Virus record (IMG/VR): IMGVR_UViG_3300033143_001114
Location: 1-55,774 of that record
Origin: a virus
Lineage: Duplodnaviria > Caudoviricetes
DNA length: 55,774 bases
Strand: one strand, 5' to 3'
Shown here: piece by piece, positions 1 through 55,774 of the stretch
Position numbering within the stretch: position 1 is the stretch's first letter
Layout: the number at the start of each line of letters is the position of its first letter
Made by a program: the position numbers and the translations under genes
Notes under the pieces: generated by a model
What the model saw: the letters and a program-made list of their open reading frames with translations, nothing else
What the model was told of the DNA's origin: nothing
Databases searched by the model: none

Positions 1-1
1 A

Positions 2-1165
2 AATACTGATACGTTTAAGACTTGGAGAGTAAGTCATAACAATATTATAGACTTAATAAATCTAGGTACAATAGGAACGGTTACTGTAGATTCAGTTAGG
101 GAAATGCTTAACTGGGTAGAGTCAGCAGGCATATTCAACGGTTGCTCAGTAACAGATGCAGGTGGCGGTAATGTTGATGTTGCTGGCGGTGAAGCATTTT
201 TAAGGATTGGAGCAAACGTAGGTGACGAAATTGTGGTTGCACAAATACCACCTCTTGCAGCTATCACTCCTACTGATCAAGACATTACATATATTTGGGC
301 AGACTATAATGCTGGTGTACCTTCAATTGGTTCTTCAACAAATGCAAACGATTTCAATGGGCACGATAAATGTTTAATCGCCCTTGTTTCAAGAGAAGGT
401 ACAGACGTTACAATTCTTGAAGCACAAGAAAAACCTGTTGATAACTCAAATCGTATTAATCAAATGATGATTGATACACACGGTATTCACCATGTTCAAG
501 GTGGTTCAAGAATAAGTGAAACAGGTACAAGGAACTTTGCAGTATCAGCAGGCGCATTTTACCGTGGCTTGAAGAAGGTTACTCATCCAGATCATGATAC
601 AGCAGGCGCAGACAACTTTGAATACTATTATAAAGATGGTATAGGTGGTTGGGTAGAAGTTGGATCCCAAACACAAATAGATAATGTAAACTATGACGAT
701 GGCTCTGGTACACTGGCCGCATTGACCGCAGGTAACTATTCAGTTCATTGGGTGTACATGAAGATAGGAACTAACAAACACGAGTTATATGTATTGTATG
801 GAAGTGGTGATCATGCAACGGTTGAAGATGCAAGAGCAGAAGAAGTTCCTGCTTCAATACCACCTACGTTAGAAGAAGTGGGTGTGTTGTTAGGTAAAAT
901 AATTATATTGAAGAATGATAATTTATATGCTTCTGTTGAAACTGCCTTCGGTGCATCATTCATAGCAGGCGCACCATCAAACCACGAAAACTTAACTGGA
1001 TTACAGGGTGGAGCAGTTGGCGATCATTATCACTTAACAGGTGCAGAGCATACAACAATTAGTGGTCATCCTGGGGATACAGCAAACCCACATAGTGTGA
1101 CGGCTGTACAAGTAGGTGCTGACCCTGAAGGTGAAGCTCTTGCAATGTCAATAGCCCTAGGATAA
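2..1165 (+). CDS. Virion structural/tail-fibre-associated protein, 5' partial
   Basis: Frame is open from base 2 (NTDTFKTWRVSHN...), so the true start lies upstream of the window. Gly/Thr/Asp-rich, ends EALAMSIALG, fibre-region context. Confidence 0.6.
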   Translation, partial: NTDTFKTWRVSHNNIIDLINLGTIGTVTVDSVREMLNWVESAGIFNGCSVTDAGGGNVDVAGGEAFLRIGANVGDEIVVAQIPPLAAITPTDQDITYIWADYNAGVPSIGSSTNANDFNGHDKCLIALVSREGTDVTILEAQEKPVDNSNRINQMMIDTHGIHHVQGGSRISETGTRNFAVSAGAFYRGLKKVTHPDHDTAGADNFEYYYKDGIGGWVEVGSQTQIDNVNYDDGSGTLAALTAGNYSVHWVYMKIGTNKHELYVLYGSGDHATVEDARAEEVPASIPPTLEEVGVLLGKIIILKNDNLYASVETAFGASFIAGAPSNHENLTGLQGGAVGDHYHLTGAEHTTISGHPGDTANPHSVTAVQVGADPEGEALAMSIALG

Positions 1166-1196
1166 TAAATAGTTTAAATAAACTGGAGATAATAAA

Positions 1197-1541
1197 GTGG
1201 CAACAAACGAATTTAAAAGATTCTCTGTAACTATATCAGCGATCACAGAAGGTACTGCAAATACAGTATATACCGTTCCTGTTGGAAAGGAAGTAGTTAT
1301 TGTAGGTATGAGATTTGCAAACCAAGGCAATGCAAACGAGCTTGCTCTTAATGTGTTCATTGAAGATGGCGGGGCAAACAAATTTTACCTATCAGGTAAG
1401 AATACACCATTACCAATAGGTTCAGCATTAGAAATGCAACAAGGTAAAACTGTTTTGATTGCAAATGATATTTTGAAAACATATGCAGACATTGCAAATG
1501 AAGGCGATCTTACTTTATCAATATTAGAAAGAACACCTTAA
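1197..1541 (+). CDS. Small virion structural protein (beta-rich, fibre-region adaptor)
   Basis: GGAG RBS, GTG start; TVYTVP...IVGMRFAN pattern typical of small phage fibre-region proteins. Confidence 0.5.
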   Translation: MATNEFKRFSVTISAITEGTANTVYTVPVGKEVVIVGMRFANQGNANELALNVFIEDGGANKFYLSGKNTPLPIGSALEMQQGKTVLIANDILKTYADIANEGDLTLSILERTP

Positions 1542-1553
1542 GGATAAGGAATC

Positions 1554-2759
1554 ATGCCAGGATATATAGGTAGAACAGAACTAAACACCGTTGGTGGAGC
1601 AATATCAAGAAATGCTTTTGTTGGTAATGGGGCTCAAACCTCTTTTGGGCCTTTAGACCAAACACCTTTTGACGAGGAAGAAACTATTGTAACGATCAAT
1701 GGTGTTGTTCAACACGACGCGTCTTATGCAGTGGTTGTAGATTATGTAAACTTTGCGGTGGCTCCAGATAACTTAGATGATATAGAAGTTAAGGTTCATT
1801 CAACAGAAAGAAAACCTGCTGAAGGTGTTGGCCCAGAAGAAGTTACCCTTGCAAATTTAAGTACAGTAGATATTATAACTTCTAATGATAAATTTGATAG
1901 AGCGTTAATTCCCTCAAAGCGATTAGTAGAGTTAGCAGTAAATGATCTAAATGCCTCCAAGGCTGATTACGAAAACGCTTTCGTTTTAATGACTGTTACT
2001 GGTAAAACTTTTGCTATAAGCACCTGGAATGGTGGTGGTGAATTTGTGATTGCCGCGGCAACAGGACAGTTTAACCTGGCCGTGGCCTTTGGTATGGGAA
2101 CTATTAAGACAGTAGATGCTGTAGGTAATACAGGAGAACTCACTGGACCTATAACTATACAAGCCAATCAGATAGTTAAGGTAAGATATACAGCTAACGA
2201 TGAAGCTATAGTGGAGTTACCTTATATTGTAGCTGGAGGTTCAGCTGGGAATTCATGGAACTTATTAGACACGGCAACTTTTTCAAGTACACCATCTTAC
2301 AATGTTCCTATTGTGCTAGGCGCATATGAGAGATATAAACTTGACTTTATAAATTTTGTACCTAGTTCAAACGGAAGCCATTTATCAATGCGTGTAAGAA
2401 ATGCTGGCATCCAAGATAGTGGAAATAATTATAGATATGTTATGAATCTTACAAATGAAAATGCTTTAACAGAATCAATATTAGGAACTGGAGGATCATC
2501 TACAAGTGAAATTGTACTTGCTACAAGCTTATTAAATACAACATATAAGTTTAATGGAACTTTTTACCTTAATGATCCTAGTGATGTTGGTAATAGAACA
2601 GAAATACGTGGTACATTTTCTTATACTAATTCAAGTGGTGTTCGTTTTAATGGTAGAGGTAGTGGATGGTATACCCCACTATCGGCTGTAAGTGATCTAT
2701 TAATATTCATGAGTGGTGGATCTCTAGCAAGTGGCAAAATGAAACTTTACGGAAAATAA
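1554..2759 (+). CDS. Tail fibre-like protein
   Basis: MPGYIGR start, F-x-GNG-x-QT-x-F / V-x-INGV-x-Q repeat-type domain, C-terminal SGKMKLYG beta domain. Confidence 0.6.
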   Translation: MPGYIGRTELNTVGGAISRNAFVGNGAQTSFGPLDQTPFDEEETIVTINGVVQHDASYAVVVDYVNFAVAPDNLDDIEVKVHSTERKPAEGVGPEEVTLANLSTVDIITSNDKFDRALIPSKRLVELAVNDLNASKADYENAFVLMTVTGKTFAISTWNGGGEFVIAAATGQFNLAVAFGMGTIKTVDAVGNTGELTGPITIQANQIVKVRYTANDEAIVELPYIVAGGSAGNSWNLLDTATFSSTPSYNVPIVLGAYERYKLDFINFVPSSNGSHLSMRVRNAGIQDSGNNYRYVMNLTNENALTESILGTGGSSTSEIVLATSLLNTTYKFNGTFYLNDPSDVGNRTEIRGTFSYTNSSGVRFNGRGSGWYTPLSAVSDLLIFMSGGSLASGKMKLYGK

Positions 2760-2773
2760 TAGGATAATATAAA

Positions 2774-3481
2774 ATGGCAAGTAGCCCATATATAGGAAGA
2801 TCATTAGAATCAAGCGTTGAAGATGGAGAAGTTACTTCGGTTAAACTTGCGACAGGTGCTGTAACGTCTGCAAAGCTTGGAGCGAGTGCTGTTACAAATG
2901 CAAAGATTAACAACGGTGCTGTATCAGAAGATAAACTTGCGGTTGCTGTTCAAACAAAATTAAATAGCGGTTCTGGAATTGTTACAGGTATAAATCCAAC
3001 AACATCATATTTTGTAAATAACTCAACAGTCTTAGTACAGGCAACAAGTTTAGTTTGCTCAATACCAGAGGCTGGTATTTACGCTATAGATATAATGTTG
3101 AATACAGGACACGACACAGTTGTTCCAACTGCAGGTTTAAGATTGAATGCAAGATACACAGGATCATACTGGGCGAATAATGGTCGCACGAAAGGTTTTT
3201 GGACGCTCCACCACACAACTGATACTGGAGGCACATCGTCTCAAACTACAATTCAAGGACAAACTAACTTACCTTCTACTATTAATATGGGAAGTAACTC
3301 ACATGGACAATTTTCAATAAGTGCAGGAAATGATTATTATTACCAGTTTGTTGAAGGTAAGTTCATTTTAGATGCTGCAGACGTTGGAGACGTAGAGATT
3401 TGGTTTGCACAGAATACTGCCGTAGCATACAACACATCTATTAATAGAAACTCTTGGATTAAAGCAACTAAGATAGCGTAA
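2774..3481 (+). CDS. Tail fibre-like protein
   Basis: PYIGR start, GAVT-x-x-K(L/I) decapeptide repeats, C-terminal beta domain. Confidence 0.6.
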   Translation: MASSPYIGRSLESSVEDGEVTSVKLATGAVTSAKLGASAVTNAKINNGAVSEDKLAVAVQTKLNSGSGIVTGINPTTSYFVNNSTVLVQATSLVCSIPEAGIYAIDIMLNTGHDTVVPTAGLRLNARYTGSYWANNGRTKGFWTLHHTTDTGGTSSQTTIQGQTNLPSTINMGSNSHGQFSISAGNDYYYQFVEGKFILDAADVGDVEIWFAQNTAVAYNTSINRNSWIKATKIA

Positions 3482-3490
3482 CGGAATATA

Positions 3491-4219
3491 ATGTATATCA
3501 CAAAACAATTTATATATCTTCATGTCCCAAAAACTGGTGGACAAACAATGCTTAGAATGCTAGAGCGTTTTAGGTTCATGTTCAGAGGTAGGGGTAGAGG
3601 ATTTCATAGATCAGTAGATTCACTCAATCCTAAAATGTTGGAAGATAAACAAAAATATGCCTTAGTTAGGAACCCTTGGGATTGGTATACATCTTGGTAT
3701 TATTATTTAAAAGAAACTCCAAGCTTACATAATGTTTTATTTAAAACAATAAGCAATAATGGAAAATATAGTTTTAAGAGATCTATCAATAATTTATTTG
3801 ATATGATTGAAGGTGGTGAAGAAATCAATGGTGAATTTAATACAGCTATTGTTAATGCACCTTTAAGACGACCACTTCAAGTTAGTGGAGACGATGTTGA
3901 AAGGATGCAGTCTTGGGATTGTGGTTTACAATCTTTTTATTATCACTACTTAATATTTGGAGATGAAGCTCTTGACAGTCATGATTATTCTAATGTTACA
4001 ATAGGTAAACAAGAAACTTCAAGAGAAGATCACCTTAACTTTTTCAAGAGTTTAGGTATTGAAAATGATAGACTAACAAAAACAATAACAAACCATCGTA
4101 GATTAAATGCTACTAAGAAAGACTACGGTAAGTATCAAGATCAATATGACAATGCACTGAGAGATCGTGTTGCAGAAAAAGAAAGTTATATCATAGAAAA
4201 GTATGGCTATACATTTTAA
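3491..4219 (+). CDS. Sulfotransferase family protein
   Basis: PAPS-binding motifs YLHVPKTGGQT and VRNPWDW-x-x-SWY. Confidence 0.8.
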   Translation: MYITKQFIYLHVPKTGGQTMLRMLERFRFMFRGRGRGFHRSVDSLNPKMLEDKQKYALVRNPWDWYTSWYYYLKETPSLHNVLFKTISNNGKYSFKRSINNLFDMIEGGEEINGEFNTAIVNAPLRRPLQVSGDDVERMQSWDCGLQSFYYHYLIFGDEALDSHDYSNVTIGKQETSREDHLNFFKSLGIENDRLTKTITNHRRLNATKKDYGKYQDQYDNALRDRVAEKESYIIEKYGYTF

Positions 4220-4228
4220 GGAAAAATA

Positions 4229-4876
4229 ATGGCAACTAAAATAAAAGGATCAAACATAGCACCAGGTGCGGTTGAATTAGCACATCTTGCCCCAGGTGCT
4301 GTATTACATGGTATGAAAACACTCACCGCAGGAAATGCTTGGTCTGCGGAGTTTACAGGCCCACATACAATAATTTTATGTGCTGGTGGTGGCGGTGGTG
4401 GCGGTGGAGCTACAGGATCTCCAGGTGGTTATGGTTATCCAGGTGAAGGTGGTGATGGTGGTAATTTTGCAATTACACAAATGATAATACAGTCTTTAAC
4501 AAAAGATGTTTCATATACAATTGCAATAGGAGCAGGCGGCATTGGCGGTGCCCCAGGTTTCCCAGGGCTGGCTGGACAACAAGGTGGAAGTACAACGTTT
4601 GACAGCACTACAATGATTGGCGGCGCTGGCGGAGATGGTGGCGGTGGTGCTTACACAACTGCAAACGGCGATGTAGGTTTAAATTGCATTCCTTATGGGT
4701 TAGGTGGTGCTGGTGGAGTAAGTGCTCCTGGAGTAGATGGTAATCCAGGAAGTGCTGGAGCAGGCTTTGGAGCAGGCGGTGGCGGAGGCGGCGGTGGCGG
4801 TTATCATGTATCTATAGGATATCTTGGAGCCGTGGGTGGTGCTGGGTCCCCAGGATTTATATTAATATTATGGTAG
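4229..4876 (+). CDS. Glycine-rich adhesin-like protein, copy 1
   Basis: Polyglycine tracts alternating with short loops, ends GSPGFILILW; paralog of 12124-12834. Confidence 0.65.
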   Translation: MATKIKGSNIAPGAVELAHLAPGAVLHGMKTLTAGNAWSAEFTGPHTIILCAGGGGGGGGATGSPGGYGYPGEGGDGGNFAITQMIIQSLTKDVSYTIAIGAGGIGGAPGFPGLAGQQGGSTTFDSTTMIGGAGGDGGGGAYTTANGDVGLNCIPYGLGGAGGVSAPGVDGNPGSAGAGFGAGGGGGGGGGYHVSIGYLGAVGGAGSPGFILILW

Positions 4877-5271
4877 ACATTAAATTAATAACAGAAAAAA
4901 TAGTTTCGGAAATTGATGGTGGTCCTATTGAAGCAGAATATATAACCGCGGTTTTAAAATTGGTTGCTGGAGATAGAGATAAACTATATCAATATAATAA
5001 ATTTGAAGTAGATGTTTATGGTGGAATTATTTATAGAAAAATGTTGATATCTGGAATAGGGGAAGCTGTTAAATCTCATAAACATGTTTATGATCATTTT
5101 ACCTTTATTCATAAAGGGAGTGTAGATATAAATGGTGAAATATTCCATGCAGGGCAGTTTGCAAAGGTACCTGCAGAAGCCATCCATACAATTAAAGCAT
5201 TAACAAACGATTGCGAAGTTTATTGTATTCACTCAGAATATGAAGCAGAGCAAGGAGAACTAAACAAATGA
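4870..5271 (+). CDS. Cupin-fold protein
   Basis: H-K-H-x-x-D-H and VPAE-x-x-H cupin metal motifs. Confidence 0.7.
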   Translation: MVDIKLITEKIVSEIDGGPIEAEYITAVLKLVAGDRDKLYQYNKFEVDVYGGIIYRKMLISGIGEAVKSHKHVYDHFTFIHKGSVDINGEIFHAGQFAKVPAEAIHTIKALTNDCEVYCIHSEYEAEQGELNK

Positions 5272-5630
5272 AAGGTTTTATAGTATTTAATAAAAATGAT
5301 GATTCAGAAGTTGCTAGATATTCTGGCGGGGCTCAAACTCCTGCAGATATATTATCTGCAAATGGTTTTGATACTGATATTGTAGATTGTTTAGACTTTG
5401 AAATAGATAAAGGTATGGCGGAAGCAGATTTCAGCGTAGCATCTGGGGTAATTGTCGAGGCTACTGTAGATACTGCTACTAAGAATCTTAGGATAGCTAA
5501 TAAACAACTTCTTCAAAATGAATTAATTATAGAAACATTACTAAACGAGATTAATCTAATAAGGACAGCACAAACATTACCTACTAGAAGTAAGGCAGAT
5601 ATAGAGGCTTTTCTAGATAGCAGGCTATAA
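5268..5630 (+). CDS. Hypothetical protein (possible fibre assembly chaperone)
   Basis: GGAG RBS, ATGA overlap with the upstream gene, position at the end of a fibre cassette. Confidence 0.4.
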   Translation: MKGFIVFNKNDDSEVARYSGGAQTPADILSANGFDTDIVDCLDFEIDKGMAEADFSVASGVIVEATVDTATKNLRIANKQLLQNELIIETLLNEINLIRTAQTLPTRSKADIEAFLDSRL

Positions 5631-5694
5631 AACCCAAATCACAGCGGCAATAAATAGTACAAACAATAATAAAAAATAAATAAATGGAACTATT

Positions 5695-6054
5695 ATGACA
5701 GATAGAGAAGTTCACACAGGGAATTACAATGGCTTGGATAGAAGAATCCCAGCCCAGGAATGGCACACAAATAAAAATTATTTTTTGTCAATCATCTTCT
5801 TGATCATCGCTAATATAGGATCTACCGTCTGGTGGGCAGGCGGGATCAACTCAGATGTAAGGCAGTTGAAGGAAAGACCTGATCTAACAGAAAGGGTTGT
5901 CCAGCTTGAAACTACTATCGCTCTAAATGAAAAATATTTTAATGAGTTTAGAAGAACTCTAGAAAGTATGAATACCACAATCACTAGAATCGATCGTGAG
6001 CAAGCCCGTAGAAAATCAATTGTTGATAGAGCCGAAAAAAACCAATCTAACTAA
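5695..6054 (+). CDS. Membrane-anchored coiled-coil protein
   Basis: One hydrophobic segment (YFLSIIFLIIANIGSTVWWAG) followed by a heptad-like region. Confidence 0.5.
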   Translation: MTDREVHTGNYNGLDRRIPAQEWHTNKNYFLSIIFLIIANIGSTVWWAGGINSDVRQLKERPDLTERVVQLETTIALNEKYFNEFRRTLESMNTTITRIDREQARRKSIVDRAEKNQSN

Positions 6055-6069
6055 AGATGAATACTAAAA

Positions 6070-6441
6070 ATGAAAAGACGTTTAGGATCGTTCTATCGAG
6101 GGGACACAAAAACTTTTAAAATTGTAGTTGCAGATATTGACGACGTACCTGTGGATATCACAGGGTGGGAGTTTTGGTTTACTATGAAGGCAGATGATTA
6201 TCTACCTGACACTGAGGCAGTTATCCAAAAACATATATCAATCCCTTTGCTGGATGCAGAAGGATTGTTAGGAAATGCTTATGTGGTATTATTGTCTACA
6301 GAGACAGAAGTAATTCCAATAGGTACATATTTTTATGACTTCCAAAGAGTTCTGCAACAGGCTCCAGGTGATCCACCAAGTGTAACAACGATAATGTCTG
6401 GCACAATTTCAGTCATCTCAGACATAACAAGGAGCGTTTAG
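6070..6441 (+). CDS. BppU-N-like baseplate/fibre adaptor, copy 1
   Basis: YRGDT...DITGW...GTYFYDFQ pattern; paralog of 13678-14031. Confidence 0.55.
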   Translation: MKRRLGSFYRGDTKTFKIVVADIDDVPVDITGWEFWFTMKADDYLPDTEAVIQKHISIPLLDAEGLLGNAYVVLLSTETEVIPIGTYFYDFQRVLQQAPGDPPSVTTIMSGTISVISDITRSV

Positions 6442-6443
6442 TC

Positions 6444-6722
6444 GTGGCGGATACAATTAAAGTAACGATTGTTGAGACAGGTCCACCAGGCCCAGCGGGT
6501 CCGATAGGTCCAACAGGTCCTGCAGGTGGCGGAGGTGGTGGCGGCGCGGTTGTAAGTCCTACAGAACCAACATCTGCTGTCGCTGGTGATATGTGGTACA
6601 ATCCAGATGACGACGAGCTTTTTATATATAATGTAAATATTGGACAATGGGAACAAATACCGTTTGTATCAGATTTTAGTGACCCAGGTGGTACATTAAT
6701 CATAGAAGGTGGTGGTTTCTAA
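6444..6722 (+). CDS. Short collagen-like linker protein
   Basis: (G-P-X) repeats, GDMWYN motif, C-terminal EGGGF. Confidence 0.6.
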   Translation: MADTIKVTIVETGPPGPAGPIGPTGPAGGGGGGGAVVSPTEPTSAVAGDMWYNPDDDELFIYNVNIGQWEQIPFVSDFSDPGGTLIIEGGGF

Positions 6723-6786
6723 ACCATCTTTTTAATAAATAATAACAAATATAATAAACAACGTATAGAACAAGGAAGGCATAAAA

Positions 6787-8598
6787 ATGGCTCTTATTCA
6801 AATTAAACGCTCTACAGGAACAGCGACACCGCCTTCACTGGCTGAAGGTGAATTAGCGTATTCAGAATTATCCGATAATTTATTTATTGGTAAATCAGGG
6901 TCAGTAGTTGCCAAGATTGGCGGCTTGACAGAAGTCAATAAATTAGCTGGTGTTGAGGCACTTGCCGATGTAACAGATACAGCAAACGTTACCGCAGCAG
7001 GCGCGTTGATGGACAGCGAGTTAGCTTCCGAATCAGCAGTTAAAGCAACTACAGCGGCATTTTTGACTGCAGACGAAACTAAATTAGACGGTATTGAAAC
7101 CGCAGCTACAGCAGATCAAACAGGCGCTGAGATTAAAACAGCTTATGAAGCAGAAGCAAATGCATTTACAGATGCACAGTTTACTAAATTAGGTGGAATT
7201 GAAACATCAGCCGATGTAACAGACACAGCAAACGTAGACGCTGCAGGTGCAGTAATGCACACAGACGTATCTGGTGGCAACGATGGCTTCTTATTGAAGA
7301 CTGGTGCTGAAACATACGAATCAGTTAAACTTAATAGAGGCGCGGCTGCTGCTCCAATTGCAACAGACGACACTAACTCAGGCTACTCAGTAGGTTCACG
7401 TTGGATTGATACTACAAACAACGAAGAATGGTTATGCGTAGACGCAACTGCAACTTCGGCTGTTTGGTTAATGGTTTCAGGTGGTGGTGACGTAGATGGT
7501 CCAGGCGTAGCAGTAGATAACGCTGTAACACGTTTTGATGGTACTGACGGTAAGAACGTTCAAAGCTCTGGTGTAGTAATTGATGATTCAGACAACGTTA
7601 CTGGAATTGCTAATCTTAGCTTAACAGGAACAGTAGATGGTCGTGATGTTGATGCCGACGGTACAGCACAAGATGATCACATTGCAGACGTTTCAGGTAA
7701 CCCACACGCTGTAACATTAGAACAAGCACGTTCAGAAAATGGTACACTTGCAGGTAATATTGCAATGGGTGGTTTCAAAGTAACAGGTGCTGGTAACGGT
7801 ACCGCAGCAGGCGACTTAGTTAATAAGAGTCAATTGGATGCGGCACAAGCTGGTATTTTGGTTAAAGATGGTTGTCGTGTTGCTACAGATGCAGCACTTC
7901 CTGCAGTAACCGCAGCAGGCGCAAGCGTTGGTAAAACTTTGACAGCAGATGCAGTAGGCATTTTAACTGTTGACGGAGTTGCAACTTTATTAGGTGATCG
8001 TGTTTTGGTTAAAGACCAAGTTGCTCAAATAGACAATGGTATTTATGAAGTAACAACCGAAGGTACAGCAGGCGTTGCGTTTATACTTACTCGTGCTACT
8101 GACTATGACGGCGACCCTGCATCAGAAATCACTGAAGGAACATTCACGTTCATTAGTGAAGGTACTGCAAATCAGAAATCAGGTTGGGTATTGTTAGATG
8201 ATGCTGACTTTACAGCAGGTGTTGCAAATGTTGACGTTGCAAGCAACGAATTAGTATTTGCTCAGTTCCAGGGCTTACCAGCATACGTAGAAGGCTCAGG
8301 CATTGATATTACTGGTGATACAATTTCAATGGATATCACTAACTTAACAACAGCGGCCGTTGTTGCTGCAGATGAACTAGCGTTTTACGATATAAGCTTA
8401 GGTGCAATACGCAAAACTACAGTTTCATTGTTACTAGGTGCTATCAGTGGTCTAAGTAATGTATTGAACGACGCAGACATTTTTGTTGGTAATGGTTCAA
8501 ACATTGCAACAGGTGTTACAATGTCAGGCGATGCTACAATGGCAAATGACGGTACAATCACACTTACAGCCGCAGCGTTAGATGGTGGTTCATTCTAA
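6787..8598 (+). CDS. Tail fibre protein
   Basis: IQIKRS...LAEGELAY N-terminus, KL-x-GIE repeats, GDRVLVKDQ...NGIY domain, C-terminal DGGSF. Confidence 0.7.
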   Translation: MALIQIKRSTGTATPPSLAEGELAYSELSDNLFIGKSGSVVAKIGGLTEVNKLAGVEALADVTDTANVTAAGALMDSELASESAVKATTAAFLTADETKLDGIETAATADQTGAEIKTAYEAEANAFTDAQFTKLGGIETSADVTDTANVDAAGAVMHTDVSGGNDGFLLKTGAETYESVKLNRGAAAAPIATDDTNSGYSVGSRWIDTTNNEEWLCVDATATSAVWLMVSGGGDVDGPGVAVDNAVTRFDGTDGKNVQSSGVVIDDSDNVTGIANLSLTGTVDGRDVDADGTAQDDHIADVSGNPHAVTLEQARSENGTLAGNIAMGGFKVTGAGNGTAAGDLVNKSQLDAAQAGILVKDGCRVATDAALPAVTAAGASVGKTLTADAVGILTVDGVATLLGDRVLVKDQVAQIDNGIYEVTTEGTAGVAFILTRATDYDGDPASEITEGTFTFISEGTANQKSGWVLLDDADFTAGVANVDVASNELVFAQFQGLPAYVEGSGIDITGDTISMDITNLTTAAVVAADELAFYDISLGAIRKTTVSLLLGAISGLSNVLNDADIFVGNGSNIATGVTMSGDATMANDGTITLTAAALDGGSF

Positions 8599-8602
8599 TC
8601 AT

Positions 8603-8610
8603 TATAAATA
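8603..8610 (+). promoter_or_regulatory. T4-type late promoter
   Basis: TATAAATA in an intergenic position; gp55 is encoded in the window. Confidence 0.7.
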
Positions 8611-8634
8611 TAATGGTATGAAGAAGTAAACAAC

Positions 8635-8661
8635 GATGCCCTTCATATGAAGGGCATCTTT
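8635..8661 (+). terminator. Perfect 24-bp palindrome, terminator/attenuator-like hairpin
   Basis: GATGCCCTTCATATGAAGGGCATC followed by TTT. Confidence 0.5.
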
Positions 8662-8702
8662 ATATAACCTTAGCTATATAGCTTTAAAATATAAGGTGCC
8701 AA

Positions 8703-11700
8703 ATGGCAAACGAAATCGTATTAAAAAGATCTGCGGTTGCGAACAATGCTCCAGCCGTTGGAGACTTGGCTCTCGGTGAAGTTGGTATTAATACAAATGA
8801 TGGTCGCGTATTCATTAAAAAGAATGACGGCGCAGACTCAATTGTAGACATTACTGATAACGTAAGAACTAAAACAACTACAGACCCTTCAGCAACAGAT
8901 GACAATTCAAGTGGTCACCGTCCTGGTGACTTATGGCTAAACACAACCTCACAAAATGTATTCATACTTGTAGATGATTCAAACGCTGCGTCCATATGGA
9001 CAAACATAACAAGTGATCGCGGCGGTAGTCTACTTCACAGTCAATGGGGTTTAGTTCACACAATAGATAATCCAAACGCCTTTGGGACAAGTCAATATGA
9101 CTTTTTTGGTTCTGCTGTTTATGGTAGCAGTGGAGCAGCCTCTGCGGTATCAGGCGATTATATGGTTATTGGAGCTAACCAAGAAGATGAGGTAGGTGGT
9201 AATGGTTCTGGTAAGGTTTATGTTTTCAATATACACACAGGTTTATTAGCACGAACAATAGATAATCCAAACGCCTACGGAACAGTTTCAAATGATTATT
9301 TTGGTAGGTATATAGATATTGATGGAACTAAATGTGTAATTGCTGGTTCTGGTGAAGATGATGCAGGTGGTAATAGTTCTGGTAAGGTTTATGTTTATGA
9401 CGTAACAACTGGAGAATTATTACTTACAATAAATAATCCTAATCCTTATGGAACCAGTGCGTATGATGAGTTTGGCGTTTCTGTTGGGATCAGTGGTAAT
9501 AATATTATTGTAGGCGCACACAATGAAGATGAGTCAGGACTAACTAATTCTGGTAAGGCTTATATATTTAATGCAACAACTGGAGCCTTATTACAAACAT
9601 TAAATAATCCTAACGCATATGGAACGGCTGCTTACGATCAATTTGGTAATCAAGTCTCAATTGATGGAAATAATTGTATTGTGGGAGCAAGATTTGAAGA
9701 TGATGCAGGTGGCCTTAGTGCTGGTAAAGCTTATATATTTACAGTCTCAACTGGAGCTTTATTACATACTCTAGATGATCCTAACGCATACAGCACTTCT
9801 GCTGGCGATCAATTTGGTAATAATCTTGACATAAGTGGAAACTATGCTGTTGTAGGTGCATGGTATGAAGACGACGGAAATAATTATTCAGGTAAGGTTT
9901 ATATTTTCAATGTAACAACAGGTGCTCTACTTTGGACTTTAGATAATCCAAATCCTTATGGAACTTCGTACTACGATGCGTTTGGTGCTAAAGTAGCTGT
10001 AGAAGGTAACTACGCCGCAGTAACCGCATGGTTTGAAGATGATGCAGGTGGGAATCAGTCAGGTAAGGTTTATATTTATGACGTTACAACTGGAGGTTTA
10101 ATACACACTTTTGATAATCCAAACGCATATGGAACAGCCGCATATGATTACTTTGGTTCTATTGTTTCATTATCAGACAAATATATTATTACTGCGGCAT
10201 CTTATGAAGATGATGTATCTGGAATTCAATCAGGTAAAGCGTATGTGTTTGCTCTTGAGGATTTATATGAAACAGATGCGCAAAGTTTATTAGCAGCTAT
10301 AAAATCTATAGGTGATGGTAGCGGTATAAATGCTACTTACTTAGAAGGTAAAGATTCAAGTGAATTTGCTACGTCAGATGATTTATCTTTACTTGCTCCA
10401 CTGGCAAGCCCTGCACTAACAGGAACTCCAACTGCTCCAACTCAAAGTGCAGACGATAATAGTACGAAGCTTGCTACAACTGCCTATGCAGACGCCCAAG
10501 CTCTTTCAGGTGGCGACCCAGCATTTACAAGTGATCCTTTAGGATTTAATTATCCAACTGCCCCAGGTGCCAACTCAATAGCGATTGCTATTGACGCAGA
10601 CGCGAAAGAACAAAACTGCATTGCTTTTGGTAATGGAGCACAAGCAGGTTTAGTTGATTCAGGAACAGGAAATCGAAATGCAATTGCAATAGGAATTCTT
10701 GCAAAAGCGTATAATAGGTATAGTCTTGCATTAGGCGTTGAGGCAGTGGCTGGCTTAACTGGCGCAAGTGTTTTTTATGCAACTGCAATCGGTTGGAACT
10801 CATTATGCGAGGGTGCATCTGCAATTAGTGTTGGGTCATTATCTAAAGCTCTTGCATACGAAAGTATTGCTATTGGTTCCTCTGCCGAAGGAAGAGAAAG
10901 TAATTCTATTGCAATTGGCCCAGCCGCACAATCAGGACAAACTAATGGTGGTGGAGACGAACAAGATACAATTGCAATAGGAAACGTAGCGAAAGCGTAT
11001 GAGAGTGGCGGTATTTCAATTGGTAGAGCTGCAACCACAGGTAAAAATGGAACAAGTATTGACCCTTATGCAATTGCAATAGGTTATCAATCAGAAGCAA
11101 TTGAAGAAAAATCAATTGCTATAGGTTATACAGCGGACAGTAAAGGAACATCCGCTGTATCAATTGGTGACGGAGCTATAGCAAAAGAAACAGCCAATGT
11201 TGCAGTAGGACAATATGCTTTAACAGGACAAACTGAAGGTGGAAGTAATGAAGGATCTGCCATTGCTGTAGGAGCAAGTTCAAAATCATACGAGATAGGA
11301 TGTGTGAGTATAGGTGCTCTTGCAACTTCAGGTAGAAACGGATCAACAAATGATCCTTATGGTGTTGCTGTAGGTTATTTTGCTATTGCAGACCAAGGAT
11401 ACACAACTGCATTAGGATATTTTGCCAAATCAAAAGGAACATCTTCAGTTTCAATAGGAGCAAACTCCGAAGCAAAAGAATCTACAACAATTGCTATAGG
11501 TGCCTCAGCGATTGCAGGTAGGACATATGCATCTGCAACAAATGAACGAGCAATTACAATAGGTGTTCTTAGTAAGGCTTATAATAAAGGATGTGTAACT
11601 TTAGGTGCTGGGGCAGTATCAGGTGATGTGGGTACTAATAATGAAGATTATGCAATTGCAATAGGTGATAGTGCAAATGCAGTTTTAGCAAATACAATCG

Positions 11701-12119
11701 CGCTTGGACAAGGTGCAACTGTAACTAACAAAGGTGAAATGGTAACTGCATTAGGAACAAACGCCTTTGAGAAGAAAATTGTATTACAACAAGATTTCAC
11801 TTCGGCATCATTCACAGCCTTCACAGATTCACCAGTTATCCCAAGTAATAAAGCATGGAAGTTCACAGCACAAATAATTGCTCGTCAAGCTGTAACAGGT
11901 GAGGTTGCTTCATATAAAATTGATGGAATGATTAAGAACATTGCAGGAACAACTACAATAGTTGGAACAAATTATACTCTTGAAGAAGAAGAAGATGCAA
12001 CTTGGGATTGTGTATTAGTTGCTAATGATACAAATGATACTTTAGAAATTCAATTTAAGACTGACGGAACAGCAAACGCCGTTTCCGTACTTGCTAACAT
12101 ACTGATAATGGAGGTATAA
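8703..12119 (+). CDS. Large adhesin/tail fibre: FG-GAP beta-propeller plus YadA-head-like repeats
   Basis: Seven ~57-aa repeats (T-x-(D/N)-NPN-x-YGT...D-x-FG...GK-x-Y-x-F), phage fibre repeat APLASPALTGTPTAPT, many ~14-aa A-I-A-I-G repeats. Confidence 0.8.
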   Translation: MANEIVLKRSAVANNAPAVGDLALGEVGINTNDGRVFIKKNDGADSIVDITDNVRTKTTTDPSATDDNSSGHRPGDLWLNTTSQNVFILVDDSNAASIWTNITSDRGGSLLHSQWGLVHTIDNPNAFGTSQYDFFGSAVYGSSGAASAVSGDYMVIGANQEDEVGGNGSGKVYVFNIHTGLLARTIDNPNAYGTVSNDYFGRYIDIDGTKCVIAGSGEDDAGGNSSGKVYVYDVTTGELLLTINNPNPYGTSAYDEFGVSVGISGNNIIVGAHNEDESGLTNSGKAYIFNATTGALLQTLNNPNAYGTAAYDQFGNQVSIDGNNCIVGARFEDDAGGLSAGKAYIFTVSTGALLHTLDDPNAYSTSAGDQFGNNLDISGNYAVVGAWYEDDGNNYSGKVYIFNVTTGALLWTLDNPNPYGTSYYDAFGAKVAVEGNYAAVTAWFEDDAGGNQSGKVYIYDVTTGGLIHTFDNPNAYGTAAYDYFGSIVSLSDKYIITAASYEDDVSGIQSGKAYVFALEDLYETDAQSLLAAIKSIGDGSGINATYLEGKDSSEFATSDDLSLLAPLASPALTGTPTAPTQSADDNSTKLATTAYADAQALSGGDPAFTSDPLGFNYPTAPGANSIAIAIDADAKEQNCIAFGNGAQAGLVDSGTGNRNAIAIGILAKAYNRYSLALGVEAVAGLTGASVFYATAIGWNSLCEGASAISVGSLSKALAYESIAIGSSAEGRESNSIAIGPAAQSGQTNGGGDEQDTIAIGNVAKAYESGGISIGRAATTGKNGTSIDPYAIAIGYQSEAIEEKSIAIGYTADSKGTSAVSIGDGAIAKETANVAVGQYALTGQTEGGSNEGSAIAVGASSKSYEIGCVSIGALATSGRNGSTNDPYGVAVGYFAIADQGYTTALGYFAKSKGTSSVSIGANSEAKESTTIAIGASAIAGRTYASATNERAITIGVLSKAYNKGCVTLGAGAVSGDVGTNNEDYAIAIGDSANAVLANTIALGQGATVTNKGEMVTALGTNAFEKKIVLQQDFTSASFTAFTDSPVIPSNKAWKFTAQIIARQAVTGEVASYKIDGMIKNIAGTTTIVGTNYTLEEEEDATWDCVLVANDTNDTLEIQFKTDGTANAVSVLANILIMEV
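9058..10255 (+). repeat. Seven tandem FG-GAP-like coding repeats (~171 bp)
   Basis: Recurrent (G/A)ATAATCC(A/T)AA and GGTAA(G/A)G..TAT blocks; boundaries approximate. Confidence 0.75.
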
Positions 12120-12123
12120 GAAA

Positions 12124-12834
12124 ATGAAAGTAAAAAATCCTACCATTGATGGTGCGGTATTAACAGGTGACTCAACCGCAGTTACACAAAGCGCAGATGA
12201 TAATAGTACAAAAATTGCTACAACTGCCTACGCAGATAATGCAGGTGGCGGTGGCGGAGGTGCAAGTACAATTAAGTTAATATCTTCTGGAACTACGTTC
12301 ACTGCTTTATATACAGGTATTCATACAATATTTTTATGTGGTGGTGGCGGTGGCGGTGGCGGCGGCCAAACAGGTACACCTGGTGGTTATGGTTATCCAG
12401 GTGAAGGTGGTGATGGTGGTAATTTTGCAATTACACAAATGATAAAACAATCTCTAGTAAAAGACACTGTATATACAATTGCAATAGGAGCTGCTGGCGG
12501 TGGCGGCGCGCCAGGATATCCAGGCGTAGCTGGACAACAAGGTGGAAGTACAACGTTTGACGGCGTTACCATAACTGGCGGTCCAGGCGGCGACGGCGGC
12601 GGCGCCGCCTACACAACTGCAAACGGCGACGTGGGGATAAATTGTATTCCTTATGGGTTAGGTGGTGCTGGTGGAGTAAGTGCTCCTGGAGTAAATGGTA
12701 ATCCAGGTGGTGCAGGTACAGGACATGGGGCTGGCGGCGGTGGCGGCGGTGGCGGCGGTTATCATGTATCTATAGGATATCTTGGAGCGGTAGGTGGCCC
12801 TGGGTCCCCAGGATTTATATTAATATCATGGTAG
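12124..12834 (+). CDS. Glycine-rich adhesin-like protein, copy 2
   Basis: C-terminal domain closely similar to 4229-4876; N-terminus carries TQSADDNSTK-x-ATTAYAD, shared with 8703-12119. Confidence 0.65.
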   Translation: MKVKNPTIDGAVLTGDSTAVTQSADDNSTKIATTAYADNAGGGGGGASTIKLISSGTTFTALYTGIHTIFLCGGGGGGGGGQTGTPGGYGYPGEGGDGGNFAITQMIKQSLVKDTVYTIAIGAAGGGGAPGYPGVAGQQGGSTTFDGVTITGGPGGDGGGAAYTTANGDVGINCIPYGLGGAGGVSAPGVNGNPGGAGTGHGAGGGGGGGGGYHVSIGYLGAVGGPGSPGFILISW

Positions 12835-12841
12835 ATATAAA

Positions 12842-13357
12842 ATGTTCTTTGATGGTAGTTATAATAACTTAGGAAAAATTGATTCGTCATTACTTGATGA
12901 AATAAAAAATAAAATTATTAATATAAGTGAAGATGAGTGGCTGGATGATTCTATTGAAAGACAGCAATCATTCACAGTTCATAAAAACGTAAATAACTAT
13001 AATATATTATTTGATTATGGAAATTTCCAAGAACTTGATAATAATAAAACAATAGATCGAAGATCAAATTGGAGTGAATTAGATAATATAGTAGATGGAG
13101 AAATTGTTGGTTTATTAATTGTTAATCTACACGCAGGTAAAGATATACCACTACATGTAGATGATGGTGAACATTTAAAAAACTCACGTAGAATACATTT
13201 ACCAATAATAACAAATAAAAATGTTATTTTTAACGTAGACGGAGAGTATATAAATATGAAAGAGGGTTATTTATATGAAATAAATAATATGAAGCCCCAC
13301 AGCGTTAAGAATAAAGGTTTGAGAGATAGAATACATATTATAATAGATGTGAAATAA
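12842..13357 (+). CDS. Aspartyl/asparaginyl beta-hydroxylase-like 2OG-Fe(II) oxygenase
   Basis: H-V-D...H facial triad, RIHLPI and H-S-V-x-N...RIHIIID motifs. Confidence 0.8.
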   Translation: MFFDGSYNNLGKIDSSLLDEIKNKIINISEDEWLDDSIERQQSFTVHKNVNNYNILFDYGNFQELDNNKTIDRRSNWSELDNIVDGEIVGLLIVNLHAGKDIPLHVDDGEHLKNSRRIHLPIITNKNVIFNVDGEYINMKEGYLYEINNMKPHSVKNKGLRDRIHIIIDVK

Positions 13358-13369
13358 GGAAAAAACAAA

Positions 13370-13642
13370 ATGGCATTAGAATTAGGAATCACAACAGAAC
13401 ATGGTATTACGTTAGCAAATTCTTATACAAGAATTGTAAATTACTCAGGTGATATTGATAATGTTCGTGTCCAAACAATAACACACGCAGATGCAGCGGC
13501 AAGAACAGCAAATGATAAACAGATTAAGTCTGAATCATATGTATTTTCTGCTCCTGACACTGTTCCTGCTGGTGGATTAATAGATTGGGCTTATGCTCAA
13601 GTCAAAGCACTACCTGAGTTTACAGGATCAGTAGACGTATAA
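13370..13642 (+). CDS. Small fibre-associated protein (possible chaperone)
   Basis: AY-x-x-VK-x-LPEF-x-G-x-x-DV C-terminus typical of small genes following phage fibres. Confidence 0.5.
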   Translation: MALELGITTEHGITLANSYTRIVNYSGDIDNVRVQTITHADAAARTANDKQIKSESYVFSAPDTVPAGGLIDWAYAQVKALPEFTGSVDV

Positions 13643-13645
13643 ATA
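13638..13645 (+). promoter_or_regulatory. T4-type late promoter
   Basis: TATAAATA overlapping a stop codon, upstream of 13678. Confidence 0.7.
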
Positions 13646-13677
13646 GTATTATACATAATCTAAAAGACTAGGCAGCT

Positions 13678-14031
13678 ATGCACATAAAAAGACTAAACGG
13701 AATTTACCGAGGCGATACGAAAACTTATAAGTTCAACTTCCCTGGAGTTGATATTACGGATTGGACTATCTGGCTGACTTTAAAAATAGATGAGTTGTCG
13801 TCTGATGCCGCTGCGGCTATTCAAGTATCATCTACAGCAGGTGATAATGTTTTAGATGACCCAATCAATGGGATCATGTATGTCACTATCCCATCAGATC
13901 AGTCTGGCACATTAGAGCCTGGCCAATATTTTTATGACTTCCAAAGAGTCATTCAAGGAAGCCCTCCTGATGTTAGAACATTATTGGCAGGACAGGTTGA
14001 GATTTATACAGATATCACGCTTGCGACCTAA
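13678..14031 (+). CDS. BppU-N-like baseplate/fibre adaptor, copy 2
   Basis: KRL-x-x-x-YRGDTKT and YFYDFQRV shared with 6070-6441. Confidence 0.55.
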   Translation: MHIKRLNGIYRGDTKTYKFNFPGVDITDWTIWLTLKIDELSSDAAAAIQVSSTAGDNVLDDPINGIMYVTIPSDQSGTLEPGQYFYDFQRVIQGSPPDVRTLLAGQVEIYTDITLAT

Positions 14032-14040
14032 GGGGTAATC

Positions 14041-14625
14041 ATGGGATACCCTGCAATAAATCAAGTTTCAAACACTGTTCATCTAGCAGAAGAATTTATT
14101 ATAAATCTTGTTGAGGAGACTCTTGAGATAGGCCCAGGTGATTCAATCACAATGGACCTCGTTGAAGATACCATTGAGGTATTAACAACTGAAGAGATTA
14201 TTACAGTATCTCCTGAGGAAGAAGTCCTCCAGTTCAACCTTTCAGAAGTAATCGAAATAATCAAGCCTGTAGAAACTGGCTTGCAATATGCTGAAGACGC
14301 AATAACCTCAATCAGGGTAGTTGCTTCACATTCAACCAAGATATATACAGCTATAAGATGGCTGGTGTATGCTAGGTCTACGATTGACCCAACAAATAAA
14401 AAATATTTTCAGGTATCAGCCTTTCACGATGGAGACAGTGTTGACGATGCCACCCAGGTGAAATTCTTTTGTATTGGTAATATGACCTTTGGGTTAGATA
14501 TAATAGATATAGATTTTGATGTTCAATTAAGTGGGGCTGGAGCAAACCAGGTAATGTCACTGACTGTACAGTCCACAGAAGAGGTCGATGTGAGAGTTTC
14601 AGCAGATGCCATTGTTGAAATGTAA
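14041..14625 (+). CDS. Structural protein; C-terminal domain paralogous to 14686-15957
   Basis: Shared W-x-VY...HDG...DATQ...SGAGA-x-QVM...VDVR. Confidence 0.5.
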   Translation: MGYPAINQVSNTVHLAEEFIINLVEETLEIGPGDSITMDLVEDTIEVLTTEEIITVSPEEEVLQFNLSEVIEIIKPVETGLQYAEDAITSIRVVASHSTKIYTAIRWLVYARSTIDPTNKKYFQVSAFHDGDSVDDATQVKFFCIGNMTFGLDIIDIDFDVQLSGAGANQVMSLTVQSTEEVDVRVSADAIVEM

Positions 14626-14685
14626 AGACCTTAATTCATAAATAATAACAACGGATAGTTAATTACAACATAGGGAGAGACACAC

Positions 14686-15957
14686 ATGTCGTCTAATTCA
14701 TTTTTTGAAGTCGAAAAGGGCTTACAAATTGGGTCAGCAGTATTTTTATCAGGGGCTGGCGCTCCAGGTGGGGCTGGTGATCCTGATCTCGTTGGTTTAG
14801 GTTCATTTTACTTAGACACAACAAATGGTCAAATTTATCTTAAAGATACGGCTGGTACAGGTGTTGATAAGTGGGATACACTTTCAACCTCTACATACGT
14901 AGATAGTCAAGTTACTGCAGGTGGTTCATGGCGCGAACCAGTAGAAGCAATTGAAGATACATTAACTGCTACACCAGCCGCAGCAACAAATACAATCGAC
15001 GGTGAAACTATAGTCACAGGAATGCGAGTATTGTTCACCAACCTTACTACTCCAACAGATAGGAATGTTTGGGTTGCAACTGGTACAACAGGTGCGTGGA
15101 CATGGACAGAAGATGTACAAGAAGAAACATCTGGTGATACAATCTTTGTTTACAATGGTTCACACGCAGGTCAAACTTGGGTTTATAACGGTACTGATTG
15201 GATCCATACAGCGTCTACATCAGATGATGAATTAGGCTTTTTACGTTCATTCATTGGTAAAGGTGCAGCAGGTTCAGAATCTCCATCATATGCGAGTGCT
15301 TTGGTTGTAACACAAAACGCAAACTTAGAAACTGCAATTGGTGAATTAGATGTAGTTGTAGATGGTAACACAACAGACATTGGAACAAATGCAGGTGCTA
15401 TTACTAACTTACAAAACGAAGACGGATTTATTCGTACGTTTGTAGGTAAGAGTGCAGCAGGTTCAGAGACACCAACTTATACATCGAATGGTTATATTTC
15501 TAATGGTGATACATTAGAAGCTGCTATTGGCAAGTTAGATAATCAAATCGGTATTAACGTAGGTAATATTAATGCCAACGCTTCTGAAATTGCACAAGCA
15601 AGAACAGAAACACAGGCACTTAACGTTACAACTTTAACAACTGTAGATAGTGTGAATTGTGATGTTACAGCCGCTGTCAAGTGGATGGTATATGTTCAAG
15701 GTAACTTGGTAGGTGATGCCGCTAAGAAATTTTGTATTGAAGTTTTTGCAACTCATGACGGACACAACGTATCAGGTGGCGCAGACGCAACTCAAGCAGA
15801 CGACACACAATACGCTAAATTGAAAGTTGGAAACCTTTCAGGCTTAGACATTAGTATTGACGTTTCAGGTGCAGGCGCCGCTCAAGTTATGAACTTGAAG
15901 GTTGTATCAACAGACGCAGTAGATGTTAGAGCTGTAAGAGAAGTTATTGACTTTTAA
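14686..15957 (+). CDS. Fibre-like structural protein
   Basis: Internal repeat F-x-GK-x-AAGSE-x-P-x-Y...LE-x-AIG-x-LD twice; CATAAATA late-promoter variant at 14637. Confidence 0.55.
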   Translation: MSSNSFFEVEKGLQIGSAVFLSGAGAPGGAGDPDLVGLGSFYLDTTNGQIYLKDTAGTGVDKWDTLSTSTYVDSQVTAGGSWREPVEAIEDTLTATPAAATNTIDGETIVTGMRVLFTNLTTPTDRNVWVATGTTGAWTWTEDVQEETSGDTIFVYNGSHAGQTWVYNGTDWIHTASTSDDELGFLRSFIGKGAAGSESPSYASALVVTQNANLETAIGELDVVVDGNTTDIGTNAGAITNLQNEDGFIRTFVGKSAAGSETPTYTSNGYISNGDTLEAAIGKLDNQIGINVGNINANASEIAQARTETQALNVTTLTTVDSVNCDVTAAVKWMVYVQGNLVGDAAKKFCIEVFATHDGHNVSGGADATQADDTQYAKLKVGNLSGLDISIDVSGAGAAQVMNLKVVSTDAVDVRAVREVIDF

Positions 15958-15985
15958 TAGTTGATAACACATAACAGGAATTGTT

Positions 15986-16486
15986 ATGGCGACAAACTTA
16001 GATAAAGCGTTTGAAGTAGACGCAATAGTAATAGGTGAACTCGTCGGCATCGTAGCTGGTGTCGACGATCCTACTATATCAGGGCAGACCGCACCTTTAG
16101 GATCTTTATATTTAAGAACAAATGGTGACATTTTTAAGAAGGCTGGCGCAGGAAATATTGATTGGGAAGTCCTGGAAGCCACAACACAAACTCTTACTTC
16201 TACAAATGAATATAAAGGCCACGTTAATGTTGCTGTTAATTATAACGCAACAGATAAGGTTATAATTCTAGTAGACAGTACAGCACAAGCAGTAACAATC
16301 TCTCTACCAGATGCAGCAACATACCTGAATAAAATATTCCATGTAAAATGGAAAGCGGGTAATAACCTTGTATCTATATCAGCACAAGCAGGTCAAAATA
16401 TTGACGGTGACCAGGTTCATATAATGGGCGATCTATATGATTCATTAGAATTTATATCAGACGGCTCAGATTGGTTTATTGTATAA
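15986..16486 (+). CDS. Structural protein
   Basis: N-terminus resembles that of 14686 (FEV...GS-x-YL-x-T); C-terminal VTISLP...SDGSDW domain common in T4-like baseplate/fibre proteins. Confidence 0.5.
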   Translation: MATNLDKAFEVDAIVIGELVGIVAGVDDPTISGQTAPLGSLYLRTNGDIFKKAGAGNIDWEVLEATTQTLTSTNEYKGHVNVAVNYNATDKVIILVDSTAQAVTISLPDAATYLNKIFHVKWKAGNNLVSISAQAGQNIDGDQVHIMGDLYDSLEFISDGSDWFIV

Positions 16487-16495
16487 GGAATTAGA

Positions 16496-17470
16496 ATGGC
16501 GTATAAACACCAGCAAAATGTACAAGACGGCGAAACATTAATAGGTGAAGCAGGTCCTAATACGACTAAAGGTTCTCTTATACATGTTAAAGATAATACT
16601 GGTAAAGCAAGACCATTATCAACAGATGCCGCGGGTGACATACGCGTCGCGACTCAGGGGCAAGTGCTTCCTGATGATCCTACCGCAGCGAGGAAGGGGT
16701 CTTTGCTATATGTTGAAGACGCTGCAGGTAACGCACAAACATTAAAAACAAATGCTGACGGTGATATTCCTGTTGCTCCGAGAGATTTGATTTTAGATGG
16801 TGACCCAGTTGCAGGAATTAAAGGTCCGTTGATTCATGTTGCAGATGACATTGGAGATGCTACACCTTTAACACTTGAGCCAGATGGCTCTGTAAAAGTT
16901 TCACAAACACAATTACCGCCGCCTATCGTAGGACAACAAAACGTTACACGATTTTTGACAGGTTCATTAGGATCGGCAGGTATTGTTAGGAGTGGTGTAA
17001 CATTACAACAAGGTGTAGATGGGTCTGCTTCACCAGTAGAATTTTATATAGGATCACACCTTGATTACGATATTCACGTTATGCAAATTACTATTGTTAT
17101 AGGTGACTCGGCGGTTACTCATAACAACTTTGGTAATGTTAATCCATTAACAAATGGTTGGACGTTAGAGATTCAAGAGTCTGGTGAAACATACGAGATT
17201 ATTTTAAATGCTAAGACAGGTGGTGAGTTGATTGCACAATCTGGTTTTAGTAATCCGTTTGGTGATGGTCTTGGTTCGTTTGAATTGACAAACTGGGACG
17301 GGAACAGTGATGCTTCTATTATTACAATACCTATTTACCAATGGCTTCCTAATGGCTTGCGTATTGGTCGAGATTCATTAGATGAATTAAGATCAAGAGT
17401 AAATGATGATCTAACAGGACTACAACACTTTGAAGTTCGTATCTTCGGATTTAAGAACTACCCAGTATAA
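16496..17470 (+). CDS. Hypothetical structural protein with three ~42-aa repeats
   Basis: KG(S/P)L(I/L)(H/Y)V-x-D...G...L...G-x-(I/V)-x-V three times. Confidence 0.5.
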   Translation: MAYKHQQNVQDGETLIGEAGPNTTKGSLIHVKDNTGKARPLSTDAAGDIRVATQGQVLPDDPTAARKGSLLYVEDAAGNAQTLKTNADGDIPVAPRDLILDGDPVAGIKGPLIHVADDIGDATPLTLEPDGSVKVSQTQLPPPIVGQQNVTRFLTGSLGSAGIVRSGVTLQQGVDGSASPVEFYIGSHLDYDIHVMQITIVIGDSAVTHNNFGNVNPLTNGWTLEIQESGETYEIILNAKTGGELIAQSGFSNPFGDGLGSFELTNWDGNSDASIITIPIYQWLPNGLRIGRDSLDELRSRVNDDLTGLQHFEVRIFGFKNYPV

Positions 17471-17479
17471 GGAATAACA

Positions 17480-17965
17480 ATGGCAGATGCACCACATAAA
17501 ACGGAAGACGGATTACCTAAAGTTTATCCTTCATGTAGGCCTCATGGAACTACAACCTATTTTACTGGTGCGGGTGATCACCCAGTAAATGGCGTAGGTC
17601 AAGGAAATAAATTATTATTTAAGTTAGGTGTTAATGATCCTAGTCAAAAAGTTGATCTTACATTCAATGAAGATGTATACATTAAAGACGGTTATATGAT
17701 TGCAAGGGGCGCGCCGTTTGGTGCGTCTGTTGATATTGAAGTTTATCATCCTGGTCTACAGAAGGTTGTTAGTTGTTTTGGTAAAGCTATACCTATTTTA
17801 GACAATGGTTGGTTCCCTTTAGATACAGAGGATAGATCATTAATGCCTGCGGGATTAATGTTAAGAATAACATGCCGTAATGCTGACGGAGTAGATAATG
17901 CTGAAGGTTCTGCTGAATTTGTAATGGCAGGAAGAATAGAAATGTACAGGAAGACTACTGTATAA
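17480..17965 (+). CDS. Hypothetical protein
   Basis: AAGGA RBS, operon context. Confidence 0.5.
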   Translation: MADAPHKTEDGLPKVYPSCRPHGTTTYFTGAGDHPVNGVGQGNKLLFKLGVNDPSQKVDLTFNEDVYIKDGYMIARGAPFGASVDIEVYHPGLQKVVSCFGKAIPILDNGWFPLDTEDRSLMPAGLMLRITCRNADGVDNAEGSAEFVMAGRIEMYRKTTV

Positions 17966-17968
17966 ATA
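17961..17968 (+). promoter_or_regulatory. T4-type late promoter
   Basis: TATAAATA upstream of the lysis genes. Confidence 0.7.
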
Positions 17969-17989
17969 TAATATAATAAGGAGAAAGCA

Positions 17990-18253
17990 ATGGACGCTTT
18001 TTTGAATTTCATACATAAAGGACAAGTAGTACGTAGAGCAATTTTGTTATGGGCGGTTTGGCTTTCAACTGTTGTATCTTTTGAGATGATAGAATACTCT
18101 ATCAAGTTTTCAGAGAAAAATGGTGAGGAGTTATTAGGTGTTGCTGCGGTTATTGGCGCAATCCTAACACCTGTCCTTGGCTTAACTGGTTGGATAATTA
18201 AAAATTATGCTGCAAATCCTTCAGTCGTAGAGAAGGATCAAAAAGAAGGATAA
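17990..18253 (+). CDS. Holin-like membrane protein
   Basis: 87 aa, two hydrophobic segments, charged C-terminus, directly upstream of the spanin pair. Confidence 0.5.
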   Translation: MDAFLNFIHKGQVVRRAILLWAVWLSTVVSFEMIEYSIKFSEKNGEELLGVAAVIGAILTPVLGLTGWIIKNYAANPSVVEKDQKEG

Positions 18254-18256
18254 ATT

Positions 18257-18667
18257 ATGTTTGGGGCATTAATCAGTTTTATGGGTGGAGCAAAACTTAA
18301 ATTAATAGGTGCTGGTATCATTGCACTTCTATTATGGGCTGCTTGGAGTCATTACACTTATATAAGAGATGATCGTATTCAGCTTATTAAAGATAAAGCT
18401 ATAATTGAAACTGCTCTTAAAACAGAGAAGGCCAGCTTTTCGTCTTATAAAATAACAACTGAAAAGAACTATAAAGATATTCAAGAAGATATTATTAGCT
18501 TGGATAAAGATTATAAAAAATCTGAGAAGAAGGTTAGAAAGTTTAGCAAGATGCTTGAAAGACATGATCTTGGTCACTTGACATTTAAGAAGCCAGGATT
18601 AATTGAACGTAAAGCAAATAGAGCAACAAAGAAAGTCTTTAAAGACTTTGAGGAGTTAGGCGAATGA
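18257..18667 (+). CDS. Inner-membrane spanin (Rz-like)
   Basis: N-terminal TM followed by a coiled coil; overlaps the lipoprotein gene. Confidence 0.7.
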   Translation: MFGALISFMGGAKLKLIGAGIIALLLWAAWSHYTYIRDDRIQLIKDKAIIETALKTEKASFSSYKITTEKNYKDIQEDIISLDKDYKKSEKKVRKFSKMLERHDLGHLTFKKPGLIERKANRATKKVFKDFEELGE

Positions 18668-19029
18668 AAAAATTAATTATCATTGCCCTTGCTTCTACTT
18701 TTATGCTTTCAGGTTGTTTTTGGAACACAAAAACTGAATATATAACTAAAATTGTTGAGGTTCCAGTTAATAATATAGTTTATGCAAGGCCAATGCGTCC
18801 TTCACTATTAAACATAGAGTGGAAAGTTTATGGTGAAAAGAACCGAGGTGATGCTGTTATATATTTACAAGATAAAGCTTTAATGTGTTTAAGTATACCT
18901 CATTATGAGAACCTTGGGAAAAACATGACAAGGATTTACTCAACCGAAGAAGGTTTATATAGTTTGTTAGATAAATATGAAGCTGATAGAGCTACAGATG
19001 AAGCCAAAGAAGCTACAAAGGAAGAATAA
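18664..19029 (+). CDS. Outer-membrane spanin lipoprotein (Rz1-like)
   Basis: Signal peptide with lipobox LSGC, Pro-rich stretch. Confidence 0.7.
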   Translation: MKKLIIIALASTFMLSGCFWNTKTEYITKIVEVPVNNIVYARPMRPSLLNIEWKVYGEKNRGDAVIYLQDKALMCLSIPHYENLGKNMTRIYSTEEGLYSLLDKYEADRATDEAKEATKEE

Positions 19030-19031
19030 TA

Positions 19032-19778
19032 ATGGCAACAAGCGTTTTTAATAGATTAGAATCACCACAGGAGTTAATTGACTACGCCTGCAGGAAACTG
19101 GGTGCGCCTGTCATTAATATTGAGATAGATCAATCTCAAGCCGAAGATAGAATAGATGATGCGATGCAATTGTTTATGCAACGGCACTATGACGCCGTCG
19201 AAGAAGTATGGATCAAAACAACTTTCAATGCATCTGATATAACTCGTGGCTACAAAAGAATGGATGAAAATTTAGTTGCTGTTATTGGTATGATTGAACA
19301 CTCATCTAGTTCATTAGAACCAGCTTGGACAGATATCACCTACCAATTAAAATATAATAACATGGTAGATATCACTTCCCCAGATATTGTTAATTATGTA
19401 TTGACAATGGAACATATTAATTTGATCAATAGTCTAATCAAGCCTAAAAGATCATTTCAGTTTAACAAATATTCACACCAATTAAAAGTTATGGGTAATT
19501 TGAAAGCTGGAGACTTTGTTGTGGTTCAAGCTTATAAAAGTTTAAATCCAGACTTTGTTTTAGACATATACAATGATGAATGGTTAAAGAGATACGCTAC
19601 TGCTCTTATTAAAAGACAGTGGGGAGCAAACTTGAAGAAGTTTGAAGGTGTACAGATGCCAGGTGGAATCACACTTGACGGACAATCAATTTTTGACGAA
19701 GGTAATGAGGAAGTTCAATCTCTTGAACAAGAGTTTTCACTAACATATGAATTACCCGTCGACATGTTCATGGGATAA
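19032..19778 (+). CDS. gp13: Neck protein gp13
   Basis: LGAPVINIE...RHYD, WLKRYATALIKRQWG-x-NL-x-KF, PGG motifs. Confidence 0.92.
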   Translation: MATSVFNRLESPQELIDYACRKLGAPVINIEIDQSQAEDRIDDAMQLFMQRHYDAVEEVWIKTTFNASDITRGYKRMDENLVAVIGMIEHSSSSLEPAWTDITYQLKYNNMVDITSPDIVNYVLTMEHINLINSLIKPKRSFQFNKYSHQLKVMGNLKAGDFVVVQAYKSLNPDFVLDIYNDEWLKRYATALIKRQWGANLKKFEGVQMPGGITLDGQSIFDEGNEEVQSLEQEFSLTYELPVDMFMG

Positions 19779-19789
19779 GGAATTTAAAA

Positions 19790-20002
19790 ATGTCATTAGA
19801 AAAAACTGCAAAATTAATAATTGAAGGTAATGAAGACCCAAAACTTGATCAATTTTTTAAATTTCTAGATAAAATAGAAGCGCAAGCTAAAAAGAAACAA
19901 TCTGAAATGGATAAAATAGAAATACAATGGGATAAAGTAGTTGCTAAAATAGCAAAAGCGGGCGGCAAAGTTAGTTATAGTTTTAAGGATAGTTTAGCGT
20001 GA
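19790..20002 (+). CDS. Putative internal head protein (leader class B)
   Basis: Small, Lys-rich; MSLEKTAKLIIE leader ends in I-x-E. Confidence 0.45.
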   Translation: MSLEKTAKLIIEGNEDPKLDQFFKFLDKIEAQAKKKQSEMDKIEIQWDKVVAKIAKAGGKVSYSFKDSLA

Positions 20003-20316
20003 AAAACTTTAAAGAATTTATAGATGAAAAGGTTGATAAACGTCTAACAAAAGTTCTTCATCGTATACCTGCAAATATTAAAGCAACTTTAAATTATATA
20101 AAATATAAACATAAAACATTAAAAAAAACTGACGATGAGATTGTAGTTGAAATATCAAAAGGTAAGAAGAGGGTAGAAATAACAGTTCTTGCAGATGATT
20201 TAGAATATTTGAACTGGGTGTTATATGAAGGTAAAAATATTGTTGAATCTGGAAATGATAATGTTTATAATGAAGTTAAAAAAATAGTCAATAACTTTTT
20301 AGATAAGAATAAATAA
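19999..20316 (+). CDS. Putative internal head protein (T4 IP-like leader)
   Basis: MKNFKEFIDE resembles the T4 capsid-targeting sequence MKTYQEFIAE. Confidence 0.6.
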   Translation: MKNFKEFIDEKVDKRLTKVLHRIPANIKATLNYIKYKHKTLKKTDDEIVVEISKGKKRVEITVLADDLEYLNWVLYEGKNIVESGNDNVYNEVKKIVNNFLDKNK

Positions 20317-20786
20317 TGAAAAACTTTAAAGAATTTATAAGCGAAGCCTCTACACCAGCCGAAGGTATGATGAAGGATATTGAAAAGAGTTTTAAAAAGC
20401 AATTTCCTAAAGGCTGGTCAATCATACACCAAGGTGGAGGTATATCAAAAGACACTATCTCTATAGTAATTGGTCTTATTGGTAACAAGAGCGATTTACC
20501 AAATGGGATATTAGAGAATGATCCAATGTTTCATTCATGGTTGTTATTTCAACACCCTAAAGGATACACCGCTGAGATACTACAAGCAGGAATTAGTATT
20601 AACCCACCAGAAGATAGTTACTTGGCAATGGGTAGAATTAAAACGAAATGGCGCAAGACAACTGGTGACGAAGCCAAGATGGTTAAAACGCTTGACGCTT
20701 TTTTTAAGAAGTTGAAGAAATTAGTTAAAGATAACGAAGATAACATCTTCGGACGAAGCAAATATAACGATAAATATTTTAAATAA
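20316..20786 (+). CDS. Putative internal head protein (T4 IP-like leader)
   Basis: MKNFKEFISE/A. Confidence 0.6.
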   Translation: MKNFKEFISEASTPAEGMMKDIEKSFKKQFPKGWSIIHQGGGISKDTISIVIGLIGNKSDLPNGILENDPMFHSWLLFQHPKGYTAEILQAGISINPPEDSYLAMGRIKTKWRKTTGDEAKMVKTLDAFFKKLKKLVKDNEDNIFGRSKYNDKYFK

Positions 20787-20797
20787 GGAAAATCACA

Positions 20798-21040
20798 ATG
20801 AAGAAGGATTTAAGAGAAGAGGCAAGGAAAGTGATGGGGATAAATGAGGTAAAAGGTAATCCTAAATCCTTAACGAAAGATTTTAATGATTTGTTTCATT
20901 TAATGAAAAAAATGCCTGATGATATGCCAACTACATTAAATACATTATCTTCAAATAAACCTAAAATAGCTGCAGAATTGGATGGTGCTATTAGGACAGT
21001 TAATGAAATGGTTGGTAGAATTTTAAAAGGTAAAATTTAA
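20798..21040 (+). CDS. Putative internal head protein (leader class B)
   Basis: MKKDLREEARKVMGINE. Confidence 0.45.
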   Translation: MKKDLREEARKVMGINEVKGNPKSLTKDFNDLFHLMKKMPDDMPTTLNTLSSNKPKIAAELDGAIRTVNEMVGRILKGKI

Positions 21041-21061
21041 CAATTAAATAAGGAAAGTAAA

Positions 21062-21295
21062 ATGTCTAAATATAAAAGTCTAGAAGAATCAGTAAGGACA
21101 ATGAACGAAGCGTTTGATACAGGCAAAGTAATTAAAGCCTTGATTGATACTTCTTTCGGTGGTAGCAATGAAGAGCAAATGAAAGCTATCCAACTTATGA
21201 AAGGATTGGCAACATCAGATGATCCAATGTCAAACAAGTTTATGAAAGCATTAGATGCCTTCACAAGCAAGATGGATGCGGATAGCTTCAAATAA
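21062..21295 (+). CDS. Putative internal head protein (leader class B)
   Basis: MSKYKSLEESVRTMNE/A. Confidence 0.45.
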   Translation: MSKYKSLEESVRTMNEAFDTGKVIKALIDTSFGGSNEEQMKAIQLMKGLATSDDPMSNKFMKALDAFTSKMDADSFK

Positions 21296-21594
21296 TGAAA
21301 ACGTTTGCTGAATTTATATCTGAAGGTAAGACTATAACACTTTCAAATAAAGTGTTTGATGAATTATGGGCTTTAGAATATGACACTGTAAGTAATGGTT
21401 CTCCAAAAGAGAAAATAGAATTGGCAGACGCGTTAGAAGCTGCAAAGAAGAAAGGCGCCAGTCGTGTTTTGAATGTATCAGATAAAGTTTATGAATATAC
21501 AAAGAAAGCTTTAGAGAATGCTATTGATATAGCCGACGATCAAAACAAAAAATCATTAATGAACACTCTTAAAAAGGCAATGGATAAACTGTAA
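21295..21594 (+). CDS. Putative internal head protein (T4 IP-like leader)
   Basis: MKTFAEFISE/G. Confidence 0.6.
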   Translation: MKTFAEFISEGKTITLSNKVFDELWALEYDTVSNGSPKEKIELADALEAAKKKGASRVLNVSDKVYEYTKKALENAIDIADDQNKKSLMNTLKKAMDKL

Positions 21595-22241
21595 TGGCTA
21601 TTAAGTCTCATTTCAATTTATACGGATTAAATCCTGAGGATGGAAGCAATAACAACGAGCAAACTTTAATAAAAGATCTTGTTGCTGAGGCTATTCAAAT
21701 GTATGGTATAGATGTACAATACCTTCCTCGTACACTGCAAAAAGAAGATAAATTATTTGGTGAAGATATACTTTCATCATTCGACGACGCATATACAATT
21801 GAGATGTATATTCAAAACGTAGATGGTTATGAGGGTGAAGGTGAATTCCTTAAGAACTTTGGTTTAAGCGTAGGTGATCAAGGAACACTTGTTGTATCCT
21901 CACCAAGATTCACAGAAGTTACTACAATGGCAAAACCTCTTGAAGGTGATTTGATTTACTTCCCATTATCAAAAGGTTTATTTGAAATAAAATTTGTTGA
22001 AGATGAAAAACAATTTTATCCAGCAGGATCATTACCACAATATGTTCTAACTGTTGAATTGTTTACATACTCTTCAGAAGACTTCAATACAGCTATTCCT
22101 GAAATTGATATTATATCAGATGTTGATCAAGACCCATTAACTGTAGGTCCTGGTGACCCATCAGATGCAAGTGATGATATAGAAACTGAGGCAGCATCAT
22201 TCTTAGATTTTGAAGAAGATAATCCATGGGGTAATTATTAA
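21594..22241 (+). CDS. gp14: Neck protein gp14
   Basis: EAIQMYG-x-DV-x-YLPR, FGED, EGDLIYFP, FEIKFVE. Confidence 0.92.
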   Translation: MAIKSHFNLYGLNPEDGSNNNEQTLIKDLVAEAIQMYGIDVQYLPRTLQKEDKLFGEDILSSFDDAYTIEMYIQNVDGYEGEGEFLKNFGLSVGDQGTLVVSSPRFTEVTTMAKPLEGDLIYFPLSKGLFEIKFVEDEKQFYPAGSLPQYVLTVELFTYSSEDFNTAIPEIDIISDVDQDPLTVGPGDPSDASDDIETEAASFLDFEEDNPWGNY

Positions 22242-23039
22242 ATGTTCGGTCAAACGTTTTATTTTAATACAAGTCGAAAGATTGTTGCTGGCTTTGGAAC
22301 TCTATTCAATAATATAAGTATTGAAAGGAAGGACGCTGCAGATGCAGTTGTTAAAACTTTAAATATTCCTTTGGCATATGCGCCTAAGCATAGATACCTT
22401 GCACGTTTAAGACAAGACTTAGCTGCAACAGGTGGAACAACTCCAAGTATCAAAACAACACTTCCTAGAATGAGTTATCATTTAGAAGGTTTTGATTATG
22501 ATGCAACAAGGCAAGTGAGTCCACTTAATTATAAAAAAACTAAACATGCTACAGACGCTAATTTGTTTATTAGGCAAATGAACCCTGTACCTTGGAACTT
22601 TAATTTTTCATTAAATGTATTTTCCAAAAACATGGAAGATGGTTTACATATCATAGAGCAAATAATTCCTTACTTCCAACCACACGTTAATATAACTATT
22701 AAAGACATCCCTGCTTTAGATATTAGAAGGGATATTTCAATAGGACTTCAAAGTGTTTCACCTACTGATAATTACGAAGGTAGTTATGACGACGAAGATA
22801 GAATATTGTCATGGGATTTTAACTTCCTAGCAAAAGGATATTTTTATCAGCCAATTACAGAGACTGGAGTTATTAAAAACTTTTTTGCTTATATCGGTAA
22901 CACTCCAGAATATGCAAATTGGTCTCCAGAACAAATTATAGAATCAGTTGGTGTATTAGTTGACCCTCAAAGCGCGGCTATAGATGATCCATTCACAACA
23001 CCTACTACTATAACTGAAGGTCCTATCATAAAACCATAA
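22242..23039 (+). CDS. gp15: Tail sheath stabiliser/terminator gp15
   Basis: FGTLFNNI, PLAYAPK, LPRMS, EQIIPYFQP. Confidence 0.92.
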   Translation: MFGQTFYFNTSRKIVAGFGTLFNNISIERKDAADAVVKTLNIPLAYAPKHRYLARLRQDLAATGGTTPSIKTTLPRMSYHLEGFDYDATRQVSPLNYKKTKHATDANLFIRQMNPVPWNFNFSLNVFSKNMEDGLHIIEQIIPYFQPHVNITIKDIPALDIRRDISIGLQSVSPTDNYEGSYDDEDRILSWDFNFLAKGYFYQPITETGVIKNFFAYIGNTPEYANWSPEQIIESVGVLVDPQSAAIDDPFTTPTTITEGPIIKP

Positions 23040-23051
23040 GAGTAATAAATT

Positions 23052-23561
23052 GTGACTAAAAGAAAGAACACAATAAGTAAATCTACAAAAGCACTCGACG
23101 AAGCACTTAACATCGCAGAAGATATAATTGAAGCAGAGGTTATTGAAGATGTTCCTACCATTGTTGAGGAATCCAACGTTCAAATAATCACAGCGTCTGA
23201 TCAGAATAATAGTGTATCCAAAAGAGAAAATGAAATCGAAAGTGATTATGATCTTGCCCGTACAACTATGCGAGGTCTTTTAGTTAAAGGTAATGAGGCT
23301 ATTGAAAGGATATTAGAGCTTGCTAAGGGTAGTGAGCATCCAAGAGTTATTGAAGTTGCTGCAGGAATTATTAGAGATACTTCAAATGTAGCCAAAGACT
23401 TAATGCAAGTACATAAAATAAGAAATGACGTTGAGACACCAGGATCAAAAGGATCTACAGGAGAAGGTGGTGAAACTAAAGATGGTGTTACAAATGTTTT
23501 CATTGGTTCAACAGCCGATCTGAAAAAAGCCATAGACGATTCGTCAAAGAAGACTAAATAA
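23052..23561 (+). CDS. gp16: Terminase small subunit gp16
   Basis: DY-x-x-AR, SEHPR-x-x-EV, NVFIGSTADL; synteny. Confidence 0.88.
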   Translation: MTKRKNTISKSTKALDEALNIAEDIIEAEVIEDVPTIVEESNVQIITASDQNNSVSKRENEIESDYDLARTTMRGLLVKGNEAIERILELAKGSEHPRVIEVAAGIIRDTSNVAKDLMQVHKIRNDVETPGSKGSTGEGGETKDGVTNVFIGSTADLKKAIDDSSKKTK

Positions 23562-23565
23562 CAAT

Positions 23566-25242
23566 ATGATTGAAGATGCAGTAAAATTAAGTAGACACCA
23601 AACATACCTAGGTAATCCTAAGCTAAAGAGAGAAGCGGTTGAGATTGCTTTCACTCAAGATCAGATTGATGAATATGTTAAGTGCCGTGACGACATAAGT
23701 TATTTTGTTAGAAATTATATGAAAATCACCCATGTTGACGATGGCCTTATTCCTTTTGAGATGTGGCCGTTTCAAGATGAGTTATTACATCACCTTGTAG
23801 ATAATAGATTCAGTATTGTAAACACTGCGCGTCAGGTAGGTAAAACAACTATCACTGTCGCTTTCTTGCTCCACTATATATTATTTAATGATTATAAGTC
23901 TGTAGGAATACTTGCCAATAAAGGAGCAACTGCTCGTGAGATCCTAAGCAGATTACAATTGGCTTATGAATGTTTACCTTATTGGTTGCAACAAGGTGTA
24001 ATTGAATGGAACAAAGGTTCAATTGAATTAGAGAATGGTTCTAATATACTGGCGGCGTCTACTTCAAGTGCTACTGTTCGTGGTTATTCATTCTCAACAA
24101 TATTTGTGGATGAAGCTGCTTTCGTATCAACCAACATATGGGAAGGTTTTTATAATTCAGTATATCCAACAATATCATCTGGTAAGCATACCAAGATTAT
24201 ATTAGTTTCAACTCCAAATAGCCTTAACCACTTCTACAAGCTGTTCACGTTTGCAGAAGCAGGTAAAAATGACTACAAGCCGTTCTCCGTCACTTGGAGA
24301 GACGTTCCTGGCAGAGACGAAGCTTGGAAGCTTGAGACAATTAGAAATACGAGTGAGGATCAGTTTTCACAAGAACATGATTGCCAGTTCCTTGGTTCTA
24401 CTAATACACTTATATCCTCTAAGAAGATCAGAGCACTTACTCCAATCACTGAAATATATAGAGATGATGAAGGTAAGTATAAGATGTTCAAGGCTCCTGT
24501 AGTTAATAAAGAAGAGCCTAAATTAAATCATACTTACATGCTGACCGCAGATGTGGCGAGAGGCCGTGGGATGGATTACTCAGCATTGTCCGTTGTAGAT
24601 ATAACTGAATACCCATTCGAGCAGGTGGCAACATGGAGGAGTAATAATGTTTCACCTCTAATGTTCCCAGACATTATTGCAAAGATTGCAACCGATTATA
24701 ATATGGCATATGTCCTGATTGAGAATAACGATGCTGGTGAAGAAGTTTGTAATATCCTCAACTACGAATTAGAGTATGAAAATATATTGTCACCTATGGC
24801 AGGGAAGAAATTTCAACTAGGAGTGAAGACAACAAAATCAGTAAAAAGATTAGGTTGCTCAAACTTCAAAGATCTTGTAGAGAAAGACAAGCTTATCATA
24901 TATGACGAAGACACTGTTAATGAGATAGCTGGTTTTGTTGCCAAGGGCGTTTCATATGAGGCAGATGGGGATGGGCACGATGATCTTGTTATGGGATTGG
25001 TGATTTTCTCATGGTTATCATCTCAGGAGTTCTTCAAGGAATTATCTGACAGTGATATGAGAAAAACATTATTTCAAGAGAACATTAAAAGGCTGGAAGA
25101 TGAATTAACACCCTTCGGCCACATAGATAAAGGACTTCAATCAGCACCTGGACAGGGCACTTTACCAGATACCTTCAAAGAAGATGGTGAAGTGTGGCAT
25201 ACCGTGGGTGGTGAGGATGATACAGGTTTTGGATCACTCTAA
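23566..25242 (+). CDS. gp17: Terminase large subunit gp17
   Basis: RQVGKT Walker A, IFVDEAAF Walker B, STPN, HDDLVM nuclease motif. Confidence 0.96.
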   Translation: MIEDAVKLSRHQTYLGNPKLKREAVEIAFTQDQIDEYVKCRDDISYFVRNYMKITHVDDGLIPFEMWPFQDELLHHLVDNRFSIVNTARQVGKTTITVAFLLHYILFNDYKSVGILANKGATAREILSRLQLAYECLPYWLQQGVIEWNKGSIELENGSNILAASTSSATVRGYSFSTIFVDEAAFVSTNIWEGFYNSVYPTISSGKHTKIILVSTPNSLNHFYKLFTFAEAGKNDYKPFSVTWRDVPGRDEAWKLETIRNTSEDQFSQEHDCQFLGSTNTLISSKKIRALTPITEIYRDDEGKYKMFKAPVVNKEEPKLNHTYMLTADVARGRGMDYSALSVVDITEYPFEQVATWRSNNVSPLMFPDIIAKIATDYNMAYVLIENNDAGEEVCNILNYELEYENILSPMAGKKFQLGVKTTKSVKRLGCSNFKDLVEKDKLIIYDEDTVNEIAGFVAKGVSYEADGDGHDDLVMGLVIFSWLSSQEFFKELSDSDMRKTLFQENIKRLEDELTPFGHIDKGLQSAPGQGTLPDTFKEDGEVWHTVGGEDDTGFGSL

Positions 25243-25345
25243 AGGTACAGAATCATAAATAATTACAGTTATTAACATGTGGAACTAAAAAATCTATATA
25301 TTTAGAAAAGGGGTAAGGAATACCCCCAGATAAGGAGAATAAAAA

Positions 25346-26902
25346 ATGGGTTTCAGTTTATCAGCTTCTGTAAACGTAAAAGAACTTGACCTGACTACTA
25401 CTGTCCCTGCAGTTGCGACCTCAATAGGCGCAATGGTTGGTGATTTTGCTTGGGGTCCTGTAGAACAAGTTACACTTGTTGACAGCGAAAACAATCTTGT
25501 AAAACACTTCGGCCTGCCAGGTGAGACAAACTTTGTAGACTGGTTTTCAGCTTCAAACTTCCTTTCATACGCAAACAATCTTAAGTTAGTAAGAGCAGTT
25601 GGCGCACTTGCAGAAAATGCTGGTGACACTGACGGCATCTTGGTTAAAAACTTAGATGATTATGATTTGAATGGAACAAGTATTGATGCATCATTAAATA
25701 GCTTTGTTGCTAAGTATCCAGGTGTATTTGGAAACGGCATTGAAGTAGAACTAGCAGACAGCACGAACTTTGTTGGTTGGACACACGAGGCAGACTTTGA
25801 CTATGCTCCAACAGGTCAAGAGATATTTGTGGTTGTGTTGTTAGATGGTGACATTGTTGAAAAATTCACAGCATCTGAAGATGTTGCTGCAAAAGACTTT
25901 AATGGTAATAACAACTATATTGAAGAATTGTTAAATCGTACTTCTCAATATGTTTATGTTGTTATGGCTAACTTAGACACAGGTACAAATGGTTTCAGTT
26001 ACCCACTTGCTGGCGGATTAGACGATGCTCCAGGTGATTCAGAACGTATATTAGGTTATGATTTGTTTTCAAACTCAGACGATATAGACATTAGCTTGGT
26101 GATGCAGGCAGGTGCTTCTAGCGTAGTTGGTTTGTATATCAAAGACAATATTGCAGACTCACGTAGAGATTGTGTTGCATTCTTATCACCTGCTAAAGCA
26201 GACGTGGTAGGTTCATTAACAGCAGTAACAGATACAATCGCAACCAGAGATGGTTTTGGTTCAAGCTCTTATTGTGTTATGGATAGCAACTATAAATATC
26301 AATATGACAAATACAACGACAAATATCGTTGGTTGCCACTTAACGCAGACATCGCTGGCTTATGTGCTAGAACAGATGATGTTGCTGATCCTTGGTTCAG
26401 CCCAGGTGGTCCTAACCGTGGTCAAATTAAAAATACAATCAAACTTGCTTACAATCCTTCAAAAGCTGAAAGAGATGAGTTGTATAAGAATGCTATCAAC
26501 CCAGTTGTTACATTCCCAGGTGAAGGAACATTGTTGTATGGTGATAAAACATTACAAACTAAGCCTTCAGCGTTTGATAGAATCAATGTGCGTAGATTGT
26601 TCATTGTACTTGAAAAGGCAATTGCAACATTTGCAAAATACAGCTTGTTTGAATTTAACGATGTGTTCACACGCAACCGTTTCGTAAGTGCTGTAGAACC
26701 ATTCCTACGCAATGTTCAAGGAAGACGTGGTGTAGTTGATTTTAGAGTTATTGCTAACGAGACTAATAACACAGGCGAAGTAATTGACAGAAATGAATTT
26801 GTAGCTGATATTTATATCAAGCCTAACAGAAGCATTAACTTTATATACCTTAACTTCGTAGCTATTAAATCAGGCGTAACATTTGAAGAAATCATAGGCT
26901 AA
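25346..26902 (+). CDS. gp18: Tail sheath protein gp18
   Basis: FAWGP, PWFSP-x-G-x-NRG, FDRINVRRLF, IKP-x-RSINFI; CATAAATA late-promoter variant at 25254. Confidence 0.95.
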   Translation: MGFSLSASVNVKELDLTTTVPAVATSIGAMVGDFAWGPVEQVTLVDSENNLVKHFGLPGETNFVDWFSASNFLSYANNLKLVRAVGALAENAGDTDGILVKNLDDYDLNGTSIDASLNSFVAKYPGVFGNGIEVELADSTNFVGWTHEADFDYAPTGQEIFVVVLLDGDIVEKFTASEDVAAKDFNGNNNYIEELLNRTSQYVYVVMANLDTGTNGFSYPLAGGLDDAPGDSERILGYDLFSNSDDIDISLVMQAGASSVVGLYIKDNIADSRRDCVAFLSPAKADVVGSLTAVTDTIATRDGFGSSSYCVMDSNYKYQYDKYNDKYRWLPLNADIAGLCARTDDVADPWFSPGGPNRGQIKNTIKLAYNPSKAERDELYKNAINPVVTFPGEGTLLYGDKTLQTKPSAFDRINVRRLFIVLEKAIATFAKYSLFEFNDVFTRNRFVSAVEPFLRNVQGRRGVVDFRVIANETNNTGEVIDRNEFVADIYIKPNRSINFIYLNFVAIKSGVTFEEIIG

Positions 26903-26907
26903 TATGT

Positions 26908-26938
26908 TGGTGGGAGTAATATCCCACCAGTATAAATA
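26908..26938 (+). promoter_or_regulatory. Hairpin plus late promoter between gp18 and gp19
   Basis: TGGTGGGA-GTAATA-TCCCACCA, then TATAAATA at 26931-26938. Confidence 0.65.
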
Positions 26939-26961
26939 ATATAACAAGGAATATCAAGAAA

Positions 26962-27453
26962 ATGAATATAACAGATTTCAAGGGATCATTTAATGCGTTG
27001 GCTAAACCAACTCTTTACAGAGTATATGGTTTTGGTGCCGATCGACAGCTTGAATTTTTATGTAAGGCAGCACAACTACCAGGCGCAACCTTGGGAGTTA
27101 TTGAAGTTCCTTACATGGGAAGAAAAATCAAAGTTGCAGGTGATAGAACATATGCAGAGTGGACACCAACTATTATGGCTGACGACACTTTTGCACTTAG
27201 AACCTACTTTGAAGAATGGACAAACAAAATCAATTTGCCAGAAGGAAATACTGGTCAATCATCTGTAGAGTCTTACAAAGAAGATGGTTACATTGAACAA
27301 TTGACTGAAGACAACAAAGTTATTGCAATATATAAAATGATTGGCTGCTTCCCAACAGAAGTTGCTCCAATTGACGTGTCTTTTGAGTCTAACGATACTG
27401 TTGAAGAATTTACAGTAACACTCCAAATGGATTATTGGATTCGCGAAAAATAA
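26962..27453 (+). CDS. gp19: Tail tube protein gp19
   Basis: LPG...VPYMGR-x-IK-x-AGDRT...W; EEFTVT. Confidence 0.93.
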   Translation: MNITDFKGSFNALAKPTLYRVYGFGADRQLEFLCKAAQLPGATLGVIEVPYMGRKIKVAGDRTYAEWTPTIMADDTFALRTYFEEWTNKINLPEGNTGQSSVESYKEDGYIEQLTEDNKVIAIYKMIGCFPTEVAPIDVSFESNDTVEEFTVTLQMDYWIREK

Positions 27454-27483
27454 GCTTTACCAATTAATAAATAGGATTGTTTA

Positions 27484-28866
27484 ATGAATTTATTTGGTTT
27501 TAACATAACTAAGTCTACAGCAGAGAAAGAAGAAAGTAAATTAAAATCTTTCATTGCTCCTGACGAAAATGATGCAGCGATTGAACTTGAAGGTGGAGTA
27601 GGTAATTATCAGTATAACGCCGACTTTGAATTAAGTTACAAAAGTGAAGAGCAGCTTGTTACCCATTATAGATCAATGGCTTTACAAGCTGATATTCAAG
27701 CCGCATTAGATGACATTGTTAATGATGCCATTTCGTTTGACTCTGACGGCAAGCCAGTAGAAGTTAACCTTGAGAAAACAAAGTTTTCAAAGAGTGTTAA
27801 GAATAAAATTAAAACTGAATTTGAAGAAGTTTTAAGGATCTTAAATTTCAATGAGTCAGGTGATGAACTATTTAGACAATGGTATGTTGATGGAAAACAA
27901 TATCATCATATTGTAGTTAATCCTGATAAAGAATCTGAAGGAATTAAGGATATCAGGTTCATTGATCCGCGTAACATTAAGAAAGTTAGGAATGTTGAGA
28001 AGAAGATTGTTGACGGTGTTGAGGTAATTGCTTCAACAGATGAGTTTTTCATATATGAAGAGCGTACAAAAGAACGCGGCACCAAACAACAACTTCAAAT
28101 AGATCCTAAAGCGGTTGTATATACCCACTCAGGTTTATATGACGATGAAAAGAATGTTATGTTGTCTTATATGCATCAGGCAATTAAACCTTTCAATCAG
28201 TTAAAGTCACTTGAAGATTCAGTTGTTATTTACAGATTATCAAGAGCCCCTGAACGTAGAATATTTTATGTAGACGTTGGCAACTTACCAAAGACTAGGG
28301 CTGAAGAATACCTTAAGTCTGTAATGAGCAAGTACCGCAATAAGATTGTGTACGATGTTAATACTGGTAATGTAAAAGATAACGTTGCACATAGATCAAT
28401 GCTAGAAGATATTTGGTTGCCACGTAGAGAAGGTAGCCGTGGAACAGAAGTATCAACTTTAGAAGGTGGTCAAAACTTAGGCGAGATGGATGATGTTAAT
28501 TATTTCCGTCAAAAGCTATACGCTTCACTAAGGATCCCACTAACAAGACTTGATCAAGAAGCAACGGTTAGTATAAGTAGAGCAAGTGAAATATCTCGTG
28601 ATGAAATTAAATTTTCAAAATTCATAGAGAAATTACGTAAGAAGTTTGCACGTTTATTTTATAGACTACTTAAAACACAACTTATCCTTAAGAACATTAT
28701 CACTGAGGATGATTGGGATAAACATAAAGAAAACATCCTTTTCAACTTCACCTCAGACATGCATTTTGCTGAATTGAAAGAAGCAGAGATTATGTCAGAA
28801 AGAGTTGAGATGCTTGGCAACATGGAAGATTATGTTGGTAAATACTTTTCAATTGCTTATGTATGA
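27484..28866 (+). CDS. gp20: Portal protein gp20 (3' end disrupted; the tail continues in the -1 frame)
   Basis: WYVDG, YRLSRAPERRIFYVDVGNLPK, WLPRREG-x-RGTEV-x-TL. Confidence 0.95.
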   Translation: MNLFGFNITKSTAEKEESKLKSFIAPDENDAAIELEGGVGNYQYNADFELSYKSEEQLVTHYRSMALQADIQAALDDIVNDAISFDSDGKPVEVNLEKTKFSKSVKNKIKTEFEEVLRILNFNESGDELFRQWYVDGKQYHHIVVNPDKESEGIKDIRFIDPRNIKKVRNVEKKIVDGVEVIASTDEFFIYEERTKERGTKQQLQIDPKAVVYTHSGLYDDEKNVMLSYMHQAIKPFNQLKSLEDSVVIYRLSRAPERRIFYVDVGNLPKTRAEEYLKSVMSKYRNKIVYDVNTGNVKDNVAHRSMLEDIWLPRREGSRGTEVSTLEGGQNLGEMDDVNYFRQKLYASLRIPLTRLDQEATVSISRASEISRDEIKFSKFIEKLRKKFARLFYRLLKTQLILKNIITEDDWDKHKENILFNFTSDMHFAELKEAEIMSERVEMLGNMEDYVGKYFSIAYV

Positions 28867-29030
28867 TGGATAAACAAATTAAAGACGAAGAAGAAGCTGG
28901 CCTGAACGACGATGATGAAGATGATGGTGGTGGTGGCGGTGGAGACTTTGGCGGCGGTGGTGATGAAGAACCAGCCGATGAAAAACCAGATGATGGTGAA
29001 GAAGATGAAAAACCAAGCGGTGAAGAGTAA
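28863..29030 (+). other. Out-of-frame C-terminal segment of gp20 (MMDKQIKDEEEAGLNDDDEDDGGGG...PSGEE)
   Basis: D-K-Q-I-x-x-E plus acidic tail matches the usual end of T4-like portals. Confidence 0.7.
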
Positions 29031-29371
29031 TGCCTGATAAAGAAGCTAAAATTAAAGATGCAGTAGCCGAAGCCCTTGCTATAAAAAAGGAAGAGCGTTT
29101 AGCCACACTTAAGAAAATAGGTGTGATTGTAGGTATTGTTATGGCAGTAGGTGGCGCCTTATGGGGTTCTGCTCAGGCAGCTATTTATTATCACTTGGAT
29201 GAAAGATATGTTCAAGTTGCATCATATGTTGACGCTAAGAAGCAAGAACGTATTGCCTTCTTGAATGATAAAATATTTATTTTAACATTTAAAGTTAATA
29301 GTGGAACAGCATCTCCAATAGAACACGCTCTATTAGAACGCTATAAAAACGAATTAATAAATTTACATTAA
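29030..29371 (+). CDS. Hypothetical single-TM protein
   Basis: Hydrophobic IGVIVGIVMAVGGALW segment. Confidence 0.5.
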   Translation: MPDKEAKIKDAVAEALAIKKEERLATLKKIGVIVGIVMAVGGALWGSAQAAIYYHLDERYVQVASYVDAKKQERIAFLNDKIFILTFKVNSGTASPIEHALLERYKNELINLH

Positions 29372-29388
29372 GACTAGGACATTAAAAA

Positions 29389-29547
29389 ATGGCTAAGAAA
29401 GATATGGCAGTAACCAAAATCAAATCACCTGCTGATTTTAAACAAACTATCGCAGATAGGCTTGATGAAAAGTCTATCACAGCACTTGAAGCACTTAGAG
29501 TAAGTCTTTCAAATAAAGTGCTAGAGAAGGCGTCTAATGACAAGTAA
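29389..29547 (+). CDS. Small 52-aa protein, possible gp67-like prohead core (not in ORF track)
   Basis: AGGA RBS; MAKKDMAVTKIKSPADFKQTIADRLDEKSITALEALR...; synteny between gp20 and gp21. Confidence 0.5.
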   Translation: MAKKDMAVTKIKSPADFKQTIADRLDEKSITALEALRVSLSNKVLEKASNDK

Positions 29548-30016
29548 AATCAAAAATTTAATTGATTTTTTAAGTAGCGATAAAACATCGCCCGCAGATG
29601 CCCTTGACGTTTTTAATGACGTTATGAAAGAGAAGTCAGACGAAGCTATTGATAGTCTTAGACAGCTTGCTTTTGAAGGTGTTACTGAAGAAGATGAAGA
29701 AGATCAATATGAGGAATGTGATTGCGAGGAAGGCGATGAAGATTGTAACTGCGAAGAAGTTGTTACAGAAGCTGGCCGAAAGATCGTAGTTAAAGTTGAC
29801 TCAAAAGGTAAACGTCGTAAGAAGCTTGTTTGTGGTCCAGGTAAAAAGAGTAAGGATGGTAAATGCGTTGTTCAAAAATCATCTGAAAAAATTGCTCGTA
29901 AGAAAGGATTGAAGAAAGCTGTACGCTCGAAGAAGGCTGGTGGTGCAGGAGCGAAACGTAAAGCTAACATTAAGAGAAATAAAGCTCTTAAAAAACGTAA
30001 GTCTCAAGGATTGTAA
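29537..30016 (+). CDS. Prohead core protein (gp67/gp68-like)
   Basis: Acidic middle, very basic K/R-rich C-terminus ending KRKSQGL; synteny. Confidence 0.65.
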   Translation: MTSKIKNLIDFLSSDKTSPADALDVFNDVMKEKSDEAIDSLRQLAFEGVTEEDEEDQYEECDCEEGDEDCNCEEVVTEAGRKIVVKVDSKGKRRKKLVCGPGKKSKDGKCVVQKSSEKIARKKGLKKAVRSKKAGGAGAKRKANIKRNKALKKRKSQGL

Positions 30017-30017
30017 A

Positions 30018-30260
30018 ATGCCAAGTTTAGAACAACAATCAAAATCATTAATGGAAGGCGAAATCCTTAAAGAAAAGATTGCATCTACTAAAGCTGTTAA
30101 GAAAGAGTTAGGTAAGATGTTAAGTGTGATGGGTAAGATGAACGATAAGGTTGCTATGGAATTTGATGATTATATGGATAATAATTCAATACAAAAGATT
30201 TTAAGAAATATAGAAGATCTTGAAAGTACAATTATAAGTGTTGGACACAAATTAAAATAA
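30018..30260 (+). CDS. Putative internal head protein (leader class B)
   Basis: Likely start MPSLEQQSKSLME directly after the upstream stop. Confidence 0.45.
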   Translation: MPSLEQQSKSLMEGEILKEKIASTKAVKKELGKMLSVMGKMNDKVAMEFDDYMDNNSIQKILRNIEDLESTIISVGHKLK

Positions 30261-30271
30261 GGGAATATAAT

Positions 30272-30571
30272 ATGTCAAGTTTACAAGATGCAATTAAAAA
30301 TATTGGAAAACCAAAAGTTGATCCAATGGTTAAAGAGATAATTGAACACGAATTGTTCATTGAAAATCTTGCATATGGTTCAGAACCAGTAAACCCAGAA
30401 CAAACAAAAACAGAACGCGATTACTCTGCACAAGATATGGCTTGGAGCCTTATCAATACTGCAAGACGACTACGCGGCACGGAAGCAGATGATGCTGAGA
30501 TAATGAAAACTGTTAAAGAGCTTATGACACTTATACATAAGAACCTAACAGATCAAGGAATCAAGGTATAA
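30272..30571 (+). CDS. Hypothetical head-associated protein
   Basis: MSSLQDAIKNI start; lies between the core genes and gp21. Confidence 0.45.
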   Translation: MSSLQDAIKNIGKPKVDPMVKEIIEHELFIENLAYGSEPVNPEQTKTERDYSAQDMAWSLINTARRLRGTEADDAEIMKTVKELMTLIHKNLTDQGIKV

Positions 30572-30573
30572 AA

Positions 30574-31227
30574 ATGAAGCTGATCACAGAAATAAACGAA
30601 AATACAGAATTACTTACTGAAGGTAAGGGTAAAGATAAAAAATATTTCGTTGAGGGTATATTCCTTCAAGGTGGTATTAAAAACCGTAATGGACGTGAAT
30701 ATCCAGTAGAAACACTTATGAAAGAAGTGTCTCGCTACAATGCTCAATATGTAAAGCAGAATAGAGCGTTTGGTGAATTGGGTCATCCTGAAGGTCCTTC
30801 AATCAACTTAGATCGTGTATCACATATGATCACCAGTTTGAAGAAGGAAGGTAATGACTTTGTTGGTCGTGCCAAGGTTATGGACACACCATACGGTAGA
30901 GTAGTAAAGAATTTCATTGATGAAGGTGCTAAGTTAGGTATATCCTCACGTGGGATGGGTAGCATTAAAAAGGAAGGTAATAGGAATGTTGTTCAAGATG
31001 ACTTTTATCTTGCAACTGCAGGAGACATTGTTGCTGACCCTTCAGCCCCAAGCGCCTTTTTAAATGGTATTATGGAAGGAAAAGAATGGATCATGGAAAG
31101 CGGCGTCCTGATTGAAAAGGATGTTGAAGATTACAAAAAGCGTATAAATGCAGCAAGTAGATCTGTTTCAAGGGAAACTGAGAAAGAGATGCTGGCGGTA
31201 TTTGAGAGTTTCATAAATAAACTCTAA
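30574..31227 (+). CDS. gp21: Prohead protease gp21
   Basis: MKLITE, NRNGR-x-YP, GELGHP, GISSRGMGS, D-x-VADPS. Confidence 0.95.
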   Translation: MKLITEINENTELLTEGKGKDKKYFVEGIFLQGGIKNRNGREYPVETLMKEVSRYNAQYVKQNRAFGELGHPEGPSINLDRVSHMITSLKKEGNDFVGRAKVMDTPYGRVVKNFIDEGAKLGISSRGMGSIKKEGNRNVVQDDFYLATAGDIVADPSAPSAFLNGIMEGKEWIMESGVLIEKDVEDYKKRINAASRSVSRETEKEMLAVFESFINKL

Positions 31228-31238
31228 ACAAGCAAATT

Positions 31239-31246
31239 TATAAATA
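31239..31246 (+). promoter_or_regulatory. T4-type late promoter
   Basis: TATAAATA upstream of gp22. Confidence 0.75.
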
Positions 31247-31295
31247 TAATTTATAATACAATTATAACAACAGGTATCTAGATTAGGAGCAAAAT

Positions 31296-32447
31296 ATGAA
31301 TTTTCAATGCCCAGAATGTGAAACTGTAATGGAACTTAAGGAAGACAAGCACGTTTGCCCTAATGCAGATTGCGGTCACGAAGTTACACTTGCAGAAGCT
31401 AACGAATTATTTGAAGATGGTAAAATCATTGGTCTTGTAGAAGACAGTGAAATTGATGAAATCCTTGAAACTTTGAAAGAAGCTAAGAAAACTTCTAAGA
31501 AGGAAGAAGAGGATGAAGATGAAGAAGATAAAGACGACGACGACGACAAAATGAAGAAAGAAGGTAAAAAGTCATCTAAGAAAGAAGAAGAAGATGATGA
31601 AGATGAAGACGACGACGACGACGACAAAATGAAGAAAGAAGGCAAGAAAACTGCCAAGAAAGAAGAAGACGACGAAGACGAAGATGATGAAGAAGATAAA
31701 GACGTGAAAGAAGAGTCTTTTGATATTGATTCACTTGATCTTGATATGTCAGAAGACGTTGCGGCTATGTTCAATGGTGAAGACTTGTCAGAAGCATTTC
31801 AATCAAAAGCATCTACAATCTTTGAAGCGGCTGTAAAAGCTAAAGTAAAAGACGTTGCTAAGGTACTTGGAGAGCAAAAGGTTGCTGCAATTAAAAAGGC
31901 AGTAGACGCTAACAAGACTGAGATGGAAGAAAGCTTGAATGATTACTTAGATTATGCCATTAAAGAATGGGTAGAAAAGAACCAAGTTGCACTTGAGTCT
32001 AAGACCCGTACTGAAATGACAGATAAATTCATGGAAGGGCTTGCTTCATTGTTCAAAGAACATTATGTTGATATCCCTGCTGACCGCTTTGATGTATTGG
32101 AAGCAATGGCAGAAGAACTTGCTGACACTAAGGAAAAGTTGGATGAGCAGATCACTAAAAATGTTGATGCTAACAAGAGCTTGAACGAAGCAACTTCAAA
32201 AGAAATCGTTTCAGAGATTGCTGAAGGATTAGCTGATACTGAAAAGGAAAAGTTGGAAAAATTAGCGGAAAATGTAAGCTTTGAAGATGAAAGCAAATTC
32301 CGTGAGGAAATCAAGACATTAAGAGAAAGCTACTTTAACAAGGGCTCATCTAGTGACGATGATGATGATAGAGGGAGCGCAGGTGGACTTACTGAGGAAA
32401 ATGATTTAGTCTCAAGCGTGTTAAAACACTTAGGTAAGAAAGATTAA
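31296..32447 (+). CDS. gp22: Prohead scaffold protein gp22
   Basis: LSEAF-x-x-KA-x-TIFEAAV, YLDY...EW, LRESYF; synteny. Confidence 0.9.
   Translation: MNFQCPECETVMELKEDKHVCPNADCGHEVTLAEANELFEDGKIIGLVEDSEIDEILETLKEAKKTSKKEEEDEDEEDKDDDDDKMKKEGKKSSKKEEEDDEDEDDDDDDKMKKEGKKTAKKEEDDEDEDDEEDKDVKEESFDIDSLDLDMSEDVAAMFNGEDLSEAFQSKASTIFEAAVKAKVKDVAKVLGEQKVAAIKKAVDANKTEMEESLNDYLDYAIKEWVEKNQVALESKTRTEMTDKFMEGLASLFKEHYVDIPADRFDVLEAMAEELADTKEKLDEQITKNVDANKSLNEATSKEIVSEIAEGLADTEKEKLEKLAENVSFEDESKFREEIKTLRESYFNKGSSSDDDDDRGSAGGLTEENDLVSSVLKHLGKKD
31484..31715 (+). repeat. Three ~78-bp coding repeats (KK-x-x-KKEE, acidic run, KMKKEG) in gp22
   Basis: GACGACGACGACAAAATGAAGAAAGAAGG occurs twice; boundaries approximate. 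Confidence 0.7.
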
Positions 32448-32465
32448 ATTCTAAATCCTTAATAT

Positions 32466-32473
32466 TATAAATA
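32466..32473 (+). promoter_or_regulatory. T4-type late promoter
   Basis: TATAAATA upstream of gp23. Confidence 0.75.
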
Positions 32474-32525
32474 AATACAAATATAACAATATTTACAAAA
32501 GAATACTTGTTTGAGGAGAAACAAA

Positions 32526-33731
32526 ATGCAAGCTATCTTAAATGAAGCAGTAAGAGAAAAGTGGGCTCCTATCATCGAATGTGAAGATGTAGCTCCAATT
32601 AAGAACAGAGAAGTGCGTAATAACACTATTCGAGTTCTTGAAAACCAAGAAAAAGATTTAAAGGAAGCGACTAAAGCTGGCGATATGGATAATTGGGATC
32701 CAGTCCTAATTAGCATGGTTAGACGTTCACAACCTACTTTGATTGCAAACGACCTTGTTGGTGTTCAACCAATGAGCGGACCAACTGGTTTGATCTTTGC
32801 TATCAAGTCATGGTACGGTAAGGTTCCAGGCGTTGGTACAGAAGCTTTGGCAATAACTGAACCAGATTCAGCTTACTCAGGTAAGTATGATACAGTAGAC
32901 GCAGAAGCGTTAGGTACTGCTGAAAATGTTGCTGGTGGAGTTGGTGACCCAGTTGCTGACCCAGTTGTTCAAACTGATCCTTGGAATGAAATGTCATTTG
33001 ACATTACTTCAACAACTGTGGCTGCAAAGACACGCGCATTGAAGGCTAAGTATACAACTGAATTAGCACAAGACTTAAAAGTAATTCATGGTCTTGACGC
33101 TGAAACAGAACTTGCTAACATTTTGAGCGGTGAAATTGTTGCAGAACAAAACCGTGAAATGGTACAAGAAATTAACACACAAGCTATTACAAGCACACAA
33201 GGCCAAGTACCAGGTACTTGGGACGTTGCAGATGCATCAACAGATACTGATGGTCGTTGGGAAATGGAACGTTATAAGAGTTTGATCATGGCTATTAACC
33301 GTGAGTCTAACCAAATTGCGCTTGAAACACGCCGTGGCCGTGGTAACTTCATCATTGCATCTGCTAACGTTGTTAGCGCATTGCAAACAGCTGGACGTTT
33401 TCACTACGCAGGTGGTGATTTAGGTCAGTTGGATGGCGACACTGTTGGTATCACGTTTGCTGGTGTAATGAACGGCATGCATAAAGTTTATATTGATCCT
33501 TATGCTGCAACTGACTATGTAACCGTTGGTTACAAAGGCGCAAACGTATATGACGCTGGTATCTTCTGGGCACCATATGTGCCATTGACAATGGTTAAAG
33601 CCATTGGTGAAGAAGACTTCCAACCACGCATTGGATTTAAGACACGCTACGGCTTGGCTTATAACCCATTCGTATCAGGTAACGTTGGCGAAAACTCATA
33701 TTACCGTAAGCTGCTTGTTACTGGTGTATAA
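32526..33731 (+). CDS. gp23: Major capsid protein gp23
   Basis: GVQPMSGPTGLIFA, ELAQDLK-x-IHGLDAE-x-EL, FQPRIGFKTRYG; GAGGAG RBS favours ATG 32526. Confidence 0.97.
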   Translation: MQAILNEAVREKWAPIIECEDVAPIKNREVRNNTIRVLENQEKDLKEATKAGDMDNWDPVLISMVRRSQPTLIANDLVGVQPMSGPTGLIFAIKSWYGKVPGVGTEALAITEPDSAYSGKYDTVDAEALGTAENVAGGVGDPVADPVVQTDPWNEMSFDITSTTVAAKTRALKAKYTTELAQDLKVIHGLDAETELANILSGEIVAEQNREMVQEINTQAITSTQGQVPGTWDVADASTDTDGRWEMERYKSLIMAINRESNQIALETRRGRGNFIIASANVVSALQTAGRFHYAGGDLGQLDGDTVGITFAGVMNGMHKVYIDPYAATDYVTVGYKGANVYDAGIFWAPYVPLTMVKAIGEEDFQPRIGFKTRYGLAYNPFVSGNVGENSYYRKLLVTGV

Positions 33732-33768
33732 GAGAAGTACAACAAAACAATAATAATAACGTTGTTTC

Positions 33769-33795
33769 AAAAGTGGCCGAAAGGCCACTTTTTTT
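33769..33795 (+). terminator. Intrinsic terminator after gp23
   Basis: AAAAGTGGCC-GAAA-GGCCACTTTT plus T run. Confidence 0.9.
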
Positions 33796-33854
33796 GGGCT
33801 AAATAATCTGACTAAATAGTACCATAATAATAAACGTTCTAAAAGGATATTGGA

Positions 33855-34307
33855 ATGAAAGCAATATTAAGATTCAGTAGAAAGAGATGGAGCATTGCAA
33901 GCTGGTTTATCAGAGTATTCACTATGTCTAATTATAGTCATGTGGATGTAGTAATGCCTCACACAGAAGGTCAAAGATTATTTGGTGCTTTATTATGGAA
34001 AGGTGTATCATATCACAGAAGTACATATGATCATGAGAAAGATTATTACATTGAATTTGAAAATGAAATACAATACACAAGATTTTTCAAATTCCTTGAA
34101 GATCAAAAAGGAAAGGATTACGATATCATTTCAATTTTTGGTTTCTTCTTTCATAAACGCCAATGGCATGATAAGAACAAATGGTTTTGTTCTGAATTAA
34201 TAGCTGCGGCATCAGAGTATGCTGGCGTAAGGCTTTTGAATTTTCACACAAACAGAGTCACTCCTATTGATTTAATTAAATCTCTAAAGGTGTGGGAGGT
34301 TAAATAA
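33855..34307 (+). CDS. Permuted papain-like (YaeF/YiiX, NlpC/P60) amidase-like protein
   Basis: YSHV...GKDYD...WFCSELI (His precedes Cys). Confidence 0.75.
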   Translation: MKAILRFSRKRWSIASWFIRVFTMSNYSHVDVVMPHTEGQRLFGALLWKGVSYHRSTYDHEKDYYIEFENEIQYTRFFKFLEDQKGKDYDIISIFGFFFHKRQWHDKNKWFCSELIAAASEYAGVRLLNFHTNRVTPIDLIKSLKVWEVK

Positions 34308-34765
34308 TGTCAACTGACAATCTGAACATACAGAATAATTTTGTATTCACATTTGATAAGATCGATGGGGTTGCGTACAATACTCAAAATTTACAGCTTC
34401 CTGCAATAACGTTAGGTGAAACAATTGTCCCTAATAAATCAGTCGATTATTCTGTACCAGGAGACAAGCTTACATTTGATAAGCTGAATATAAGGTTCTT
34501 GGTAGATGAGGATCTTGAGAATTATATGCAACTTTATAAATGGTTAATGGATATGAGAAATCCAGAGACTTGTGAGAGAGCAGATATTTACTCTGATTGT
34601 CAATTGACCATATTAAACAATAATAAAAATGTTCTAAAGAAGTTCACTTTCGTGGACTGCTACCCAATCCTGCTAGATGTGCTTGAATTTGACTATGCAT
34701 CAGACGCAGACGCCCAATCAATATCAGCCACAATTTCTTATACATATTTTAAAGAATCTGCTTGA
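34307..34765 (+). CDS. gp3: Tail completion protein gp3
   Basis: PGDKLTF...FLVDEDLENY...W, LTILNNN; synteny. Confidence 0.85.
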   Translation: MSTDNLNIQNNFVFTFDKIDGVAYNTQNLQLPAITLGETIVPNKSVDYSVPGDKLTFDKLNIRFLVDEDLENYMQLYKWLMDMRNPETCERADIYSDCQLTILNNNKNVLKKFTFVDCYPILLDVLEFDYASDADAQSISATISYTYFKESA

Positions 34766-34790
34766 TATTAAATCTTAGGTGTGCTATTAT
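34762..34790 (+). promoter_or_regulatory. Sigma70-like promoter for uvsY
   Basis: TTGATA-17-TATTAT with extended -10 TG. Confidence 0.6.
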
Positions 34791-34823
34791 AACACTTTAC
34801 ACCTCAGAATAGGATAACAATAA

Positions 34824-35219
34824 ATGAAGCTTAAAGATATCCAGGCAATGGCTGATAAGGATCTTAAAATCAGCCAAGACCAACTACATGAAATATCAAT
34901 GGACGTACCATACCTCCATAACAAATATTATAAACATTTATCAGAAGCGCGCCTTGCTTTGAAACTTATTGAAGCAGGATACAATAAATTATATAAAGAA
35001 AAATATAATTACTTCTCTGTGGATTATAGTATATTATTAGATCGAAAAGAGATACCAATTTATATAGCCGCGGATCCAGATATTGTTCAGGCTGATAATA
35101 AAGTATTCCTCCAAAAAGAAAAAATCAAATACCTCGAAGCTATCATTGATAATATTAGTCGTATATCTTTCAATGTTAGAAATGCAATTGAATTTATTAA
35201 ATTCACACACGGCGAATAA
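34824..35219 (+). CDS. uvsY: Recombination mediator UvsY
   Basis: P-x-LH-x-KY, YI-x-AD-x-D, F-x-V-x-NAIEF; adjacent to uvsW. Confidence 0.85.
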   Translation: MKLKDIQAMADKDLKISQDQLHEISMDVPYLHNKYYKHLSEARLALKLIEAGYNKLYKEKYNYFSVDYSILLDRKEIPIYIAADPDIVQADNKVFLQKEKIKYLEAIIDNISRISFNVRNAIEFIKFTHGE

Positions 35220-36772
35220 TGACAACAATACATCTAAAAAGATTAAATGATGTTCACATGTATGTAGACTGTGATAGGTCTATGGCCTATGAATTGTCAG
35301 ACTTCTTTTCATTTAAAGCACCTGGTTATTTCTTCAACCCATTATATAAGGCGGGAGTGTGGGATGGTGTAATCAGAATATTCAATGCCAACTCTAAAAA
35401 ATTGTATGTTGGTTTAATGGGACATATGGAATACTTCGCCAAGTCTCGTGGATATACTTTAAAGGTTGACGAAGGTATATTGACTGTTGATAAACGAATA
35501 ACGCCTGAGTTCACCAAAGAATTCACAGACAAGTTAAACGCATATGCTCTAGACAAATCAACAAACACATGGGAACAAATCAAAGCAAGAGATTATCAAC
35601 TCTATGCAATATATGATGCTCTGAGGTATAAACGTACAACACTTGTTTCACCTACATCCTCAGGTAAAAGTTTTATTATATACAGCCTTGTTAGATACAT
35701 TCAAACTCAATTAAAGAAAAATAGAAAGGTTTTGATTGTGGTTCCTACAATTGGCCTTGTTTCACAAATGAAGAAAGACTTTGAGGAATACTCATATAAA
35801 AATGGTTGGGACACAGAAGATAATGTTCACTTAATCCACGGTGGCCAGGATAAACACACAGATAAGAATGTAGTTATTTCAACATGGCAATCTATATACA
35901 AGATGGGTCCAAAATACTTTGAACAGTTTGGCGCAATAATTGGGGACGAGTGTCATTTATTTAAAGCCAAATCTCTATCATCTATAATGGACAAGCTAAC
36001 TGACTGCCCTTACCGTGTTGGCTTAACAGGAACATTAGGTTCTAAAACTGTTCATAAGCTTGTGCTTGAAGGTCTCTTTGGTAGATCAAAGAAATACATC
36101 TCAACAAAACAATTAATGGATAGGAAAGAAGTTGCTGACTTGACAATCAAGGCAATCAACTTAATATATCCTGATGAAGAGAAGAAAGCATTAACACAGG
36201 TTGTAAAAATCATCGACGGTGAGGAAGTTAAAAGGAAAGCCACATACCAAGATGAATTAAAATATATTCTAGAGCATAAGAAAAGAAATAATTTTATTAT
36301 CAACCTAACCAAATCACTATCAGCGAACACACTGATATTGTTCTCACGGAACGCTCATGGTGAGTATCTCCGAGACAAGATCACAGAGAATCTGAAAGGT
36401 ACTGGTCGTACTGTCTACTTTGTTAATGGTGGTACATCTAAAGATGACAGGGAACATATTAGATTAATAGTAGAGAAGGAAAAAAATTGTGTCATTGTGG
36501 CATCATACGGAGTATTCTCTACAGGCATTAGTATTAAGAACATTCACAATATAATATTTGGAGCACCTTCTAAATCTGAGTTCAGGGTGTTACAATCAAT
36601 AGGCCGTGGACTGAGAGTATCAGCTTCAAAATTCAAGGTAGTGCTGTGGGATATTGTAGATGACTTATCATGGAAACGCCACAAGAACTATGCACTGAAA
36701 CACTTTTTAGAAAGAATGAAACTGTACACCGCTGAGAAGTTTAAATACGAAATCCATAATGTGAAGCTATAG
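35219..36772 (+). CDS. uvsW: SF2 helicase UvsW
   Basis: SPTSSGKS, DECH, GLTGT, QSIGRGLR. Confidence 0.95.
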   Translation: MTTIHLKRLNDVHMYVDCDRSMAYELSDFFSFKAPGYFFNPLYKAGVWDGVIRIFNANSKKLYVGLMGHMEYFAKSRGYTLKVDEGILTVDKRITPEFTKEFTDKLNAYALDKSTNTWEQIKARDYQLYAIYDALRYKRTTLVSPTSSGKSFIIYSLVRYIQTQLKKNRKVLIVVPTIGLVSQMKKDFEEYSYKNGWDTEDNVHLIHGGQDKHTDKNVVISTWQSIYKMGPKYFEQFGAIIGDECHLFKAKSLSSIMDKLTDCPYRVGLTGTLGSKTVHKLVLEGLFGRSKKYISTKQLMDRKEVADLTIKAINLIYPDEEKKALTQVVKIIDGEEVKRKATYQDELKYILEHKKRNNFIINLTKSLSANTLILFSRNAHGEYLRDKITENLKGTGRTVYFVNGGTSKDDREHIRLIVEKEKNCVIVASYGVFSTGISIKNIHNIIFGAPSKSEFRVLQSIGRGLRVSASKFKVVLWDIVDDLSWKRHKNYALKHFLERMKLYTAEKFKYEIHNVKL

Positions 36773-36781
36773 GAGATTAAT

Positions 36782-37225
36782 ATGAGTGACAAAGATGATG
36801 GTTCAGGTAAAGATATGGATGTTGATGATATTGTAAATTTTGAGAGGCGAGATTATTGCTTTATCAAGCTGACAAACAAAACGCAATATTTAGGGAAGGT
36901 TAATATCCAGAAGATTGATGGTGATAGGTTCCTTATGATATATGACCCTATTGAGGTAGATTATGAAATAGATCCTGACTTTGAAGAACCTATGATGTAT
37001 TTCATGAATCCACTATTTGCCACAAAGCAAGAAGTCTTACCACTTGAGATGAAACATATAGAATTTTTTGGTGAGATGAACGACGACTATCATGAACTAT
37101 ATGTCACCCATACAGGATTAGAGATGGATGCCAGTGATATAGATTTAGATAAAAAGGTAGAAGAAGATAAACCAATCAAGAAGAAAGGTAATGTGCTTTA
37201 CTTAGGAAGGGTGAAAAAAGATTAA
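36782..37225 (+). CDS. Hypothetical protein at the conserved T4-like position after uvsW
   Basis: AGGAG RBS; acidic; synteny. Confidence 0.55.
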   Translation: MSDKDDGSGKDMDVDDIVNFERRDYCFIKLTNKTQYLGKVNIQKIDGDRFLMIYDPIEVDYEIDPDFEEPMMYFMNPLFATKQEVLPLEMKHIEFFGEMNDDYHELYVTHTGLEMDASDIDLDKKVEEDKPIKKKGNVLYLGRVKKD

Positions 37226-37347
37226 TATTCTGGACGTATATATATTTTTATGGTTTAGTAGGTTTTATAGATATCGACTCAGGCTGGATGATGTTATAAA
37301 GAAAAAGATGATAAATATGAATCCTACTGAACTTTCCTTAATTACTC

Positions 37348-37451
37348 AAAAATATCTACTACGAAGTAGATACAATCTAATTGCTACTCCGTAGCAATGG
37401 CCTTCGGCCAAAACAATATTTTTTCAATATATTCCTTTCAAGGTATTGAAG
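37348..37451 (-). ncRNA. Putative ~100-nt structured RNA or origin primer transcript
   Basis: Perfect promoter upstream, four hairpins, last followed by TTTTT on the minus strand, no ORF in the track. Confidence 0.5.
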
Positions 37452-37457
37452 CTTTTT

Positions 37458-37486
37458 ATTATATCACGAATATTTCTTACTGTCAA
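37458..37486 (-). promoter_or_regulatory. Consensus sigma70 promoter, leftward
   Basis: Minus strand reads TTGACA-gtaagaaatattcgTGa-TATAAT (17-bp spacer, extended -10). Confidence 0.85.
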
Positions 37487-37521
37487 TACCAAAAGAACAA
37501 ATAGATGAAAAGAGTTGTGGT

Positions 37522-37550
37522 TTGTGTTATCATCCATATTATGCTATAAT
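37522..37550 (+). promoter_or_regulatory. Sigma70-like promoter for gp55
   Basis: TTGTGT-17-TATAAT with extended -10 TG. Confidence 0.6.
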
Positions 37551-37586
37551 AACAGACTAAGAATAACAATCAATCAGGAAACCTTC

Positions 37587-38147
37587 ATGGCTAAAGCAAA
37601 AAAGAAAGAACACTATGTCAACAACGTAGAATTTTACGAAGAGATGGTAGTCTTCAAAAAACTTCTAAAAGATGCTGAAGATGCAGATGAACCAAAACCA
37701 CAAATACCAACCCCAATAGCAGAGAAAATTCTAAAAATCTCAAACAAGCTATCCTTCATGCCGAGGTTCATTAATTATCCCTTCAAGGAGGAGATGATAG
37801 GAGATGCTATTGAAAACTGCATAATGTACATCCACAACTTTGATCCTGAGAAATCAAAAAATCCTTTTGCTTACTTCACACAAATATCTTACTGGGCGTT
37901 TGTACGCAGGATAATGAAAGAGAAGAAACAGTTTCATATTAAAGCCAAGTATGTTCAGAACCTGGATATCCTCCAAAATCTCCAAGAAGTGCAAGATGTT
38001 CAATCACATGATCTAGGTGGTAACTTCGGTAATGATTATACGAAGTTCCTGAGGACTTTTTATGATGTTGACCTTGAAGCTGAAGAACAAAAGAAAATAG
38101 ACAAACAGAATAAAGCCAAAGAAAAGAAAGCAGAGCAGGAAAATTAA
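37587..38147 (+). CDS. gp55: Late sigma factor gp55
   Basis: HYVNN-x-EF, F-x-NY-x-F-x-EEMI-x-D, NPFAYFTQI; ATG 37587 with AGGA RBS. Confidence 0.93.
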   Translation: MAKAKKKEHYVNNVEFYEEMVVFKKLLKDAEDADEPKPQIPTPIAEKILKISNKLSFMPRFINYPFKEEMIGDAIENCIMYIHNFDPEKSKNPFAYFTQISYWAFVRRIMKEKKQFHIKAKYVQNLDILQNLQEVQDVQSHDLGGNFGNDYTKFLRTFYDVDLEAEEQKKIDKQNKAKEKKAEQEN

Positions 38148-39215
38148 ATGAAAATAGCTTTACTTGGGGATACCCACTTCGGGGCTAGGGGAGACAGCCA
38201 GGCTTTTCATAAATACTTTTTCAAATTCTATGATGAAGTATTTTTCCCGTACTTAAAAGAAAATAATATAACTGAGGTCATACAGTTAGGTGATCTTATG
38301 GACAGGCGTAAATTTATAAACTACGTTACGCTGTCTGATATGAAGGAAAAATTCATTAACAAGTTTGTTGGTGATTTAAATCTTCATGTCTTGTTAGGAA
38401 ACCATGATGTATATTATAGGAACACAAACAGAGTAAACTCATTAACAGAGTTGTTTGGTAATCTTCACGATGATTATAATATTACAATTGTAGATAAAAA
38501 CATTACAATAGATTTTGATGGGTTGCTGATTGATATAATACCTTGGATCAATAAAGAGACCTATGAGGAATCAATGAAGTTTATAAAGAACTCAACCTCA
38601 ACTACCTGTATGGGTCATTTTGAAATCAAAGGTTTTGAAATGCACAAGGGTATGAAAGCAGGTGGTGGTCTTGGCTTGAATACCTTTAAGCCTTACGACT
38701 ATGTTTATTCAGGACACTTTCACACAAGATCCTCAAATAAAAATGTAACATATGTAGGAACTCCTTATGAATTAACGTGGAGTGACTATGATGATATCCG
38801 TGGGTTCCACATTTTAGATACTGATAATGGTATGGTAGAGTTTATTAAAAATCCTGCCAAGATGCATCATAAAATATTTTATGATGATAAAACTGAAAAT
38901 TATAAAGAACATGATGTTAAAAAATATAAAGGTTCTATTGTAAAAGTTATTATTGTTAATAAAACGAATAACCGTGGTTTTGAGAACTTCATTGAAAGAC
39001 TTTATAATGTAGACATTATCAATATGAATATTGTAGATGTTTCACTTGATTATTCTGAAGATGCTATTGACAGCATTGAGACTGAGGATACATTATCAAT
39101 ATTGTTTAATAGTATAGACAATCTAGAAGATGATAATAGAATGGACCGAGACCAGATGAAGAAGTACGTTAAAGAAATTTACAATGAAGCATTAGAGCAG
39201 GCTCAAGAAAAATGA
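38148..39215 (+). CDS. gp47: Recombination nuclease gp47 (Mre11/SbcD-like)
   Basis: GDTHFG, LGD, GNHD, SGHFH phosphoesterase motifs. Confidence 0.93.
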   Translation: MKIALLGDTHFGARGDSQAFHKYFFKFYDEVFFPYLKENNITEVIQLGDLMDRRKFINYVTLSDMKEKFINKFVGDLNLHVLLGNHDVYYRNTNRVNSLTELFGNLHDDYNITIVDKNITIDFDGLLIDIIPWINKETYEESMKFIKNSTSTTCMGHFEIKGFEMHKGMKAGGGLGLNTFKPYDYVYSGHFHTRSSNKNVTYVGTPYELTWSDYDDIRGFHILDTDNGMVEFIKNPAKMHHKIFYDDKTENYKEHDVKKYKGSIVKVIIVNKTNNRGFENFIERLYNVDIINMNIVDVSLDYSEDAIDSIETEDTLSILFNSIDNLEDDNRMDRDQMKKYVKEIYNEALEQAQEK

Positions 39216-40921
39216 TAATATTTGAGAGTGTACAGTACAAGAATTTCCTATCCACAGGAAATAAGTTTATCAAGATCAAGCTAAATCAAAATGACAAGAC
39301 CCTTATCATAGGTAAAAATGGTGCAGGTAAAAGTCAGTTGATAGACGCCCTAACGTTTGCTTTATATGGCAAAGCGTTTAGGAAGATAAACTTAGGTCAA
39401 CTTGTTAATTCAATCAACCAGAAGAAGGCAGTTGTAGAACTGAGGTTTTCTATTGGCTCAATGAAATATAAGATTGTCCGTGGCATTACGCCTGCGAAGT
39501 TTGAGATTTGGATTAATGGGAACTTGAAACTTCAAGAGTCATCTTTAAAGGATTACCAACGTTTCCTTGAGAACAACATCTTGAAGATGAATGAAAAAAC
39601 ATTTAGACAGATTGTGGTATTGGGTTCTACTTCATATGTCCCATTCATGAGACTGTCAGCGGCCGATAGACGTACAGTGATTGAGGACCTACTTGATATT
39701 CAAGTGTTCTCAATTATGAACTTCCTTACCAAGACTAAACTTAATGTTATAGGTGATGATTATAAGGGCGTCCAATCTGAGTTGCGTATATTAAACAATA
39801 GTCTTGAATTGAAGAAAGAACATTTTGAGAGTATGAAGAATAAATCTATTGAAAGGATAGATGCTAACAACACTGAGATTAAATTCCTGAATGATAAGAT
39901 GGATGACTTTCAACAAAAGAATGATGAAAACGAAGTAAGTGTTAGAAGCTTTAGGATGGATATTGCAGATAGCGATACTGTCATTAACAATAAGAATAAA
40001 ATAAAAAACTTTAATAGCCAAATAAAAAGAAATAAAGGTAAGTTTATACAGGAAGCAGACTTCTTCATGAATAATGAGTCTTGCCCTAAATGTAAACAAG
40101 ATATAGATAATGATTTTAAAAATAATCATCTATGTGATATAAAGGGTAAAATTGAAAATGCTGAGAAAGGTTTGGTTGCTGCAAAAACTGAATTAGATAA
40201 ATTAAGTGTTAGGATAGATCATATCAATGAAACATTATCAAAGATATCCTTAGTAGAAAAAGACATCATAACAAACAATAGTGAGATAACTTCTATAGAT
40301 GCTTATATCAAAAAATTGATTGATGATAACAAAGACCTGCTTAATTCAGATAATAATAGTTTTGATGAATCTGAGATAGGTGTTATAAAAGATGATATTG
40401 ATAAATATAGTGGTAAGCGTGATAAACTAACATCGCAGAGTTTTTATTACTCTACGATAGTTGAAATGTTAAAAGATGGTGGCATCAAAACTCGTATCAT
40501 AAAGAGTTATATTCCTATCATAAATAAGCTTATAAGAAAATATTTCGATATTATGGAATTTGGAATTGATTTTACCTTTGACGAAAGTTTTAACGAATCT
40601 ATCTCTGACAGAAAGCGAGATAAACATACATACTTTTCGTTTAGTGAAGGTGAAAAAATGCGAATTGATTTGTGCCTACTATTCACTTGGAGAGAATTAA
40701 CCAGGTTAAGAAATAGTGCGGCAACCAACCTACTTATTTTTGACGAGATAGGTGATTCATCATTAGATGATTCTGGTTTCGAGGTTTTCATGAAAATAAT
40801 AAATGAGTCTGCCAAAAATCAAAATGTTTTTATTATCTCCCACAAGGGTGATATTATGGCAGACAAGTTTAGAAATGTTATCAGCTTTGAGAAAGTTGGT
40901 AATTTTACGGAGATGAAATAA
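39212..40921 (+). CDS. gp46: Recombination ATPase gp46 (Rad50/SbcC-like)
   Basis: GKNGAGKS, CPKC hook, FSEGEK, FDE, ISH. Confidence 0.95.
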   Translation: MIIFESVQYKNFLSTGNKFIKIKLNQNDKTLIIGKNGAGKSQLIDALTFALYGKAFRKINLGQLVNSINQKKAVVELRFSIGSMKYKIVRGITPAKFEIWINGNLKLQESSLKDYQRFLENNILKMNEKTFRQIVVLGSTSYVPFMRLSAADRRTVIEDLLDIQVFSIMNFLTKTKLNVIGDDYKGVQSELRILNNSLELKKEHFESMKNKSIERIDANNTEIKFLNDKMDDFQQKNDENEVSVRSFRMDIADSDTVINNKNKIKNFNSQIKRNKGKFIQEADFFMNNESCPKCKQDIDNDFKNNHLCDIKGKIENAEKGLVAAKTELDKLSVRIDHINETLSKISLVEKDIITNNSEITSIDAYIKKLIDDNKDLLNSDNNSFDESEIGVIKDDIDKYSGKRDKLTSQSFYYSTIVEMLKDGGIKTRIIKSYIPIINKLIRKYFDIMEFGIDFTFDESFNESISDRKRDKHTYFSFSEGEKMRIDLCLLFTWRELTRLRNSAATNLLIFDEIGDSSLDDSGFEVFMKIINESAKNQNVFIISHKGDIMADKFRNVISFEKVGNFTEMK

Positions 40922-41268
40922 TGTTTGAATATAAAGCACAAGTAACAAGGGTTGTCGACGGTGATACTTTCAAAGCTACCGTTGATCTTGGTTTTAGGAT
41001 ATATGCAACTGAGACTTTCCGTCTTGGTGGTATTGATACACCAGAGACCTGGAGACCAAAAACCGAAGCAGAACGAGATCATGGTCAAGCTGCAAAGCAA
41101 AGAGTGATCGACCTTGTGGATGGTAAGGAAGTAATAATCAAAACCGCCAAAACTGGCAAGTATGGTAGGTGGATCGCCTTTGTCACTTTAGAGGACGGTC
41201 AGGACCTAACAGAACTTCTTATATCTGAAGGGTTTGAAAAGAGAACTGATTATAGACCTGACGAATAA
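40921..41268 (+). CDS. Thermonuclease (SNase-like)
   Basis: RVVDGDT, RL-x-GIDTPE, GKYGR. Confidence 0.85.
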   Translation: MFEYKAQVTRVVDGDTFKATVDLGFRIYATETFRLGGIDTPETWRPKTEAERDHGQAAKQRVIDLVDGKEVIIKTAKTGKYGRWIAFVTLEDGQDLTELLISEGFEKRTDYRPDE

Positions 41269-41272
41269 GGGC

Positions 41273-41285
41273 TAAGTTATTGATT
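41273..41285 (-). promoter_or_regulatory. IHF-consensus site
   Basis: Reverse complement AATCAATAACTTA fits WATCAANNNNTTR. Confidence 0.5.
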
Positions 41286-41329
41286 ATAAAGACAAAGGAA
41301 ATTCTTTTTCCTTTTTCTGCTCTTTCACC

Positions 41330-41380
41330 TTGATATCTCATCCTCATGTGCCATACTTACGGTATACAATTAAAAAGCGA
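41330..41380 (+). promoter_or_regulatory. Early-type promoter with conserved downstream motif
   Basis: TTGATA-16-CATACT (TG extended), then TACGGTATACAATTAAAAAGCGA. Confidence 0.6.
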
Positions 41381-41394
41381 TTAGGAACTATATA

Positions 41395-43779
41395 ATGTCA
41401 AAGGTCAATATCAATTCAAAAAGCATCCTAGCCAAATTAATGGCTGCCGAGGATGTTCACGTTACCCATAACCCAAAAGCAAAAACCGCAAGCTTCAATG
41501 TCAAGACGCGGGAATTAACCTTGCCAATTTTTAAAGATATGAATGGCGTTATATATGACGGCTTCGTGTCACATGAGATAGGTCATGCTTTATATACTCC
41601 AATGGATGAGTTGCTTGAGGCTATCACTGTTAAGAAAATCAGCAAGAGTTTACTTAACATCGTAGAAGACGCCCGCATTGAAAAGCTGGTTAAAATCAAA
41701 TTCCCAGGTTGTGTCAAAATGTTTGCTTCATTTTATAGCAAATTATTTGCTGGTGGATTTTTTGGTCATACGCCAGTAGATCAAATGAAGTTTATTGATC
41801 GTATCAATGTTTATTTCAAAGTAGGCCCCCTTAGTGCTATTCAGTTTAACAAGGAAGAACAAGTCCTTGTTGATCTTGTTGCCAAAACTAAAACCTACTC
41901 AGACGTGGTTGAGGTTTCACAACTTATAAAAGAGTTTGTGAAAATGAACAAAGAGCCTATGCCAGAAATGCCAGAGGAAGATGAGAACGCTTTACCAGAA
42001 ATGTCAGAGTACGAGGAGTTAGAGCCACAGGAAGTTGAGGTTGAAGAAGATGAAGACGCAGAACAATCAATACCAGATGAAGACGCTGACACCGAAGATG
42101 GTGAAGCAGAAGAAGAAGATGTCCCAGGTACTGGTGATGAAGTAGAGTCTGATGAAGACGAAGACGAAGATAATGAGTGGGATGAAGGCTGTAAGGAGAA
42201 TGATGAAAACGCCGAAGACTCTGATGAAGACGACGCCGACGAAGTTGATGGTGATACGGATATAACTGGTGACGCCGACGAGGAAGTTGAAGGCGACGAC
42301 GATTCAGATGAATATGATGCAGAGGAAGGTGATACTGTAGACTCAGATGGTGATGCTGGTGGTGAAGGCGCAGGTGATAATGACAATGAAGAATTGACTG
42401 ACGAAGAACTTGAAGAAGAGTTAGAGTCAGATACTCAAAATGAGTTTGACGAAAAGTTTGAGAAAGATGCTGTTGAAAATAACCAAAACAATACATATGA
42501 AGAATTTCATATTGACCACATTAAAAATGTCCCAGAGAATGTTGTCACATATAAGGAAGGTATTGCAGAATGTTTAGAGTTTTATGATGGCCGTCAGGAT
42601 GTTGTCGATCGTATTAAAGATGAATACAAAAATCTTTCAAATACCACTAAACCTTTAGTTAAACATCTGATGAAGATTTTTGATCAAAAGAAGTCTGCTT
42701 CACTTTATGAGCGCACAAGAACTTGTAAGAGCGGTGTACTTGATACCAACAAGATGCACGCCTATAAAACAGTAGAAGATATATTCAAGCGTGGTAATGT
42801 AATTAAGAAAGGTAAAAATCACGGTTTTGTTATTGTAGTAGACTTTTCAGGAAGCATGAAAGAAATTATGTTGCCTACCATGCGCCAATTGTTGACGCTT
42901 GCCACGTTTTGTCGTAAGGCAAACATACCATTAGAAGTTTATAGCTTCACACAAGGCAAAGACTTGAAAGGTTTGAATGTTAAACCGTTTGAAGAATTTA
43001 CTTTCACGGCTACTAACGTTCATATGAACCAATTGCTTTCCGCTTCAATGAACAAGAAAGAGTTTAGTTTTATGTCGGCCATGTTATGGAACTTTGCTTG
43101 TCAGCTTGATAACTCATATTATGCTCGTGACTTTCCTAAGAAGTTGTTCAATATGTCAGGTACACCACTTGCCCAGGCTATTTTACTTACTTCGTCAATT
43201 GTCATGGATTTCAAGAAAGCGCATAACGTGGAAATTTGCAATACGATTTTTATGACTGACGGTTGTGGTCATGGAGGCCAGATGTTTAAAGCTGAAGGTG
43301 AAATTATAAATCGCAGAAATGCAGGCATGTATAAAAGTTACGGTGCAAATGCTTATTTCAATATCGTAGATGATGTAACTAAACAGGCTACAATGCATGT
43401 CCTAGATTCAGACAATAATGTATCCTTTGAAGATGTGCTTTATCAGTCATTGAAGGATCGAACAGGTTCATCGGTTATGACAATACGCTTGCAGAATCCC
43501 CGTGTCCCTAAGTACACACGGAAAAGAGTATTTGAAGAATTTGGTTTGGAGTTCACCCCAGCCCAAAAGGCTTTCACCAAGGAAGGTTATTTGGTAGCCG
43601 AGAATAGATATGGTGTGGATCAAGGTTTCATCATTAATACAAATATAATGTCCGAGACCAAAGCTGAGATGCCTAAACACGTGGACGCCACGAATGCAAA
43701 GCGTGAGTTTAATAAGAAAGCCAAGGCAATGGGCGCCAACCGATTCATATTCAATAAGATGATGGAATTACTGGCATAA
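41395..43779 (+). CDS. HExxH peptidase-like / acidic linker / VWA protein (CobT-like)
   Basis: HEIGH and NIVEDARIE, long D/E tract, MIDAS DFSGS...GTPL...TDG. Confidence 0.8.
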   Translation: MSKVNINSKSILAKLMAAEDVHVTHNPKAKTASFNVKTRELTLPIFKDMNGVIYDGFVSHEIGHALYTPMDELLEAITVKKISKSLLNIVEDARIEKLVKIKFPGCVKMFASFYSKLFAGGFFGHTPVDQMKFIDRINVYFKVGPLSAIQFNKEEQVLVDLVAKTKTYSDVVEVSQLIKEFVKMNKEPMPEMPEEDENALPEMSEYEELEPQEVEVEEDEDAEQSIPDEDADTEDGEAEEEDVPGTGDEVESDEDEDEDNEWDEGCKENDENAEDSDEDDADEVDGDTDITGDADEEVEGDDDSDEYDAEEGDTVDSDGDAGGEGAGDNDNEELTDEELEEELESDTQNEFDEKFEKDAVENNQNNTYEEFHIDHIKNVPENVVTYKEGIAECLEFYDGRQDVVDRIKDEYKNLSNTTKPLVKHLMKIFDQKKSASLYERTRTCKSGVLDTNKMHAYKTVEDIFKRGNVIKKGKNHGFVIVVDFSGSMKEIMLPTMRQLLTLATFCRKANIPLEVYSFTQGKDLKGLNVKPFEEFTFTATNVHMNQLLSASMNKKEFSFMSAMLWNFACQLDNSYYARDFPKKLFNMSGTPLAQAILLTSSIVMDFKKAHNVEICNTIFMTDGCGHGGQMFKAEGEIINRRNAGMYKSYGANAYFNIVDDVTKQATMHVLDSDNNVSFEDVLYQSLKDRTGSSVMTIRLQNPRVPKYTRKRVFEEFGLEFTPAQKAFTKEGYLVAENRYGVDQGFIINTNIMSETKAEMPKHVDATNAKREFNKKAKAMGANRFIFNKMMELLA

Positions 43780-43797
43780 GGCTTAGGTAGAATGATT

Positions 43798-43930
43798 CTC
43801 AGCCACTTTCACATAGGACCGCTTACCAGCATACTAGGTGTTTATAAGTCGTTGATTAACAGTAGAACCGTGGCTGAGGCTACAGGAGATCAATCCTCAG
43901 CCACGTTAAAGGATACTTGATACCAGCATA
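43798..43930. repeat. Intergenic direct and inverted repeat element
   Basis: CTCAGCCAC at 43798 and 43896, its complement within 43869-43879, TACCAGCATA at 43824 and 43921. Confidence 0.75.
43845..43857 (-). promoter_or_regulatory. IHF-consensus site
   Basis: Reverse complement AATCAACGACTTA fits WATCAANNNNTTR. Confidence 0.5.
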
Positions 43931-43986
43931 TGAGAAGAGATAATACCCATACAAAAATTAATTTTCTATTTATTTTAGCAAAGGCC

Positions 43987-44037
43987 TTGCAATAGGCTCC
44001 CAGTTTGCTATAATTACGGTATACAATGAAAAAACGA
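43987..44037 (+). promoter_or_regulatory. Early-type promoter with conserved downstream motif
   Basis: TTGCAA-16-TATAAT (TG extended), then TACGGTATACAATGAAAAAACGA. Confidence 0.65.
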
Positions 44038-44072
44038 ATTATTTGATTTTTACTTGAGGATAGATATACATT

Positions 44073-45275
44073 ATGGCTAGATCAAAATATGAAAAGATTA
44101 GCGTTTCAGACTTCCTAATTTTAGTTAAGAAGCATTACCCTAATCAGTCAGAATTGAAGCGAACAGAATTACTTGATATTGCAAGTAAAGAACTGGTCGC
44201 TGTCCCAGAAGCTATTTGGGAAAGTAAAGTAGGCCGAGGCATTTACAATGTAGATACTTCAAACGTTGTGGAGTTTGTAGGTCCTATTCAAACTGCTCCC
44301 GTTAAGACACCACTTGCTGAGGCGGTTGCGCTTTCACCAAGACGTGGTGTAGAAGCAGTTTCAAGCGCGGGACAGAATTATGTCCCACCAAAAGATATTA
44401 CATATGTGCCTTGGGGTATTCACGCAGAAGCAGTGAAGATTATCAAGTCAGGTATCTTTTTCCCTACTTACATTACAGGCTTATCAGGTAATGGTAAGAC
44501 AATGGGACTTGAGCAGGCTTGCTCAAAAACAAAACGCGAATTTTTCCGTGTCAACTTTACCACTGAAACGGATGAAGATGATTTGATGGGTGGTTTCCGT
44601 TTGATAGAAGGTGATACTGTATTCAGTTACGGTCCAGTATCCGAGGCAATGTTGCGTGGTGCTGTATTGGTACTAGATGAAATTGACTTGGGTGACCCAG
44701 CTAAGATCATGTGCTTGCAGAGTGTGCTTGAAGGTAAAGGTTACTTTATCAAAAAGACAAATGAGTTTATAACTCCTCAACCAGGCTTTCAGATTTTTGC
44801 AACTGGTAACACAAAAGGTAAAGGTTCAGATGGAGCCTTCATGGCTACCAACGTTTTGAACGAGGCTTTCCTTGATAGATTTTCATCAACCCTTGAACAG
44901 GATTATCCTTCACAAGCGGTTGAACGTAAAATCCTAAGCAAGGTGATTGATACTTTGCCTAACAGCAAACATGATCCTGAGAAGGTTGGTGACTTTATTG
45001 AAAACCTCGTCAAGTGGGGTTCAATCATCCGTCAGACATTTGACCAAGGTGCGGTTGACGAGATTATTTCAACACGCCGTTTGGTTCACACTGTCAAGGG
45101 TTATGCAATTTTTGGAAGTATCAAAAAAGCAATTGACGGTGCCGTTGCCAGATTTGATGAAGACACTGTATTGTCATTCACGGATTTGTACAGCAAGATA
45201 GATGCTGGCATGGAAGATGAAATTGAGGCTGATTCAACGGTACTAAATGTACCATCAGAAGATTTCACGCTTTAA
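44073..45275 (+). CDS. MoxR/CobS-like AAA+ ATPase
   Basis: GLSGNGKT, LVLDEID, ATGNTKG, NEAFLDRF, STRRLV. Confidence 0.88.
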   Translation: MARSKYEKISVSDFLILVKKHYPNQSELKRTELLDIASKELVAVPEAIWESKVGRGIYNVDTSNVVEFVGPIQTAPVKTPLAEAVALSPRRGVEAVSSAGQNYVPPKDITYVPWGIHAEAVKIIKSGIFFPTYITGLSGNGKTMGLEQACSKTKREFFRVNFTTETDEDDLMGGFRLIEGDTVFSYGPVSEAMLRGAVLVLDEIDLGDPAKIMCLQSVLEGKGYFIKKTNEFITPQPGFQIFATGNTKGKGSDGAFMATNVLNEAFLDRFSSTLEQDYPSQAVERKILSKVIDTLPNSKHDPEKVGDFIENLVKWGSIIRQTFDQGAVDEIISTRRLVHTVKGYAIFGSIKKAIDGAVARFDEDTVLSFTDLYSKIDAGMEDEIEADSTVLNVPSEDFTL

Positions 45276-45283
45276 GATTGGTT

Positions 45284-45318
45284 TTGGTTGGTTGAGATAT
45301 TTCAGCCAACCGATTTTT
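45284..45318 (+). terminator. Intrinsic terminator
   Basis: TTGGTTGGTTGAGA pairs with TTTCAGCCAACCGA (G-U pairs allowed), then TTTTT. Confidence 0.65.
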
Positions 45319-45346
45319 AAATATTATAATTAAATGAGGAATAGAA

Positions 45347-46036
45347 ATGCATATTACTGAGAATACAATGGGAGTTTTAAAGAACTTTGCAACAATCAAC
45401 CAAAGCTTATTTATTCGTAAGACAGATGGTGGAAAAAAGGTTATCACAACTTTATCAGGCGCCGAGAACATTATCGCTAAGGCTACTGTCGACGAATCAT
45501 TCCCGCAAGACATTGCCATTTACGATTTAAACGAATTCCTAAATACTTTGTCACTATTCAACGAGCCACAACTAGGCTTTGATTCAGATTCATTTATGGC
45601 AATCAAAGAAAAGAATGGCCGCACTTCATGTAAATACATGTATGCCCCAGTAGAGATTATGAAGAAAGCACCTGAAGATGGCTTGAAGATGCCGTCAGTA
45701 GATGTTGAATTTGTATTGTCAGAAGCTAACTTGGCACAAATTGTTAAGGCTTCAACTGTAATGGGACTTGAGGATGTTACTATCAAGGCAGAAGGCACAG
45801 AGATTGTGTTGGCTATTCATGATAAAAAGAACCCAACTTCAAACACGTTTGACCTTGTTGTAGGTGAATGTGCTGAAGGTACTTCATTCAATGTGGATTT
45901 CAAAATTGATAACTTCAAGTTTGTAGAGGACGGTTACAAGGTTGAAATTTCAACAAAGATGCTGAGTCACTTTGTTGGCCTTGTTCAAGGCATGGAATAT
46001 TGGGTAGCAATCGAATCATCTTCAACTTTTGGGTAA
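45347..46036 (+). CDS. gp45: Sliding clamp gp45
   Basis: LKNFATINQS, IYDLNEFL, YWVA-x-E. Confidence 0.93.
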   Translation: MHITENTMGVLKNFATINQSLFIRKTDGGKKVITTLSGAENIIAKATVDESFPQDIAIYDLNEFLNTLSLFNEPQLGFDSDSFMAIKEKNGRTSCKYMYAPVEIMKKAPEDGLKMPSVDVEFVLSEANLAQIVKASTVMGLEDVTIKAEGTEIVLAIHDKKNPTSNTFDLVVGECAEGTSFNVDFKIDNFKFVEDGYKVEISTKMLSHFVGLVQGMEYWVAIESSSTFG

Positions 46037-46042
46037 ATCATT

Positions 46043-46993
46043 ATGAGCAACGAACGTGAGAGTATTTTTGTTGAGAAGTACCGCCCACAAACAATTGAAG
46101 AGTGCATCCTACCAAAAAGTTTAAAGGATGTATTTACAAAGTTTGTAGATAATAAAGAGTTTCCTAACTTGTTATTATCAGGTGGACCTGGCATAGGTAA
46201 AACCACTGTAGCCAAGGCTTTATGTAACGAGCTAGGTTATGATTGGATGATTATCAATGCATCATTAAACGCGAACATGGATAAACTAAGAAATGACATT
46301 TCAAAGTTTGCCAGCACTGTTTCGTTAATGAACAAAGGTGCCTATAAGGTTATCATACTCGACGAAGCAGATCATCTTAACCATCATATTCAACCCGCAC
46401 TTCGCGGATTCATTGAAGAGTTTTCAAGCAACTGTAGGTTTATATTCACCTGCAACTATAAAAATAAAATAATCGCACCACTTAGAGATTCACGTCTTGC
46501 CAATATTGATTTTAATATCAGTAAGAAAGACATGCCTCCTCTAATGGGTCAGTTTATGAAACGCATTGAAGGCATTCTTGAAGTTGAGGAAATCAAATAC
46601 GACAAGAAAGTTATAGCTGAATTAATTAAAAAGTTTTTCCCTGACTTCCGTAGGGTACTTAATGAAATACAGCGTTACGGTATAGGTGGGGAAATTGATA
46701 GCGGCATCCTTGCATCAATCGGCGACTTTGAAATTAATGATCTTGTCAAGCATCTTAAGAATAAAGACTTCACTGAGATGCGTAAATGGGTGGGCTCAAG
46801 TGTTGACATTTCACCAACAGAAATATTTAGACGTATTTATGATACGATGTATGAATATTTAGACAAGCAAAGTATTCCTAAAGCTGTTTTGATTTTGGCA
46901 GACTATCAGTACAAATCAGCATTCGTAGCAGACCAAGAAATCAATTTGGTTGCATGTCTAACTGAGTTAATGGTAGAATGTGAATATGTTTGA
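46043..46993 (+). CDS. gp44: Clamp loader large subunit gp44
   Basis: EKYRP, GPGIGKTT, ILDEAD, FPDFRR. Confidence 0.95.
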   Translation: MSNERESIFVEKYRPQTIEECILPKSLKDVFTKFVDNKEFPNLLLSGGPGIGKTTVAKALCNELGYDWMIINASLNANMDKLRNDISKFASTVSLMNKGAYKVIILDEADHLNHHIQPALRGFIEEFSSNCRFIFTCNYKNKIIAPLRDSRLANIDFNISKKDMPPLMGQFMKRIEGILEVEEIKYDKKVIAELIKKFFPDFRRVLNEIQRYGIGGEIDSGILASIGDFEINDLVKHLKNKDFTEMRKWVGSSVDISPTEIFRRIYDTMYEYLDKQSIPKAVLILADYQYKSAFVADQEINLVACLTELMVECEYV

Positions 46994-47438
46994 ACTGAAA
47001 CCAATCCCTGAAAAGGTTGAAGAGCCTATAGTAAAGGAGAAGAAGTTAAACTTTTTTGCTTGCCTTAATGAGATCAACACAGGCAAGAGTGATATGTTCC
47101 GTGATGGTGAAGAGCCTTTAGAGATCGTTCAAAAAGCTTATGATTCATTCATGGTCAACCGAGGTTTAAGTTATTTTATAGATACAATCATGCATGCGAA
47201 TATGATGAACCTTAATTCGTCATTACCCAAGCAGATGCAAAATGACTTTCACCTAAATAGTGTAAGGAAACGGAAACGCTTTAGTAAATGGTTTAAGGGA
47301 TCTAAGTCAAAAGAGATTCAGATGATTGCTGAATACTTTAACTATAGTTATTCTAGAGCAGAACAAGTTATAGAATTAATTGATAATGAAACAATAAAAA
47401 ATATTAAATTGAAGATGAATAAAGGTGGCAAAAAATGA
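46980..47438 (+). CDS. gp62: Clamp loader small subunit gp62
   Basis: FMVNRGLS, RKRKRFSKW, GG near the C-terminus; synteny. Confidence 0.88.
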   Translation: MNMFELKPIPEKVEEPIVKEKKLNFFACLNEINTGKSDMFRDGEEPLEIVQKAYDSFMVNRGLSYFIDTIMHANMMNLNSSLPKQMQNDFHLNSVRKRKRFSKWFKGSKSKEIQMIAEYFNYSYSRAEQVIELIDNETIKNIKLKMNKGGKK

Positions 47439-47863
47439 TTGACGACGCAAACGACATTATTGATACTGGCAATTGGGGAGTTGAGAACATGGTTGAGATT
47501 ACTTTCGGCCATGAAGATGACTTCCTTAAAATCAAAGAAACACTTACTCGTATAGGCATCCCTTCATTCAAAGAGAATATCCTATATCAGTCATGTAATA
47601 TTTTACACAAGAAAGGTAAATATTATATTGTGCATTTCAAAGAGTTGTTCGCGCTTGACGGTAAGAACACTTCATTCACAAAGGGAGACGCACGCCGTAG
47701 GAATACTATTTTGAAGCTACTGGTAGAGTGGGGTTTGTGTGACGTTGTAGATGTTGCTCAAGTTGCCGACGGCTTCGAGGATGTAAACAGAATTAAAATC
47801 ATCAAGCATAGCGAACGTGATGATTGGAACCTTAAACAAAAATATAATATAGGATCAAATTAA
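47435..47863 (+). CDS. regA: Translational repressor RegA
   Basis: FLKIKETLTRIGI, LYQSC-x-ILHK-x-G-x-YYIVHFKELF-x-LDG. Confidence 0.95.
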   Translation: MIDDANDIIDTGNWGVENMVEITFGHEDDFLKIKETLTRIGIPSFKENILYQSCNILHKKGKYYIVHFKELFALDGKNTSFTKGDARRRNTILKLLVEWGLCDVVDVAQVADGFEDVNRIKIIKHSERDDWNLKQKYNIGSN

Positions 47864-47864
47864 T

Positions 47865-48392
47865 ATGTCGATAAATAAAGACCAGGAAGAGTTCACAGCA
47901 GAAAATCAAATTCCTGTTGAAGAGACACCCGAGTTACACCCAGATAACTTCAAAGTAAAATCTCCTGAAATGAATTTGTTTGATTATATGCAATTAGCTG
48001 GCCGCACAAATAAAACATTCCCAGGCGGTGTTCAATTATCACAAGAGCAAATGGAAGTTTTACATGGCTCTATGGGTATGGTAACAGAAGCGGGTGAGTT
48101 GATGGACGCCATTAAGAAGAACTTTATTTATGGCGCACCACTTGATAAGGTGAACATGCAAGAAGAACTTGGCGACATCGCATGGTACTGGATATTGATT
48201 TGTAGATTTTATAGTTGGGATCCATACGAGATTTTGAAAATGAATATTGATAAACTGCAACTTCGTTTCCCTAATGCTTTTACAGAAGAAGATGCATTGA
48301 ATAGGGACTTGAATAAAGAGCGCGCACTTTTAGAAGAAAATGATCAAAAAACCTCCGATGGATATTGCGCTCACCCTAGAACTGAAGACTAA
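47865..48392 (+). CDS. mazG: MazG-like NTP pyrophosphohydrolase
   Basis: EAGELMD...EELGD-x-x-WY, N-x-x-KL-x-x-RFP. Confidence 0.85.
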   Translation: MSINKDQEEFTAENQIPVEETPELHPDNFKVKSPEMNLFDYMQLAGRTNKTFPGGVQLSQEQMEVLHGSMGMVTEAGELMDAIKKNFIYGAPLDKVNMQEELGDIAWYWILICRFYSWDPYEILKMNIDKLQLRFPNAFTEEDALNRDLNKERALLEENDQKTSDGYCAHPRTED

Positions 48393-48424
48393 TTTGTGAT
48401 ATAATACAACAGGTGAGGTGAACA

Positions 48425-48643
48425 ATGAACGCGAATATTTATGTAGTGTTTAAAGATGGTGTATATAATGCTCCTTGCGGCAGCTTGAGAAGCGTTGTGA
48501 CAAAGGTAAAAGACTTGGGCAACCTAGGCGATGTGCTGGTTGATACAGCGGCTATCCGTCAAGATGTGAAAGTAGGTAAAACATTTTCAATCAAAGGTTC
48601 CAATGGTGCTTTGATTGAAGTCCGTAAAGACACATTAGTTTAA
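48425..48643 (+). CDS. Hypothetical protein
   Basis: GAGGTG RBS; TGTGATATAAT extended -10 at about 48395-48405. Confidence 0.55.
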   Translation: MNANIYVVFKDGVYNAPCGSLRSVVTKVKDLGNLGDVLVDTAAIRQDVKVGKTFSIKGSNGALIEVRKDTLV

Positions 48644-48657
48644 GTGGGGATTATATA

Positions 48658-49239
48658 ATGTATAAAATTTCAAAAGACTTTTCATTATGTTATGGTCATC
48701 GTGTATGGACTCAAGAACTCAAAGAAGAATTTTGTCAAGATGGTGATTCAAGCTGTAAATGTAAACACCTCCATGGGCATGAAGGATTAATTAGAGTTGC
48801 ACTTGAGGCCAACCTATTAACAAAAGGTATGGTAACAGATTTCAAACATCTTGGTTGGGTTAAAAACTTCCTTGATGATAATTTAGATCATAAGTTTATC
48901 GTTGATAGAAATGATCCATTATTTTACAACATCATAGGTCTTGAAAAAGATATCCTCGATGATGCTTTAGATAGAGTATATCTAGATAACAATCTTGTAG
49001 GCTGGAAGATTTTACCATTACCTAATGCAAATTCAATAATGGCAGAATTGTTTGAGAGCTTTTTCATAGTTGACTTCACACCAACCTCAGAGAATCTTGC
49101 AGAATGGTTATATCATATTGTAATGCATAAGATGGTATCGTTTTACCCAGGAGTAAGAGTTGAGAGTTTAATGTGGCAAGAGACGCCAAAATCGAAAGCC
49201 ACTTATACTACACACAAACCTGGAGATGGTATATTTTGA
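48658..49239 (+). CDS. queD: 6-carboxy-5,6,7,8-tetrahydropterin synthase
   Basis: GHR, C-x-HLHGH, DF, LDH, PTSENLA, ET. Confidence 0.9.
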   Translation: MYKISKDFSLCYGHRVWTQELKEEFCQDGDSSCKCKHLHGHEGLIRVALEANLLTKGMVTDFKHLGWVKNFLDDNLDHKFIVDRNDPLFYNIIGLEKDILDDALDRVYLDNNLVGWKILPLPNANSIMAELFESFFIVDFTPTSENLAEWLYHIVMHKMVSFYPGVRVESLMWQETPKSKATYTTHKPGDGIF

Positions 49240-50111
49240 AATTAAAATACTCTGAAATATTTTACAGTATGCAGGGCGAGGGATACCATATAGGTGTCCC
49301 TTCCGTGTTCTTACGAACTTTCGCGTGTAACTTTGAGTGTAAAGGTTTTGGTCAAACTAAACCTTACTTACCTGAAGAAGATATGCCGCATAACAAGTTC
49401 GATATTACAACGATAAATAATATTAACGAATTACCTGTGTTTAATGTTGGTTGTGATTCATCTGCTTCGTGGGCAAAGAAGTATGCACACTTGGCTCCAA
49501 TGGACACTATGGCTGACCTTGCTAAGAAGATTGCAGCATTAACTCCAATGCAAGATGAATGGACCGTTAGAGAAACAGGGCATTTTATACATCTTGTAGT
49601 TACAGGTGGAGAGCCACTATTAAAAGGTAATCAAAAGAAATTTATTGAATTGTTAGAACAGCCAGAGTTTAGATACTTACGAGATATTACATTTGAAACA
49701 AATGGAACACAACAATTAACTGACGAATTTAGAACGTGGCTTTATAGGCAACAAGGTTTGAGAGTAACGTGGTCAATATCACCTAAGCTTTCAATATCAG
49801 GTGAGAAATATGGAGCAGCTATAAATCCTAGGGCAGTGCTTTCAATACAACAATCAATGAAACAAAACGATATAATTTATTTTAAATTTGTTGTAAGAGA
49901 AAGAGATAATATAAAAGAGATTATACATGCATTAGGTGATTATGAAGATGTGGGTATTCATACCAACATTGTCTATATAATGCCAGAGGGAGCAACACAA
50001 GAAGGTTTATCATTAACAGAAACCTCTGTTGCAGAACTTGCGCTTGAATGTGGTCTACGTTATTCACCAAGACTGCATGTAAATATATTTGGGAATAAAT
50101 GGGGAACTTAG
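49236..50111 (+). CDS. queE: 7-carboxy-7-deazaguanine synthase (radical SAM)
   Basis: EIFYS-x-QGEG, CNFEC...GCDS, TGGEP, FETNGT, SPK; TTG start 49236 after GGAG. Confidence 0.9.
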   Translation: MKLKYSEIFYSMQGEGYHIGVPSVFLRTFACNFECKGFGQTKPYLPEEDMPHNKFDITTINNINELPVFNVGCDSSASWAKKYAHLAPMDTMADLAKKIAALTPMQDEWTVRETGHFIHLVVTGGEPLLKGNQKKFIELLEQPEFRYLRDITFETNGTQQLTDEFRTWLYRQQGLRVTWSISPKLSISGEKYGAAINPRAVLSIQQSMKQNDIIYFKFVVRERDNIKEIIHALGDYEDVGIHTNIVYIMPEGATQEGLSLTETSVAELALECGLRYSPRLHVNIFGNKWGT

Positions 50112-50112
50112 T

Positions 50113-50787
50113 ATGCCGTTAGATAAGAGATTTAGAATAGATGATCATATTTATTTTGTTCATGAATATGGATTGGACATGGACGGAAACGAAATACACG
50201 TCTACGGTGATGAAAGATATGTGAATGAAGAACAAACTGAACCTGGTGTAGAGTATTTAATGTCAGCTAGGTTTATTAAAAATATGAATTTGATTATGGG
50301 AAAAACCGGGAATGAGAATATATTAATTCATCTTAAATCCTGTGGAGGAATGTGGGAAGAAGGAATGGCAATGTATGATATAATTAAAACGTGTCCAAAT
50401 TATATCACAGGATTAAATTACACTCACGCTCGTTCTATGACTTCATTGGTTTTCCTTGCTTGTGATAAACGAGTAATGATGCCACACTCTACTTTTATGT
50501 TTCATGAAGGAACTTTCGCAATAAATGGAACAGTCAAACAAGCCAGAGTAGAAATGAAAGAGTTGGAGAGAACGTCTAAAGAGATGGTAGATGTTTATGT
50601 AGATATTTTGAAAAACTCTGAGCATGGAAAATATAGAGATAAATCTGTGAAGTGGATCAGAAATTGGGTATCAAAACAAATGAATGATAAAGAAGAAGTC
50701 TACTTGACCGCTCAAGAAGCGGTTGATGTGGGATTTGCTCATGAGATTTTTGATGGTGATTGGAGTAAAGTTTCAACAAGAAAATAG
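50113..50787 (+). CDS. ClpP-like serine protease
   Basis: S-x-GG, ARSM (catalytic Ser), FMFH (His), YLTAQEAV-x-x-GF. Confidence 0.75.
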   Translation: MPLDKRFRIDDHIYFVHEYGLDMDGNEIHVYGDERYVNEEQTEPGVEYLMSARFIKNMNLIMGKTGNENILIHLKSCGGMWEEGMAMYDIIKTCPNYITGLNYTHARSMTSLVFLACDKRVMMPHSTFMFHEGTFAINGTVKQARVEMKELERTSKEMVDVYVDILKNSEHGKYRDKSVKWIRNWVSKQMNDKEEVYLTAQEAVDVGFAHEIFDGDWSKVSTRK

Positions 50788-50808
50788 AAGTATCAATTAT
50801 TATAATAA

Positions 50809-50819
50809 TGTGCTATAAT
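50809..50819 (+). promoter_or_regulatory. Extended -10 promoter for the folE operon
   Basis: TGTGCTATAAT. Confidence 0.5.
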
Positions 50820-50842
50820 ATGTAGAACAATGGGAGTGTTGA

Positions 50843-51478
50843 ATGATAGATAAATGGGTTAGTAATAAAAATAAAGTTGTGTCAAGTGGGGATATGGTTC
50901 AAATAGAACAAAATACAGAAGCTGCCGTCCAACAACTATTAGAAGCACTTTGTATAGATACTGAAAACGATCACAATACCAAAGACACTGCAAAGCGCGT
51001 CGCAAAAATGTTTCTTCATGAAACGTTTAAAGGTCGTTATGAAGCAATGCCCAAGGTTACAGCTTTCCCTAACGCAGGAAATTATGATCAAATTTACTTG
51101 ACGGGACCTATAACAATCAGGTCAACATGCGCCCACCACTTTCAAAACATTATAGGTAAATGTTGGATTGGTATTTACCCAGGTAAAAAAGTTATTGGCT
51201 TGAGTAAATTTAATAGGCTTGTTGATTGGATTGCATCCCGTCCTCAAATTCAAGAAGAAATGACGGTACAAATAGCCGACCTTATTGAAGAGCAAACACA
51301 AGCACAAGGAATAGCTGTTATTGTTAAAGCAGAACATATGTGTCTAACTCATCGTGGCTTTAAAGAACATGAGAGTGATATGACAACCTCAGTAATGCGA
51401 GGAACGTTTTTGAAGAACGTACATATGAAACAGGAATTTTTATCATTATTATCAGGAATGAAAGGGTTTAATTCATGA
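50843..51478 (+). CDS. folE: GTP cyclohydrolase I
   Basis: STCAHH, GLSKFNR, RPQIQE, HMC-x-x-x-RG. Confidence 0.95.
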   Translation: MIDKWVSNKNKVVSSGDMVQIEQNTEAAVQQLLEALCIDTENDHNTKDTAKRVAKMFLHETFKGRYEAMPKVTAFPNAGNYDQIYLTGPITIRSTCAHHFQNIIGKCWIGIYPGKKVIGLSKFNRLVDWIASRPQIQEEMTVQIADLIEEQTQAQGIAVIVKAEHMCLTHRGFKEHESDMTTSVMRGTFLKNVHMKQEFLSLLSGMKGFNS

Positions 51479-52728
51479 AGGCGCAATTCTTACCAGCTAT
51501 ATCAACGGCAACTACAGGCTACCTAGCTGCAAACTCAGATGAAGATTTTCTAAACCATTCAGACAATATCACAAAGTCTTTCAGGTTTTTCAACCAAGAC
51601 AGTGATGCATATTTTCATCATCCGTTTGTTTTAATATCAGCTTCCCACTTGTTTAAGAAAACTGAAAACATCCGAGAGCATCTTGGTATCGACGACAAAC
51701 AATTTATTTTTATTGACTCAGGTGGTTACTCACTCGCCTCAGGAGCAATCAAAGAGAAAGATTGGAATGATCAGCTTGCATATAAATGGTCTAATAACAA
51801 CGGAAACGTTTTCCCAATACTTGATAGACCATTAATTCCTAATTGTGATTATGATAAACACTTGGACTTGTCATTTAAGTCTGCTGAATACTACGCAACA
51901 GAACGTCCAGGCGATGATAAGAAATTAATATTGAATGTTGTACAAGGTAGAAATACAAAAGAACTGAGTACATGGATCGATAAAATGGCTCAAATTCCTT
52001 TAGATGGTTGGGCACACGGTGGTCACCGAGGTCATATGTCAAACATCGTTGGAGTCATACTTGAATTAATAAATAAAGGCTTAATGGAAAACTCAAAGAT
52101 TCATCATATCTTTGGTGTATCATCATGCGCCTCAATGGTTTACTTTGCGGTTATTCAAGATGAATTACAGAAGCTTGGATTCAAAACACAATTAACATAT
52201 GATAGTTCTTACTTCCAAAGGTCATTTGCTTTTGGTAACTGGTTCCTTTATAAGAAGTTCGACGGCATGGTTAATATCAGACTTTCAAATAGGTATGATT
52301 GGTCACACGTTCCTAAAGGTACAAAGATCCCCTGTGAATGTCCTTTGTGTTCACCAGTTACAGACGTACATGAATTTTTTGAGAACTCTATGACTTTTTA
52401 CATGTTAGGCGCAATGCATAATCTCTACCAGATGCTTTCATATAAAAGATCAATTGAGAACTTGTTACACTTCGGCAGCGTACAACCAGCAACAGATAAA
52501 GAAGGTAATGTTTATAACGTAGACCCGTTTTTACAAACTGCATTACCCGCTAAGATGTGGAGAAACATTTGTGCAATCAAAGAAGCATTTGCTAATCCTA
52601 AGTCAGGTGCAAGGATTATGAATATGAAATTTGAAGATAGAAATGTTGAAACTCCACCACCAACTTTAAATCAATTCATGCCTGATTATGTAGAAAAAGA
52701 AACAATGTTAGATGAGGATAGAGTGTAA
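51475..52728 (+). CDS. dpdA: TGT-fold transglycosylase, probably DNA-acting DpdA-like
   Basis: IDSGGY, LD-x-P, VVQG, HIFG, YDSS, CECPLC...HN zinc site; located in the que cluster. Confidence 0.72.
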   Translation: MKAQFLPAISTATTGYLAANSDEDFLNHSDNITKSFRFFNQDSDAYFHHPFVLISASHLFKKTENIREHLGIDDKQFIFIDSGGYSLASGAIKEKDWNDQLAYKWSNNNGNVFPILDRPLIPNCDYDKHLDLSFKSAEYYATERPGDDKKLILNVVQGRNTKELSTWIDKMAQIPLDGWAHGGHRGHMSNIVGVILELINKGLMENSKIHHIFGVSSCASMVYFAVIQDELQKLGFKTQLTYDSSYFQRSFAFGNWFLYKKFDGMVNIRLSNRYDWSHVPKGTKIPCECPLCSPVTDVHEFFENSMTFYMLGAMHNLYQMLSYKRSIENLLHFGSVQPATDKEGNVYNVDPFLQTALPAKMWRNICAIKEAFANPKSGARIMNMKFEDRNVETPPPTLNQFMPDYVEKETMLDEDRV

Positions 52729-53219
52729 TGGCACATATGGCCTTTGATTTAGACGGCGTGTTATTATCCGACAATCATGTTGGAACGGATAAAGATGCGG
52801 CTTGTGATTTAACTACTGTTCTGAATTTCAGGATTAGGAACATGCTTAGATTATTTGTTCCTAATAAACGTTATGCTATTATAACAGGTAGACCTAAGCT
52901 TGATGAAACAGAAACTTTGTTTTGGATACACCAAAACTTGAGCGATAATTTACCAATAGATATTTATCATGATCGCCCGTGGATTGAGAACTTTGATATA
53001 GCCAAACATACGTTAGGTGCCGCAAAGTATAAAGCAGAAGTTTTAAATGAAGATACACTTATTGATGTTTATATTGAAAGTGATATAGAACAGGTTAAGT
53101 ATTTGCAAGATAATGTTAGAAATACTTGTTCAATATTACATTTTGAGACATTGGTAGTAAACGCAATAAACAATGAAGTAGAACACCAAAGGAGAATACA
53201 ATGGCAAAAGTCTTTCTAG
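52728..53219 (+). CDS. HAD-superfamily phosphatase
   Basis: FDLDGVL, ITGRP, K, YIESD motifs. Confidence 0.75.
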   Translation: MAHMAFDLDGVLLSDNHVGTDKDAACDLTTVLNFRIRNMLRLFVPNKRYAIITGRPKLDETETLFWIHQNLSDNLPIDIYHDRPWIENFDIAKHTLGAAKYKAEVLNEDTLIDVYIESDIEQVKYLQDNVRNTCSILHFETLVVNAINNEVEHQRRIQWQKSF

Positions 53220-53740
53220 AATATAAAGATTTAAAGAATATTTGCTGTTCAATCACTGATAAGATTAAACGCGAAGAAGAAAAACCTTTTACTGAGATTG
53301 TAGCAGTAACAAGAGGTGGGCTTACAGCGGCACATATTTTTGCAAAGGAATTAAACCTTGATGTAGGTATGTTCCTGCCAAAACCTTATCAGCTTGCACT
53401 TAACAACGATATTACCGAAGACACAAGGCTTTTACTTGTGGAGGATTTGGTTGCTCAAGGCAGAACATATGCTGAAATAAAAGACTTTTTCAGAATGTTC
53501 AATGAGTCAATAACAAACGAAATGACTGCCGAAGGTGTAGAGTACGAAGGCGTCAAGCATATTATTGATTGGGAATTTTGTCCAATCCTAATTGACGATT
53601 CATATGAGCCGAAGGACGAGTTTAAATACTTTGGCTATACTTCTAAAAACTGGGTTGTGTTCCCTTATGAAGACAGCGAGAAAGTTGTGATTGGGGATCG
53701 TGGCTTACATAGAGATGGGAGCGACCAATATGGGAAATGA
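53201..53740 (+). CDS. Purine phosphoribosyltransferase (Gpt-like)
   Basis: IVAVTRGGL, PRPP loop LLVEDLVAQGRT, WVVFPYE. Confidence 0.8.
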   Translation: MAKVFLEYKDLKNICCSITDKIKREEEKPFTEIVAVTRGGLTAAHIFAKELNLDVGMFLPKPYQLALNNDITEDTRLLLVEDLVAQGRTYAEIKDFFRMFNESITNEMTAEGVEYEGVKHIIDWEFCPILIDDSYEPKDEFKYFGYTSKNWVVFPYEDSEKVVIGDRGLHRDGSDQYGK

Positions 53741-54296
53741 AATATGGGAACAAATTAACCACGAACCTTATCCAAAAGAAGTAAAGGATAGAGTATTTGA
53801 ATTTGTTAAGTTTATAAACCTATATAAAACTTGCGGTCCTATTGCAGACTTAGGTTGTGGTAATGGTTTCATCGCAGACGAACTTTCCCGTATGCATAAT
53901 AAATTCAAGTCAATAGATTTGTATGATTACTTCCCAACACACGAATCAATTCAGAAAATTGACCTAAACAATTTTGGCAATACACCAGAACGTAAGTACA
54001 GCACCGTATACCTTTCACATGTGATGGAACATTTAAAAGATCCTGTATATACTTTGAATATTATTAAGAAGGAATTCCTTAATCCTTCACATGGTCGAGT
54101 TATTATTGCCGTTCCTAATGGCGAGTATGACAATGGACATAATCCTTTCGATAAAGAGATTGGTCATATTTCATTGTTTAGTAGATTCAGTATTGAAGAT
54201 AATATGAGGAAGGCAGGCCTTATCCCAAAAATTATAACTGTTAATACATTGGATGCGAACTACCCAGAGATATGGGCCGTAGGAGAATGTCCGTGA
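53730..54296 (+). CDS. Class I SAM-dependent methyltransferase
   Basis: IADLGCGNG, SHVMEHL-x-DP, IAVPN; likely start ATG 53730. Confidence 0.8.
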   Translation: MGNEIWEQINHEPYPKEVKDRVFEFVKFINLYKTCGPIADLGCGNGFIADELSRMHNKFKSIDLYDYFPTHESIQKIDLNNFGNTPERKYSTVYLSHVMEHLKDPVYTLNIIKKEFLNPSHGRVIIAVPNGEYDNGHNPFDKEIGHISLFSRFSIEDNMRKAGLIPKIITVNTLDANYPEIWAVGECP

Positions 54297-55126
54297 TACC
54301 TAAAAGAAAGAAAGTTGCTGTAATGGTTTCAGGTGGCTTAGATAGTTTCATTGCATATGAATATGCTTTAACTGCTTTTGCCGATGAAGAATATACAGAA
54401 GTTATTCCTGTATATGTTCGATATGGTAGCCCTTATCAAGACAAAGAAGATGCTGCTATTGATAAGCTGTTCGGTAATATTAAAAATTTAAAAATCATTA
54501 ATGCTGACCTTGCCACAGAAGATCTTGATAATGTACCAACATTAGAACAACAAGAGATTTATGGTAGGAACTTGTTAATGTTATTTTATGGTGGAGTTGT
54601 GGGTGATGTTATTTGGCTGGCAAGCTTAGAAACTGAAATGAACCCAACGGCAGTTAGAGATAAACACCCAGAGTTTATGCATATGTGTTCTTCAATATTC
54701 TCGTATATATTTAAGAGCAAGCGTTTTGAAACTGTTGTGGAAACACCATTCAAGGACTTTACTAAATCGGATATTGTTCGTATTGCATTGAATGATTTAG
54801 GTATCACAGTGCAAGAGTTGGTGTCTACCTCTACTTGTTACCATGAAGAACACCACAATTGCGGGCAATGTTCTACATGTTTCAAACGTTGGATTGCAAT
54901 GACTAACAATGGAATTGACGAAGAAGATTATGTCACACACCCATATAGAGATAATGAATACGCCCAATGGGTGTGTATGGATATGAGACGTGTAGCAAAC
55001 GCAGGAATTGAAGAACCTCGTTATTCATATAAAAGATTGATCGAAACTCATAATGCTTTAAAGAGAGCAGGCTTTGAAGGAATATTTAAAGCCTATGATA
55101 ATTTAATAATCGACAGTGGGAGTTAA
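54287..55126 (+). CDS. queC: 7-cyano-7-deazaguanine synthase
   Basis: SGGLDS PP-loop, GRN, TCY...CGQC-x-x-C zinc site; AGGAG RBS. Confidence 0.85.
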   Translation: MSVIPKRKKVAVMVSGGLDSFIAYEYALTAFADEEYTEVIPVYVRYGSPYQDKEDAAIDKLFGNIKNLKIINADLATEDLDNVPTLEQQEIYGRNLLMLFYGGVVGDVIWLASLETEMNPTAVRDKHPEFMHMCSSIFSYIFKSKRFETVVETPFKDFTKSDIVRIALNDLGITVQELVSTSTCYHEEHHNCGQCSTCFKRWIAMTNNGIDEEDYVTHPYRDNEYAQWVCMDMRRVANAGIEEPRYSYKRLIETHNALKRAGFEGIFKAYDNLIIDSGS

Positions 55127-55128
55127 TC

Positions 55129-55431
55129 ATGGCATTAGATCAATTCAAAAGAGAAATAAGAGTAGGAGATATTATATCCTACCCTGGTAGACAGTCAAGT
55201 TCTATTTGGAACAATATCGCCGTTGTTAAAAAGCTAAATGTAAACGGTTCATTAGGAGTAACACGCGGCCCTCAATATAGATGGGAAACAAATCAAAACC
55301 TTAGAAACACGACTGTTCATATGACTCAAAGAGCTATCATCCTTAATAAAGAGGATCTAGCAACTGTTAAAGATAATAACATTCAAAACTTACTTCTTAT
55401 GTCAATTGTGTATCTTAATGAAACAAAGTAA
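55129..55431 (+). CDS. Hypothetical protein
   Basis: GGGAG RBS; D-x-x-x-REI-x-VGD start. Confidence 0.5.
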   Translation: MALDQFKREIRVGDIISYPGRQSSSIWNNIAVVKKLNVNGSLGVTRGPQYRWETNQNLRNTTVHMTQRAIILNKEDLATVKDNNIQNLLLMSIVYLNETK

Positions 55432-55774
55432 ATTAGAATCCTGGCTAGAGACTGGTGTTAATATTGTAACGGGGTTTATGATCGCTTGGGCGGCGTGGCA
55501 ATGGATAGTCCTTCCTATATGGGAATATGATGTAACACCAGCGGATAACTTTAACATAACAATGTTCTTCACTGTTATATCAATCATCCGCTCTTATTTG
55601 TGGCGCAGGTATTTCAATGACCTATTCCCTCACCAAACAAAATTACAGTCGTTCCTAGAACAATGCGCCAACATGGGCAGCGGCTTAATCATCTCAGTGT
55701 TCTTATTGACATATGTTATAAATCCTTTTTACGGATTTGAAGCATCGCCAATAGATAACATTTTAATAACTGCA
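55418..55774 (+). CDS. Membrane protein with tandem duplicated domain, 3' partial (not in ORF track)
   Basis: MKQSKLESWLETGVNIVTGF... is echoed by HQTKLQSFLEQCANMGSGL...; frame open to the window end. Confidence 0.6.
   Translation, partial: MKQSKLESWLETGVNIVTGFMIAWAAWQWIVLPIWEYDVTPADNFNITMFFTVISIIRSYLWRRYFNDLFPHQTKLQSFLEQCANMGSGLIISVFLLTYVINPFYGFEASPIDNILITA

Follow-up and report, generated by a model that had tools for sequence, protein, structure and literature searches.

FolE, QueD, QueE and QueC make up the established pathway that produces preQ0 from GTP. In phages 9g, CAjan, nt-1, phiST and CP220 the same base-synthesis genes lie beside a gene for a TGT-superfamily enzyme, and the logic by which such clusters modify DNA with deazaguanines has been described (PMC6884629; PMC10516641). 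By word count, the term 'phosphoribosyltransferase' is absent from the main text of both papers. A methyltransferase is known from phiSM-type phages, where DpdM is described as acting on preQ1 and having a unique fold (PMC10516641). The toyocamycin and tubercidin clusters of Streptomyces are described as employing the same four or three enzymes to take GTP to CDG or preQ0, after which a PRPP-dependent phosphoribosyltransferase (PRTase) acts on the deazaguanine and a phosphatase yields the nucleoside (ToyH/ToyI, TubE). TubE is reported as a CDG-specific PRTase (PMC6112128) and toyocamycin clusters as containing a PRTase and a HAD protein (bioRxiv 10.64898/2026.04.15.718813). The same two activities are described, in the same order of reaction, for PRPP-dependent ribofuranosyltransferases, bipartite enzymes that combine a phosphoribosyltransferase domain with a HAD phosphoribose phosphatase domain (PMC11127046). 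Our comparison of the window with the Streptomyces and bipartite enzymes rests on these descriptions.

The window, the whole stretch of 55,774 nucleotides analysed here, is a fragment of a marine T4-like phage (the record is ∼31% complete). Like the known clusters of FolE-QueD-QueE-QueC and DpdA, its cluster stands in a region of phage replication genes, with a TGT-fold enzyme beside the base-synthesis genes; its addition to the known phage deazaguanine clusters is a module of HAD phosphatase, PRTase and methyltransferase (HAD-PRT-MT). The ORF list places every gene named in the earlier note on the plus strand at the positions reported there, and its coordinates confirm the overlapping starts and stops: FolE and the TGT-fold gene share ATGA, the TGT-fold gene and HAD 1 nt, HAD and the PRTase 19 nt, and the methyltransferase and QueC 25 nt. 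The methyltransferase ORF begins with TTG at 53691; translation more likely starts with the ATG at 53730, in which case the gene overlaps the PRTase by 11 nt. In agreement with the earlier note, QueF was not found in the window; nor were any tRNA genes. Two differences separate the window from the toyocamycin and tubercidin clusters as described: it has a TGT-fold enzyme, and the Pfam scans of the island contain none of the enzymes that would turn the G-type ring into an A-type one (GMP reductase, adenylosuccinate synthetase and lyase). The island is best explained as a 7-deazaguanine cluster of a phage, extended by a ribosylation unit in which, to judge from the protein families, a conserved PRTase and HAD pair probably attaches ribose to the modified guanine. 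The DNA chemistry of this phage may thus exceed the known deazaguanine bases.

Families were assigned by Pfam, PHROGs and NCBIfam searches. QueD, a 6-carboxytetrahydropterin synthase (48658-49239; PF01242, 84.7 bits; phrog_2389, 5e-34), and FolE, GTP cyclohydrolase I (50843-51478; PF01227, 172.4 bits; NF006826, 168.5 bits, which passes the cut-off), were recognized directly. QueE, the radical SAM CDG synthase (49173-50111), matched phrog_2076 (1.2e-50), and its matches to the NCBIfam QueE models were weak, far under the cut-offs. With the GTG start of the ORF list it shares 67 nt with QueD, and the PHROGs alignment starts at residue 23; the real start probably lies later. The QueC-family ATP pyrophosphatase (54272-55126; PF06508, 59.1 bits) shows an SGGLDS motif and a Cys cluster in its translation, scores 44.7 bits against the QueC equivalog TIGR00364 (cut-off 150.3) and falls in a divergent viral clade of the tree. 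Given the established pathway, FolE, QueD, QueE and this divergent QueC would turn GTP into a 7-deazaguanine base: preQ0 itself or one of its precursors, for example ADG or CDG.

The TGT-fold protein (51475-52728) scores 30.9 bits against PF01702 and so passes the cut-off of 26.3, which the proteins of the five reference phages do not. The alignment of its family, A1, retains DSGG, D117, D243-S244 and C287/C289/C292/H315, and its AF2 model (pLDDT 91) finds tRNA TGTs as best PDB matches (E 1e-10). The family is a large viral one, with 515 related IMG/VR loci. The earlier note had suggested placing the protein among the DpdA subfamilies, but it fits none that has been named: membership in DpdA1, DpdA2, DpdA3 or bacterial DpdA could not be detected. 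The hhalign values were 46% for DpdA1 of 9g, 66% for the putative DpdA2 of nt-1, and 0.3% and 5.9% for DpdA3 of phiST and immuto, and a PADLOC scan gave no match of any kind. We assign it to an unnamed viral subfamily of TGT-superfamily base-exchange enzymes. With the catalytic Asp and the Zn-site residues intact, it would swap the base into a polynucleotide, from context most likely phage DNA.

The type I PRTase (53201-53740) scores under the cut-off with PF00156 (23.5 bits; cut-off 26.3) and reaches 34.8 bits with NF006613 (cut-off 138). Its description as Gpt-like is borne out by the family profile, which hhalign matches to E. coli Gpt at 96.7% and to Apt at 89.8%; the best profile matches are E. 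coli Gpt and archaeal purine PRTases (PDB 1vdm and 1a95; best PDB match 1vdm, 6.5e-12), with which it shares the PRPP loop, the ribose-binding Glu-Asp and a W-x-V-F-P-[YW]-E region. The likeness fails at the purine-binding Asp. In the PRPP motif, VEDLVAQGRT, an Ala stands where the N7-contacting residue would be; Ala85 aligns with Asp92 of Gpt and with Asp137 of HGPRT, whose OD2 touches the purine N7 (PMC2228302, Table 2). A conserved C-terminal tail, GDRGLxR...D.YG, is a further difference from Gpt. None of the HAD-linked PRTases has the N7 Asp; the phage proteins carry Ala, Leu, Arg or Gly, and among the fusions the motif is readable in 39, with Ser, Gly, Asn or Trp at this position and in no case Asp. 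Since E. coli adenine PRTase also has Ala at this position, the Ala alone is no pointer to a 7-deazapurine. All three phage groups with ∼100% G replacement (CP220, phiST and immuto) have a PRTase that retains the Asp.

The HAD gene (52728-53219) had no match in Pfam, PHROGs or NCBIfam and is assigned, from its motifs, fold and partnership with the PRTase, as a HAD phosphatase without a large cap domain. The motifs DxDG, T53, K102 and E117-S118 are invariant in 10 sequences (the residue after S118, usually D, is E in two). The PDB matches listed for its AF2 model (pLDDT 84) are weak, with E values of at least 6e-3, and, except for 2c4k in a low-probability row, either belong by name to the HAD phosphatase superfamily or appear related to it. 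In 36 of the 39 viral loci that carry it, the gene adjoins a PRTase, and 69 of the 74 longer homologues are PRTase-HAD fusions. Adjacency and fusion demonstrate the coupling of the two proteins and contradict the proposal that HAD edits the dGTP pool; judged by these arrangements, HAD is an obligate partner of the PRTase rather than a separate editor, and it most likely dephosphorylates the PRTase product. As in the bipartite ribofuranosyltransferases, its homologues are mostly fused to a PRTase and the purine-N7 Asp is absent, whereas in the window the two would form one two-step unit encoded by separate overlapping genes, with HAD first, amid those of a nucleobase pathway.

A co-occurrence test set beforehand supported the assignment of the accessory genes to the cluster: HAD-PRT-(MT)-QueC was found with a TGT-fold gene in distant viral contigs. 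Ten non-redundant loci, the window included, have an Ala-type PRTase; all 10 have QueC, nine a TGT-fold gene (eight by BLAST, L087 by Pfam), eight HAD and seven FolE (both by BLAST). Gene order is constant across them, with TGT-fold proteins just 28-43% identical. A two-pattern scan of 185,579 species genomes listed 14 relatives, of which one is of the Ala type, again in the order TGT-HAD-PRT-QueC. The other 13 lie near no Que gene; six have readable PRPP motifs, all with Asp, and seven are unreadable. Because the Ala-type PRTase always has the TGT or FolE gene on one side and QueC on the other, gene position points to the cluster's own deazaguanine as the most likely acceptor. Action of the PRTase on a deazaguanine base, as proposed in the earlier note, stays the leading reading, shorn of dGTP editing by MazG and HAD. 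Transfer of a phosphoribosyl group from PRPP and subsequent removal of the 5'-phosphate, chemistry suggested by the families, would give a ribosyl derivative of that base, a product we put forward tentatively and with slightly less than even confidence. Ribose might be added to N9 of the free base to give a nucleoside, in the manner of ToyH/ToyI in the toyocamycin pathway, or to a group of the base already in DNA to give a ribosylated hypermodified base. Against ribosylation it counts that, to our knowledge, preQ0 within DNA presents no evident hydroxyl for the reaction, and that a free nucleoside would leave the benefit to the phage without explanation.

The methyltransferase (53730-54296; Methyltransf_23, PF13489, 52.7 bits, and an Atlas model) is an ordinary class I Rossmann SAM enzyme; the window thus resembles phiSM-type phages in having a methyltransferase within a deazaguanine cluster, but the protein is unlike DpdM. 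It adjoins the PRTase or QueC in three other lineages: L085 (PRT-MT-QueC, in the same place as in the window), L159 (MT-QueC) and L185 (HAD-PRT-MT). One fusion, P0104, is MT-PRT-HAD. As an optional part of the module it would methylate the ribosylated product, and the further-modified base envisaged in the earlier note may arise in this way.

The PRT-HAD(-MT) proteins might instead ribosylate an unrelated acceptor (a glycan, another small molecule or another DNA base) and be in the cluster merely through the packing of auxiliary early genes. Because neither a Que nor a TGT gene lies within 6 kb of 26 of the 36 viral PRTase-HAD pairs, the pair is not specific to deazaguanine clusters and its acceptor may differ. 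Pairs outside Que clusters adjoin a NAD-dependent epimerase, a lysin or an HNH gene, three PRTase-HAD fusions include glycosyltransferase domains, and glycans are described as substrates of the known bipartite enzymes (PMC11127046); the fusions inspected on two bacterial plasmids have hypothetical genes around them and no glycan cluster. We nevertheless consider this unlikely. The Ala-type PRTase sits in a Que cluster at all 10 loci with overlapping starts and stops, its order fixed despite the divergence of the TGT-fold proteins, and the single copy from cellular genome bins is arranged likewise. The sole complete genome examined with a Leu-type pair, G008 (399.8 kb), also has, at other positions, genes for FolE, a TGT of the A1 type and a QueC-like protein.

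Base exchange is expected to free guanine stoichiometrically, one per exchange, and a PRTase with a profile nearest Gpt and archaeal purine PRTases could convert it to GMP, removing a competitor and refilling GTP for FolE. Asp-retaining PRTases occur in every ∼100% replacement group, where such salvage would matter most, but the window enzyme lacks this Asp, its subtype tracks QueC no less closely than TGT, and the coupled phosphatase would reverse the gain. Dephosphorylation of the PRTase product leads away from dNTP as well as from GMP salvage, which also weighs against a pre-replicative route in which a PRTase-made deazaguanine ribonucleotide is phosphorylated, reduced and polymerised while MazG and HAD clear dGTP and dGMP. 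TubE is a precedent for a PRTase that builds a deazaguanine nucleotide (PMC6112128), the clusters of the complete-replacement phages phiST and immuto combine a PRTase with MazG-like and kinase-like genes, as does that of Brevundimonas MaInes with RNR and a dNMP kinase, and in the window a MazG-like NTP pyrophosphohydrolase lies immediately upstream (47865-48392; PF03819, 35.2 bits; phrog_229, 5e-39). However, the PRTase of the MazG and kinase phages is a different one, with the Asp retained and without a HAD partner; the TGT-fold gene in nine of 10 module loci would be superfluous to a purely pre-replicative route; and no MazG match was found beside the cluster in the related loci compared. 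MazG, which the earlier note had included in the route, is a neighbour without a conserved link to the cluster. Both salvage and the pre-replicative route appear improbable, and less likely here than ribosylation.

Three plus-strand genes had been omitted from the earlier note. The ORF of 72 aa (48425-48643) gave nothing in Pfam, PHROGs, NCBIfam or PADLOC and that of 100 aa (55129-55431) nothing in Pfam, NCBIfam or PADLOC; neither has a homologue in the related loci. The third, between QueE and FolE, encodes a putative ClpP-like serine protease (50089-50787; PF00574, 68.8 bits), and in L086 a ClpP-like gene lies two genes upstream of TGT-HAD-PRT-QueC.

Modification of phage DNA with 7-deazaguanine is known; what is new here is an unnamed subfamily of TGT-fold enzymes and a conserved module of a HAD phosphatase, a phosphoribosyltransferase (PRTase) and, at some loci, a methyltransferase, found inside the clusters of uncultured, mostly T4-like phages. 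Neither the PRTase nor the phosphatase is in the described parts list of phage 7-deazaguanine DNA systems. The contig of 55,774 bases is estimated to be 31% complete, with a G+C content of ∼ 36%, and all genes of its deazaguanine region (∼ 47865–55126) lie on the + strand. Genes for a sliding clamp (gp45-like), clamp-loader subunits (gp44- and gp62-like) and RegA are found directly upstream of the region, and a 794-aa protein has its closest relatives in marine cyanomyophages (32–34% identity); we therefore regard the window as part of a distant T4-like phage. An AAA_5 (MoxR/CbbQ-like) ATPase gene (44073–45275) is located just upstream of the sliding clamp gene. No tRNA genes were found in the window, and a search of sequencing runs returned no RNA run and one contig-only entry (0.09 share).

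All genes named in an earlier note, made from the sequence alone, were found where it had placed them and are supported by family matches (Pfam, PHROGs, NCBIfam; the HAD gene by motifs and a model), and the start/stop overlaps running from FolE to QueC are as described there. The list was incomplete in omitting a 72-aa ORF in the MazG/QueD interval and a gene for a ClpP-like serine protease (50089–50787, + strand), which is flanked by QueE and FolE within the cluster. FolE, QueD and QueC score above Pfam/PHROG cut-offs and QueE matches phrog_2076 (1.2e-50); all four enzyme families of the preQ0 pathway are thus present. The listed QueE ORF, with a GTG start, overlaps QueD by 67 nt (49173–49239), and because family alignments start at residue 23 the true start is probably downstream. 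A ClpP-like gene also occurs in another viral locus (L086), two genes upstream of TGT-HAD-PRTase-QueC. If ORF 30574–31227 is the gp21-type prohead protease, as we assume by gene order alone, then the ClpP-like protein probably does not serve as head protease. None of the defence-system models in PADLOC matched the accessory genes.

The TGT-fold protein (51475–52728) scores 30.9 bits against PF01702 (cut-off 26.3). An AF2 model (pLDDT 91) has tRNA-guanine transglycosylases as its best PDB matches (E 1e-10, TM ∼ 0.55); a phmmer search against PDB sequences gave nothing meaningful. The Pfam score, the barrel-fold matches and the conserved catalytic Asp residues place it in the TGT superfamily. 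In an alignment of 43 sequences DSGG, D81, D117, D243, C287, C289, C292 and H315 are invariant or nearly so, which reads as the catalytic and zinc-site pattern (C-x-C-xx-C...H) of TGT enzymes; the correspondence to the Z. mobilis TGT numbering is our assumption. Bacterial Tgt (TIGR00430, 19.4 bits, cut-off 306.75) and archaeal TgtA (TIGR00432, 20.6 bits, cut-off 350) were both rejected as identities.

The earlier note had proposed to place the enzyme among the DpdA subfamilies, the named phage DNA transglycosylases. It is no detectable member of DpdA1–3 or of bacterial DpdA by hhalign and PADLOC, where it matched none of the models. The hhalign probabilities were 46% for DpdA1 of 9g, 66% for ORF390 of nt-1 (DpdA2 solely by its position between FolE and QueC), 0.3% for the DpdA3 gp042 of phiST and 5.9% for the DpdA3 of immuto; between themselves, the two DpdA3 proteins give a BLASTP match of 1e-6. 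DpdA4 of HVTV-1 was compared through a search with the profile of the window's family (A1) only. Since neither the Pfam TGT model nor the A1 profile recovered a DpdA in 9g, nt-1, CP220, HVTV-1 or phiST, the placement relies on hhalign against single sequences. The closest protein from a cultured phage is a TGT-domain protein of Vibrio phage GR11A (hhalign 98.4%), which has no match in nt-1.

Among 5.8 billion proteins searched, 52 were relatives of the TGT-fold protein, all unnamed or generically named. A single-sequence search of IMG/VR found nothing; with the family alignment that it required, 515 of 598 candidate stretches encode a relative. Among the best 80 of these 515, FolE is encoded at 48 loci, RegA at 32, QueC at 23, QueE at 17 and QueD at 16, and by these counts the type is a common enzyme of the deazaguanine clusters of T4-like phages. 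We conclude, at the level of sequence comparison, that the protein belongs to a distinct branch of the TGT/DpdA superfamily that has no name as yet. The context of replication genes and Que genes favours DNA rather than tRNA as its target, and so abundant a viral TGT subfamily outside DpdA1–4 widens the set of candidate DNA transglycosylases.

QueC of the window (54272–55126) scores 44.7 bits against the QueC equivalog TIGR00364, far from the cut-off of 150.3, and falls in a viral clade separated from the E. coli type (support 100/99). It retains SGGxDS and the Cys cluster, spaced C-x7-C-xx-C-xx-C, whereas the spacing in PMC13329287 is C-x8. In PADLOC it matches the QueC model and, weakly, QatC only. 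The divergent type is common to T4-like clusters that have no PRTase, so the divergence is not tied to the PRTase; a separate clade of PRTase-linked QueCs was not rejected in the QueC tree (p-AU 0.42). At one viral locus (L173:5210–6390) a QueC near that of the window (4.8e-76) directly precedes or overlaps a HAD-containing ORF, with no PRTase detected, and this could be a QueC-HAD arrangement. Two T4-like clusters (L004:7607–13077 and L009:8592–12805) carry QueD, QueE, FolE and the same TGT type and no QueC. In its stead they have several large family-less ORFs and an alcohol-dehydrogenase-like protein, placed before a DUF7220 gene that follows the cluster as in the window. They may make another deazaguanine end product.

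The PRTase (53201–53740) overlaps the HAD gene (52728–53219). It falls short of the Pfam cut-off; in hhalign the profile of its family aligns with E. coli Gpt at 96.7%, and the purine PRTase 1vdm matches at 6.5e-12. A search of PDB sequences with a further profile (A3) gave nothing meaningful. E81, D82, G87, R88, T89 and R38-G39-G40 are invariant in 20 sequences, and the PRPP-binding loop and ribose-binding acidic pair of 6-oxopurine PRTases are present. At the position where these enzymes have the Asp that contacts N7 of the purine (Asp137 in human HGPRT; Table 2, PMC2228302), the window's family has an invariant alanine (Ala85). Its PRPP motif reads E-D-L-V-A-Q-G-R-T, against D-D-L-V-D-T-G-G-T in E. 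coli Gpt and E-D-I-I-D-S-G-N-T in Hpt; Ala also occupies this position in the adenine PRTase of E. coli. As far as the motif can tell, the change from Asp to Ala would rule out classical 6-oxopurine catalysis, without identifying the substrate. The group further shares a conserved C-terminal tail, GDRGLxR...D.YG, absent from Gpt.

The HAD gene had no match in any library, Pfam included. Ten homologues share its motifs (DxDG, T53, K102 and E117-S118) without variation, except that the D after S118 in motif IV is E in two of the ten. An AF2 model (pLDDT 84) gave only weak PDB matches (E ≥ 6e-3), and those listed are HAD-superfamily members or apparent relatives (T4 PNKP phosphatase, GmhB, lipin), except for the low-probability 2c4k. 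Motifs I–IV and the fold together identify a HAD-superfamily protein. A search with the HAD alignment found 41 viral loci, 39 of them new, and a PRTase adjoins the HAD gene in 36 of the 39. Ten of these 36 pairs lie in a Que/TGT context; the other 26 have no Que or TGT gene within 6 kb. Among 74 HAD-containing proteins longer than 287 aa, 69 are fusions of an N-terminal PRTase to a C-terminal HAD domain, recognised by the phage profiles; one (P0104) additionally has a methyltransferase domain and three carry glycosyltransferase domains. Such Rosetta-stone evidence, with the adjacency, indicates that phosphatase and PRTase work together, the simplest case being that the phosphatase takes the PRTase product as its substrate. 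This coupling takes the place of the earlier note's suggestion that HAD edits the dGTP pool. Only one viral fusion is trusted (L197); a second candidate (L168) was set aside, as its frame changes at the junction relative to a near-twin (L166) and it may be an artefact. Two bacterial plasmid loci with fusions had no informative neighbours.

The residue at the N7-contacting position follows the phosphatase partner. It is Ala in the window's group, Leu in the larger viral group outside Que clusters, Arg in the L197 fusion and Gly at another viral locus (L185), all with a HAD partner; the 39 fusions with a readable motif have Ser (21), Gly (15), Asn (2) or Trp (1) and never Asp. PRTases of phiST, CP220, immuto, Brevundimonas phage MaInes and Synechococcus phage BUCT-ZZ01, as well as cellular PRTases, have Asp and no HAD partner. 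The Leu-type group (L165–L196, e.g. L171:5532–6396) consists of viral contigs in which HAD directly follows the PRTase and Que genes are absent within 6 kb; the pair often runs divergently to a gene for an NAD-dependent epimerase/dehydratase.

Most clusters with the window's TGT type lack the module: the best 80 of the 515 TGT loci contain a PRTase once (L040) and HAD five times, and the methyltransferase, MazG and ClpP-like genes in none. Searching instead with the PRTase family alignment gave 30 viral loci. In the ten closest, QueC directly follows the PRTase or PRTase-methyltransferase in every case, HAD directly precedes the PRTase in seven, and the TGT-fold gene is present in eight by profile and in a ninth (L087) by Pfam. 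When duplicates were removed and L040 and the window added, the resulting ten loci all contained PRTase and QueC, with TGT in nine (eight by BLAST, L087 by Pfam), HAD in eight and FolE in seven. The recurrence of HAD-PRTase-(methyltransferase)-QueC with the TGT-fold gene bears out the view that the accessory genes belong to the cluster. MazG, which the same note had included, has no counterpart in any related locus and drops out.

A larger viral genome (G001, 146.8 kb, 54% complete) has HAD-PRTase-QueC with a radical SAM gene; TGT and FolE were not found in it, but so partial a genome gives no argument for a module independent of TGT. A motif-based scan of cellular genomes, one per species over 185,579 species, gave 14 PRTase relatives. 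The sole one with the window's active-site type sits in TGT-HAD-PRTase-QueC, probably on a phage contig that ended up in a MAG. Que genes are absent from the surroundings of the remaining 13; their PRPP motif is readable in six, all Asp-retaining, and unreadable in seven. A tblastn search of cultured phages with the window PRTase gave no match.

The methyltransferase (53730–54296, likely start ATG at 53730) is a class I enzyme. DpdM, which has a fold of its own and a preQ1 substrate that requires QueF, was rejected as its identity for this reason and since QueF, as the earlier note had seen, was not found in this 31%-complete record. The methyltransferase turns up in three more lineages: between PRTase and QueC in L085, ahead of QueC in L159 (where a TGT-fold gene is present and PRTase and HAD are absent), and after HAD-PRTase in L185. 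L185 (4563–9943) encodes in a row TGT-fold, HAD, PRTase, class I methyltransferase, GT1 glycosyltransferase and GDP-mannose-dehydratase-like epimerase. QueC is absent nearby, and the row of genes suggests that sugar chemistry is linked to a TGT system.

The module resembles the PRPP-dependent ribofuranosyltransferases, for which Kelly et al. 2022 is reportedly the primary paper. In these, as described in passages of PMC11127046, a phosphoribosyltransferase domain moves ribofuranose-5-phosphate onto an acceptor, and the phosphate is then taken off by a phosphoribose phosphatase domain of the HAD family. A PRTase joined to a HAD partner is likewise what the overlap, the adjacency and the fusions show here; the likeness is one of description, and no solved structure of a bipartite ribofuranosyltransferase matched in our PDB searches. 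Toyocamycin biosynthesis is described as using a PRTase and a HAD protein for these two reactions on a nucleobase (bioRxiv 10.64898/2026.04.15.718813), and passages of PMC6112128 present TubE as an experimentally shown CDG-specific PRTase. ToyH and TubE offer, by their published descriptions, a deazapurine PRTase precedent. In the main texts searched, no paper connects PRPP or a PRTase with the deazaguanine DNA of phages, and the word 'phosphoribosyltransferase' is absent from the main texts of PMC10516641 and PMC6884629.

We infer a pathway in which FolE, QueD, QueE and QueC would make a 7-deazaguanine base such as ADG or preQ0, the TGT-fold enzyme would swap it for guanine in a polynucleotide, PRTase and HAD would use PRPP to ribofuranosylate an acceptor, and the methyltransferase would decorate the ribosylated product. 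Because the Ala-type PRTase keeps a fixed place inside the cluster, the deazaguanine itself is the likeliest acceptor. That 26 PRTase-HAD pairs lie outside any Que context makes an acceptor unrelated to deazaguanine a possibility; against this, the sole complete genome examined that has such a pair (G008, 399.8 kb) encodes FolE, an A1-type TGT (4.7e-37) and a QueC-like protein elsewhere. The coupling of the PRTase to a phosphatase and its lack of the N7-contacting Asp weigh against salvage of guanine. The same coupling, together with the retained TGT-fold gene, speaks against a pre-replicative route through dNTPs. As product of the ribosylation pathway, our data would fit either a free nucleoside or a base that is ribosylated within DNA. 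In its fullest form, phage DNA would contain an undescribed hypermodified base, a TGT-inserted 7-deazaguanine that is ribofuranosylated by PRTase and HAD and, in some lineages, methylated; we advance this only as a speculative and rather improbable proposal. If true, it would be the first PRPP-dependent glycosylation of DNA, and the role of the PRTase in the phages with complete guanine replacement (CP220, phiST, immuto) would need re-examination. From the module one would expect an undescribed ribosyl (and methyl) derivative, not so far sought in phage DNA or infected cells.

Passages of PMC10516641 report CP220, phiST and immuto as completely modified. An Asp-retaining purine-PRTase-like gene is present in all three phage groups reported to have ∼ 100% of G replaced (dDG, dADG, fdPreQ1): gp064 of phiST (L083:280–708), CPT_0182 of CP220 (L124:7870–8283) and gp60 of immuto_2-6A (L140:8980–9375). 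The PRTase profile matched in phiST and CP220 and gave no match in 9g, nt-1 or HVTV-1. Relatives of gp064 occur in 34 cultured-phage records, from phages of Campylobacter (15), Cellulophaga (5), Vibrio (5, partial matches under folE), Flavobacterium (immuto, 4), Brevundimonas (2) and Synechococcus (1) and from unnamed gut phages (2). Gene order is QueD, QueE, PRTase, FolE, NTP pyrophosphohydrolase, DpdA, formyltransferase, thymidylate kinase, QueF in immuto; PRTase, one ORF, radical SAM gene in CP220; QueE, PRTase, one ORF, QueD, FolE in BUCT-ZZ01; and RNR, dNMP kinase, FolE, PRTase in MaInes. In phiST the PRTase lies beside RNR, and MazG-like and kinase-like genes share the cluster with it in both immuto and phiST. 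The claim that all modification is post-replicative rests, in the passages of PMC10516641 concerned, on DpdA3 enzymes without demonstrable activity. The Asp-type PRTase is a handle on this question, through either guanine removal and recycling or a nucleotide route, and this side result may matter more widely. Some phage FolE genes are ∼ 100 aa longer, as in Vibrio phage 1.207.B (L139:5800–6723) and at L087:5199–6161. In five Vibrio phage records the added N-terminal stretch of FolE shows a weak similarity to the C-terminal portion of the PRTase of phiST (E ∼ 1e-3), and three of the five were looked up as Queuovirinae relatives.
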